Shown here: positions 1-33,756 of the stretch, piece by piece
How positions within the stretch are numbered: the stretch's first letter is position 1
Layout of the letters: the number at the start of each line of letters is the position of its first letter
Assembly (NCBI GenBank): GCA_964580335.1
Contig: CAZOKC010000001.1
Coordinates: 7,885 to 41,640, forward strand
Length of the DNA stretch: 33,756 bases
Origin: an uncultured Candidatus Peribacteria bacterium
Lineage (GTDB): Bacteria > Patescibacteriota > Gracilibacteria > CAZOKC01
Direction of reading: 5' to 3'
The notes under the pieces: generated by a model
What the model saw: only the letters and a program-made list of their open reading frames with translations
Database searches by the model: none
Told to the model about the DNA's origin: nothing
Made by a program: the position numbers and the translations under genes

Positions 1-1823
1 CTATAAAAGAATTTAATTCTGCTTTGATTTCTGGAACACTTACTACTGTATTTGCATTTATACCTATGCTTCTTACAGGAGGAATAATGGGTGAGTACAT
101 AAAAAGTATACCTGTCACAGTTTCAATAGTTTTACTCGCTTCTTTATTTGTAGGACTTGCACTTATAACAACTTTAGGTTCCTCTTATTTAGCTGGAGAT
201 AATCATGGTAAGAAACTTGATTTTGATTTTACATTTGGAATTAAGAAAGTATTAAATTATTACATGGAGGTAAAATATCCAGAACTTCTTGAAAAAGTTT
301 TAACTGTTCCGAAATTTGGCCGTAATTTATGTATATTTTTGACAGTATTATTTTTTGGAAGTTTCTTTTTACCTGCTACACCTTTGTTATCAGTTGATCT
401 TTTCCCTGAAGATGATCAAGAAAACTTTTTTATAAATTTTGAAAAACCTGTAGGTACAAATTTATCTTCGATGTATGAATCAATGATTCCAGTAGAGCAA
501 CTCCTTTATGAAGATAAAAGAATAGATTCTTTTGCAATATCTGTTGGAAATGTTTCAGCATCGAGTTCAAATGAATCGATTAGTAATTCAAATACAGGTA
601 GAATAATAGTTAATTTAAAAGATAAAGGAACAAGACCTGCAAGTTTTAAAATAGTTGAAGAATATAGTAAAAAACTTCCTCAAATGACCGAAGCAGATGT
701 TACAGTTAATCAACAAGTGGGAGGTCCTCCTAGTGGTTCTCCGGTTGAGATAAAAATATTTGGGGATGATATAGAAATTCTTGAAGCTAAATCTAAAGAA
801 ATCGAAAAAATATTAAAAGATACTGAAGGTACTAGAAATATCGAATCAAGTGCAAAGGAAACTAACGGGGAATTTGTTATACGTCCTGATAGAAAAAAAG
901 CTAGTTTGTATGGTGTAAATGTAAATCAAGTTGCAAGTATTTTAAGAAATTCAGTTAGAGGTACCGATGCTATTGAAATTACTGAAAATGGAGAAGATAT
1001 AGATGTAAATGTTAAATATATTTTGGATCAAAGTACTTTTGATACAAGATCAGGGAAAACAAATATTGCAAATATAGAATCTATAGAAAATATTTCTATA
1101 AAAACTCCTCAAGGGCAAATACCTCTTTCTTCTTTTGCTCAAATATCATGGGAAAGTTCAAGGTCATCTATTTTGCATGAAGGCGGTCAGAGGGTTGTTA
1201 AAGTAACAAGTGATACAATAGATGGATTTACTCCTGCTCAGATATTTAGTTCAGTTTCTCCTGAATTATCTAAGTTGGATATACCTTCGGGATATTCTAT
1301 AAAAATCGGTGGAGAAAATGAGGATACACAAGAATCATTTGCGGATATGTTGAGAGCTATGGTTGTTGCAATTGTTCTTATTCTTGCTCTTTTAGTATTT
1401 CAATTTAAGTCGTATAGACAACCTTTATTTATAATATTAGCAATTCCATTTGCGCTTATAGGTATTTTCCCAGGATTAGTTTTAGTTGGTTTACCTATAA
1501 CATTTCCAGGTGTTATAGGTATAGTTTCTCTTGCTGGTATAGTCGTAAATGATGCAATTATTTTTATAGATAATGTGAATTCTAAAAGAAAATCTGGGAT
1601 GCAAAAAAGAGAAGCTTGTATAAAAGCAGGTCATGATAGGATACAGCCAATAATTTTGACAACAATTACAACCGTAGCAGGAGTTTTACCATTAGCACTT
1701 TCTGGCGGAACATGGGGACCTTTAGGATTTTCAATAATGTTTGGAATGATAACATCAACTCTTTGTACTCCTTTGGTTGTTCCATTTCTTTATGATAGAT
1801 TTGGGGAGGAAACTATTGATTAA
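1..1823 (+). CDS. RND/AcrB-family efflux transporter, C-terminal ~600 aa (5' end outside window)
   Basis: The frame is open from base 3 to the window edge; the track's TTG at 24 is not the real start. A large soluble loop lies between hydrophobic bundles. The C-terminal TM block ..SYRQPLFIILAIPFALIG..GIVSLAGIVVNDAIIFIDNVN.. is typical of AcrB/HAE-type pumps. Confidence 0.8.
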   Translation, partial: IKEFNSALISGTLTTVFAFIPMLLTGGIMGEYIKSIPVTVSIVLLASLFVGLALITTLGSSYLAGDNHGKKLDFDFTFGIKKVLNYYMEVKYPELLEKVLTVPKFGRNLCIFLTVLFFGSFFLPATPLLSVDLFPEDDQENFFINFEKPVGTNLSSMYESMIPVEQLLYEDKRIDSFAISVGNVSASSSNESISNSNTGRIIVNLKDKGTRPASFKIVEEYSKKLPQMTEADVTVNQQVGGPPSGSPVEIKIFGDDIEILEAKSKEIEKILKDTEGTRNIESSAKETNGEFVIRPDRKKASLYGVNVNQVASILRNSVRGTDAIEITENGEDIDVNVKYILDQSTFDTRSGKTNIANIESIENISIKTPQGQIPLSSFAQISWESSRSSILHEGGQRVVKVTSDTIDGFTPAQIFSSVSPELSKLDIPSGYSIKIGGENEDTQESFADMLRAMVVAIVLILALLVFQFKSYRQPLFIILAIPFALIGIFPGLVLVGLPITFPGVIGIVSLAGIVVNDAIIFIDNVNSKRKSGMQKREACIKAGHDRIQPIILTTITTVAGVLPLALSGGTWGPLGFSIMFGMITSTLCTPLVVPFLYDRFGEETID

Positions 1824-2944
1824 ATCAGACTTGATCTTCGAAGTCTTTCAAATATTTCAATTTTGAATTTGAATAAAGCCCCGAAAAACATTATAAAAAT
1901 TATAATATTAAATAAATCTCCAATATAAGGGATACTTGAAATTAATTTTATTATTATAATCCCGAGTATTGAATAAACGAATATTGATGTTTTAGAAAGA
2001 CTTTCAGGTTTTTTGAAATATACAAATAAAGCAAATCCAAATAATGGATAAAATATTATATTTATTATAAAAAGTCCAAAACTTAATAATATTGTGAGAG
2101 GCCATAAAACAGGAATTACTAATATGGAAACTAATATTGATATAATCCATAAAATTTGTATTAAGAATCCATATAAAAAATTACTTGTAGGATTTTCGTA
2201 AATTTTCTCTGCAACTACAGAAAATAAATTTGGTAAAGTTAGACTTAAAAGTAATGTTATAAGAAAGACTCCCATACTGAAGCTTCCTGTAAACACTCGT
2301 GATAAAGTTTCTTTGGTGTGGTCTTGTAATGTGATTTTGTTAAAATTTATATATCCATCAACTTTTGGATCAATTTTTTGTGTATCTAAACTAGATGATT
2401 TTATATTTAAATTTCCTCTTATTTTACCTTTTTCACCAAAATTTAAATTGTTAGTTATTATGTTCAAATCTTTTGATATATTTCCTTCAATATTTAAATT
2501 TTCTACTGCACCAAAAGTATTTTCGGTATTGTTCCCAAGTATTTTAGCTTCATTGCTTGCAAAATAAACTTCACCTTCTAAAAGGGCATTTTCTCCAATT
2601 TCAAATATAGTTGAAGCAGAGTATATATCTCCTTTCACATTACTATTTATTGTCAAAAATGCACTTGCAGAGTGTATATTTCCCAAAACAGTTCCATTTA
2701 TAGTTATTTCATTTCCTGCCAAAAACAAATCTCCATTTATATTTCCACTTATTATAATTTTATTACCTCCTGCATATATGTTTCCATTTACATCATTGTT
2801 TACTTCAACATTATTTGAAAGTATAAAAAGATTACTATTTTCTTTTGTGGCTATATTTACTTTTTCATCTACAAAAAATGAAGATTTTGCAAAGGTTAAA
2901 GTTGGGATAAAAATGAGAAAAAATAATGTAAAAACTTTTTTCAT
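1820..2944 (-). CDS. Membrane protein with signal peptide, bactofilin-like beta-helix repeat ectodomain and polytopic C-terminal TM region
   Basis: 374-aa ORF. N-terminal signal MKKVFTLFFLIFIPTLTFA. Repeated short units follow (GNIYAGGNKIIISGNINGDLFLAGNEITINGTVLGNIHS..KGDIYS..EGEVYF), as in polymer-forming/bactofilin-like beta-helices. About 5 hydrophobic helices sit at the C-terminus. Function unknown. Confidence 0.6.
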   Translation of the reverse strand: MKKVFTLFFLIFIPTLTFAKSSFFVDEKVNIATKENSNLFILSNNVEVNNDVNGNIYAGGNKIIISGNINGDLFLAGNEITINGTVLGNIHSASAFLTINSNVKGDIYSASTIFEIGENALLEGEVYFASNEAKILGNNTENTFGAVENLNIEGNISKDLNIITNNLNFGEKGKIRGNLNIKSSSLDTQKIDPKVDGYINFNKITLQDHTKETLSRVFTGSFSMGVFLITLLLSLTLPNLFSVVAEKIYENPTSNFLYGFLIQILWIISILVSILVIPVLWPLTILLSFGLFIINIIFYPLFGFALFVYFKKPESLSKTSIFVYSILGIIIIKLISSIPYIGDLFNIIIFIMFFGALFKFKIEIFERLRRSSLI

Positions 2945-3110
2945 AATAGATTTGTAATATTAAAAATTATTTGGATATTAAATATGATGAAGATTTTTTT
3001 AGATGTATATGTGGTGGTTTTGGATTTAATATTTTTTATTAAGAGTTATTATAATTTTATATTAATATTTAGATTTTTTAATATTTTTCAAGTAGTAGTC
3101 AATTTTTTAA

Positions 3111-4220
3111 TTATTTTAGATATCCACCCAAAAACTCTTTCTTAAATTCCCTAAATCTATTTTCCGAAATAGCAATTCTAGTCTTTTCCATCAATTTATT
3201 TAAAAAATGAATATTGTTGAGTGAAAGGATTCTCGAAGCAAGCATTTCATTTTCCACAATTAAATGTCTTATATAAGCTTTTGAGTATTTCTTAAGAGGT
3301 TCGTAAATCCATTCATCTGTATCCATTGGCGATAAGTCTTCTTTGAATTCTGCATTTTTCATATTCTTCATACCAGTCGAAGTAAATGCAACTCCATGTC
3401 TACCAAGTCTTGTTGGTATCACGCAATCAAACATATCGATTCCGCGTTCTACAAATTCAAGTAGATCTTCAGGCATTCCTATTCCCATTACATATCTTGG
3501 TCTTGGATCATCACCAAGTGTTTCTACCACCCACTGTGCTTGTTTGTACATTTCTTCTTTCGACTCACCTCCATTTCCTATGCTTCCTATCGCAAATCCT
3601 TTCACTGGAAATTGCATCGCAAACTTTGTTGCTTCTTTTCTTTGGTCTTCATGTAGTGCACCTTGGATTATCGGAAAAAGCCATTGTTTATTTGTATCAC
3701 AAACTTTATTGTAATGAATCCATGCTTGTTCCCACCATTTAAATGTAAGAGCCATCATTTTCTTCGATTCTTCATAGGGGGTTTTTGCGCTGGTACAAAC
3801 ATCAAGTGGCATCATGATATTACTTCCTATATCACGTTGTATTTCTATTACTTTTTCGGGAGTGAAAATATGTTTTGACCCATCTAAATGCGATTTGAAC
3901 TCTACTCCGTCATCTTTTATCTTCACATTATTTTCTTCCTTATTTCCAGAACCAAGTGAGAATACTTGAAAACCGCCACTATCTGTAAGTATTGGTCTTT
4001 CCCAATTCATAAATTTATGAAGTCCTCCGACTTTTTTCATAATCTCTTGCCCGGGCCTCATGTATAAATGATAAGTATTTCCAAGTATTATTTGGCAACC
4101 TATATCATTAAGTTCCTCGGGAGTAAGTCCTTTCACCGTCCCTTTCGTACCACATGGCATGAAGAGGGGAGTTTGGATTTGGAATCCTCTTAAATCAAAA
4201 TTGAGAGTTCTTTGAAACAT
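3111..4220 (-). CDS. tgt: tRNA-guanine transglycosylase (queuine/preQ1 tRNA-ribosyltransferase)
   Basis: 369 aa with motifs MPCGTKGTVKGL, LGNTYHL, LTDSGGFQV, MPLDVCT and GIDMFDCVIPTR (catalytic Asp residues present). The C-terminal Zn-site Cys/His residues are absent (see findings). Confidence 0.9.
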   Translation of the reverse strand: MFQRTLNFDLRGFQIQTPLFMPCGTKGTVKGLTPEELNDIGCQIILGNTYHLYMRPGQEIMKKVGGLHKFMNWERPILTDSGGFQVFSLGSGNKEENNVKIKDDGVEFKSHLDGSKHIFTPEKVIEIQRDIGSNIMMPLDVCTSAKTPYEESKKMMALTFKWWEQAWIHYNKVCDTNKQWLFPIIQGALHEDQRKEATKFAMQFPVKGFAIGSIGNGGESKEEMYKQAQWVVETLGDDPRPRYVMGIGMPEDLLEFVERGIDMFDCVIPTRLGRHGVAFTSTGMKNMKNAEFKEDLSPMDTDEWIYEPLKKYSKAYIRHLIVENEMLASRILSLNNIHFLNKLMEKTRIAISENRFREFKKEFLGGYLK

Positions 4221-4243
4221 AGTTTTGTTGACCTAATAAAAAA

Positions 4244-4771
4244 ATGTATTATTATCCTGGACTATTTATTCTTATGAGTCAAGAAATCTCAAATTGTTCA
4301 AATGGAAGTTTAATAATTGTTGATGATGATAGAAGAATTTGTAGTACATTGGAAATGATAATGAGTGATGAAAAAATTCCAGTTGATGGAGTATTTCACA
4401 GTGCTGAAGACTTTATTCGAAAATTGGATGAAATTTTAAGTTCTGATAGAGAAAATATTTGTGTACTTCTTGATAATCAAATGGGCGGAATAACTGGTCT
4501 TGAGATGTTAGAGAAAATTTCTTCTACAATTTTATCAACCAAAGTAAAAATAAGATTTATTCTTTTTACTGCAAATGGAAATTGCCCTGATGTTTTGAAG
4601 AGTGTAAGATCAAATGCATTATATAGATCATATTTAGTAGCGTTAATGGATAAACCTTGTAACTTGGATCATATTTTAAGTCTTGTGAATCATCTTTTGG
4701 GGAAGGCGAATATTTTCGATCAATTTGATACAGAAAAAATTGAACAACTTGATTTTTCTTGCATTTCCTAA
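4244..4771 (+). CDS. Stand-alone CheY-like receiver (REC) domain protein
   Basis: LIIVDDD (acidic pocket), [15 protein letters not shown] (phospho-acceptor Asp), FILFTANG (Thr) and MDKP (Lys). No output domain. An alternative start is ATG 4274 (MSQEIS..). Confidence 0.7.
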
Positions 4772-4835
4772 ACTATCCTGTATCTTACATTTGCGTTTTT
4801 CAATACGCTATTTTATTAAGTATTTTAAACTCCAT

Positions 4836-6914
4836 ATGCCAGAAGTAAATTTGAACAAAGTAAGAAATATCGGTATTATTGCACATATCGATGCAGGTAA
4901 AACTACCACAACTGAGAGAATATTATTTTATACAGGAGTTAACTACAAAATCGGAGAAGTTCATGAAGGAGAGGCAACTATGGACTGGATGGAACAAGAA
5001 AGAGAAAGAGGAATTACAATCACTTCAGCGGCTACAACATGTTTCTGGAAAGATTGTCTTTTGAATATTATAGATACACCTGGACACGTGGATTTTACAG
5101 TAGAAGTACAAAGATCTCTTAGAGTTCTAGATGGAGGAGTTACAGTATTTGATGGGGTTGCTGGAGTAGAACCACAATCTGAGACAGTTTGGAGACAAGC
5201 TGATGAATACAAAGTTCCAAGAATTTGTTTCATAAATAAACTTGATAGAACTGGAGCAAGTTTTGAAAAATCATTTAAATCTATTCAAGACAGACTTACA
5301 AAGAAAGCTTGGCCTATCCAACTTAATATGGGTGAAGAATCTGATTTCAAAGGAATTATAGATTTGGTTACTATGAGAGCTTTTACTTATCATGATGATC
5401 TTGGTAAAAATATTGAAGAATCAGATGTTCCTTTAGAGTATGTTGAAAGTGCTAAAAAATGGAGAAGTGGAATGCTTGAAAAAATAGCTGAAGCTGATGA
5501 TACTTTCATGGAAGGATATTTGGGAGGGAAAGAATTTTCAGTAGATGAAATAAAGGCAGCGATAAGAAGAGGAACTCTATCAAATCAATTTGTTCCTGTG
5601 GTTACTGGTACTGCCTTAAAAAATAAAGGAGTACAAAAACTTCTTGATGCTGTTTGTGATTATCTTCCATCACCTCTTGATAAAGGAGACGTGGTTGGTC
5701 ATGATGTAGATGATGAAGGAAAAGAAATAAGAAGAAAACCTGATGATGCTGAACCACTTTCTGCTCTTGCATTCAAAATATATTCAGATCCTTTCGTAGG
5801 TAAACTTACTTTCGTGAGAGTTTATTCTGGAGTTCTTAAATCTGGAAGTTATGTTTATAATACTTCAACAGGTCAGAAAGAAAGAATCGGTCGTCTTCTT
5901 CAAATGCATGCTAACTCAAGAAAAGAAATCGAGGCAATACATGCAGGACATATTGGAGCTGTAGTTGGTCTTAAAGATACAAAAACAGGGCAAACTCTTG
6001 CAGATGAAGATAAACCAATGCTTCTTGAATCTATCAAATTCCCAGATCCAGTTATCTCTATTGCGATTGAACCAAAGACAAAAGCTGACCAAGAAAAAAT
6101 GGGTATGGCTCTTGCTAGACTTGCAGATGAAGATCCAACATTTAGAGTAAGATCAGATGAAGAAATAAATCAAACAATTATTTCAGGAATGGGAGAATTG
6201 CATCTTGATATCATCGTGGACAGAATGAAAAGAGAATTTAAAGTGGAAGCGAATATTGGTAAACCTCAAGTAGCTTATAGAGAAACTATACAAAAGGCAT
6301 CTAGGGGAGAAGAAAAATATTCAAAACAAACTGGTGGTAAAGGTCAATATGGTCACGTTGTTCTTACTATTGAACCAAATGAAGCAGGAAAAGGATATGA
6401 ATTTGTTAATGAAATCAAAGGTGGTTCTATCCCAAATGAGTTTATCCCTGCCGTAGATAAAGGTATTAAAGAAGCTCTTACAAAAGGAGTTGTAGCTGGA
6501 TATCCTATCGAAGATGTGAAAGTTAGACTTCAAGATGGTTCTTACCATGATGTAGACTCTTCAGAATTTGCGTTCAAACTTGCAGGAAGTATCGCTTTCC
6601 AACAAGCTGCTAAACAAGCTGATCCTGTACTTCTTGAACCTATAATGGATGTAGAAGTTGTGACTCCAGAACAATTCATGGGAGACGTAATGGGTGATAT
6701 AAATTCAAGGCGTGGGCAAATAGTTGAAATGTCAGACAGAGGTGGAAATAAAGTTATAAAAGCTCGTGTACCTCTTGCTACGATGTTTGGATATATCGGA
6801 GATTTGAGATCTATGTCACAAGGAAGAGCTTCATTTGTGATGCAACCACTTCATTATGAAAAAGTTCCTTCAAATATTGCTACTGAAATCAAGAAAGAAA
6901 GAGGAATAGAATAA
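4836..6914 (+). CDS. fusA: Translation elongation factor G
   Basis: ATG at 4836 gives [47 protein letters not shown], 692 aa full length. The track start at 4725 is an in-frame upstream extension that overlaps the preceding gene. Confidence 0.95.
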
Positions 6915-6927
6915 GTAGTTATGATAA

Positions 6928-7026
6928 AGAATAAGATACATCATTTCTGAACGATTTGTGCGATACTTGTCGTACATGTTAGACAAGGGTTTGAGCACAG
7001 AAGTGAAGAATGATGTATCTTATTTT
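6928..7026 (+). terminator. Long imperfect hairpin (18-bp outer stem) downstream of fusA; probable terminator or other structured element
   Basis: AATAAGATACATCATT (6930-6945) is the exact reverse complement of AATGATGTATCTTATT (7009-7024). The stem extends by a G-U and an A-U pair. Inner helices are TGTGC/GCACA and CTTGTC/GACAAG. A TTTT run follows. Confidence 0.45.
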
Positions 7027-7192
7027 AATAGTATAGCGTATGTCGAACGATAGCCAAAGACTACGAAGCATAATAGGAAATCATTGTTTTTATACAAAGT
7101 ATCAATAATTTCTTATGTCAATTAGAACAAATTTGGCTTTGTTCGTATACATATGGATATATAGTATATTTATCAGGTATTTAAAAATGTAA

Positions 7193-9859
7193 ATGCCCAA
7201 TTTGAAAGAGCAAAATAGTTTTACCCGACTCAAATCATTTTTCATTTTTAGTTTTGCGATAGTTTTTATAAGTTCACTTTTATCGACACTTGGTTATATA
7301 AAATCACCACTTGAAAATGACTCTTACAATTTACTTGGAGATTTGAATATAAATGATGTTTTACAAGCCAATCTTTTTGAAGAAGTTGGAAGTGTAAGAA
7401 CTGTCAATCTTTCAAGTGAACCATCGGCTTTTGATATGGGTGCCAGTGCAGATGGTGGATTTGTTATAGTTTGGAATCAGATCATATCTTCAGGAAATGC
7501 TAGTGATTCTAAAATTACACTGGAAAGATACAATAAAGATGGAAGAAAAGTTGGAGGAGGTCAAATTGTAAATGCAAATCCAAATAAAAATGCTTATGAT
7601 CCAAGTATTTCAGTTACTTCAGATGGTACTTATGCTGTAGCGTGGGCAGAATTTGATTCTTCAGGAAACTCACAAATATATGCAAGAAGATATAAAAGTG
7701 ATGATACGCCGATCGATACATCGCCTATAAGGGTTACTGACAATCGAAGTGATAAAGATGTTAAAAAACCAAGTATTGCGATGAATGAAAATAAGTCATT
7801 TTTGGTAGCTTGGCAAATAGGTGATTTAAATGATATAGAATTTGATAGTGTGGGAAAAGAACTAAAAGCTAAAATTTATACAGAAAGTAATGGTATTTTG
7901 TCTTCATCTGATGTTTCTTTTTCTCCTCCAAGAGGATTTGTTGGGGTTTCTGGATTTATGGATAGTTCAATTAATAAAAATGGTAAATATGCTGTAACTT
8001 TCCGTGGAGAAGGTAATCCTAATTCTGATCAAATTCATAAAGGGATATATACTGTATCAAATATTACAGGAAGTAATCTTGAAACAAATACTTCACAAGG
8101 AGGTATTTTGGATTATCCAAGTGTGTTTATAGATGAAAAGAATAATATGGTTGTATCATGGAAATTTACTTCAAATAATGATAATTCAACTGAAGATGTG
8201 TTTATAGATTTTTACAAAAATGGATCGATAGCAAATAATGATTTTCTTGTAAATACTCCATCTCCTGATATAGCTTATTTCAAACCTTTTTCTGTTATTT
8301 CAAATTCTGACGAAGTCATTATTTATTATTTAAAGCAAAATTTTAGTAATGGGAATATAGATGTCTTTGCAAATCTATATGATTCAACTCTTACTCTAAA
8401 AGAAGGACCGAAAGAAATTGTTAAAGATATTTCTATTGATATTGGATTTTATAATTATGTTTTCAAATTGAATGATAACAGATTCTTATCATCTTGGGTT
8501 GATGGTTCTGGGAAGAAATTGAATTTTGTTGTTTCAGGAGCTAAACCTCCTGTAGCTGATACCGATGGAGATGGTGTAAAAGATGATGTTGACAATTGTA
8601 TAGAGGACAAAAATCCTGATCAAAAAGATACAGATGAAGATGGTATAGGTGATGTTTGTGATGATGCGCCTTCTGTTAAATCATCGGGTGGTAGTTCTAG
8701 ACCAAGATGTTCTCCAGGAGATACTTCTTGTAATGAAGTTTTAAATATTCCTAAAGTTGAATTTGAATTTAGAAAAAATGAAGATGAAGAAAAAACATCT
8801 ATCGAATATTTTGGGTATTTTTTGGAACCTTATGTTTCTGAATCAGAAAAAACTTCAACTTCTTCACAACCTAGTACTCAAATTGATAGAGGAGGTAAAG
8901 AAAAAAAATTGAAGGCGAGTGAATTTTTGAAAGAATCAAAATGTTTGTATCTTTCCAAATTTGATTTTGGAATTAATGATTTTGTGACATATCCTGATAG
9001 TGGAGAGGATTTTGAGCTTGAAAAAGGAGATATACTTAAAACTGAATGTGATAAAGAAAGAAAATTTACTTTAGATGGTACTAAAACTACTGATGAGTTC
9101 TCTTTTGAATTTTATTTTAGTAAGGTAGATATAAAAAATATTAAAAAGAAAGTAGGTTCAGGTTCTTTAGTAAATACAAAAAATGTTATTTCAAGTGATG
9201 TTAAAAAAGATCTTGAAACGGATCCAAGAGGGCTTGAATTTTTTATTAGTTTGCATGAGACAAAAGAAGTAACAAAAGATTTTGTTCAAACTTTCATATC
9301 AACAAAATTTCCAAAATTTGATCCTAAGGTTATGGAAATTTTTATAGAAAAATTTAATTTTGATAAACAAGAATTTGAACCCGATATATCATTAGCTCTT
9401 CTATCTGACCTTGTTTATAAAATAAGAGTGGATGATAGATCTATGGAAATTCTTAATCAAAAATTTGATCTAGGCAAAGATAAAGATGGTAAACAAATAC
9501 CTTTTAGAGTTGGAGAAGACTTTGAATTTGAAATGCAGGTAAAAAATGGAGAAGCACCTTATATTTGGTCTATTGATACATTAAAAGCTCCCGATGGATG
9601 TAGTATTATCCCAAGTAGAGGAATATTTTATTGTACACCAACTGAGTCAGGTTATTTTTCATTTGATATTACTGTGAAAGATTCAAATAATAATTCTAAA
9701 TCAAAGAAATTTGATATATTTATTGAAGCTTCCGAAGAATCTTGTTTTATAGGTAAATATATAGAATGTGAAAATTCATCAACAGAACTTGGTTTTATAA
9801 CTTGTATTATGCAAAAGTATGCCAAGGACTGGGTAAAAACTTCTTTATTTGGTAATTAA
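7193..9859 (+). CDS. Large membrane-anchored/secreted surface protein (blade-like repeats, TSP type-3 Ca-binding repeats, Ig-like domain)
   Basis: 888 aa. N-terminal hydrophobic anchor FFIFSFAIVFISSLLSTLGYI. Recurring ..V.W.. units (FVIVWNQ, YAVAWAEF, FLVAWQIG, MVVSWKF). DTDGDGVKDDVDNCIEDKNPDQKDTDEDGIGDVCDD at 8558-8665 resembles thrombospondin type-3 repeats. An Ig-like segment sits at about 9499-9724 (EAPYIWSID..YCTPTESGYFSFDITVKD), followed by a Cys-rich tail. Confidence 0.8.
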   Translation: MPNLKEQNSFTRLKSFFIFSFAIVFISSLLSTLGYIKSPLENDSYNLLGDLNINDVLQANLFEEVGSVRTVNLSSEPSAFDMGASADGGFVIVWNQIISSGNASDSKITLERYNKDGRKVGGGQIVNANPNKNAYDPSISVTSDGTYAVAWAEFDSSGNSQIYARRYKSDDTPIDTSPIRVTDNRSDKDVKKPSIAMNENKSFLVAWQIGDLNDIEFDSVGKELKAKIYTESNGILSSSDVSFSPPRGFVGVSGFMDSSINKNGKYAVTFRGEGNPNSDQIHKGIYTVSNITGSNLETNTSQGGILDYPSVFIDEKNNMVVSWKFTSNNDNSTEDVFIDFYKNGSIANNDFLVNTPSPDIAYFKPFSVISNSDEVIIYYLKQNFSNGNIDVFANLYDSTLTLKEGPKEIVKDISIDIGFYNYVFKLNDNRFLSSWVDGSGKKLNFVVSGAKPPVADTDGDGVKDDVDNCIEDKNPDQKDTDEDGIGDVCDDAPSVKSSGGSSRPRCSPGDTSCNEVLNIPKVEFEFRKNEDEEKTSIEYFGYFLEPYVSESEKTSTSSQPSTQIDRGGKEKKLKASEFLKESKCLYLSKFDFGINDFVTYPDSGEDFELEKGDILKTECDKERKFTLDGTKTTDEFSFEFYFSKVDIKNIKKKVGSGSLVNTKNVISSDVKKDLETDPRGLEFFISLHETKEVTKDFVQTFISTKFPKFDPKVMEIFIEKFNFDKQEFEPDISLALLSDLVYKIRVDDRSMEILNQKFDLGKDKDGKQIPFRVGEDFEFEMQVKNGEAPYIWSIDTLKAPDGCSIIPSRGIFYCTPTESGYFSFDITVKDSNNNSKSKKFDIFIEASEESCFIGKYIECENSSTELGFITCIMQKYAKDWVKTSLFGN

Positions 9860-9866
9860 TTTTTTT

Positions 9867-10589
9867 ATGAATATCAAGAAATTTATAACATTATCTTTTT
9901 TTGGTTTATTTTTTATTTTAAATATTCAAAATGTTTTAGCTGCTCCTAAGCTTAGATTGGATGTATCTTATACAAAAGAAGAAAGTGTACTTTTTTTAAA
10001 TATAAAAGAACCAAAAGGATTATCTAGAAATTTGGAATCAGAAAAGATTATTTCTATATCGATGGACATAAGATATAATAGTTCCATTGATTATGTTGGG
10101 GCAAAAGGCCTTAGTGCAGTAAAAGGTGTAAATGTTAAAGATGATGAAGGAAAATTATCTTTACTTGTTATAGATTTAAATGATATTTCATCGTTTAAAA
10201 ATGATGGGGTAAATCTTAGGTTCAAAATAAATAATGACAAAAATATAGTTATAAATCCTATTGGAACTTTTGCTACTATAAATTCAAAAGATAAGGTCAA
10301 TATTGAATTCAATCCAAAAGAAATTTTGATAGGAGACAATACTTCTTCAATAGTACCTGTAGAGATAGATGAAGATATTTTACCTATAGAAGATGTAGAT
10401 TTAGAAACTTCTGAACCAGGAATTGATCCTTCGACATATTCAAATGATGTTATGCAAAATAATTTGATGCAGGATGATATTGTGAAAGAAAATAAACCTT
10501 TGCCAAGCTCGGGAAGTTCAAGTTATCTTATTTTACTTATGGCATTTTTAGTTTTTGCAGTTTCAAGACTTGCTTTATCAAAAAGATAA
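9867..10589 (+). CDS. Sortase-substrate surface protein with cohesin-like beta domain (LPSSG sorting signal)
   Basis: ATG 9867 gives signal peptide MNIKKFITLSFFGLFFILNIQNVLA. The C-terminus is LPSSG, then a hydrophobic stretch YLILLMAFLVFAV, then a basic SRLALSKR tail (10500-10586), which is a classical cell-wall sorting signal. The cohesin-like call for the middle region rests on sequence pattern only. Confidence 0.75.
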   Translation: MNIKKFITLSFFGLFFILNIQNVLAAPKLRLDVSYTKEESVLFLNIKEPKGLSRNLESEKIISISMDIRYNSSIDYVGAKGLSAVKGVNVKDDEGKLSLLVIDLNDISSFKNDGVNLRFKINNDKNIVINPIGTFATINSKDKVNIEFNPKEILIGDNTSSIVPVEIDEDILPIEDVDLETSEPGIDPSTYSNDVMQNNLMQDDIVKENKPLPSSGSSSYLILLMAFLVFAVSRLALSKR

Positions 10590-10590
10590 T

Positions 10591-11850
10591 ATGATTTTCA
10601 GGAAATTCTTTTTTTGGCTTTTTCTAGTTTTTGCATTATCTTTTTCAATATTTTTATTTGGAATTGATTCCCAGAAATATAAAGCAGATATTTTTGAAGT
10701 TAAAAGTGATATAAAAAGTTTTAACTATGCAATTACAAATAATGGCGAAACAAATTTTGTAGTTACTGATGAATTTGATAAATTTTTAGGGATTAAAAAT
10801 ATTTTTCTTATAAGCCCCCCTATAGATTTATGTTCTAAAGAATCAGTGAGCTTTATAGATTATCCTTTACTTACTTTTCTTCCTTCGGAAAATAGTTTAG
10901 CTTATTTTTGGTTTGAGTTAGATGAAAATACAAGATATATATGCGGTGCAAAATATGATTTGTCTACAAATATTTGGGGAAAATCTTATGTGATAGTTGA
11001 TAATGATAGAATACTTGGTGATTTTAAAGTTAGTCAATTTGAAGAAAATAAACTGGTAATTATTTATAGGAAGAAATTTTGTAGTCACATTTCATTGGTT
11101 GGAAGAACTTTAAGTACTTTGGATTTTGAAAATTTGAAGGTATATGGTGATAAAACAACAACAGGTTATTCATGTAGAAAATTTTATGCAAGTGATTATG
11201 AATTTCCTATAGCAGATTATCTAAATAAAAAATATGGAGAAATAACTGATTATGATATAGATGAAAATAGTATTATTATAGAATATAGAAATGAATTTTC
11301 TCAAAATAGTTCTCTGTGGATAACAAATTTGAATCCTTCTGGAAGTAAGACTCCAAGAAAATTGAAAAGATATGATCCAGTTTATGGAGGCAATAATAAC
11401 TTTCATAATCCAAGAATTGCCACGTCAATCGGTGGAACAAAAATGATTGTATGGTCGTCAAAAGCTTTGGCTGGGGGAAGTGATTGGGATGTATTTGGAG
11501 GATTTTTAGATAAAAATCTTGAAAAGTTTTCTGGAGATACATTCTTTAAGATAAATGAATATGTAGGAAAAGATCAAAAAGATATAGGTGTTTTTTGGAA
11601 TAAAGATAAATTTGTAACATTTTATTTATCAAATAGTGCATTAAATTCTCCTCAATCACTAAATCTAGTTGCAAGACCTTTTGATGTCGTAACTTCAAAA
11701 TCTCCATCAAAAGAATCTATTTTATTTAGTAAATCATTTGGAGTTATTAATAATATTGAAAAAATAGTTAATTCTAACGGTAAAATATCTTTGATTCTCG
11801 ATACTGATAACAAAATGACACTTATAGATTTAGGAGGTTTAAATGAATAA
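10591..11850 (+). CDS. Membrane-anchored hypothetical protein, probably paralogous to the N-terminal repeat region of the 888-aa protein
   Basis: ATG 10591, one nt after the previous stop. N-terminal TM FFFWLFLVFALSFSIFLFGI. The unit ..GGTKMIVWSSKALAGGSDWDVFGGF.. resembles ..GGFVIVWNQIISSGNASDSKITLERY.. in the 888-aa protein. Confidence 0.7.
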   Translation: MIFRKFFFWLFLVFALSFSIFLFGIDSQKYKADIFEVKSDIKSFNYAITNNGETNFVVTDEFDKFLGIKNIFLISPPIDLCSKESVSFIDYPLLTFLPSENSLAYFWFELDENTRYICGAKYDLSTNIWGKSYVIVDNDRILGDFKVSQFEENKLVIIYRKKFCSHISLVGRTLSTLDFENLKVYGDKTTTGYSCRKFYASDYEFPIADYLNKKYGEITDYDIDENSIIIEYRNEFSQNSSLWITNLNPSGSKTPRKLKRYDPVYGGNNNFHNPRIATSIGGTKMIVWSSKALAGGSDWDVFGGFLDKNLEKFSGDTFFKINEYVGKDQKDIGVFWNKDKFVTFYLSNSALNSPQSLNLVARPFDVVTSKSPSKESILFSKSFGVINNIEKIVNSNGKISLILDTDNKMTLIDLGGLNE

Positions 11851-11853
11851 ATT

Positions 11854-12777
11854 ATGAACTATAAATACATTCTATCTGTATCTGGAGGAGTAGATAGTAT
11901 GGTAATGCTTGAAATGATTTATCGTAAGTTTGGCAGATTTAAAGATATTAATAAAGATGAAATTTTAGTTGTAACATTTGATCATAATACGAGGAATGGA
12001 CAGTCAAAAAAAGATGCTTTGTTTGTTATGGAAGAATGTAGGAAACGAAATATTTTTTGTATAAGTATCAATCTAAAGATTCAAAGTTATGCAAAACAAA
12101 ATAAAACTAGTTTGGAAGATGCTGGGCGTATTTTGAGGTATGAAAATCTTCGTAAAATAAAAGAAAAATATAATGCTGAATATATTTTAGTTGCTCATCA
12201 TAAAGATGATCTTATTGAAACCATAATTATGAAACTTATACGTGGAACTTTTATAAAAGGGCTTATTGGTTTTGAAGAAAAAAGTGAAGATATTTGGAGA
12301 CCACTTATAGATTATAGAAAAGCTGATCTTTATAAAATGGCAAGAGAGTTTGGTATATTGTGGCATGAAGATTATACAAATTTGGATTCAAAGATTTTTA
12401 GAAATAGAGTTCGTAATATTTTGCTTCCTTCAATAAGACAAGCGATTCCAAATATTGATTATCAACTACTTAAGATTCGCGAATATGTTATTGATCTTAA
12501 AAAATTTCTTGATCTTTTAACTTATAAATCTTTAAAAGATCTTGTGACAGAAGGTCTTTTGTTTGATGATTGGTTATCTTTTTCTGATCTTCAAAAATAT
12601 TGGATATTGTCAAATCTTGATATTTGGTATAAAGATAAAGAACTTGTGCTTCAAAGACAAAAATTAGAAAATCTTATAAAAAGAATAGATAAATTAAAGT
12701 CTGGTAAAAAAGTTTTGCTGGGACACAAAACCTACCCTATTATAAGAAAAGGAAAGTTTATACAATTCTACCCTTAG
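11854..12777 (+). CDS. tilS: tRNA(Ile)-lysidine synthase (short form)
   Basis: PP-loop SGGVDSMVM near the N-terminus, VAHHKDDLIETIIMKLIRG, 307 aa. Confidence 0.85.
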   Translation: MNYKYILSVSGGVDSMVMLEMIYRKFGRFKDINKDEILVVTFDHNTRNGQSKKDALFVMEECRKRNIFCISINLKIQSYAKQNKTSLEDAGRILRYENLRKIKEKYNAEYILVAHHKDDLIETIIMKLIRGTFIKGLIGFEEKSEDIWRPLIDYRKADLYKMAREFGILWHEDYTNLDSKIFRNRVRNILLPSIRQAIPNIDYQLLKIREYVIDLKKFLDLLTYKSLKDLVTEGLLFDDWLSFSDLQKYWILSNLDIWYKDKELVLQRQKLENLIKRIDKLKSGKKVLLGHKTYPIIRKGKFIQFYP

Positions 12778-12784
12778 TAATAAT

Positions 12785-13384
12785 ATGCATCATATAATAT
12801 CAAAAGACGAACATATAATAATGAAGTTAAGGAAACATTATATAATATATCTATTTATATTCTTTTTATTTATTTTTCTAAATATCGTTCCGGTTGCGTT
12901 GTTTATTGTTATATTCAATATATTTTTTAGGGAAGTTCCAGACTTTGTTTGGTGGTTTATATGGTGGTATCAGCTTTTTATTATAACTTTTCTTTATATT
13001 AAGTTTATCGAGGAAGTTTTGGATATGATTATAATAACTGATAAGAGAATTATAGATATAGATCAGGTTACTTTCCTTCAAAGAAATGTTTCAACCGCAA
13101 AACTTACTGATATTCAAGATGCTAGAGGGAAAGTAAATGGTTTTTTTGGGACTGTATTAGGATATGGAACTCTTATAGTGCAAACTGCTAGTACAAAATC
13201 TTTTTTTACTATGGATTTTGTTTATGATCCTGCGATGAAAGCTGAAAATATTATTAAATTAACAGGAAAATATAAATCTAGGTCATCTCATGATCATTTT
13301 AAATCAAAAGAAAAAGAAGAATCACCAATAGATTTACTTATAGAATCTAGGCAAAATATATCTTCATCATTAAATAACGAATAA
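12785..13384 (+). CDS. Membrane protein with bacterial PH-like (YdbS/YdbT-type) domain
   Basis: Two N-terminal TM helices, then ..IITDKRIIDIDQ..TAKLTDIQDARGKVNGFFGTVLGYGTLIVQTAS.., a pattern typical of bPH_2 domains. A possible alternative start is ATG 12821. Confidence 0.55.
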   Translation: MHHIISKDEHIIMKLRKHYIIYLFIFFLFIFLNIVPVALFIVIFNIFFREVPDFVWWFIWWYQLFIITFLYIKFIEEVLDMIIITDKRIIDIDQVTFLQRNVSTAKLTDIQDARGKVNGFFGTVLGYGTLIVQTASTKSFFTMDFVYDPAMKAENIIKLTGKYKSRSSHDHFKSKEKEESPIDLLIESRQNISSSLNNE

Positions 13385-13389
13385 TTTGT

Positions 13390-13466
13390 GCGGTCGTAGT
13401 TCAATTGGATAGAACGCAGCCCTGCGAAGGCTGAGGTCGGAGGTTCGACTCCTCCCGATCGCACCA
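13390..13466 (+). tRNA. tRNA-Arg (anticodon GCG), CCA encoded
   Basis: Cloverleaf folded by hand. Acceptor GCGGUCG/CGAUCGC (one G-U), D stem GUUC/GAAC with A20, anticodon stem CAGCC/GGCUG, loop CU-GCG-AA, variable AGGUC, T arm GGAGG-UUCGACU-CCUCC, discriminator A, 3' CCA. 77 nt. Confidence 0.9.
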
Positions 13467-13518
13467 AATCAAAGTCTATATTCGATAACATAAGTTATAT
13501 TTGTAAACCAAAATATAC

Positions 13519-13547
13519 TTGAAAATAAAACAAATGTTTACTATATT
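13519..13547 (+). promoter_or_regulatory. Putative lexA promoter (TTGAAA-N17-TATATT) with a palindromic Cheo-box-like operator AAAC-AAAT-GTTT (13528-13539) in the spacer
   Basis: -35 at 13519-13524 and -10 at 13542-13547. The palindrome AAACAAATGTTT matches the GAAC-N4-GTTC architecture with its outer bases changed. It lies 29 nt upstream of the lexA ATG. Confidence 0.4.
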
Positions 13548-13567
13548 TATATTGTTTTATTACAAAT

Positions 13568-14146
13568 ATGTCTTTCGAAATAGAAAATAAAGTTTATTCA
13601 CTCATAAAAGGATATCAAAGTGAACATCAAAGAACACCAACAGTGAGATGGCTTAAAGATCAACTTGGTTTCAAATCAACTCGTTCAGCTAAGCAATATA
13701 TAGATAGGCTCGCAGAAACTGGAAAGATTACAAAAGATAGTACAGGAAAAATATGTTTTCTTACCCCAAGGGGTTTACCAATACTTTCTTCTATAGCTGC
13801 TGGAGGTGCTACAGTTGAAGAACAAATAAATGATGCTCCAAAACTTGATCTTTCTTATATCTTTGAATCTGGAAATGAAGACTTTTTTGCCTTGAAAGTA
13901 AGAGGGGATTCTATGATAGATGCTGGTATTCATGAAGATGACTTTGTAATAGTGGATAGAAAAAAAGAACCGAGAGTAGGTGACATAGTTGTAGGAATTA
14001 TAGATGATGCATGGACTCTTAAAAGACTCGATAAGATCGAGGGCAAATATTATTTAAAACCTGAAAACTCAAAATATTCTGACCTTATACCAAGAGATAG
14101 TTTAAAGATCGGAGGAGTAGTTATAAATCTTATAAGGAAGTATTGA
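13568..14146 (+). CDS. lexA: LexA repressor (S24 peptidase)
   Basis: N-terminal winged-helix region, IAAGG cleavage site (Ala-Gly), GDSM Ser nucleophile, TLKRL Lys; 192 aa. Confidence 0.9.
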   Translation: MSFEIENKVYSLIKGYQSEHQRTPTVRWLKDQLGFKSTRSAKQYIDRLAETGKITKDSTGKICFLTPRGLPILSSIAAGGATVEEQINDAPKLDLSYIFESGNEDFFALKVRGDSMIDAGIHEDDFVIVDRKKEPRVGDIVVGIIDDAWTLKRLDKIEGKYYLKPENSKYSDLIPRDSLKIGGVVINLIRKY

Positions 14147-14208
14147 TTTTAGATCGCTTTCATCTTTTATATAATCCATTATAATTAATACATAGTGAAA
14201 AATACTCT

Positions 14209-14868
14209 ATGTATATTATATTTGAAGGACCAGATGGAAGTGGTAAATCTACACATATAAAATTAATTTGTGAATATCTTGAAAGTTTTGGTAAGAAAGT
14301 TTTTATAAGACGTGAGCCAGGGGGTACTTATTTTGCAGAAAAAATAAGAGACCTTATATTAAATGATCCAAAATCTCGTGAAATGAATTTAATAACTCAA
14401 GAATACCTCGTACTTGCAAATTATGTGGAGGGGTTACTTCATATAAAGGAATTAATTTTAGATGGCTATATTGTATTGTCAGATAGATCAAGTATCTATA
14501 GTTCTCAAATCTATCAAGGAGATTTGGGTAATCATAAAAGTCCTATTACTTCAAAACAAGTTTATGATTTACATTTTGAGGCAAGACAGCTTTGTGAAAT
14601 ACAGGAACCTGACATGATCATTGGTTTTTTACCCACTTTAGATGAAACTATAAGGAGAGTACAAAATGAAAAGAGGAAAAGTGGGAATAATTATTTAGAT
14701 GAAGTTACACAGGGGTTTATAAATAGATATAATGGATATCAAGAATTATTTAAAACTCTTGAAAAAGAAATACCAGAAAGATTTGTACTTGTAGATGGAG
14801 ATAATTCTCAGGATGAGACGTATCAAAAAGTAAAATCAGTATTTCAGAAAATTTTCAAATTATCTTAA
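14209..14868 (+). CDS. tmk: Thymidylate kinase
   Basis: IIFEGPDGSGKSTH P-loop, REPGGT, DRS motif region; 219 aa. Confidence 0.85.
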   Translation: MYIIFEGPDGSGKSTHIKLICEYLESFGKKVFIRREPGGTYFAEKIRDLILNDPKSREMNLITQEYLVLANYVEGLLHIKELILDGYIVLSDRSSIYSSQIYQGDLGNHKSPITSKQVYDLHFEARQLCEIQEPDMIIGFLPTLDETIRRVQNEKRKSGNNYLDEVTQGFINRYNGYQELFKTLEKEIPERFVLVDGDNSQDETYQKVKSVFQKIFKLS

Positions 14869-15885
14869 GAATATAGATTTGTTTTTATTATGCTCTTCAT
14901 TGGTCTTGGCATAGTGAATTTGTCCTGTTGGATCATGTAAATAATACCAGTATTCGGTTTTTGTTGGGTACAATGCAGCTTTAATACTGTTTATACTTGG
15001 ATTACTAATAGCTCCTGGAGGAAGTCCTGTGAATTTTCTTGTATTGTATCTTGAATTAACTTCAAAATCTGATTTTGTAAGTTCATCTGTCCAATTATTT
15101 TGTATATATCTACTTGTTGCATCTACACCAAGCGCCCAACCATTGTTTAACCTTTTCCATAAAATTCCTGCTATTATAGGTCTTTCATCGTCGTTTATAG
15201 CTTCTCTTTCTATCATAGAAGCCATTATTATAAGTTCATAAAATGAAATATTTTTCTTTGCAAGTTCGGGAAACCATTCAGGCGGCATTCTTGATACAAG
15301 ATTATCTACAAGTCTTTGTGCGAAACTTTCTACATCAAAATCAATAGGACTTACATAATATGTTGCCGGGAATAAAAATCCTTCATAGTTATATGGAGTA
15401 ATATCTAAATTCTTAATATTAAGATTACAAACTCCGTCTTTGTATATACAATCTGAAAATTCACCTTCAGTTATAAGTTTATTTTTTACAAGAAGTTTAT
15501 CTATCTGTTTTGCAGTGAAACCTTCTGGGATAGTTATTGATATAAGGAATTGTTTTTTGCCCGTAAGAATATTTAAAACATCATCTATTTTAGCTCCCTT
15601 TTGTATTACAAATTTGCCTGCCATCAATTTAGGATTTCCTTCTTGTTTATCAAGATGTCTTAAAAACGCCCAGCTAGAAGTTATAAGCCCTGATTTTTCT
15701 AAGTTTTTAGCAATCGTGGTTGCTGATAAACCTTCTTCTACTTTGAAAGGTATATTTCTCTCAAGCAATATAGATGGGACTTTATTAAGTTCTTTTTTAT
15801 ACTTATTTTCATCTAAATAATATTTTAAACCGAAAATAAGTCCTATGAAAATTATAAATAATATTAGAAATGATCTGAATTTCAT
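14860..15885 (-). CDS. mltG: Endolytic murein transglycosylase MltG (YceG-like)
   Basis: N-terminal TM anchor. YceG pattern ..ITIPEGFT..GFLFPATYYV..ELIIMASMIEREA..YNTRKFTGLPPGAISNP..; 341 aa. Its 3' end overlaps the tmk 3' end by 9 bp (convergent). Confidence 0.85.
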   Translation of the reverse strand: MKFRSFLILFIIFIGLIFGLKYYLDENKYKKELNKVPSILLERNIPFKVEEGLSATTIAKNLEKSGLITSSWAFLRHLDKQEGNPKLMAGKFVIQKGAKIDDVLNILTGKKQFLISITIPEGFTAKQIDKLLVKNKLITEGEFSDCIYKDGVCNLNIKNLDITPYNYEGFLFPATYYVSPIDFDVESFAQRLVDNLVSRMPPEWFPELAKKNISFYELIIMASMIEREAINDDERPIIAGILWKRLNNGWALGVDATSRYIQNNWTDELTKSDFEVNSRYNTRKFTGLPPGAISNPSINSIKAALYPTKTEYWYYLHDPTGQIHYAKTNEEHNKNKSIFLR

Positions 15886-15897
15886 TGAAATAATTTA

Positions 15898-16200
15898 TTA
15901 ACCGAATAATTTACTTAAATCCATATCGCCCATAATATCTTTCATATTTTCAGCAGAAACTTTTTGGGCTTTTTCAAAAGCTTTATTTAGATGTTCTATA
16001 ATTTTTGAAGATAGAGCTTTTTCATCTTGTAATAAGTCTTTATTTCTGATTTCTATACTGACAACTTTCATTTCACCTGATACGGTTACTTTTACATCAA
16101 TATCCTCACTTTCTACAAGGATGTTTTTAAGCTTTTTTTGAGCAGCTCTCGCTTTAGATTGCATATCGTACATTTTCTTCATGTTCCCAAAAAATGACAT
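15898..16200 (-). CDS. ybaB: Nucleoid-associated protein YbaB/EbfC
   Basis: 100 aa. ..MYDMQSKARAAQKKLKN..VKVTVSGEMKVVSIEI.. is the typical YbaB family layout. Confidence 0.8.
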   Translation of the reverse strand: MSFFGNMKKMYDMQSKARAAQKKLKNILVESEDIDVKVTVSGEMKVVSIEIRNKDLLQDEKALSSKIIEHLNKAFEKAQKVSAENMKDIMGDMDLSKLFG

Positions 16201-16366
16201 AGAAATATGTTATTTATAAAAAAATCATAGAGATACTACAGTAAAAATATACTCTCTGGAAGTTAAAAACCATAGACTTTTACGTTTTTTGTGAAAAAAA
16301 TGTAAAATGGCTTGCAAGACTTATGTTTTTAATGTATTTTTCCCAAGCAAAATTTCATATATAAAT

Positions 16367-17044
16367 ATGGACAAGTTTAATCTGAATGTAAATTTAAGAG
16401 ATGAAAAAGGTACTTCCGCTTCTAATAATTTAAGAAGACAAGGATCTGTGCCTGGAGTGATTTATGGTAAAAAAATGTCACCTGTTACAGTATCTTTCAA
16501 AAATAATGAATTTGATGTTCTTTATAGAGATGCGGGAGAAAGTTCTATTATTGAACTGACAGATGGAAAAAGTAAATGGAACGTTGTTATAAAAGACGTA
16601 AATTATCATCCTGCAAAAGGAGATGTTATACATGTTGATTTTAAAGCAGTATCAATGAATGAAGAAATTACTGTTAATATACCTTTGGTATTTGAAGGTG
16701 TTGCTATGGGTGTAAAAGAACATGGAGGTACGTTTGTTTCTATGAAAGATGAAATTGAAGTAACCTGTCTTCCAAAATATCTTGTTCATGAAATAGTAGT
16801 GGATATAACACCTCTTACTGAAATAGGTAGTTCTTTACATATATCTGACATTAAATTACCAACAGGTATGATAACAGAACATGATCCAGAAGAAGTTATT
16901 GCTCAAATTGCTGCTCCTGTTTCTGAAGCTGATCTTGAGACTGCGGAAGCAGTTCTACCTGAAGGAGCGGAAGAACCTACTGAAGGTGGAGAAGGAGGAG
17001 ATGAATCTAAAGAGGGTAAAAATGAATCTGATAATAAAGAATAA
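16367..17044 (+). CDS. rplY: Ribosomal protein bL25 (Ctc form) with acidic C-terminal tail
   Basis: ATG 16367 gives MDKFNLNVNLRDEKGTSASNNLRRQGSVPGVIYGK.., followed by the Ctc-type second domain. The tail is EGAEEPTEGGEGGDESKEG. The track start at 16307 is an upstream extension. Confidence 0.85.
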   Translation: MDKFNLNVNLRDEKGTSASNNLRRQGSVPGVIYGKKMSPVTVSFKNNEFDVLYRDAGESSIIELTDGKSKWNVVIKDVNYHPAKGDVIHVDFKAVSMNEEITVNIPLVFEGVAMGVKEHGGTFVSMKDEIEVTCLPKYLVHEIVVDITPLTEIGSSLHISDIKLPTGMITEHDPEEVIAQIAAPVSEADLETAEAVLPEGAEEPTEGGEGGDESKEGKNESDNKE

Positions 17045-17066
17045 TTTATAATTTAATCCAATTTTC

Positions 17067-17474
17067 ATGCTAAAGATTAGGCTATCAAGAAGGGGACGAA
17101 AGAGAATATATACATACTTTGTTGTAGTAGCGGAACACACTTCGCCTATACAAGGTAAATTTATAGAAAAACTTGGAGTTTATAGTCCTGAGTCAAAAAT
17201 GTTCCAGATAGATCAAGATAGATTAAACCATTGGATTAAAAATGGAGCAAAACCTTCTGAAACTGTAGCAAGACTTATGGTTAAATACGCAAAAATGAAA
17301 GATGCGAAAAAATTTATAAATCCTCTTAAAATAAAAGATAAAGAAATTCCTGTTGAGCCTGTAAAAGAAGAAGTTAAATCTGAGTCTGTACAAGTAGAAT
17401 CTGCTGAAGCTCCTGTTGAAGCAGTTGTCGCTGAATCTAGTCCTTCTAATTCAGATGAAAATCCTACAGTTTAA
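17067..17474 (+). CDS. rpsP: Ribosomal protein bS16 with Glu/Val-rich C-terminal extension
   Basis: MLKIRLSRRGRKRIYTYFVVVAEHTSPIQGKFIEKLGVYSP.. ; 135 aa. Confidence 0.9.
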   Translation: MLKIRLSRRGRKRIYTYFVVVAEHTSPIQGKFIEKLGVYSPESKMFQIDQDRLNHWIKNGAKPSETVARLMVKYAKMKDAKKFINPLKIKDKEIPVEPVKEEVKSESVQVESAEAPVEAVVAESSPSNSDENPTV

Positions 17475-17561
17475 ATTGAACTTTAGATAAAAAAGTTAGA
17501 TTTTACTTGCCTTAATCGCAAGGTAGATTTATTATTACAATGTATTTTTTAAATTAAAAAT

Positions 17562-17819
17562 ATGGACGGAGGAGATCAAGCAAGAAATTTAGTTGAATTT
17601 ATCGTGAAGGAAATTGTGGATTCTCCTGAAAATGTTAAAGTTACAAGGGAAGATGATGATTTGGGTATTAAGATAAACGTAATAGTTCATCCAAATGATA
17701 TGGGTAAAGTAATCGGAAAACAAAGAAGTATGTATGAAGCTATAAGAACTTTAATACATGTTATTGGAGCAAAAAATAAACAAAGAATTTCTCTTTTCAT
17801 TTTAGAACCAAATACCTAA
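17562..17819 (+). CDS. KH-domain RNA-binding protein (YlqC/UPF0109 family)
   Basis: LVEFIVKEIVDSPENVKVT..VHPNDMGKVIGKQRSMYEAIRTLI (GxxG-type KH loop). It sits in the conserved position after rpsP. Confidence 0.8.
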   Translation: MDGGDQARNLVEFIVKEIVDSPENVKVTREDDDLGIKINVIVHPNDMGKVIGKQRSMYEAIRTLIHVIGAKNKQRISLFILEPNT

Positions 17820-17828
17820 GAAGTATTT

Positions 17829-18194
17829 ATGAACGATTCTGAACCTTTTTTCACGGTGGCTTCGAGGCTAGATTTTGTGTCAGTACTCAATGAGGCAATA
17901 GCTTACGCTATAATTATTTCTGCCATTTTGGCCGTAGCTTTTATATTTTGGGGAGGTATATCTTTTATACTTTCAGGTGGTCAGGAAGATAAGATTAAAA
18001 GTGCAGTTAATACTATAAGATATTCAATTTTTGGTTTAATAATTGTATTTTTATCTATAGGTATAGTATCTCTTGTAGGTAGAATATTTGATTTTGAACT
18101 TCTTTCATATATAAACTCTGAAAGAATTTATGAGTCAATTCAAAGAATAATTGAAAAATTTAGCGAAACGAATTCAAGTGATTTGAATCTGTAA
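17829..18194 (+). CDS. Small two-TM membrane protein, TrbC/VirB2 (T4SS-pilin)-like
   Basis: 121 aa. Hydrophobic helix, then ..FWGGISFILSGGQEDKIKSAVNTIRYSIFGLIIVFLSIGIV.., which matches the helix-GG(D/Q)-K-helix layout of the small pilin-like proteins common in CPR genomes. The assignment is by pattern only. Confidence 0.5.
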   Translation: MNDSEPFFTVASRLDFVSVLNEAIAYAIIISAILAVAFIFWGGISFILSGGQEDKIKSAVNTIRYSIFGLIIVFLSIGIVSLVGRIFDFELLSYINSERIYESIQRIIEKFSETNSSDLNL

Positions 18195-18212
18195 TATATT
18201 TTTTACCTAGTC

Positions 18213-18238
18213 ATGATTTCTTAGTGAAATCATTTCAC
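18213..18238. terminator. Hairpin(s) between convergent genes (ATGATTTC-TTAGT-GAAATCAT; overlapping GTGAAA-TCA-TTTCAC)
   Basis: A perfect 8-bp inverted repeat at 18213-18220/18226-18233, plus an overlapping 6-bp alternative hairpin. It lies in the 51-nt gap between two convergent stops. Confidence 0.45.
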
Positions 18239-18245
18239 TATTAGT

Positions 18246-19361
18246 TTAATCGTTGATTATTTTCCCTGCTTCTTTTTCGTCTAGATATTTCCAGAGCATT
18301 ATCATGAGTACAAATACTATTAGGATAAGTACAATTTTTGCCCATTTATTAAAAAATAGTGCTGAAATTCCAAATAGACTTGTAAATAAATAAATTATTA
18401 TAAGTGATTTTGATTCTGAAAATCCGTTTCTTAGCATTTTGTGGTGAGTATGTTCAAAGTTATGTGTCCAAGGTGTTTTGCCTTTCTTTAGCAAAACTAC
18501 GGAATTTATTACTTTATCAAAAATTGGGAACCCAAGTACAACTAAAGCAGTTGCAATCTTGGCGCTGGCCATTATAGAAAGTACAGATATGAGTAATCCA
18601 CATAATGCTGATCCAGTATCTCCAATCAAAGATTTTGCAGGAGGAAGTTCAAAAACAAGTCCTGAGAATATTATTCCAAGACTTATAAGAAGCATTCTAT
18701 AAGTCATTTCTTGATTACTCCACTGCAAAGGATCAAATGAATTTGTTTGAAGTAATTTATAAGTAAGTAAAAGCAACACAAATATTGATATAAATGATAT
18801 ACCAAGAGTTTCTCCTCTTATACCATCAGTAAAATTTATGATATTTATAATGCCTACTATCCATAACACTGTGAATGTTATGACCACATATTCAAATTCA
18901 AATCCCATTAAAGATACTTTGTATTGTGTTAAATCGATAATACCAGGACTCAATGGGTTACTTATGTAGTCTATTGAAATTCCTGCGTATATCAAAATCA
19001 GGGCTACTACAATTTGTGTAATAAGTCTTGAATGAATTTTAATTCTTAATTTTATTTTTTCTAAAGTATTTCCAAAATCATCAATTATATTTGTTATTAA
19101 AAGTAATAATATTGCAAATCCTATAAATAAGAATTTTAAGTTAGATGTTATATAAAATAAATATCCAATAAAACTCAATATACTTATATTTAAAGATATC
19201 CCACTACTATAAGGAAGAGCTTCCCTCGTGTATCCAAATTTCCAAGGTCTGTCTGTAAGTGTAAGTTTTTTTGCAATTATGATATATAAAAAATGAATAA
19301 TAAAACCTAAGAGAGAAGGTAAAAGTAAGAATTTTATATAATATATTGTGTCAATTTGCAT
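18246..19361 (-). CDS. Glycosyltransferase family 4 polyprenyl-phosphate sugar-1-phosphate transferase (WecA/MraY-like)
   Basis: Polytopic membrane protein with the DD motif (NIIDDFGN), NFTDGIRG (NxxDGxxG) and a C-terminal FEHTHHKML His motif. ATG 19361 (MQIDTIYY..) avoids the overlap with truB that the track start at 19427 would create. Confidence 0.75.
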   Translation of the reverse strand: MQIDTIYYIKFLLLPSLLGFIIHFLYIIIAKKLTLTDRPWKFGYTREALPYSSGISLNISILSFIGYLFYITSNLKFLFIGFAILLLLITNIIDDFGNTLEKIKLRIKIHSRLITQIVVALILIYAGISIDYISNPLSPGIIDLTQYKVSLMGFEFEYVVITFTVLWIVGIINIINFTDGIRGETLGISFISIFVLLLLTYKLLQTNSFDPLQWSNQEMTYRMLLISLGIIFSGLVFELPPAKSLIGDTGSALCGLLISVLSIMASAKIATALVVLGFPIFDKVINSVVLLKKGKTPWTHNFEHTHHKMLRNGFSESKSLIIIYLFTSLFGISALFFNKWAKIVLILIVFVLMIMLWKYLDEKEAGKIIND

Positions 19362-19365
19362 ATAT

Positions 19366-20286
19366 TTAAATTTGAGAAATAAGTCGTAAACTTTGAAGAG
19401 AATTTGATTTAGAATTGTAATTACCAAATCCTATAAATTCTGATTCTATATAGATAGGGGATTTTTCTATATTTTTTTTACCCAGATCAATTTGTAAATT
19501 ACCTTTTATCATAAGTTCTTTTTTATATTTAGAATCAATATTTATCCTAGCTTTAAAGAAATTATTATTAAACATTTCTTCTAAGTCCATAATATTATCA
19601 TGGATCTCAAATTCTTTTAAGTCATTATTGTAGTAAACAATTTTGATATTTTCTTTGGAAAATGATCCTATTCCAGTTCTTGTAATGCTTGTAGTGTAAG
19701 CTCCAAATTTTGAAATAGCACCTATATCATGAATTATAGATCTTATGTATGTTCCACTTTCACAACTTACTTCTATTTCAAAATTTGGAGCATCAAACTT
19801 TATTAATTTTATATCATAAATTTCTTTTACTCTTTCTGGAATTTCAAAATCTTTTCCTTGTCTTGCCATTTCATAAGATCTTTTTCCATCTATTTTTATA
19901 TTTGAATGTATTGGTGGTCGTTGTTTTATTTTTCCAAGAAAATTTTTATTTAAAAGTTTTTTAAAATCATCCTCATCAAAATCTTTTATAGGTATTTTCG
20001 TTTCTTTTATTTCCCCTTCAGTATCGTAAGTTGTAGATATCTTACCCAAAATTCCTGTTGCTTTATATATCTTCCTATCAGGTAAGAATTTAAAAAACTT
20101 TGATGCTTCTCCAAATCCAATCAAAAGAAGTCCTTCGGCTTTTGGGTCGAGGACTCCTGTATGTCCAATCTTTATTTTTTCTTTTATATTAAATCTGAAT
20201 TTTAAACTATTTCTCACTTTTTTGATGCAGTCAAACGAAGACCAATCCATGGGTTTCCAAACGAATATGAATCCAGATTCTTTCAT
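19366..20286 (-). CDS. truB: tRNA pseudouridine(55) synthase
   Basis: GHTGVLDPKAEGLLLIGFGEASK catalytic-Asp motif; 306 aa. Confidence 0.85.
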   Translation of the reverse strand: MKESGFIFVWKPMDWSSFDCIKKVRNSLKFRFNIKEKIKIGHTGVLDPKAEGLLLIGFGEASKFFKFLPDRKIYKATGILGKISTTYDTEGEIKETKIPIKDFDEDDFKKLLNKNFLGKIKQRPPIHSNIKIDGKRSYEMARQGKDFEIPERVKEIYDIKLIKFDAPNFEIEVSCESGTYIRSIIHDIGAISKFGAYTTSITRTGIGSFSKENIKIVYYNNDLKEFEIHDNIMDLEEMFNNNFFKARINIDSKYKKELMIKGNLQIDLGKKNIEKSPIYIESEFIGFGNYNSKSNSLQSLRLISQI

Positions 20287-20345
20287 GATCTTTATTAAAT
20301 ACTCGTGTATTTTATGGTAATAAATATTATATTACTAGCCCAAAA

Positions 20346-20870
20346 CTATTTTTTCTTTTTAACTACTTTTTTAACTGGTTTTGCTTTTGTAGTTGGTTTT
20401 TTTGTTACAACTTTTTTTGCTATTACTTTTTTAATTGGTTTAGATGCAACTGGTTTTGTAGGAGTAACAGTTTTAGGTTTAGACTTTTTTGCTAAAAGTT
20501 CTTTTTCTATTTCCATAGCTTTTTTAGTAGCTTTTTCAGAAAAAGTTTTCAAATTTGTATAAGCTGCATTAAGAGCTTCTTCACTATACTCTCCAAGATC
20601 ACTAAGACCTTTTTTAAGTTTTTCATTAGCTGTTTTAAGAGAATTTTGTACTTGTTTGCTATGATAAAGTTTACTCATAGAGTTACCGAAATCTTCTTCC
20701 ATATCTTTAAGTTCTTCCCAAACAACTTTTTTATAACCTTTTTTAAGATTACCAGAAGGTGAAAAAAGTTTTTCACGTAGTTTCTTTCCGCTTGTAGGCG
20801 CAAATAAAACTCCAAGACCGCAACCTAAGAGTGCAATAAGTACTCCTAAGAAAACACGAAAAATACTCAT
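20346..20870 (-). CDS. YtxH-domain membrane-anchored protein with lysine-rich histone-H1-like C-terminal tail
   Basis: The N-terminus FLGVLIALLGCGLGVLFAPTSGKKLREKL is YtxH-like. The C-terminus is KSKPKTVTPTKPVASKPIKKVIAKKVVTKKPTTKAKPVKKVVKKKK. Confidence 0.65.
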   Translation of the reverse strand: MSIFRVFLGVLIALLGCGLGVLFAPTSGKKLREKLFSPSGNLKKGYKKVVWEELKDMEEDFGNSMSKLYHSKQVQNSLKTANEKLKKGLSDLGEYSEEALNAAYTNLKTFSEKATKKAMEIEKELLAKKSKPKTVTPTKPVASKPIKKVIAKKVVTKKPTTKAKPVKKVVKKKK

Positions 20871-20974
20871 ATAGATGTATTTTATTTATAAAAAATAACT
20901 ACGTCTTAGAGTGTATTTTATTAAAGCTACATGGTCAAATCTGATCAGATTTTTTATGTGTACAAATTGAAAAA

Positions 20975-23900
20975 TTATTTGTTTCTTTGTAATTTTAATT
21001 TTGTTTTTATATCAAATATTTCAATCTCTTTTTCAAAATCACATTTTTTTAAATAAGAATTTATTTCAGTAGTTAATGTTTCGGATTTTAATATTTCGAG
21101 CATATTTTTATCAAAATCAAGATCATCAATTTTATCTATACTTATAGTTATGCGATCTGAGATATTGAAATTTGCTTCTTTTCTAGCCTCTTGTATCTCT
21201 CTTATAAGATCTCTAAGTATACCTTCTTTTCTGAGTTCGTCTGTAATTGTTGTATCAAGTCCAACCAAGATTTCACCGAGTCCTTGGGCTTCGAGATTTC
21301 CTTTAGGTTCATACCTAAATTCGTATTCACCTGGATGTAAATTTTCTCCTCCTATTTCATAAATTCCTTCTCCTAAATCTTTGAATTTTCCTTGTTTCGC
21401 CAAGATAATTATTTCTTGAGTTTTACCTCCAAATCTTGGTCCTATTTTTCTTGCGTCAGGTGATAAACTTACATTTGCTATATTTGAAGCATTTTCTTCC
21501 CAAATTATATCTTTTACATTTAGTTCTTCTTTTATAACTTCTTCAAGTTTTTTCATTTCTTTAAATAGTTTTTTATTTCCTATTGCTATATGTGCACTTG
21601 GCAAAGGTTGTCTTACTTTTATATTATTTTTTGATCTAAGTAATAATCCAAGTGAAACAATTTCTCTTGCCGTGTTAGTTTCTTTTTCAAGGTCTTTATC
21701 GATAAGGTTATAATTTACAAGTGGAAAATGATCGAGATGTACTGATTCAAAAACTTTTGTATTAGGCCTTAATAAATCATAAATGTGTTCACTTAAAAAT
21801 GGGCAAAAAGGAGCAAGTAATTTATTTAAAGTATCAAGAACATACCACAGTGTTTCATAAGCTTCATTTTTGTCAGAATCATTTTCACTTTTCCAAAATC
21901 TTCTTCTTGATCTTCTTATGTACCAGTTATTTAATTTATCTAAAAATGGTGCAAATTCATCTGAAGCTTTTTGAAGATCGTACGCATATAATTCATCTGA
22001 GATTTTACTTATAAGTGTTTGAAGTTCCGATAATATCCATTTATCTAAAGGATGTTTTGGAGAAAGAAGAACAAATTCTTTTATTTGTCCATTTGCTGTA
22101 TGACCTTCCCAATGTTTTGGGTGGTTACCTTTACCAAAACCATAATTTAAAAGTATTTGTTCTAAAGCTCTAGTTGTGGATTTGTGAGTTGATAAAACAA
22201 CGGCTTTTTCATTTTTCTCAAGTATGCCATCAAGACCTTTTTTTACTCTTTTATAAAAATCATCCACATAACTTTCGCCAGTAGGATATGGAACTTCCCA
22301 ACTTTCCATATTTTTATTCTTAGCCAGAATTGGTTTTCTGTATTCTGCTCTTTCCTCTAAAGTTTTACCTTCAAAATCACCAAGGATTATTTCATTTAAA
22401 TCTTCGATTTTATTTACTTTAGTTTTTTTAGCGTTAGCAAGAGGAGTTACTGTTTCATAAGCTCTTTTTAAGTTGGATGAATATATCGAATCTATATCTA
22501 TTTTTGAAAGTCTTTCAGATACTTTTTTTGCTTGATTTTGACCTTCTTTGTTTAAAGATAAATCCAGACTACCTTGAAGTTTACCTTCATTGTTTAAGTC
22601 AGTAGTTCCGTGTCTTACAAGATAAACTCTTCTTATATTTTTTGGTGTCCATTTATCTATATTTGCATATGTTGTAAGGAATGAAAGAGAATTCCAAAGT
22701 GGTATCAAAATAGTTTTCAATTTTTCGTCTATTGCAGTATCTGTAAATTTTGCATTTTCTCCTTTTACTACAGGTGAATTTATAAGTGTAAATCTAAAAG
22801 CATCAACTCCTTTTGTATCAAAAAGGATTGTTGGATCTGTAAAATTTCTTTTTGATTTTGAAAGTTTTTTTCCGTCTTCTGCAAGTAGAAGTCCCATTAC
22901 TACTATATTTTTTGCAGGTACATCTTGAAAAATAGCAGCTGATTCTACAAGTAGTGTATAAAACCATCCTCTTGTTTGATCCATCGCTTCACTTATAAAA
23001 TCGGCAGGAAATTTTTTCATAAATCCTTTTTCATCTTTGAAAGGAAAATGATTTGAAGCGTAAGGCATGGCTCCAGATTCAAACCAACAATCAAATACTT
23101 CAGGTACACGTCTATAAGTAAGTCCATTTTCTTCCCAAACTATGTCATCTACAAAATGTTTATGAAGATCATCTATTTTTGTAACTTTCTTTTTTGTTTT
23201 TTCATAATATGGGTTTTTTGAAAGTACTTCGTCTCTTGATCCTATAAAAATTGTATCTTTTACATTTCCTTCTTTATCATATCCTTTCCAAATAGGAAGA
23301 GGTGTTCCCCAATATCTATTTCTTGAAAATGCCCAGTCCGGTGCGTTTTCTATCCAATTTGCAAACCTTAAATTTCCAGCAAATCCTGGAACCCAGTGGA
23401 TTTCTTTATTTTTTTCTATCATTTTTTCTTTGAGCTTTCCTTCGATTTTTATAAACCAAGTTTCAAATGCAAAATTAAGAAGTGGCGTATCACATCTCCA
23501 ACAAAGTGGATATGAATGGTTGTAAGTTTCTTTTTTAAAAAGTAGATTTCTTTTTTCTAAATTGTCACAAATTTCTTTATCGAAACTTGTATAATTATCT
23601 TTTGTTTTTACTGTTTTGCCTTTAAATTCTTTTACGTAAGGTTTTACGATTCCCTCGATAGTTATGTGCTGTATAAATCCAAGCTTCTCTTTTTTTTTTT
23701 TTTTTTAATCTTCGCTACCAAACGCAGGCGCTACGTGAAGTACACCTGTACCGTCAACCATAGTTACCACATCTGATCCGACTACTACATATTGTCTTCC
23801 TTCTTTTTCTGGAGTCACAGAAAATAATGGTTCGTAAGAAAGGCCGACAAGTTCGGAGCCTTTGTAAGTGTGAGCTAATTTTTCTTCAAAATTTTCACCT

Positions 23901-24745
23901 AATATTTTTTTAGCTAATTCAAAGGCGAGTATTATATATTCGTTCCCTTTATCGATTAAAACATAATCTTCCTTCTCATTTACCGCTAAAGCTATATTTC
24001 CAGGAAGAGTCCATGGAGTTGTCGTCCATGCCAGCATATAAACTGGTGATGGAAGGTTACTTAGATTTTCATAAACTTTCTGCGACTTTTTATCCGCACT
24101 TCCATTTATTTTAAATTTAGCTGTACAAGACAAATCTTGAATATCTTTATATCCAAGAGCTACTTCAAAATTTGACAGTGGAGTCGCACATCTTGGGCAA
24201 ATGTGCATAGGTTTATAGCCTTCGTAGATCAAACCTTTTTTATGAAGTTCTTTTGTAACCCACCATATACTTTCCATGTACCATGGCTCCATTGTTTTGT
24301 AATCATTATCCATATCTACCCATCTTCCAAGTCTTTCTATGACTTTTTGCCATTCGTCTGCGTATTTCAAAATCGTCGATCTACATGATTCGTTGAATTT
24401 ATCTACACCCATTTTTTCTATATCTTGTTTTCCATTTAACCCAAGTTCTTTTTCTTTTTCGTATTCGATAGGAAGTCCATGACAATCCCATCCCCAAACT
24501 CTTTCTACACGTTTACCTTGCATGGTATGAAATCTTGCGATTATATCTTTCACGGTAGAAATAAGTAAATGTCCATGATGTGGAAGCCCTGTAGCAAAAG
24601 GAGGTCCATCAAAAAATGAGAATGTATAATTTTCTTGTTTTTCTTCGATAGATTTTTTAAATGTGTCTTCTTTTTTCCATTTTTTAAGAATTTCTTTTTC
24701 TATTTTTGGAAAATCTGCTCTCGCTTCTATTTTTTTGAATGTCAT
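20975..24745 (-). CDS. ileS: Isoleucine--tRNA ligase (type 2), one frame of 1256 codons interrupted by a single in-frame TAA (23705-23707); carries an inserted histidine-phosphatase domain
   Basis: HIGH (PHHGHLL), editing-domain TTPWTLPGN and GTGVLHVAPAFGSED, and YNHSYPLCWRCDTPLL (in the untracked stretch 23423-23704). Also KMSKS (KLSKS), NWYIRRSRRRFW, and the type-2 C-terminal ..DELRKEGILRDLIREIQEARKEANF.. The track ORFs 23705-24745 and 20975-23422 are in the same frame, and the stretch between them is open. Confidence 0.9.
22052..22642 (-). other. Histidine-phosphatase (phosphoglycerate-mutase/CobC/SixA superfamily) domain embedded in ileS
   Basis: VYLVRHGTTDLN (RHG), SSNLKRAYETV (second Arg), ILGDFEGKT (acid) and VVLSTHKSTTRAL (distal His). 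This covers residues ~261-457 of the 815-aa track ORF. Confidence 0.75.
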
Positions 24746-24815
24746 AGATATGAAAAAATATACAGTGAAAACTATATATCAAAATTTCTTTTAGTGGAAT
24801 GGAATCTTACCAGAT

Positions 24816-25364
24816 TTATTCTTTTATTTTTCTAATTATCTCGTTTGCAACTTCTTCAGGAGACAAATTTGTACTATCTATTACGAAGTCAAAATTTGAT
24901 TTGTCGTATGGATCGATATCATAATACTTTTTATATCTTTGACTTTCATTGGCTACTCTTTCAAGTATTTGAGTTTTAACTTCTTCCAAATTGTCTGCAT
25001 GAAGTTCATTTCTATCTGAATTTATAACTCTATCTTTTGATATTCTTCTTGCGGATTCTTCGACTGAAACATCTATAAAAACTTTTTTTGCATTTGGTAT
25101 GAAATGCCAAGCGGTCCTACTTTCGATGATGAAGTTATCTTTTGTCTTTGCATAATGTAAAACCATATCATCTATTTCTTTATCTATTTTACCTCCGTCA
25201 TGATTTGCTATTTCAAGAAGTTCTTCGATAGTTATACCCATATCTTTGGCTTTGTCTCTAAGCAATTGTCCCATATAAATTCTCTCAAAACCAAGTTTCT
25301 TTTCAAGTATTTTTGAAACTGTACTTTTTCCTGAACCCGGAAATCCACAAATTGAGATAATCAT
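24816..25364 (-). CDS. cmk: Archaeal-type cytidylate (CMP) kinase
   Basis: 182 aa. IISICGFPGSGKSTVSKILEKKLGFERIYMGQLLRD.., ..IIESRTAWHF.., ..RYKKYYDIDPYDKSNFDFVIDST.. match the short archaeal-type CMK layout. Confidence 0.7.
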   Translation of the reverse strand: MIISICGFPGSGKSTVSKILEKKLGFERIYMGQLLRDKAKDMGITIEELLEIANHDGGKIDKEIDDMVLHYAKTKDNFIIESRTAWHFIPNAKKVFIDVSVEESARRISKDRVINSDRNELHADNLEEVKTQILERVANESQRYKKYYDIDPYDKSNFDFVIDSTNLSPEEVANEIIRKIKE

Positions 25365-25591
25365 AAAAATTTAGTTTAACTAAATTCTAAACTTAAATAT
25401 CCATATTTCAAGAAATATGTGTTATAGGTCAATAAATTTTAAGTTTTATTTTCTCTGCCCATTCTGTCATAAACACTTCCGCCATTTCTTGTTATAGATT
25501 GGTCTAAACTGGGACTTCCATCATTTGAGCTGCTATACCCCCCCCTCCAGATGATCCACCTTTACCACCTCCAGTTGCTATAGTAGTAGAT

Positions 25592-27067
25592 TTAGATTTT
25601 TTTAACTGTCCATTTATGGCTTGAGGAATCCCATTCGATATTAACTTGTTTTTTATTCCAATTTACATTATTAGGATTTGTTCCAGTATACTCTGATTTA
25701 TTATCAACTTTTATAGTTATACTTTCTGGAGCACCATTAGTCATACATAAAATGTTTGCTACGGCACTCTGCAATGATGTTAATGATTCTTTAGCTTTCG
25801 AATTTTCATCTGGATCTGTATTTGTATAAGCTGGTAAATTTATAGTTGTCAGTTTGGTAAGCTTTTCAAGTCCAGAAAAATCTATTTTTGAAGTAATTGT
25901 TGAATCAAACTTCACATCAGGAAAAGTCACTTCCGTCACACCTGTAAACGCATCCAGATTTGGAATAGTTTTACTTTCAATTGTTAATTTTGTTACTTTT
26001 GAAACATCAATTCCGGTAGGTAAAGTCGTAAACCCTTCTTTCATTACAAATGTAGTACCATCAGTTAAAAATTCATAATTTGTGTTAGGTTTCTTTTCTT
26101 CCTCTTTAGTTATTTCAGGTGATTTTTGTTCCATCAAGAAATCAAAAAGGAATTTTGTTCTTGCTTCAGGAGTGTCGGCTTTACTTATATTGAAAGCAAG
26201 AGCTGCTTTTGCTTGAGAGAGAGTTTCTGTAGGAATCCCCGCAAAAATATCTACTTCATCAGGAGATGAGATTCTTAATCCTTTGCCTTCGGTATCTGTC
26301 ACTTGTTTTCCGCTAGAATCAACTAATGGCATCTTTGTAAATTTATTTTTTAGTGTTTGAGCTTGTGACGCGGTAAATAAAGCAAAACTTGTACTATCTA
26401 GTGTGTTTAGTGCAAGTGAATTGATATTTGGATTTGTCTCAAGTAGTGTTTTATCTTGAATTTCGGAAAGTATTCTTTCTGCAAATTTATCGCGAAGAGT
26501 ATATGTTTCCCAACCTTTCGTTCCTACCATATCGTCTAAATATTTGTCTAAAGCACCTATTTTGAGTCCTCTTAAGATATCTACGATGAATGCCATGACA
26601 AAACCTTCTTCGAATCCCATATTTTTGGCAAATTCTTTTATCCCACCAAGTGTATCTGTCTTTACATCGACGTGTTTTTGGATTTCCGCAACTAATTCTT
26701 GAAGGACTTTGAATAATCTTGAATATTCAGTTCTTTCTTCTTCACTTAAAGTAGATCCAGAGTCTTTTCCTGCTTCTCTTAACTTCGCGATAAAATCTCT
26801 TCCTATCTGATCTTTTAGACTATTTAAACTGGCTTGCGTTTCGGATGATACTTTCCCTATTTCTTTTTTGTAAAAATCATCAAGTGCTATTTCAAAAGTT
26901 TTAATGGACTCTTCGGCGACCTCCTCACTTTTTACTGTGTGTGCCTGCATCGTATCTATACTTTTGATAAGTGGATTAAAATCAGGTTTTGCCTGAAATC
27001 CAGAAAGCATATTTCCTACAAAAGGTATATCTGTAATATTTCGCTTTTCTGCTCCTGTATCTGCCAT
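25592..27067 (-). CDS. Hypothetical protein, C-terminal leucine-rich-repeat-like region; no signal peptide
   Basis: 491-aa ORF with no recognisable catalytic motif. The C-terminal third has LRR-like periodicity (..VSKVTKLTIESKTIPNLDAFTGVTEVTFPD..FSGLEKLTKLTTINLP..). Confidence 0.6.
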   Translation of the reverse strand: MADTGAEKRNITDIPFVGNMLSGFQAKPDFNPLIKSIDTMQAHTVKSEEVAEESIKTFEIALDDFYKKEIGKVSSETQASLNSLKDQIGRDFIAKLREAGKDSGSTLSEEERTEYSRLFKVLQELVAEIQKHVDVKTDTLGGIKEFAKNMGFEEGFVMAFIVDILRGLKIGALDKYLDDMVGTKGWETYTLRDKFAERILSEIQDKTLLETNPNINSLALNTLDSTSFALFTASQAQTLKNKFTKMPLVDSSGKQVTDTEGKGLRISSPDEVDIFAGIPTETLSQAKAALAFNISKADTPEARTKFLFDFLMEQKSPEITKEEEKKPNTNYEFLTDGTTFVMKEGFTTLPTGIDVSKVTKLTIESKTIPNLDAFTGVTEVTFPDVKFDSTITSKIDFSGLEKLTKLTTINLPAYTNTDPDENSKAKESLTSLQSAVANILCMTNGAPESITIKVDNKSEYTGTNPNNVNWNKKQVNIEWDSSSHKWTVKKI

Positions 27068-27202
27068 AAATTTAAAATAATCATATTATTATACCAAAAA
27101 AGTCAGGGAAATGCTAGTAAAATAGATTTAATGTTAGGTATATTTAAAATTAGTTGATTTTTATACAAATCTAATATAGGATATATATATAATCCATATA
27201 CT

Positions 27203-27454
27203 ATGACAGTAGTAAATTTTGTTGTCCCTAAGACCTTGGATAATAGAATAATGAGCTTTATTAGAACTAAAGGTTATTCTAGTAAATCTGAGTTTTTTCG
27301 TGTAGCTGCAATTAGTTTTCTTGAAAAGGATACCGATGCTAATATATTTGAAAAAGATGATGATATAGAAATGTTAACTTCAAAATTGAGTAAAGCTTTA
27401 TCAAAAGAGAAGAATAAGAAGTATATAAATGTACGAGATCAGCTGAAAATTTAG
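27203..27454 (+). CDS. Ribbon-helix-helix (CopG/RelB-like) antitoxin
   Basis: 83 aa. ..VNFVVPKTLDNRIMSFIRTKGYSSKSEFFRVAAISFL.. is a beta-strand/helix/helix RHH pattern. It lies directly upstream of the toxin gene. Confidence 0.65.
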   Translation: MTVVNFVVPKTLDNRIMSFIRTKGYSSKSEFFRVAAISFLEKDTDANIFEKDDDIEMLTSKLSKALSKEKNKKYINVRDQLKI

Positions 27455-27473
27455 TTAAATTATTTAAGGGGGT

Positions 27474-27809
27474 ATGTATAAAATTAGAATTACGAAAGTT
27501 TTTAAAAGAAACATCAAGTCGTTATTGAAAAAATATGCGAATTTATTAGATGATATAGTTTTTGCTTTAGAAAATTTTGATAGAAATACATCTATCTATT
27601 TGGGTAAAGGATTGTACAAAATACGACTTAAGAGTGATGATTTAAACAAAGGCAAAAGTGGTTCATTTAGAATGGTAATATATTTAGAAGAAAACCTAGG
27701 TATAATAATTCCTATATTCGTTTTTTATAAAGGCAATATAGAAAATATTGGTTTAGATAAAATAAAACAATATTTACTCAAAATCATAGAGGAAATTGGT
27801 TTAGAATAA
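27474..27809 (+). CDS. RelE/ParE-superfamily type II toxin
   Basis: 111 aa. ..LGKGLYKIRLKSDDLNKGKSGSFRMVIYL.. carries the GKSGxxR motif of RelE-like toxins. It starts 19 nt after the RHH gene. Confidence 0.65.
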   Translation: MYKIRITKVFKRNIKSLLKKYANLLDDIVFALENFDRNTSIYLGKGLYKIRLKSDDLNKGKSGSFRMVIYLEENLGIIIPIFVFYKGNIENIGLDKIKQYLLKIIEEIGLE

Positions 27810-27816
27810 ATTTCAT

Positions 27817-27856
27817 TTGACATTTTATTTTAGCAATCTAAAATAGTGAGTGCTAA
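27817..27856 (+). promoter_or_regulatory. dnaK promoter (TTGACA-N16-TAAAAT) overlapping a CIRCE/HrcA operator (27830-27856)
   Basis: TTAGCAATC-N9-GAGTGCTAA versus the consensus TTAGCACTC-N9-GAGTGCTAA, one mismatch. The left arm sits in the promoter spacer and the right arm just past the -10. Confidence 0.8.
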
Positions 27857-27882
27857 ATTATTCATTTCAGGTAATAATTTAT

Positions 27883-27951
27883 GCTCTCCACTTTTACGGC
27901 TTAAACCCCAGGCTAGCATGTACGCCTGGTATCGCCTAAACCGTTCCGAGC
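27883..27951 (+). ncRNA. G+C-rich structured element in the dnaK 5' leader (unknown family)
   Basis: Nested helices GCTC/GAGC (27883-86/27948-51), ACGG/CCGT (27896-99/27941-44) and CCAGGC/GCCTGG (27908-13/27924-29). It is much more G+C-rich than its flanks. Confidence 0.35.
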
Positions 27952-27990
27952 AAAATTATTATCCTAAATTTACTTTATAATTTTGAACAT

Positions 27991-29922
27991 ATGCCAAAAA
28001 TAATCGGAATTGACCTTGGAACTACAAATTCATGTGTTGCCTTTATGGAAGGAGGTGAACCAAAAGTTATACCAAATGCAGAAGGGGATAGAACAACTCC
28101 TTCGGTAGTTGCTATAAAAGGTGATGATAGACTTGTCGGAGTTACTGCAAAAAGACAAGCTGTGACAAATCCTACAAATACTATTTTCTCTGCAAAAAGA
28201 TTTATCGGAAGAAAATTTGATGAAGTAAAAGAGGAAATAAAAGGTGTTCCTTATGAAGTGACAAAAGCTTCTGATGGAGGTTGTCTTATTACACTAAATG
28301 GAGAAAAGAAAAGACCTGAAGAAATAAGTGCTATGGTACTTGCAAAACTAAAAGCTGACGCGGAAAGTTACCTTGGAGAAACTATTACAGAAGCTGTGAT
28401 CACAGTTCCGGCTTATTTCAATGACAGTCAAAGACAAGCTACAAAAGACGCAGGAAGAATAGCAGGACTTGAAGTAAAAAGAATAATAAACGAACCTACT
28501 GCGGCGGCTCTTGCATATGGACTTGATAAGAAAAAAGACCAAAAAATAGCGGTTTACGATCTTGGAGGAGGAACTTTCGATGTTTCTATATTGGAAGTTG
28601 GTGAAGGTGAAGACGGCGAATTTGCAGTACAGGTACTTTCTACAAATGGAGATACTCATCTTGGAGGAGATGATTTTGATAAAAGAATACTGGATCATCT
28701 ACTTGCAGAATTCAAAAAAGATCAAGGGATTGACCTTTCAAATGATAAAATGGCTATTCAAAGACTTCGTGAAGAAGCTGAGAAAGCTAAAAAAGAACTT
28801 TCAAGTAAGACTGAAGTTGAGATAAATATTCCATTTATCACAGCAGATGCTTCTGGTCCAAAACATCTTAATACAAAACTTACTAGAGCAAAATTTGAAC
28901 AACTTATCGAAGATCTTGTAGAAAGAAGTTTGGAACCTTGTAAAAAAGCTATAGAAGACTCTGGACTTTCTACTTCAGAAATAGATGAGGTAGTTTTGGT
29001 GGGTGGTTCTACAAGAGTTCCTTTTGTAGTAGCTAAAGTAAAAGAACTTTTTGGAAAAGAACCTCATAAAGGTGTAAATCCTGATGAAGTTGTAGCTATC
29101 GGTGCTGGAGTACAGGGAGGTGTACTTGCAGGAGACGTAAAAGATGTATTACTTCTTGATGTTACTCCACTTTCTCTTGGTATAGAAACACTTGGAGGAG
29201 TTTCTACAAAACTTATCGAAAGAAATACAACTATCCCAACTTCTACATCTCAGATAGTCTCGACAGCCCAAGAGAATCAACCTGGTGTGGAAATCCATAT
29301 CACTCAAGGTGAAAGAGAATTTGCAAAAGATAATAAGTCTCTTGGTAAATTCATGCTTGATGGTATAGCTCCAGCACCACGTGGAGTACCTCAGATCGAA
29401 GTAACTTTTGATATAGATGCCAATGGTATCTTGCATGTGAAAGCCGTAGATAAAGGTACAGGAAAAGAACAAAAGATAACAATACAAGGATCAAGTGGTA
29501 TTTCTGAAGAAGAAATCAAGAAAATGCAGGAAGATGCAGTCAAATTTGCTGATGAAGATAAGAAAAAGAAAGAACTTATCGAAGCCCGAAACCTCGCTGA
29601 TAGTCTTATTTATCAAGCTGAAAAAACTGCAAAAGAAGCAGGAGAAAAAGTTAGTCTCGAACTTAAAGAATCTGTAAAAGCAAAAGCAGCTGAAGTCAGA
29701 ATACTGAAAGATAAAGAAGATGTGACAAAAGAAGAATTAGACACTGCTTGTACCGACCTTCAAAACGAACTTATGAAACTTGGTGAAGAAATGTATAAAC
29801 AAGGACAAACTCCATCTGAGGCTGCCGGAGAAAAAGCAGCACAAGAACATGGAGAAGAAGAACTAAAAGGAGGTGAGGATGTGGTAGAAGGTGAAGTCGT
29901 GGATGAGGATAAGAAAGATTAA
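27991..29922 (+). CDS. dnaK: Chaperone DnaK (Hsp70)
   Basis: [36 protein letters not shown]; 643 aa full length. Confidence 0.97.
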
Positions 29923-29924
29923 TA

Positions 29925-30172
29925 AGAAACGCGCCCTCGAGAAAGATCTTGAGGGCGCCAAGTCAGGATTTTTCCTTTGGTCTAAAACGCTCTTTCATCT
30001 CATGGCATTGAAGAGACTTATTTTTTGGACCTAAAGGAAAATCCTTTTTGATTGACATCAGGGGAGTCTTACACGGTGGATTTTAATCCACTTGCTTTTT
30101 CATAGGTAAGAGTCAAAGTGGGATTGCTCTTTCCATACTTAGTCTCGTGTTCTGCACGCCAGATGTTTTCGG
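29925..30172 (-). ncRNA. Candidate structured non-coding RNA of unknown family (promoter-to-terminator unit)
   Basis: The start is inferred about 7 nt past a consensus promoter (30178-30205). The 5' multi-helix domain is closed by CATCAGG/CCAGATG (30056-62/30159-65). It contains hairpins at 30076-81/30086-91 and 30146-49/30155-58 and the helix 30064-72/30106-14. A long hairpin follows at 29965-30045, then the terminator at 29931-58. Confidence 0.4.
29931..29958. terminator. Strong 12-bp hairpin GCGCCCTCGAGA-AAGA-TCTTGAGGGCGC
   Basis: Perfect stem apart from one G-U pair. On the minus strand it is followed by GUUUCUUAUUAAUCUUUCUU (U-rich); on the plus strand by CAAGUCAGG (not U-rich). Confidence 0.6.
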
Positions 30173-30177
30173 TTGGT

Positions 30178-30205
30178 ATTATATGTATATAACCGATTTT
30201 GTCAA
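30178..30205 (-). promoter_or_regulatory. Consensus sigma70-type promoter TTGACA-N16-TATAAT (minus strand)
   Basis: The reverse complement of 30178-30205 reads TTGACAAAATCGGTTATATACATATAAT. It lies immediately downstream of the stop of the 511-aa gene and points into the dnaK-distal intergenic region. Confidence 0.5.
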
Positions 30206-30213
30206 TACTTTCT

Positions 30214-31749
30214 TTACTTAATTTTTAAGGTCTTTGTTACTTCTTCAAATTCATCTTTGAAATCCACTTTAGATGTTTTTGGTATAGCTTGAATAATTGA
30301 AACTATTTTGAAGTTGTTTGCGACTATTCTATGCACTATATCGAAATTCAAATTTGAATTCAGTTTATTGGTTAAAGTATATTGAAGTTCATACATCTTT
30401 GTTTTTCCACTATAATAAGCGCCTTCCTTAGATATTTTAACATTGTTATAAAGACCTAAAGCTATTTTCAGGTCTTCAAGGTATGACGCTTGATCAAATG
30501 TGGTGTTTATATCTTTTTCTACTGTGACAAGTAGCGGATATGTTCTAAGATTTTCTTTGTACCAAGGTTTTACATAAAGTACTTCATACTGCCTTGTCAA
30601 AGAATTTAAATGATATAAATATGGATTATTTTTAAGTAGATTATCTACGGATGATACGTTTAATACTTCAAAATTTTCTGGATGTTCAAAAGAAATTCCT
30701 ATTTTGGAATCTTCAAATGTTTTATTTATGTAAGTCAGAGAGTCTTTGGTATCTATTTTTGCAGTTTTTACAAATTCGTATATTTCGTTATAATATTTTG
30801 AATTGAAATTCAGTCCATGATAAGTGAAAACTAAAACTCTTGAATCATTTATAATGTAGATTCCGTGAGTAAAAGGAGTTTTGTTATTGGATATTCTTCT
30901 GTCTATAAATTCTAAAGCTTTGATACTTCCAATATTTACTATCTTTGAAAGAGCTTTGTATCTTTCATCTTTGATAGCTTTTTCTCGAACATGAGAAAGT
31001 GTTGTAACTTGGTCATCTTCATCGAATTCTTGCAGATAAACTGTAATATAATCTTTATCTAAAGAATCTACGTTATCTTTTGGGATAAATGCACTTATAA
31101 ATTTACCATTACCATAAAATTGTTTGGGCAATTTACTTAAACTGATTTTTTCAAAGTTTGATGTGTATTTGAAATTCACTCCGAAAAATTGATTTTCAAA
31201 ATCCATCATTATCTTTTTGATACTTGTATCTACTTCAGGCAATTTTACTTCTTCATCAGTTAGTTTACTATCCTGATTTACCTGACTTGCAAAAAAACCA
31301 TTTAAAGCATCAAGAAGTCTTGGTGCTCCTTGCCTTGTATAAATCGTACCAAAATTGAATTTTTCTAAATATGATTTTCTTGAGACGGTTTGTGCTCTCT
31401 TGCCCCATGTATAACCTGAAACCTTGAATCTTTCTTGTAAACATAATGCTTCAAAATCTTTCAAAGGTTCATCTCTTTTTATACATGAAATATCACCAGA
31501 TTTTGCTGCAAGTGCTATAAGAAAATAATCATAACTAAGTGGTTTATTTTGAAATCTATTTTCTATAAAAAAACGGTTTGTATTAAGTCTACCTCCATGT
31601 AGTTTTTCGGACCAAAGTTTGATAGTTAAATCTCTTGTTTCATTTTCCGTTTTAGTATCGGCAGAAACAATATTGAAACTAGATATAAATAAAAACAAGA
31701 ATGCTACGAAAATTATTCTAAATTTCATATGTTGGAAGATTAGGGACAA
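30214..31749 (-). CDS. Secreted hypothetical protein
   Basis: 511-aa ORF. The likely start is ATG 31728 (MKFRIIFVAFLFLFISSFNIVSA, a signal peptide). No recognisable motif. Confidence 0.65.
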   Translation of the reverse strand: MSLIFQHMKFRIIFVAFLFLFISSFNIVSADTKTENETRDLTIKLWSEKLHGGRLNTNRFFIENRFQNKPLSYDYFLIALAAKSGDISCIKRDEPLKDFEALCLQERFKVSGYTWGKRAQTVSRKSYLEKFNFGTIYTRQGAPRLLDALNGFFASQVNQDSKLTDEEVKLPEVDTSIKKIMMDFENQFFGVNFKYTSNFEKISLSKLPKQFYGNGKFISAFIPKDNVDSLDKDYITVYLQEFDEDDQVTTLSHVREKAIKDERYKALSKIVNIGSIKALEFIDRRISNNKTPFTHGIYIINDSRVLVFTYHGLNFNSKYYNEIYEFVKTAKIDTKDSLTYINKTFEDSKIGISFEHPENFEVLNVSSVDNLLKNNPYLYHLNSLTRQYEVLYVKPWYKENLRTYPLLVTVEKDINTTFDQASYLEDLKIALGLYNNVKISKEGAYYSGKTKMYELQYTLTNKLNSNLNFDIVHRIVANNFKIVSIIQAIPKTSKVDFKDEFEEVTKTLKIK

Positions 31750-31807
31750 TATTATTGTATATATTAATCTTCTTATCCAAACGAATTTAGCTTGAATTCT
31801 TACAAAG

Positions 31808-33756
31808 TTATTTCAAAATCTTGGAAAGCCACTGTCCTGTATAAGAATTTTTTACTTTTGAAACCTCTTCTGGAGTACCTTTTGTTATTATTTCACCTCC
31901 GGCACTTCCTCCATCGGGACCAAGATCGATGATATAGTCAAAAGATTTTATCATATCCATGTTGTGTTCAATAACTACAACTGTATTTCCGGCATCTACA
32001 AGTTTATGAAGCACTGAAAGTAGTTTTTCTACATCTTGGAAATGCAAACCTGTTGTTGGTTCATCGAGTACATAAAAAGTTCTTCCTGTAGAACGTTTTG
32101 CAAGTTCAGTTGCTAGTTTAATCCTTTGGGCTTCTCCTCCAGAGAGAGTTGTAGCACTTTGTCCAACTTGTATATATGCAAGACCTACATCATATAAACT
32201 TTGAAGTTTCGTTTTTATAGGAGGAATCTTGTCAAAAAATTCAAGAGCTTCTTCGACAGTCATTGCAAGTACATCGGCTATATTTTTCCCTCTGTAAGTT
32301 ATTTCTAAAGTTTCAGGATTATATCTCTTTCCATTACAAACTTCGCAAGTTACGTATACATCAGGAAGAAAATGCATTTCTATTTTTTTGACTCCATCTC
32401 CTTGGCAATGTTCACATCTTCCACCTTTTACATTGAAACTAAATCTTCCCGGATCATAACCCCTTATACGAGCTTCTTGTGTTTTTGTGAAAAGATCTCT
32501 TATATGTGTAAAAACTCCAGTATATGTAGCAGAATTTGATCTTGGTGTTCTACCGATAGGGGATTGATCTATATCTATGATTTTATCCAAATTATGCATT
32601 CCAAATATAGAATCAAATTTTTCTGGGAATGTGTGAGCACCATTTAGATCTCGTTTGAGAATTTGGACCAAAGTATCGTTTATAAGAGTTGATTTACCAC
32701 TTCCTGAAACTCCTGTGATACCTACAAAACATCCAAGAGGTATTTCTAAATTAACATTTTTTAGATTATGACCTTTACATCCATTAAGTTTTAAAAATTG
32801 ACCGTTACCTTTTCTTCTTTCTTTTGGTATTGGCATTTCTCTTCTTCCTGATAAAAATTGTCCAGTTATAGAATTTTTATCTTTCATTATTTCTTCCGGA
32901 GTTCCTTTGAAAATAATATTTCCTCCATGTTTCCCAGCACCTGGACCTATATCTATTATAAAGTCAGATGTTCTCATAGTGTCTTCATCGTGTTCTACAA
33001 CAATCACTGTATTTCCAAGGTCTCGAAGATTTAGAAGCGTTTTTATAAGTCGGTCATTATCTTTTTGATGTAGTCCGATTGATGGTTCATCAAGTACGTA
33101 AAGTACTCCTTGAAGTTTTGATCCAATTTGAGTTGCAAGTCTTATCCTCTGCGCTTCTCCACCAGAAAGAGTATTTGCAGATCTTCCAAGATTTAGATAA
33201 TTTAAACCTACTGAAATAAGGAATTCACTTCTATCGATCACTTCTTTCAAAATTGGTTTTGCAATTACTTCATGAGATTTTGAAAATTTCACTTTCTCCA
33301 TCTTGTTTTTAAATTCTTCTATAGGTAATTCGCACCAATCCATAATAGAAAGTCCGTCTATTTTAACTGATAGCGCTTCTTTTTTGAGACGGCACCCATT
33401 ACATGTTTTGCAAGGAACTTGTCTCATAAATTTTTCAAGTTTTTCACGTGAAGCTTCGCTGTCTGCTTCATTGTACCTTCGTAGAATTTGAGGGATAACT
33501 CCTTCGTATCTGGTATCATAACTTCCTTGAAACTTATCTCCTGCCATGTGAATTTTATATTTTTTGTCTCCAGTTCCATATAAAACCATTTCTTTATGTT
33601 TTTCAGTTAAATTTTTCCAAGGTGTATCCATAGAAAAATCCATTTCTCTTGCAACAGATCTAAGTATTTTTTGACTCCACCCAACTTGTGAAGTGCCACT
33701 ATTCCATGGAACTATAGCTCCTTCTTCAAGTGTAAAAAACACAATTAAAAAGTGCA
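31808..33756 (-). CDS. uvrA: Excinuclease ABC subunit UvrA (N-terminus outside window)
   Basis: Two ABC cassettes (GVSGSGKST, LSGGEAQRIRLA/LSGGEAQRIKLA, VLDEPSIGLH/VLDEPTTGLH) and Zn-finger CxxC pairs (CKTCNGC, CEHCQGDG..CEVCNGKRY). The frame stays open upstream of the track's GTG at 33742, up to the window end. Confidence 0.95.
   Translation of the reverse strand, partial: HFLIVFFTLEEGAIVPWNSGTSQVGWSQKILRSVAREMDFSMDTPWKNLTEKHKEMVLYGTGDKKYKIHMAGDKFQGSYDTRYEGVIPQILRRYNEADSEASREKLEKFMRQVPCKTCNGCRLKKEALSVKIDGLSIMDWCELPIEEFKNKMEKVKFSKSHEVIAKPILKEVIDRSEFLISVGLNYLNLGRSANTLSGGEAQRIRLATQIGSKLQGVLYVLDEPSIGLHQKDNDRLIKTLLNLRDLGNTVIVVEHDEDTMRTSDFIIDIGPGAGKHGGNIIFKGTPEEIMKDKNSITGQFLSGRREMPIPKERRKGNGQFLKLNGCKGHNLKNVNLEIPLGCFVGITGVSGSGKSTLINDTLVQILKRDLNGAHTFPEKFDSIFGMHNLDKIIDIDQSPIGRTPRSNSATYTGVFTHIRDLFTKTQEARIRGYDPGRFSFNVKGGRCEHCQGDGVKKIEMHFLPDVYVTCEVCNGKRYNPETLEITYRGKNIADVLAMTVEEALEFFDKIPPIKTKLQSLYDVGLAYIQVGQSATTLSGGEAQRIKLATELAKRSTGRTFYVLDEPTTGLHFQDVEKLLSVLHKLVDAGNTVVVIEHNMDMIKSFDYIIDLGPDGGSAGGEIITKGTPEEVSKVKNSYTGQWLSKILK

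What the first reader, a model, noticed from the sequence alone, without database searches (positions are those of the whole stretch)
22052..22642. Complete histidine-phosphatase domain inserted inside isoleucyl-tRNA synthetase
IleRS normally has only a short linker between the end of the catalytic core (..KLSKSKRNF..LIPLWNSLSFLTTYANIDKW) and the start of the anticodon-binding domain (LDKWILSELQTLISK..NWYIRRSRRRFW). This gene instead carries about 195 extra in-frame residues there. They have every catalytic hallmark of the phosphoglycerate-mutase/CobC/SixA histidine-phosphatase superfamily. These are RHG (VYLVRHGTTDLN), a second Arg (NLKRAYETV), an acidic residue (GDFEGK) and a distal His (LSTHKSTTRAL). 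The hallmark residues are intact, so the domain looks functional rather than decayed. I am not aware of any characterised aminoacyl-tRNA synthetase with an embedded phosphatase of this family. It could couple tRNA charging to hydrolysis of a phosphorylated nucleotide, alarmone or cofactor, or act on a phosphorylated tRNA or RNA end. Those functions are speculation.
Basis: partly seen in the sequence, partly recalled or inferred. Interest (0 to 1): 0.8.

Follow-up and report, generated by a model that had tools for sequence, protein, structure and literature searches.

The report
Phosphatase domain embedded in isoleucyl-tRNA synthetase
The gene for the enzyme that charges isoleucine onto tRNA carries a complete, apparently active phosphatase enzyme spliced into one of its surface loops, and this uncharacterised two-in-one design turns out to be a conserved trait of a whole group of tiny uncultivated (CPR) bacteria rather than an assembly error.

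Summary
Window 22049-22648 (minus strand) encodes about 200 in-frame residues that match Pfam His_Phos_1 (E = 4e-41). They sit between the last helix of the catalytic core and the first helix of the anticodon-binding domain of a type-2 IleRS. AlphaFold models the insert confidently (pLDDT 91.6). Its structural neighbours are whole small phosphatases (PspA, PhoE, CobC, GpgP; TM 0.75-0.80).

It is not a chimeric assembly. The same junction occurs in 95 other species-level genomes of Gracilibacteria, Peribacteria and related CPR bacteria. The catalytic Arg-His, Asn, Arg, Glu and His are 99-100% conserved in 92 domains.

Relatives also carry phosphatase domains in two other IleRS loops, up to three per protein. 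Some carry GNAT, Nudix, serine-hydrolase or P-loop kinase inserts instead.

The domain fails the curated cut-offs for dPGM, CobC, PspA and SixA, so its substrate is unknown. My best reading is an autonomous small-molecule phosphomonoesterase carried on IleRS. Coupling to aminoacylation is not excluded. I found no publication on this.

One caveat: this copy of ileS has a single in-frame TAA at the head of an A17 run (23705-23707), which I could not resolve.

The parts
20975..24745 (-). Complete ileS reading frame: type-2 isoleucyl-tRNA synthetase of 1256 codons with one internal TAA.
   Evidence: Translation. Pfam finds tRNA-synt_1, Anticodon_1 and DUF5915. NCBIfam TIGR00392 ileS scores 383 bits on the N-terminal part and 366 bits on the C-terminal part. 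The best solved relatives are yeast and human cytoplasmic IleRS and P. megaterium IleRS2.
22049..22648 (-). Inserted histidine-phosphatase (His_Phos_1) domain, residues 700-899 of the full frame. The Pfam core is 22118-22627.
   Evidence: PF00300 E = 4.3e-41. AlphaFold2 model: pLDDT 91.6, pTM 0.88. Foldseek TM 0.75-0.80 to PspA, GpgP, CobC and PhoE over about 200 columns. Boundaries.
22610..22615 (-). Arg711-His712 of the RHG motif. His712 is the predicted phospho-accepting nucleophile.
   Evidence: Aligned to R8/H9 of PspA 4ij5. Invariant in 92 of 92 site-B domains and in the site-A and site-C domains.
22592..22594 (-). Asn718, a conserved residue of the phosphate pocket.
   Evidence: 92 of 92 conserved.
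22463..22465 (-). Arg761, the second catalytic Arg (NLKRAYET).
   Evidence: 92 of 92 conserved. Aligned to the Arg of LKRTYLT in 4ij5.
22391..22393 (-). Glu785 (DLNEII), the predicted proton donor.
   Evidence: 91 of 92 conserved. Aligned to the Glu of IIEID in 4ij5. The Glu of GDFEGK is variable.
22184..22186 (-). His854 (LSTHKST), the second catalytic His.
   Evidence: 92 of 92 conserved.
22649..22708 (-). Last helix before the insert (LIPLWNSLSFLTTYANIDKW). It forms the N-terminal junction.
   Evidence: Helix 228-255 in the 815-aa model, with junction pLDDT about 91. The WN..TYA..D motif was used as the junction probe.
21599..22048 (-). Anticodon-binding domain, starting at LDKWILSEL directly after the insert. 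It forms the C-terminal junction.
   Evidence: Pfam Anticodon_1, residues 460-608 of the 815-aa ORF. Helix 458-479 in the model.
20984..21544 (-). C-terminal DUF5915 domain, which accompanies the type-2 IleRS relatives examined here.
   Evidence: PF19302 E = 3e-28.
24569..24580 (-). HIGH signature (HHGH) of the class I synthetase active site.
   Evidence: Motif positions.
22853..22867 (-). KMSKS signature (KLSKS).
   Evidence: Motif positions.
23690..23707 (-). In-frame TAA (23705-23707) that heads an A17 homopolymer. It splits the gene into 346-aa and 815-aa called ORFs.
   Evidence: It is the only homopolymer of 10 or more bases in the window. TAA is the ordinary stop of 25 of 28 ORFs.

Best explanation
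**Shown**
- The window encodes a type-2 IleRS. The loop between the last helix of the catalytic core and the first helix of the anticodon-binding domain has been replaced by a complete branch-1 histidine phosphatase domain of stand-alone size.
- All catalytic residues are intact: Arg711-His712, Asn718, Arg761, Glu785 and His854.
- The architecture is inherited, not assembled by error. It is a conserved trait of the Gracilibacteria / Peribacteria (Peregrinibacteria) / 'Altimarinota' branch of the CPR bacteria.
- Relatives carry further copies of the same domain family in two other IleRS loops.

**Inferred**
- The domain is an active phosphomonoesterase that works through a phospho-His712 intermediate. 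Its likely substrate is a small phosphorylated metabolite or nucleotide. It resembles the PhoE, CobC, PspA and GpgP type and is not a phosphoglycerate mutase.
- I think it most likely that the two activities are chemically independent. On this view IleRS is an essential, constitutively made protein with permissive surface loops, and it serves as a carrier for a housekeeping phosphatase in very small genomes.
- The exact substrate is unknown.
For: **Domain identity and fold**
- PF00300 E = 4e-41.
- The insert models at pLDDT 91.6 and matches whole-chain small phosphatases at TM 0.75-0.80.
- The 815-aa model (pLDDT 84.7, pTM 0.79) matches IleRS2 structures and, separately, phosphatases.
- IleRS motifs and domains are intact on both sides.

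**Not an artefact**
- A junction-specific DNA pattern found 97 loci among GTDB species-representative genomes. 95 of them have His_Phos at this site followed by the anticodon-domain motif.
- A JGI contig shows the same in-frame junction.
- About 20 representatives of 50%-identity clusters show it too.
- GC and GC3 of the insert equal those of its flanks.

**Selection for catalysis**
- R, H, N, R, E and H are 99-100% conserved in 92 site-B domains that share only about 25-40% identity.
- The same holds for 27 site-A and 7 site-C domains.

**Carrier reading**
- The same loops hold other unrelated small enzymes in relatives: GNAT, NUDIX, Ser_hydrolase and AAA_18/33 kinase. Up to three phosphatase copies occur in one protein.
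- The nearest sequence relatives are free-standing phosphatases of about 200 aa of the CobC/PhoE type.
- Site-B domains are slightly acidic, like free-standing phosphatases, with no RNA-binding charge signature.
- No free-standing His_Phos gene was seen in 719 kb around ileS in these genomes.
Against: - No substrate or activity was tested.
- The domain falls below the curated NCBIfam cut-offs for CobC, PspA, dPGM and SixA, so it cannot be assigned to a characterised specificity.
- The same domain family occupies three different IleRS loops, and the domains group by site. This could mean selection for physical association with IleRS specifically, which would favour functional coupling over mere carriage.
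- Short, confidently modelled linkers and a whole-chain pTM of 0.79 suggest a fixed rather than loosely tethered position.
- I could not test whether other synthetases of these organisms carry the domain.
- In this particular genome the gene has an in-frame TAA, so this copy may not make a full-length protein.
- A sub-lineage has shortened site-B domains that lack the Glu segment, so catalysis at this site is not retained everywhere.
Confidence: 0.6

Rival explanations
1. The phosphatase is functionally coupled to IleRS chemistry. It would act on something IleRS makes, binds or is inhibited by: a nucleotide by-product such as AMP or Ap4A, an alarmone, a phosphorylated adenylate-mimic inhibitor, or a phosphorylated tRNA end.
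For: - The same domain family sits at three different loops of the same enzyme, and the domains cluster by site.
- The trait is retained clade-wide with invariant catalytic residues.
- Linkers are short and confidently modelled, and pTM is 0.79.
- Co-inserted families in relatives (Nudix, P-loop kinase, GNAT) also handle nucleotides or cofactors.
- NCBIfam NF052459, described there as 8-oxo-(d)GTP phosphatase MutT1, gives a weak partial match to the insert. From my own knowledge, MutT1 pairs a Nudix domain with a histidine phosphatase that acts on nucleotides.
Against: - Site-B domains are on average slightly acidic (-1.8 per 100 aa), like free-standing phosphatases. This argues against RNA binding.
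- The closest families act on small metabolites.
- Unrelated enzymes occupy the same loops, which fits general permissiveness.
- Some lineages let the site-B copy decay.
- The geometry relative to the active sites could not be examined.
Confidence: 0.25
2. The domain is a protein phosphatase of the SixA, PGAM5 or Sts type, a phospho-His or phospho-Ser/Thr phosphatase that regulates IleRS or a partner protein.
For: It belongs to the same superfamily. SixA gives a weak partial hit (E = 3e-7, residues 5-82). From my own knowledge, superfamily members include protein phosphatases.
Against: - SixA scores 30 bits against a cut-off of 74.5, and only over the N-terminal third.
- The best sequence and structure matches are all small-molecule phosphatases.
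- No kinase partner is conserved nearby.
Confidence: 0.07
3. The insert is catalytically dead or purely structural in this lineage. Alternatively, the whole gene here is a pseudogene, so the domain does nothing in this organism.
For: - An in-frame TAA lies at 23705-23707, with no canonical start codon for the next 95 codons.
- A sub-lineage of relatives has shortened site-B domains that lack the Glu segment.
Against: - All six catalytic or pocket residues are intact here.
- There is no other stop or frameshift in 1256 codons.
- All IleRS motifs are intact.
- Composition is fully ameliorated.
- A single nonsense codon next to a 17-base homopolymer could also be a consensus error or a recent variant.
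Confidence: 0.06
4. The insert results from a chimeric or mis-joined assembly of an IleRS gene with an unrelated phosphatase gene.
For: None beyond the general possibility in metagenome assemblies.
Against: - The same in-frame junctions occur in 95 independent species-level genomes, including complete chromosomes such as CP060226.1 and OY970170.1, and in other metagenome contigs.
- The insert has the same GC and GC3 as its flanks.
- Both junction linkers are modelled with high confidence.
Confidence: 0.01

Closest known systems
Type-2 (eukaryote-like) isoleucyl-tRNA synthetase, e.g. Priestia megaterium IleRS2 (PDB 8c8u/8c9d), yeast IleRS (8wnd) and Thermus thermophilus IleRS (1ile)
   Same: - HIGH and KMSKS motifs, the CP1 editing motifs, the anticodon-binding helical domain and the C-terminal DUF5915.
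- These are the best sequence and fold matches.
   Different: - About 188 extra residues form a phosphatase domain in the loop after the residue aligned to T. thermophilus 666.
- None of the solved IleRS structures I matched has a domain there.
Small broad-specificity histidine phosphatases of branch 1: PhoE/YhfR (1h2e, 1ebb), phosphoserine phosphatase PspA (4ij5), alpha-ribazole phosphatase CobC (6nru, 6e4b) and glucosyl-3-phosphoglycerate phosphatase Rv2419c (4qih)
   Same: - Same fold over the whole chain (TM 0.75-0.80).
- Same catalytic Arg-His...Arg...Glu...His set.
- Same size, about 200 aa.
   Different: - 22-35% identity only.
- Below the curated cut-offs of the CobC and PspA models.
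- Not a free-standing protein: both termini are fused into IleRS by linkers of about 6-8 residues.
NCBIfam NF040702 'isoleucine--tRNA ligase, N-acetyltransferase domain-containing' (ileS_w_GNAT)
   Same: - An IleRS that carries an unrelated small enzyme domain.
- Relatives of this protein with GNAT inserts exist (P0162, P0208).
   Different: - This protein has no GNAT domain.
- It scores 87-148 bits against a cut-off of 1999.
- The inserted enzyme is a phosphatase.
Bifunctional RNase H / acid phosphatase of mycobacteria (NCBIfam NF005567, PRK07238)
   Same: - A CobC-like histidine phosphatase fused to an enzyme of nucleic-acid metabolism.
- The insert matches the phosphatase half, profile positions 179-329, at 84 bits.
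   Different: - By the profile positions matched (179-329 of 378), the phosphatase there is the C-terminal half of the protein, not an internal insertion.
- The partner is RNase H, not a synthetase.
- The score is below the cut-off of 326.
Mycobacterial MutT1 (Nudix + histidine phosphatase; NF052459) and PFK-2/FBPase-2 (P-loop kinase + histidine phosphatase; 1bif)
   Same: - The pairings of a histidine phosphatase with Nudix or with a P-loop kinase reappear inside IleRS in relatives (P0133, P0137).
- The FBPase-2 domain is a sequence match at E = 2e-9.
   Different: - Only weak or partial matches.
- No Nudix or kinase domain lies inside the IleRS of this window.

Membership tests
Histidine phosphatase superfamily, branch 1 (Pfam PF00300) | Profile match above the gathering score. 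| tested here: met
   141 bits against a cut-off of 21.7, E = 4.3e-41, profile positions 1-169 of 194.
Histidine phosphatase superfamily, branch 1 (Pfam PF00300) | RHG motif with the nucleophilic His, plus the second Arg, the second His and the acidic proton donor. | tested here: met
   R711, H712, R761, E785 and H854 align to the catalytic residues of PspA 4ij5. They are 99-100% conserved in 92 orthologous inserts.
Histidine phosphatase superfamily, branch 1 (Pfam PF00300) | Alpha/beta phosphoglycerate-mutase-like fold. | tested here: met
   AlphaFold2 pLDDT 91.6. Foldseek TM 0.75-0.80 over about 200 columns to PspA, GpgP, CobC and PhoE. The match recurs within the 815-aa model.
Histidine phosphatase superfamily, branch 1 (Pfam PF00300) | Phosphatase activity through a phospho-histidine intermediate. 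| not testable with these tools
   Needs an enzyme assay.
Cofactor-dependent phosphoglycerate mutase (dPGM) | Match to curated dPGM models above their cut-offs, over the full length. | tested here: not met
   TIGR01258 scores 43.8 bits against 81.7, and only over residues 5-99. Other dPGM equivalog models score 15-70 bits against cut-offs of 225-421. PDB dPGM matches are partial and weaker than the phosphatase matches.
Alpha-ribazole phosphatase CobC (TIGR03162) | Equivalog model score at or above the cut-off. | tested here: not met
   111.5 bits against a cut-off of 162.9. It is the best-scoring NCBIfam phosphatase model but falls below threshold.
Phosphoserine phosphatase PspA (NF045917) | Equivalog model score at or above the cut-off. 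| tested here: not met
   96.4 bits against a cut-off of 350. PspA 4ij5 is nevertheless the best PDB sequence match, at E = 4e-17.
Phosphohistidine phosphatase SixA (TIGR00249) | Equivalog model score at or above the cut-off. | tested here: not met
   30.4 bits against 74.5, over residues 5-82 only.
Isoleucyl-tRNA synthetase (TIGR00392 ileS), type 2 | ileS model match, HIGH and KMSKS signatures, CP1 editing motifs and an anticodon-binding domain. | tested here: met
   - TIGR00392 scores 383 bits (N-terminal ORF, profile 2-338) and 366 bits (C-terminal ORF, profile 435-684 as best stretch). Each part alone is below the whole-protein cut-off of 621 because the gene is called in two pieces and carries the insert.
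- HHGH, KLSKS, TTTPWT and CWRC are present.
- Anticodon_1 and DUF5915 are present.
- The best folds are IleRS2 and eukaryotic IleRS.
Isoleucyl-tRNA synthetase (TIGR00392 ileS), type 2 | An uninterrupted open reading frame. | tested here: not met
   One in-frame TAA at 23705-23707. Its cause is undetermined.
IleRS with GNAT domain (NF040702) | Model score at or above the cut-off and a GNAT domain present. | tested here: not met
   87 and 148 bits against 1999. No acetyltransferase Pfam hit.
Clade-specific 'IleRS with site-B histidine phosphatase' (defined here) | A His_Phos_1 domain between the WN..TYA..D helix and the LDKW..NWYIRRSR helix of IleRS. | tested here: met
   The window matches the junction pattern. 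95 GTDB species genomes share the architecture.

The most novel reading that the evidence does not exclude
IleRS of the Gracilibacteria / Peregrinibacteria clade is a multi-enzyme scaffold. The embedded phosphatases, up to three per protein, would be mechanistically linked to translation, together with the Nudix, GNAT, kinase and hydrolase modules that relatives insert in the same loops. Possible roles are clearing nucleotide by-products or signalling nucleotides made at the synthetase, detoxifying adenylate-mimic inhibitors, or repairing tRNA ends. That would be a new kind of synthetase-associated activity.
Probability: 0.22. Interest if true: 0.85.

Novelty: new variant of a known kind. Interest (0 to 1): 0.66.

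Why it matters
- **A new accessory activity.** Aminoacyl-tRNA synthetases are known to pick up accessory domains. I found no description of one with a complete, catalytically intact histidine phosphatase inside the polypeptide.
- **Not a curiosity of one genome.** The trait is conserved across a large branch of CPR bacteria with invariant catalytic residues, and it recurs at three loops. It is therefore under selection.
- **Either outcome is informative.** If the phosphatase is an independent enzyme, this shows how extremely reduced genomes package housekeeping enzymes into essential proteins, and it marks permissive insertion loops useful for engineering IleRS. If it is coupled to IleRS, it would reveal a new link between tRNA charging and phosphate or nucleotide metabolism.
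- **Annotation.** Gene callers split or misname these genes. One fragment is labelled 'broad specificity phosphatase PhoE', and others are called as two ORFs.

Tried and rejected
- **TAA as a sense codon or alternative code.** Rejected. 25 of 28 ORFs in the window end in TAA, and known genes are full length under code 11.
- **Slippage at the A17 run.** Rejected as a rescue by reasoning from the sequence: the TAA is formed by the T plus the first two A bases and stays in frame whatever the run length.
- **Source contig of the window's own protein.** Not on record. Its 90% cluster has one member and no name.
- **Word-indexed search with the insert alone.** Only 2 hits.
- **Profile search with 19 inserted domains.** The top 120 hits are all free-standing phosphatases of about 170-370 aa (most about 200 aa). 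It could not show whether other synthetases carry the domain.
- **Literature.** Eight searches on IleRS or aaRS combined with histidine phosphatase, phosphoglycerate mutase, CPR, Patescibacteria, Gracilibacteria or Peregrinibacteria found nothing relevant.
- **Conserved gene neighbourhood.** None. This includes the P-loop kinase just upstream.
- **Regulatory RNA.** Rfam reports only the tRNA-Arg gene, so no known RNA family, T-box included, lies upstream of ileS.
- **Basic charge as a sign of RNA binding.** Not seen across the family.
- **Recent horizontal acquisition.** Not supported by composition.
- **dPGM, CobC, PspA and SixA membership.** All below curated cut-offs.
Full report
**1. What is at the coordinates**

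The minus strand from 24745 to 20975 is one continuous 1256-codon frame that encodes an isoleucyl-tRNA synthetase. ORF listing splits it into a 346-aa piece (24745-23705) and an 815-aa piece (23422-20975).

Pfam assigns the following to the 815-aa piece:

| Residues of the 815-aa ORF | Family | E-value |
|---|---|---|
| 1-223 | tRNA-synt_1 | 2.8e-58 |
| 266-435 | His_Phos_1 (PF00300) | 1e-39 |
| 460-608 | Anticodon_1 | 9.2e-31 |
| 627-813 | DUF5915 | 3.2e-28 |

The HIGH (HHGH), KMSKS (KLSKS), TTTPWT and CWRC motifs of IleRS are all present.

**2. It is an insertion**

- The KMSKS-to-NWYIRRSR distance is 313 aa here, against about 125-130 aa in ordinary type-2 IleRS.
- Solved IleRS sequences align as two blocks, query 3-250 and 457-792, with only about 25 residues of the solved chain between them. 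For T. thermophilus IleRS the first block ends at residue 666.
- The linker in an insert-less relative, P0001, is 11 residues. Here 200 residues (700-899; 22049-22648) lie between TYANIDKW and LDKWILSEL.

**3. The insert is a complete, discrete phosphatase domain**

- An AlphaFold2 model of the insert alone has mean pLDDT 91.6 and pTM 0.88.
- Foldseek matches it over about 200 columns, at TM 0.75-0.80, to whole small histidine phosphatases: Rv2419c GpgP, Hydrogenobacter PspA, CobC, PhoE and a riboflavin-pathway phosphatase.
- The model of the 815-aa ORF (pLDDT 84.7, pTM 0.79) has a long helix (228-255), a short confident linker, the phosphatase (strands 265-270 to 447-451), another short linker, and then the first helix of the anticodon domain (458-479).
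- That model matches type-2 IleRS structures (P. megaterium IleRS2, yeast IleRS; E about 1e-42). It separately matches phosphatases at TM 0.7-0.8 normalised to the target.
- By sequence, the best solved relatives of the insert are PspA 4ij5 (E = 4e-17) and PhoE (1e-14). The catalytic Arg-His, Arg, Glu and His align.

**4. Which phosphatase?**

The NCBIfam equivalog models all fall below their cut-offs:

| Model | Score (bits) | Cut-off (bits) | Note |
|---|---|---|---|
| CobC (TIGR03162) | 111 | 163 | |
| PspA (NF045917) | 96 | 350 | |
| SixA (TIGR00249) | 30 | 74.5 | partial |
| dPGM (TIGR01258) | 44 | 82 | partial |

The domain is a member of the superfamily. It looks like the PhoE/CobC/PspA group of small-molecule phosphomonoesterases, not a phosphoglycerate mutase. 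It cannot be filed under any characterised specificity.

**5. It is not an assembly artefact, and it is not unique**

- An exhaustive HMMER search with the insert plus flanks recovered the window's own ORF. It also recovered about 20 representatives of 50%-identity clusters that cover the whole query in one stretch.
- A JGI contig shows the same in-frame junction, PLWNAYSFLLTYAEIDQWKPTGK-MYLARHG. There the gene caller named the fragment 'broad specificity phosphatase PhoE'.
- I wrote a junction-specific DNA pattern (WN..TYA..D, 7-17 codons, RHG....N). It matches the window once and no shuffle.
- In the GTDB species-representative genomes the pattern found 97 loci. 95 of them carry a His_Phos domain at this site, and in the loci that extend far enough the anticodon-domain motif follows about 250-270 aa downstream. 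The two exceptions are chance matches.
- The records are almost all Candidatus Gracilibacteria, Candidatus Peribacteria, 'Altimarinota' or 'Patescibacteria group'. They include complete chromosomes and oral Gracilibacteria.
- Many loci have in-frame TGA and no other stop, as expected for UGA read as a sense codon (genetic code 25). The window uses the standard code.
- The window's nearest relatives share only 38-40% identity over 420 aa, so it represents a divergent lineage.
- GC (0.305) and GC3 (0.137) of the insert equal those of the flanking gene.

**6. Selection**

- In 92 site-B domains, R and H of RHG, the pocket Asn, the second Arg and the second His are invariant. The Glu is 91 of 92.
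- The domains otherwise share about 25-40% identity.
- This is strong evidence that catalysis is maintained.
- One sub-lineage is an exception: P0158, P0175, P0191, P0220 and P0261. Its site-B domain is about 40-60 aa shorter and lacks the Glu-containing segment. P0175, P0191 and P0220 also carry a site-A hit, though a split and weak one.

**7. A wider pattern**

In IleRS of this clade, His_Phos_1 domains occur at three loops:

| Site | Position in IleRS |
|---|---|
| A | after RNRYWG..PxW |
| C | after ESGSMPYA, before FPADFIAEGLDQTRGWFY |
| B | this one |

- There are tandem copies at site A and up to three domains per protein. Pfam counts three stretches in the 1837-aa IleRS of locus L074.
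- Domains are usually most similar to domains at the same site: 46 of 53 nearest neighbours. Catalytic residues are kept at all three sites.
- Relatives also carry GNAT, NUDIX, Ser_hydrolase (PF06821) and AAA_18/33 P-loop kinase domains inserted within IleRS.
- One site-A protein is KKP39778.1 from Candidatus Peregrinibacteria.
- IleRS in this clade is therefore a hot spot for insertion of whole small enzymes.

**8. How it most likely works**

Shown:
- a bifunctional polypeptide with an intact synthetase and an intact phosphatase active site;
- short, confidently modelled linkers;
- clade-wide conservation.

Inferred:
- The domain hydrolyses a phosphomonoester through phospho-His712.
- I favour an autonomous housekeeping phosphatase carried on an essential protein, with confidence about 0.6 for the whole statement. 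Four results support this:
  - several unrelated enzymes use the same loops;
  - the nearest relatives are free-standing CobC/PhoE-like proteins;
  - the domains carry no basic charge signature, at -1.8 per 100 aa against -1.5 for free-standing phosphatases;
  - no free-standing His_Phos gene appears in 719 kb around ileS in these genomes.
- The main rival is true coupling to IleRS chemistry, at about 0.25. The recurrence of the same family at three loops of the same enzyme, and the apparently fixed placement, keep it alive.
I also could not test whether other synthetases carry the domain.

**9. Caveat for this genome**

- The frame contains one TAA (23705-23707). It is the start of T+A17, the only long homopolymer in the window.
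- Homologs align across it without a gap and have a hydrophobic residue there.
- TAA is the usual stop codon in this window.
- There is no ATG, GTG or TTG in frame for the next 95 codons.
- It may be a real nonsense mutation, a consensus error, or a termination-reinitiation site. Reads are needed to decide.
- It does not affect the conclusion about the domain, which rests on 95 other genomes.

**10. Novelty**

- Eight full-text searches found no description of an IleRS, or any aaRS, with an embedded histidine phosphatase.
- The closest catalogued thing is the NCBIfam model for IleRS with a GNAT domain.
- The sequences exist unremarked in public databases.
- I rate it a new variant of a known kind, a synthetase with an accessory domain, with interest 0.66.

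Noticed in passing
window 23690-23707 (minus strand): A single in-frame TAA heads an A17 run, the only homopolymer of 10 or more bases in the window, and splits ileS into 346-aa and 815-aa ORFs. Homologs have a hydrophobic residue at that position. No canonical start codon follows for 95 codons. The cause is undetermined.
   Followed up: partly
proteins P0122-P0245; loci L055 and L074: IleRS of this clade carries His_Phos_1 domains at two further loops (sites A and C), tandem copies, and up to three per protein (1837 aa in L074). Other relatives carry GNAT, NUDIX, Ser_hydrolase and AAA_18/33 kinase inserts. The enzyme is an insertion hot spot.
   Followed up: partly
proteins P0158, P0175, P0191, P0220, P0261: One sub-lineage has a site-B domain about 40-60 aa shorter than the window's. 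It lacks the Glu-containing segment and the pocket Asn but keeps RH; four of the five also keep the second Arg and the second His. This looks like decay of catalysis at this site. P0175, P0191 and P0220 also have a split, weak site-A hit.
   Followed up: partly
window 24816-25364 (minus strand): A P-loop kinase of the AAA_18 / cytidylate-kinase type lies 70 bases upstream of ileS on the same strand. A similar kinase domain is inserted inside IleRS in relative P0137. The adjacency is not conserved in the other 95 loci.
   Followed up: yes
window 23708-24745 versus 20978-23704: The ileS segment upstream of the TAA has a higher GC3 (0.237) than the rest of the gene (0.134-0.155). I did not establish whether this is meaningful.
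   Followed up: no
window-wide; loci L002-L098: The window uses the standard code: no in-frame TGA in DnaK, EF-G, TGT or IleRS, and one ORF ends in TGA. Most relatives with the same IleRS architecture have several in-frame TGA codons, consistent with code 25.
   Followed up: partly
window 25592-27067, 30214-31749, 9849-11850, 12785-13384, 7193-9859: Several sizeable ORFs (491, 511, 246, 431 and 199 aa) have no Pfam match. An 888-aa ORF has only weak Ig-like and thrombospondin-repeat hits.
   Followed up: no
locus L008 (CAZAIW010000124.1): A contig in a MAG labelled Burkholderiaceae carries the Gracilibacteria-type IleRS with the site-B phosphatase. This is probably bin contamination.
   Followed up: no
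proteins P0398 and P0399 (KKP37996.1, KKP37997.1): In Candidatus Peregrinibacteria GW2011_GWA2_33_10, ileS with a site-A phosphatase is also deposited as two separate ORFs on one contig (658 + 543 aa). Split calls of these long genes recur.
   Followed up: no
window 18246-19427 and 19366-20286 (minus strand): The listed glycosyltransferase-4 ORF (TTG start) overlaps the end of truB by 62 bases. The start codon is probably further downstream.
   Followed up: no

Follow-up and report, generated by a model that had tools for sequence, protein, structure and literature searches.

Split class I synthetases exist, the LeuRS alpha/beta of Aquifex aeolicus being one example. Draft genomes of uncultured bacteria, whether obtained as MAGs or from single cells, carry local errors of assembly or consensus, and homopolymer errors there typically consist of a 1-nt insertion or deletion, with a shift of the reading frame. 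Long A homopolymers also occur in needed genes of small AT-rich genomes: in Buchnera and Blochmannia the poly(A) tract separates two frames, and transcriptional slippage restores the reading and so rescues the gene (cited in PMC5009743; see also PMC3017870).

The ileS gene described here resembles each of these systems in part. It shares with the Buchnera and Blochmannia genes a long A homopolymer in a gene that a small, AT-rich genome needs, but its two pieces lie in one frame and a TAA stands 5' of the tract. Like the split LeuRS of Aquifex, it consists of two open pieces of one synthetase in tandem; unlike an Aquifex-type split, the second piece is devoid of a start codon, the break falls away from a domain border and the arrangement is found in no relative. 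There is also a likeness to local draft-genome errors: the sequence belongs to a gapped draft of short scaffolds, one low-complexity spot interrupts an essential single-copy gene whose remainder is intact, and the same defect recurs elsewhere in the assembly. Whereas the usual homopolymer error changes the length of the sequence, here length is kept and 16–18 bases are all A, which points to substitution or overwriting rather than to a miscounted run.

The window, a stretch of 33,756 nucleotides from an uncultured Candidatus Peribacteria bacterium, derives from a draft assembly of 675,793 bases (676 kb) distributed over 45 scaffolds. The draft is ~80% complete, has a G+C content of ~30% and holds 77 runs of N, each 10–147 bases in length. 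On the minus strand the site reads GCG TTT GGT AGC GAA GAT TAA AAA AAA AAA AAA AAA GAG AAG CTT GGA, so that the A17 homopolymer is read as the last two bases of the TAA followed by five AAA codons. Re-reading of the sequence located the GAT TAA, its T and the A-run precisely as the initial annotation had described them, and the positions are collected in Table 1 with those of the other features discussed below.

Table 1. Features of the interrupted ileS gene and further long A-runs of the assembly. Plain positions refer to the window; positions preceded by C and a number refer to the scaffolds of the assembly.
Feature	Position	Strand	Basis or remarks
A17 homopolymer (T17 on plus strand)	23690..23706 (C1:31574-31590)	-	Genome-wide run scan; suspected overwritten stretch
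In-frame TAA	23705..23707	-	T at 23707; the two A's are part of the A17 run
ileS part 1, 346 codons: first half of the class I catalytic core, to motif GTGVLHVAPAFGSED	23708..24745	-	PF00133 (tRNA-synt_1), E 1.3e-66
ileS part 2, 909 codons + stop, frame as part 1	20975..23704	-	Pfam
His_Phos_1 (PF00300) domain within IleRS, outside the suspected artefact	22118..22627	-	Pfam E 1e-39, RHG motif
A18 in leuS	C23:2459-2476		Reads MSYNF-KKKKKK-WRKKWEDSG
A16 in reverse transcriptase gene	C29:6926-6941		Reads PYLE-KKKKK-TSKINFG
A16 in ABC ATPase C-terminal domain	C45:54-69		Reads LEI-KKKKK-HEN

Apart from the stop, the gene is intact. The ORF at 23705–24745 encodes 346 aa in a frame identical to that of the downstream ileS reading, in agreement with the claim that both flanks of the stop lie in one frame, and the interval 20975–24745, when read through, comprises 1256 codons with a single internal stop. 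No further lesion was detected in the other 1255 codons, and strong Pfam matches are present on both sides of the stop; the view that the gene is otherwise undecayed is thus borne out. The second part supplies the remainder of the catalytic core together with a His_Phos_1 insert, the Anticodon_1 domain and DUF5915 (PF00133, E 9.4e-63; PF00300, E 1e-39; PF08264, E 1e-30; PF19302, E 4e-28). A scan of the 94 codons that follow the TAA confirmed that they contain no ATG, GTG or TTG, the first such codon being the ATG at 23422, and comparison with relatives established that this segment is open and consists of conserved IleRS sequence, both points having been made at the outset. A tblastn search across the assembly for a second ileS copy returned none: the assembly contains one ileS only.

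The TAA and the adjoining A17 are interpreted here, with a probability of roughly 85%, as an error of the deposited sequence and not as a feature of the organism. In the organism itself, ileS is most likely continuous over about 1256 codons. The evidence comes from three directions: the run is an outlier in the statistics of its own genome, comparable runs recur at unrelated loci, and, for each run compared with relatives, conserved sequence of equal length stands in its place there.

Genome-wide, A/T runs become rapidly scarcer with length: 2104 runs of length 6 are followed by 735 of length 7, 159 of length 8, 11 of length 9 and a single one of length 10. Past length 10 stand six isolated long runs of 12, 13, 16, 16, 17 and 18 bases, lengths 11, 14 and 15 not being represented at all. 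A log-linear fit made on run lengths 4–9 yields an expectation of 0.003 runs of 16 or more bases, against four observed, and this expectation is generous because the true decay steepens past length 7. The A17 of ileS is far beyond chance for this genome.

The codons tell a similar story. Within ORFs of at least 200 codons, 88% of lysines are encoded by AAA and the remaining 12% by AAG; AAG is present in six of the seven runs of four lysines, and one run of five is encoded as AAG-AAG-AAG-AAA-AAA. The only pure-AAA stretches of five or six lysines in this set of ORFs are those of ileS, leuS and the reverse transcriptase; the pure-AAA run of five in the ABC ATPase on C45 lies on a short fragment outside the set. 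As natural lysine runs are broken by AAG and the suspect runs are pure AAA, the long runs must have arisen by a process different from that which shaped the remaining sequence.

All four runs of 16–18 nt are located inside ORFs, namely ileS, leuS, the reverse transcriptase gene and the tail of the ABC ATPase gene, and the frame is kept on both sides of every one of them, even though the run lengths, save that of 18 nt, are not divisible by three. The runs in leuS, the reverse transcriptase and the ABC ATPase are probably the same artefact as that in ileS. Two of the six long runs lie no more than 70 nt from a scaffold end (C3:27-38 and C45:54-69); in a draft this heavily gapped their position speaks for the artefact reading, yet such an association would also be expected were the runs real. 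The two shorter members of the six have their own contexts. An A13 at C26:2633-2645 supplies the KKKK tail and the stop for an ORF of 645 codons that lies just upstream of obg, and an A12 at C3:27-38, 27 bases from the scaffold end, reads FFFF on the minus strand.

What the runs have replaced can be judged from relatives. The comparison of conserved residues covered the ileS, leuS and reverse transcriptase runs; the ABC ATPase fragment on C45 provides 73 residues of a variable domain before an N gap. For IleRS, 118 relatives were assembled as database proteins carrying the motif GTGxVHxAPxFGxxD. Counted from the Asp of this motif, an invariant Q-H follows at 12 residues in all 118 of them and likewise here, where the record reads D-[*KKKKK]-EKLGFI-QH. 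The six positions under T + A17 have the consensus Y/M-x-L/V-G-K/Q-K/R. The first of these was initially described as normally Tyr or Phe, a statement that needs correction: the relatives have Y in 61 cases, M in 35, L in 11, F in nine and A in two. The second position is occupied by E, N, Q or K. The third is hydrophobic in 114 of the 118 (L 78, V 29, I 7), and the fourth is G, S or A in 107 (83, 18 and 6, respectively). Lysine is frequent at the fifth (K 50, Q 23) and sixth (K 68, R 28) positions. Neither a stop nor KKK occurs at this site in any of 177 relatives, which comprise the 118 database proteins, nine same-class genomes and 50 metagenome loci.

The other two comparisons point in the same direction. 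The YNF-KKKKKK-W of LeuRS aligns gap-free with YNH-NEIEKK-W (PDB 3ziu) and YNP-HAIEAK-W (PDB 1h3n), and the run falls on an x-x-I-E-x-K-W pattern held by most of 27 same-class genomes. In the reverse transcriptase, PYLE-KKKKK-TS aligns gap-free with PYLV-IKEEK-TN and YHLK-ISEDK-TE of relatives with 50% and 41% identity. At all three runs, relatives have conserved non-lysine residues over an equal length. To judge from these alignments, the three runs appear to cover natively A-rich stretches composed of Lys, Glu, Ile, Leu and Gly codons.

Most likely, some step of assembly, read correction or consensus calling put an A in place of every base along a part of ileS that was A-rich to begin with. 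The affected stretch would amount to about six codons, which in relatives specify Tyr/Met-x-Leu/Val-Gly-Lys-Lys. Length and frame would have been retained, a TAY (or TTN) codon becoming TAA and the codons after it AAA. The apparent stop would arise because the first affected codon begins with T, so that TAY or TTN reads TAA; the T of the TAA is probably genuine and would have opened a codon for Tyr, Phe or Leu. One length-keeping process of overwriting with A accounts for all the runs at once. Its technical cause can be sought in k-mer-based read correction or gap filling that was pulled towards an abundant all-A k-mer, such as that of Illumina read-through tails, or in undetermined bases stored as A under 2-bit coding; either could be responsible. 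It counts somewhat against this reading that the genome holds about 95 further A-rich 18-mers that are intact; the overwriting process must therefore have been selective, acting perhaps at spots of low coverage.

An assembly or base-call error was one of three options named in the initial annotation, the others being read-through and a genuinely split enzyme; it is the error option that has been strengthened, and the remaining two have gained no support. The form then envisaged for the error, a one-base change of TAT or TAC to TAA at the edge of the homopolymer, is not what the data favour: they make the entire A17 suspect, since it coincides exactly with the six conserved codons.

If the artefact reading is correct, overwritten stretches are present in a public draft not only in ileS and leuS but in two or more further genes. 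Gene callers will split or mis-translate the affected genes, and completeness or pseudogene counts for the lineage will be slightly wrong. The signature can be screened for in other drafts: isolated A-runs of 16–18 nt, with the frame kept and conserved residues replaced.

A real and recent inactivating allele, which would make ileS a fresh pseudogene or reflect a minority allele taken into the consensus, is improbable. The deposited record does read TAA + A17, and defective alleles are sometimes captured in drafts of uncultured bacteria. Against this, ileS is essential and present here in a single copy, and its other 1255 codons are without decay. The A17 would also need ~5 independent changes within 18 bases, all of them to A and one of them nonsense, and leuS and a reverse transcriptase must each have acquired the same pattern on their own. 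A fresh pseudogene is a possibility to be entertained only if the run is real.

Less probable again is that the tracts of 16–18 nt are real, so that an ultra-small uncultured bacterium has pure A-tracts within ileS, leuS and other genes, that IleRS is made by bypass of the UAA at the head of the tract through near-cognate read-through or through ribosome sliding or hopping on poly(A), and that loops of five to six lysines are tolerated where conserved residues would otherwise stand. Bacteria are not known to express genes in such a way. A programmed recoding event attracts still slighter credence: in this scheme ribosomes get past the UAA through read-through, hopping or sliding on poly(A), maybe combined with transcriptional slippage, and a full-length IleRS with a K-rich loop results. 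Long A-runs cause RNA polymerase to slip, endosymbionts tolerate them in genes (PMC5009743), and the frame 3' of the stop is already the correct one. Yet rescue by slippage requires frames that differ across the tract, and in ileS the two sides share one frame; moreover, no slippage product removes the stop, since the TAA is 5' of the run, a point that had been recognized from the beginning. TAA terminates 281 of 384 long ORFs in this genome, and a tRNA with anticodon UUA is absent from the 24 tRNAs found in an assembly that is only ~80% complete. No RNA structure is predicted downstream (fold energy -5.8 kcal/mol, z = +1.6). A genome-wide scan of single stops between long frames disclosed no other conserved gene with a comparable in-frame TAA, and the recoded product would place Lys at conserved hydrophobic and Gly positions. 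In the unlikely event that the runs are real, the production of an essential synthetase through a UAA and a poly(A) tract would constitute a new case of recoding.

A split IleRS, in which an N-terminal subunit of 346 aa would pair with a C-terminal one that has its own initiation, is hardly credible, despite the precedent of the Aquifex LeuRS and the fact that both pieces are intact here. The second piece would have to be initiated without an ATG, GTG or TTG over 94 codons, all of which encode conserved IleRS sequence. The break directly follows a conserved motif instead of marking a border between domains, and a split at this site was observed in none of the 177 relatives, a set that does not include close relatives. 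A changed genetic code in which TAA specifies an amino acid, for which the reading of TGA as sense in genomes of the same class (G021, G029 and G034, with 6–12 in-frame TGA codons in ileS/leuS) offers a parallel, is effectively refuted by stop usage and by the genome-wide scan of single stops: TAA predominates among the terminators, a start codon comes directly after most of the other single stops between long frames, and no suppressor tRNA was found among the 24 tRNAs.

Searches for the same or a sibling genome yielded neither. An exact two-anchor DNA pattern spanning the ileS site matched none of the metagenome contigs, and no identical entry was found for the upstream neighbour protein or for the 346-aa piece. 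The nearest protein relatives, obtained from a search of 5.8 billion proteins and a back-translated metagenome scan, have at most ~57% identity, and the nearest genomes in the collection searched belong to the same class only.

Stop codons in this class of bacteria display some diversity of their own. The ileS/leuS genes of several same-class genomes (loci L034, L036 and L043) contain 1–12 in-frame TGA codons, so that TGA is sense there; in the genome under study TGA is a stop and ends 40 of the 384 long ORFs. Single TAA codons between long frames that are not followed by an obvious start are present at C4:23018 (+), C40:5400 (-) and C28:1139 (+). Two of these three lie in Pro/Thr-rich, linker-like sequence, and the three codons could be gene ends, errors or real breaks.

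In the IleRS, the His_Phos_1 insert sits between the catalytic core and the anticodon-binding domain. In the paper collection searched, nothing links IleRS, histidine phosphatase and Patescibacteria. The insert is common to about half of the top 120 IleRS relatives: those that bear it are Patescibacteria proteins of 1130–1460 aa, whose name at NCBI is often just 'class I tRNA ligase family protein'.

Follow-up and report, generated by a model that had tools for sequence, protein, structure and literature searches.

The gap between dnaK and its convergent neighbour carries the anatomy of a small RNA gene, and we estimate at about 0.5 the probability that a small non-coding RNA of about 245–250 nt is encoded here on the minus strand as a stand-alone gene. 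The gap lies in a 33.7-kb window, here meaning the whole stretch of DNA that was analysed. Judging from the sequence, it seems rather probable that a discrete transcript of such a kind exists; that this RNA would have a function of its own as RNA is a tentative suggestion, and antisense control of dnaK as that function would be doubtful. A sequence-only reading had already proposed an undescribed small RNA at this place. Its account of the promoter, the missing ORF, the G+C enrichment and the terminator has stood, as has the lack of any known family, but its idea of a 6S-like RNA and its detailed fold of the 5' part have not.

The window has an overall GC content of 30.6%. To judge from its protein matches, the uncultured source bacterium belongs to an isolated lineage of CPR whose relatives are Gracilibacteria and Peregrinibacteria, with the nearest DnaK 70% identical: the DnaK of the window shares at most 70% identity with any match among 5.8 billion protein clusters, and the top matches are labelled Gracilibacteria or Peregrinibacteria. 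The window sequence is present in only two hot-spring metagenome DNA runs (X1 and X2), both of low depth, and the Logan contigs from these two runs are exactly equal to the window, with no strain variation seen. No RNA-seq runs containing the stretch were found. On the plus strand, dnaK occupies 27991–29922 (HSP70 match, E = 6e-258; stop codon at 29920–29922) and is preceded by a promoter, TTGACA-N16-TAAAAT at 27817–27844, with a CIRCE-like repeat downstream of it, the two together spanning 27817–27860. On the minus strand lies an orphan gene at 30214–31749, whose product has 511 aa if translation begins at TTG and 504 aa if it begins at the ATG at 31728, with uvrA upstream of it on the same strand. 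A signal peptide or TM segment is predicted at the N-terminus of the orphan ORF; it has no Pfam domain, and no homologues were found among 5.8e9 clusters, 1.84e9 representatives or the genome contigs searched. The two genes are separated by a gap of 291 nt (29923–30213), which is out of the ordinary for a compact window because the remaining convergent gene pairs overlap or sit 51 nt apart.

At the orphan-gene end of the gap, a sigma-70-type promoter, TTGACA-N16-TATAAT, is found on the minus strand at 30205–30178, with an A-rich stretch upstream. The sequence-only reading had called this a textbook promoter directly past the stop of the 511-aa gene. In fact, it is the sole 12/12 match in the 33.7-kb window, and its −35 hexamer begins 8 nt after the TAA (30216–30214). 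In this unique consensus the candidate sRNA gene has a promoter of its own, as far as sequence alone can tell. Matches of 11/12 come next in the window, and the dnaK promoter is among them with an identical 16-nt spacer; since this verified-looking promoter scores 11/12, consensus-like sigma-70 promoters appear to be in real use in the organism. Judging from the spacing alone, the transcript would start at about 30170–30174. By arithmetic from the base composition of the window, perfect promoter matches are expected by chance about 0.12 times per window, about 0.008 times in all intergenic DNA and about 0.001 times in the gap, and promoter-like sites as a class are not more frequent than in shuffled sequences. 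No terminator is present between the orphan ORF and the minus-strand promoter, so the region of the candidate RNA is also the 3' UTR of the orphan gene.

The opposite end of the gap holds a GC-rich hairpin and its tail (29921–29959, minus strand). The stem pairs 29958–29951 with 29938–29931 and gains 3 bp past an A-C mismatch, the loop is UCUU, and the hairpin proper (29931–29958) has a pair probability of 1.0; GUUUCUUAUU comes next on the minus strand. It had been described as a 12-bp GC hairpin with a U-rich tract in the minus orientation, and the hairpin and the U-rich tail are both there. The plus-strand version has 12 bp with one G-U pair, is followed by CAAGUCAGG and has no adjacent U tract. 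The U-rich tail extends to the dnaK stop codon. The most stable 120-nt segment of the whole sequence is 29921–30040. The GC hairpin is the strongest in the gap, and only on the minus strand does a U tract accompany it. The 8 + 3-bp hairpin with GUUUCUUAUU is the predicted intrinsic terminator for minus-strand transcripts, and it would give the candidate sRNA gene a Rho-independent terminator on its own strand.

Between the promoter and the terminator there is no substantial ORF, in agreement with the earlier claim, and the longest one on the minus strand has 31 aa. A pseudogene remnant in the gap (e.g., of dnaJ) was considered and rejected, because stops crowd all six frames. The G+C enrichment noticed by eye is also real: the gap (29923–30213) has 40% GC, the highest among the 13 intergenic regions of the window, against 14–34% in the 12 others. 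Its 5' part, 30050–30172, reaches 43.9% GC and belongs to the top 0.84% of all 123-nt windows, and the AT skew of 30000–30213 is A-rich, like that of minus-strand genes.

The middle of the gap is taken up by a near-perfect hairpin of 81 nt (29965–30045) that can form on both strands. The 80-nt hairpin of the sequence-only reading was thus recovered, with z-scores of −4.1 (minus) and −3.5 (plus) and a pair probability of about 0.7; its apical loop is 11–15 nt long and AU-rich, with neither GGAA nor AGCAGC. The T5 tract assigned to it exists on the plus strand only, but at 30045–30049 and not at 30046–50, and nothing U-rich lies next to the hairpin on the minus side. That reading had itself cautioned that the hairpin and the T tract could serve dnaK, and this looks right, for fusA bears the same device, a near-perfect 96-nt hairpin at 6929–7024 directly 3' of the gene, then UUUUAAU. 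In a 120-nt stability scan of the window, the fusA hairpin (6921–7040) ranks first after GC correction. This organism seems to terminate its highly expressed genes with long, AU-rich hairpins and a U tract, and with such a structure after fusA the 81-nt hairpin with T5, which combines a stable stem with a U tract on the gene's strand, is most simply and probably the intrinsic terminator of dnaK. In that case part of the supposed multi-helix RNA merely complements the 3' end of dnaK, and the candidate RNA probably has no independent domain in its 3' half. An origin of the long hairpin from a repeat or MITE was rejected, as a second copy is absent from the window.

One more structure could act on the dnaK side. 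A short hairpin, GGTGGATTTTAATCCACT, followed by TGCTTTTTCA (30075–30102, plus strand; stem region 30075–30092) is terminator-like and could be a back-up terminator of dnaK. Only one short plus-strand site of this type was found against 0.9 expected in shuffles, which is not significant alone; read on the minus strand, the same hairpin has the best support among the helices of the 5' domain. Altogether, two of the three robust hairpins bear plus-strand U tracts and would fit as terminators of dnaK. In the two nearest relatives a classical GC hairpin with a U tract stands immediately past dnaK; by this comparison, the GC hairpin after dnaK in the window has lost its plus-side U tract or never had one.

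If the stretch is a small RNA gene, RNA polymerase with the housekeeping sigma factor would initiate at the perfect promoter (30205–30178) with a start near 30170–30174, copy the G+C-enriched 5' domain of about 120 nt, next traverse the complement of the long-hairpin terminator of dnaK, and halt at the GC hairpin and its U-rich tail (29959–29921), at the dnaK stop codon. Transcripts of uvrA and the orphan gene would share this terminator with the candidate RNA, so that the unit would resemble a 3'-UTR-located sRNA with its own promoter. From the other side, the dnaK mRNA probably continues past the GC hairpin to the long hairpin and T5 (29965–30049), in which case the two convergent RNAs would be perfectly complementary over about 125 nt. 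We infer that the convergent terminators are interleaved: on the way to its own terminator, each transcript would cross the complement of the opposite one. Since the 3' half would complement the 3' end of dnaK, antisense pairing with the dnaK message would be the most economical mechanism; a duplex with the dnaK 3' UTR would change the processing or stability of this heat-shock message, and the 5' domain could additionally act in trans.

Similar arrangements are known from other bacteria. DapZ and MicL of enterobacteria are reportedly sRNAs located in 3' UTRs with a promoter of their own. Like them, the candidate RNA has its promoter where the upstream gene ends, would use the same Rho-independent terminator as the mRNA of that gene, contains no ORF and falls within 100–300 nt. 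Unlike them, it has no Hfq-type seed or known target, its CPR host does not use Shine-Dalgarno sequences, and its 3' half overlaps the 3' UTR of a convergent gene. Processing by RNase III has been described genome-wide for convergent transcripts with overlapping 3' UTRs and for cis-antisense RNAs in Staphylococcus aureus and other Gram-positives. The units considered here are likewise convergent, with interleaved terminators and with each RNA complementing the 3' end of the other (by about 125 nt); they differ in that the overlap is read from the DNA only. If real, the candidate would be one more orphan small RNA in the poorly charted RNA repertoire of CPR, and the interleaved convergent terminators would force pairing between the sRNA and the dnaK message. 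The candidate alone opens no new question, and its value is that of a target once metatranscriptomes or hot-spring relatives appear.

We also searched for relatives of the unit. Exact scans gave 0 matches for a 28-mer in the genome contigs and 0 for an 18-mer in viral contigs, while a 19-mer had 11 matches in metagenomes, all of them chance matches inside coding DNA of 54–67% GC. Nothing was obtained by blastn against a phage collection or by nhmmer over 83 loci including the dnaK regions of the nearest relatives, and blastn over the same 83 loci returned short chance-level matches only (E of 0.44 or above). A covariance model built from the one available sequence of the 5' domain, run against the window and 34 loci, matched itself only. 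The best DnaK relatives are 66–70% identical; the regions past their dnaK are unrelated to the gap and contain ordinary GC hairpin terminators, and the gene order after dnaK is not conserved in the nearest of them. Nothing relevant was found in the literature on 6S or ncRNA families of CPR.

The main rival explanation, which we consider unlikely, is that the gap contains only convergent terminators, one for dnaK and one for the uvrA/orphan transcript, together with a chance promoter match or a weak spurious promoter. All the robust hairpins come with a U tract on one of the two strands and could serve a flanking gene, and fusA ends in the same kind of long-hairpin terminator. The fold of the 5' domain is weak and the searches for relatives found no homologue, and for the promoter this explanation can draw on the shuffles, in which promoter-like sites are as common, and on the 0.12 or so perfect matches that chance puts in a window. 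Against this, the 12/12 match falls within a 291-nt gap and is aimed at a terminator, with a prior of about 0.001. Two features are left unexplained by terminators only, namely the 44% GC over 120 nt between the promoter and the dnaK terminator, where other intergenic regions have 14–34%, and the position of the orphan gene's terminator 290 nt past its stop in a tightly packed genome.

The folding energies bear on a second rival, in which the plus strand supplies the functional RNA, as a long structured dnaK 3' UTR (a stabiliser, tandem terminators or a 3'-UTR-derived RNA) and the minus promoter is secondary. The full 251 nt of the minus strand fold with −73.9 kcal/mol (z = −4.5), and in the predicted fold this z-score is owed mainly to the long hairpin and the terminator; the 5' 123 nt folded alone have a z of −2.1, and 8 of 200 shuffles are equally stable. 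The fold of the plus strand is no less stable, with −88.4 kcal/mol and z of −5.3 to −5.7. In the GC hairpin and the long hairpin it has G-U pairs where the minus strand shows A-C mismatches, the fusA hairpin shows the same G-U asymmetry in favour of its sense strand, and in the nearest relatives a GC hairpin terminator occupies the same position past dnaK. However, the plus strand of the gap is G+U-rich, so that its shuffles fold better too, and the z-scores are mixed between the strands, with that of the long hairpin favouring minus. The GC hairpin has no U tract on the plus strand, and a plus-strand RNA leaves the minus promoter and the U tail unexplained. The helices of the 5' domain are all Watson-Crick and do not discriminate between the strands, and the strand assignment of this domain therefore rests on three features: the promoter, the tail of the terminator, and the A-rich skew known from minus-strand genes. 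We judge this second explanation improbable.

The 5' domain of the candidate RNA (30050–30172, minus strand, about 120 nt) has predicted helices with pair probabilities of 0.35–0.96. The detailed multi-helix drawing in the sequence-only reading did not hold, as two of its helices are disfavoured and within chance. The 9-bp helix 30064–72/30106–14 has a probability of 0.00, and a comparable helix appears in 20% of dinucleotide shuffles. The CGUG/CACG hairpin has a probability of 0.06, and its CACG favours CGUGU at 30075–30071, in an ACACG/CGUGU helix (30150–46 with 30075–71, p = 0.76). The closing helix drawn at 30056–62/30159–65 is present and plausible, predicted as ACAUC-U-GG/CC-U-GAUGU (30166–30159 with 30062–30055), but it contains a U-U mismatch and reaches a probability of only 0.35–0.45. 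Best supported is the GUGGAU/AUCCAC hairpin (30091–86 with 30081–76, p = 0.96), which had been drawn correctly, and a local hairpin GG.AAGAGCAA/UUG.CUCUU.CC is also predicted within the domain.

The second copy of AAUCCCAC seen in the sequence-only reading is present as well. The sequence permits an alternative pairing, AAUCC(C)ACUU:AAGUGGAUU, which with the 9-bp helix would give an H-type pseudoknot, the complete alternative fold being AAUCC(C)ACUU:AAGUGGAUU plus GACUCUUAC:GUAAGACUC. On this model, which takes the unit for a regulatory RNA peculiar to a deeply branching CPR lineage, the 5' domain might switch between GUGGAUU/AAUCCAC with the local hairpin and the pseudoknot, perhaps driven by temperature or a ligand, while the 3' half would be a constitutive dnaK antisense. 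We regard such switching as quite improbable; if true, it would place an RNA layer atop the HrcA/CIRCE heat-shock control in an organism of minimal regulatory repertoire.

Among the least probable explanations is a highly diverged housekeeping RNA (6S, SRP/4.5S, RNase P RNA or tmRNA) missed by the standard models. A consensus promoter followed by an ORF-free RNA in a tiny genome would fit such genes, and the RNAs of CPR are often divergent. However, the Rfam check proposed with the sequence-only reading returned no family, either in gathering mode on the whole window or in permissive searches of 411 nt (E ≤ 10) and 131 nt. The permissive output consisted of hairpin-shaped miRNA or snoRNA noise and a weak PyrG_leader match, which covers only the GC hairpin and its tail on the minus strand and so is a terminator-only resemblance. 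As for 6S RNA (ssrS, RF00013), the candidate resembles it in being ORF-free, in having a strong housekeeping promoter and in a length of about 200–250 nt. Unlike 6S RNA, it has no match to RF00013 and its variants, its 5' and 3' ends do not pair with each other, and it is predicted to fold into two or three domains and not into one rod with a central bubble: in both the MFE structure and the ensemble the 5' domain is closed on itself, the 81-nt hairpin and the terminator hairpin each stand apart, and there is no end-to-end pairing.

The other three families had been set aside by eye for lack of their conserved cores, and the searches agree. For SRP RNA, there is no match to RF00169 or RF01854 and no GNRA-capped helix-8 motif; for tmRNA, ARAGORN finds nothing and there is no Rfam match. 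For RNase P RNA, there is no match to RF00010 or RF00011, and the unit of about 250 nt is too short by a criterion of at least 270 nt with the P4 core GGAAAGUCC ... ACAGAA in order; the words CAGAAC and GGAAAGAG bear a loose resemblance, in reversed order and within 30 nt. The only ARAGORN call in the window is a tRNA-Arg at 13390–13466, and the 43.9% GC of the 5' domain is far under the 60% of this tRNA gene; the domain is not built as a stable housekeeping RNA.

Equally improbable is that the unit encodes the 31-aa protein MSIKKDFPLGPKNKSLQCHEMKERFRPKEKS (29962–30058, minus strand, starting at 30058) with the 5' domain as a translational control element. In its favour, the predicted closing helix includes the AUG in its 3' strand and would sequester it, and the missing Shine-Dalgarno sequence is no counter-argument as the genes in the window have none. 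Against it, the stop codon of the ORF is TGA, found at the end of just 1 of the 23 window genes, the sequence ahead of its ATG is GC-rich where real genes of the window have A/T-rich contexts, its frame crosses the long hairpin with about 30 bp, and the peptide is neither hydrophobic nor recognisable in any other way. The ORF is probably not a gene. An alternative code with TGA as Gly was also considered; the window genes contain no in-frame TGA codons, and code 11 stands.

In the nearest relatives, whose DnaK is 70% identical, dnaK ends in a classical terminator composed of an A-tract, a GC hairpin and a U-tract (7927–8003 in locus L081 and 7909–7962 in locus L082). Of the three relatives compared, none shares its gene order downstream of dnaK with the others. 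The candidate RNA, a putative minus-strand sRNA adjoining dnaK, is separated from uvrA by a minus-strand gene (30214–31749, 27–29% GC) whose 504/511-aa product carries a signal peptide. This protein contains no Pfam domain and has zero homologues among 1.84 billion representative proteins; it is a true orphan.

An inverted repeat, UCGGUU-N16-AACCGA (30164–30195), covers the spacer and −10 element of the promoter assigned to the candidate RNA as well as the start region, and is followed on the plus strand by UUUUGUC. This repeat could represent an additional weak plus-strand terminator or a promoter-occluding site.

Outside tRNA and dnaK, G+C content also peaks locally, reaching 44% or more over 123 nt, at 25446–25633, in a 227-nt gap after a 491-aa orphan gene, and at 16855–17036. 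The 278-nt gap behind fusA, which encodes EF-G (6915–7192), contains a 96-nt near-perfect hairpin (6929–7024) followed by UUUUAAU. After GC correction, this segment ranks first in stability among the 120-nt segments of the window, and its sense strand is much more stable than the opposite one (−40.7 vs −29.9 kcal/mol). The fold of the whole gap has a z of −6.8, and the other 150 nt beyond the hairpin are also well folded.

Hardly any of the 23 gene starts across the window shows a Shine-Dalgarno sequence, and the start codons lie in A/T-rich surroundings. TGA is almost absent from the genes: none of 24 long ORFs contains it in frame, and only one of 23 genes (13568–14146) uses it as terminal stop, with a second stop one codon further on. 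Because DnaK similarity places the lineage near the TGA-recoding Gracilibacteria, TGA may be avoided or unassigned here.
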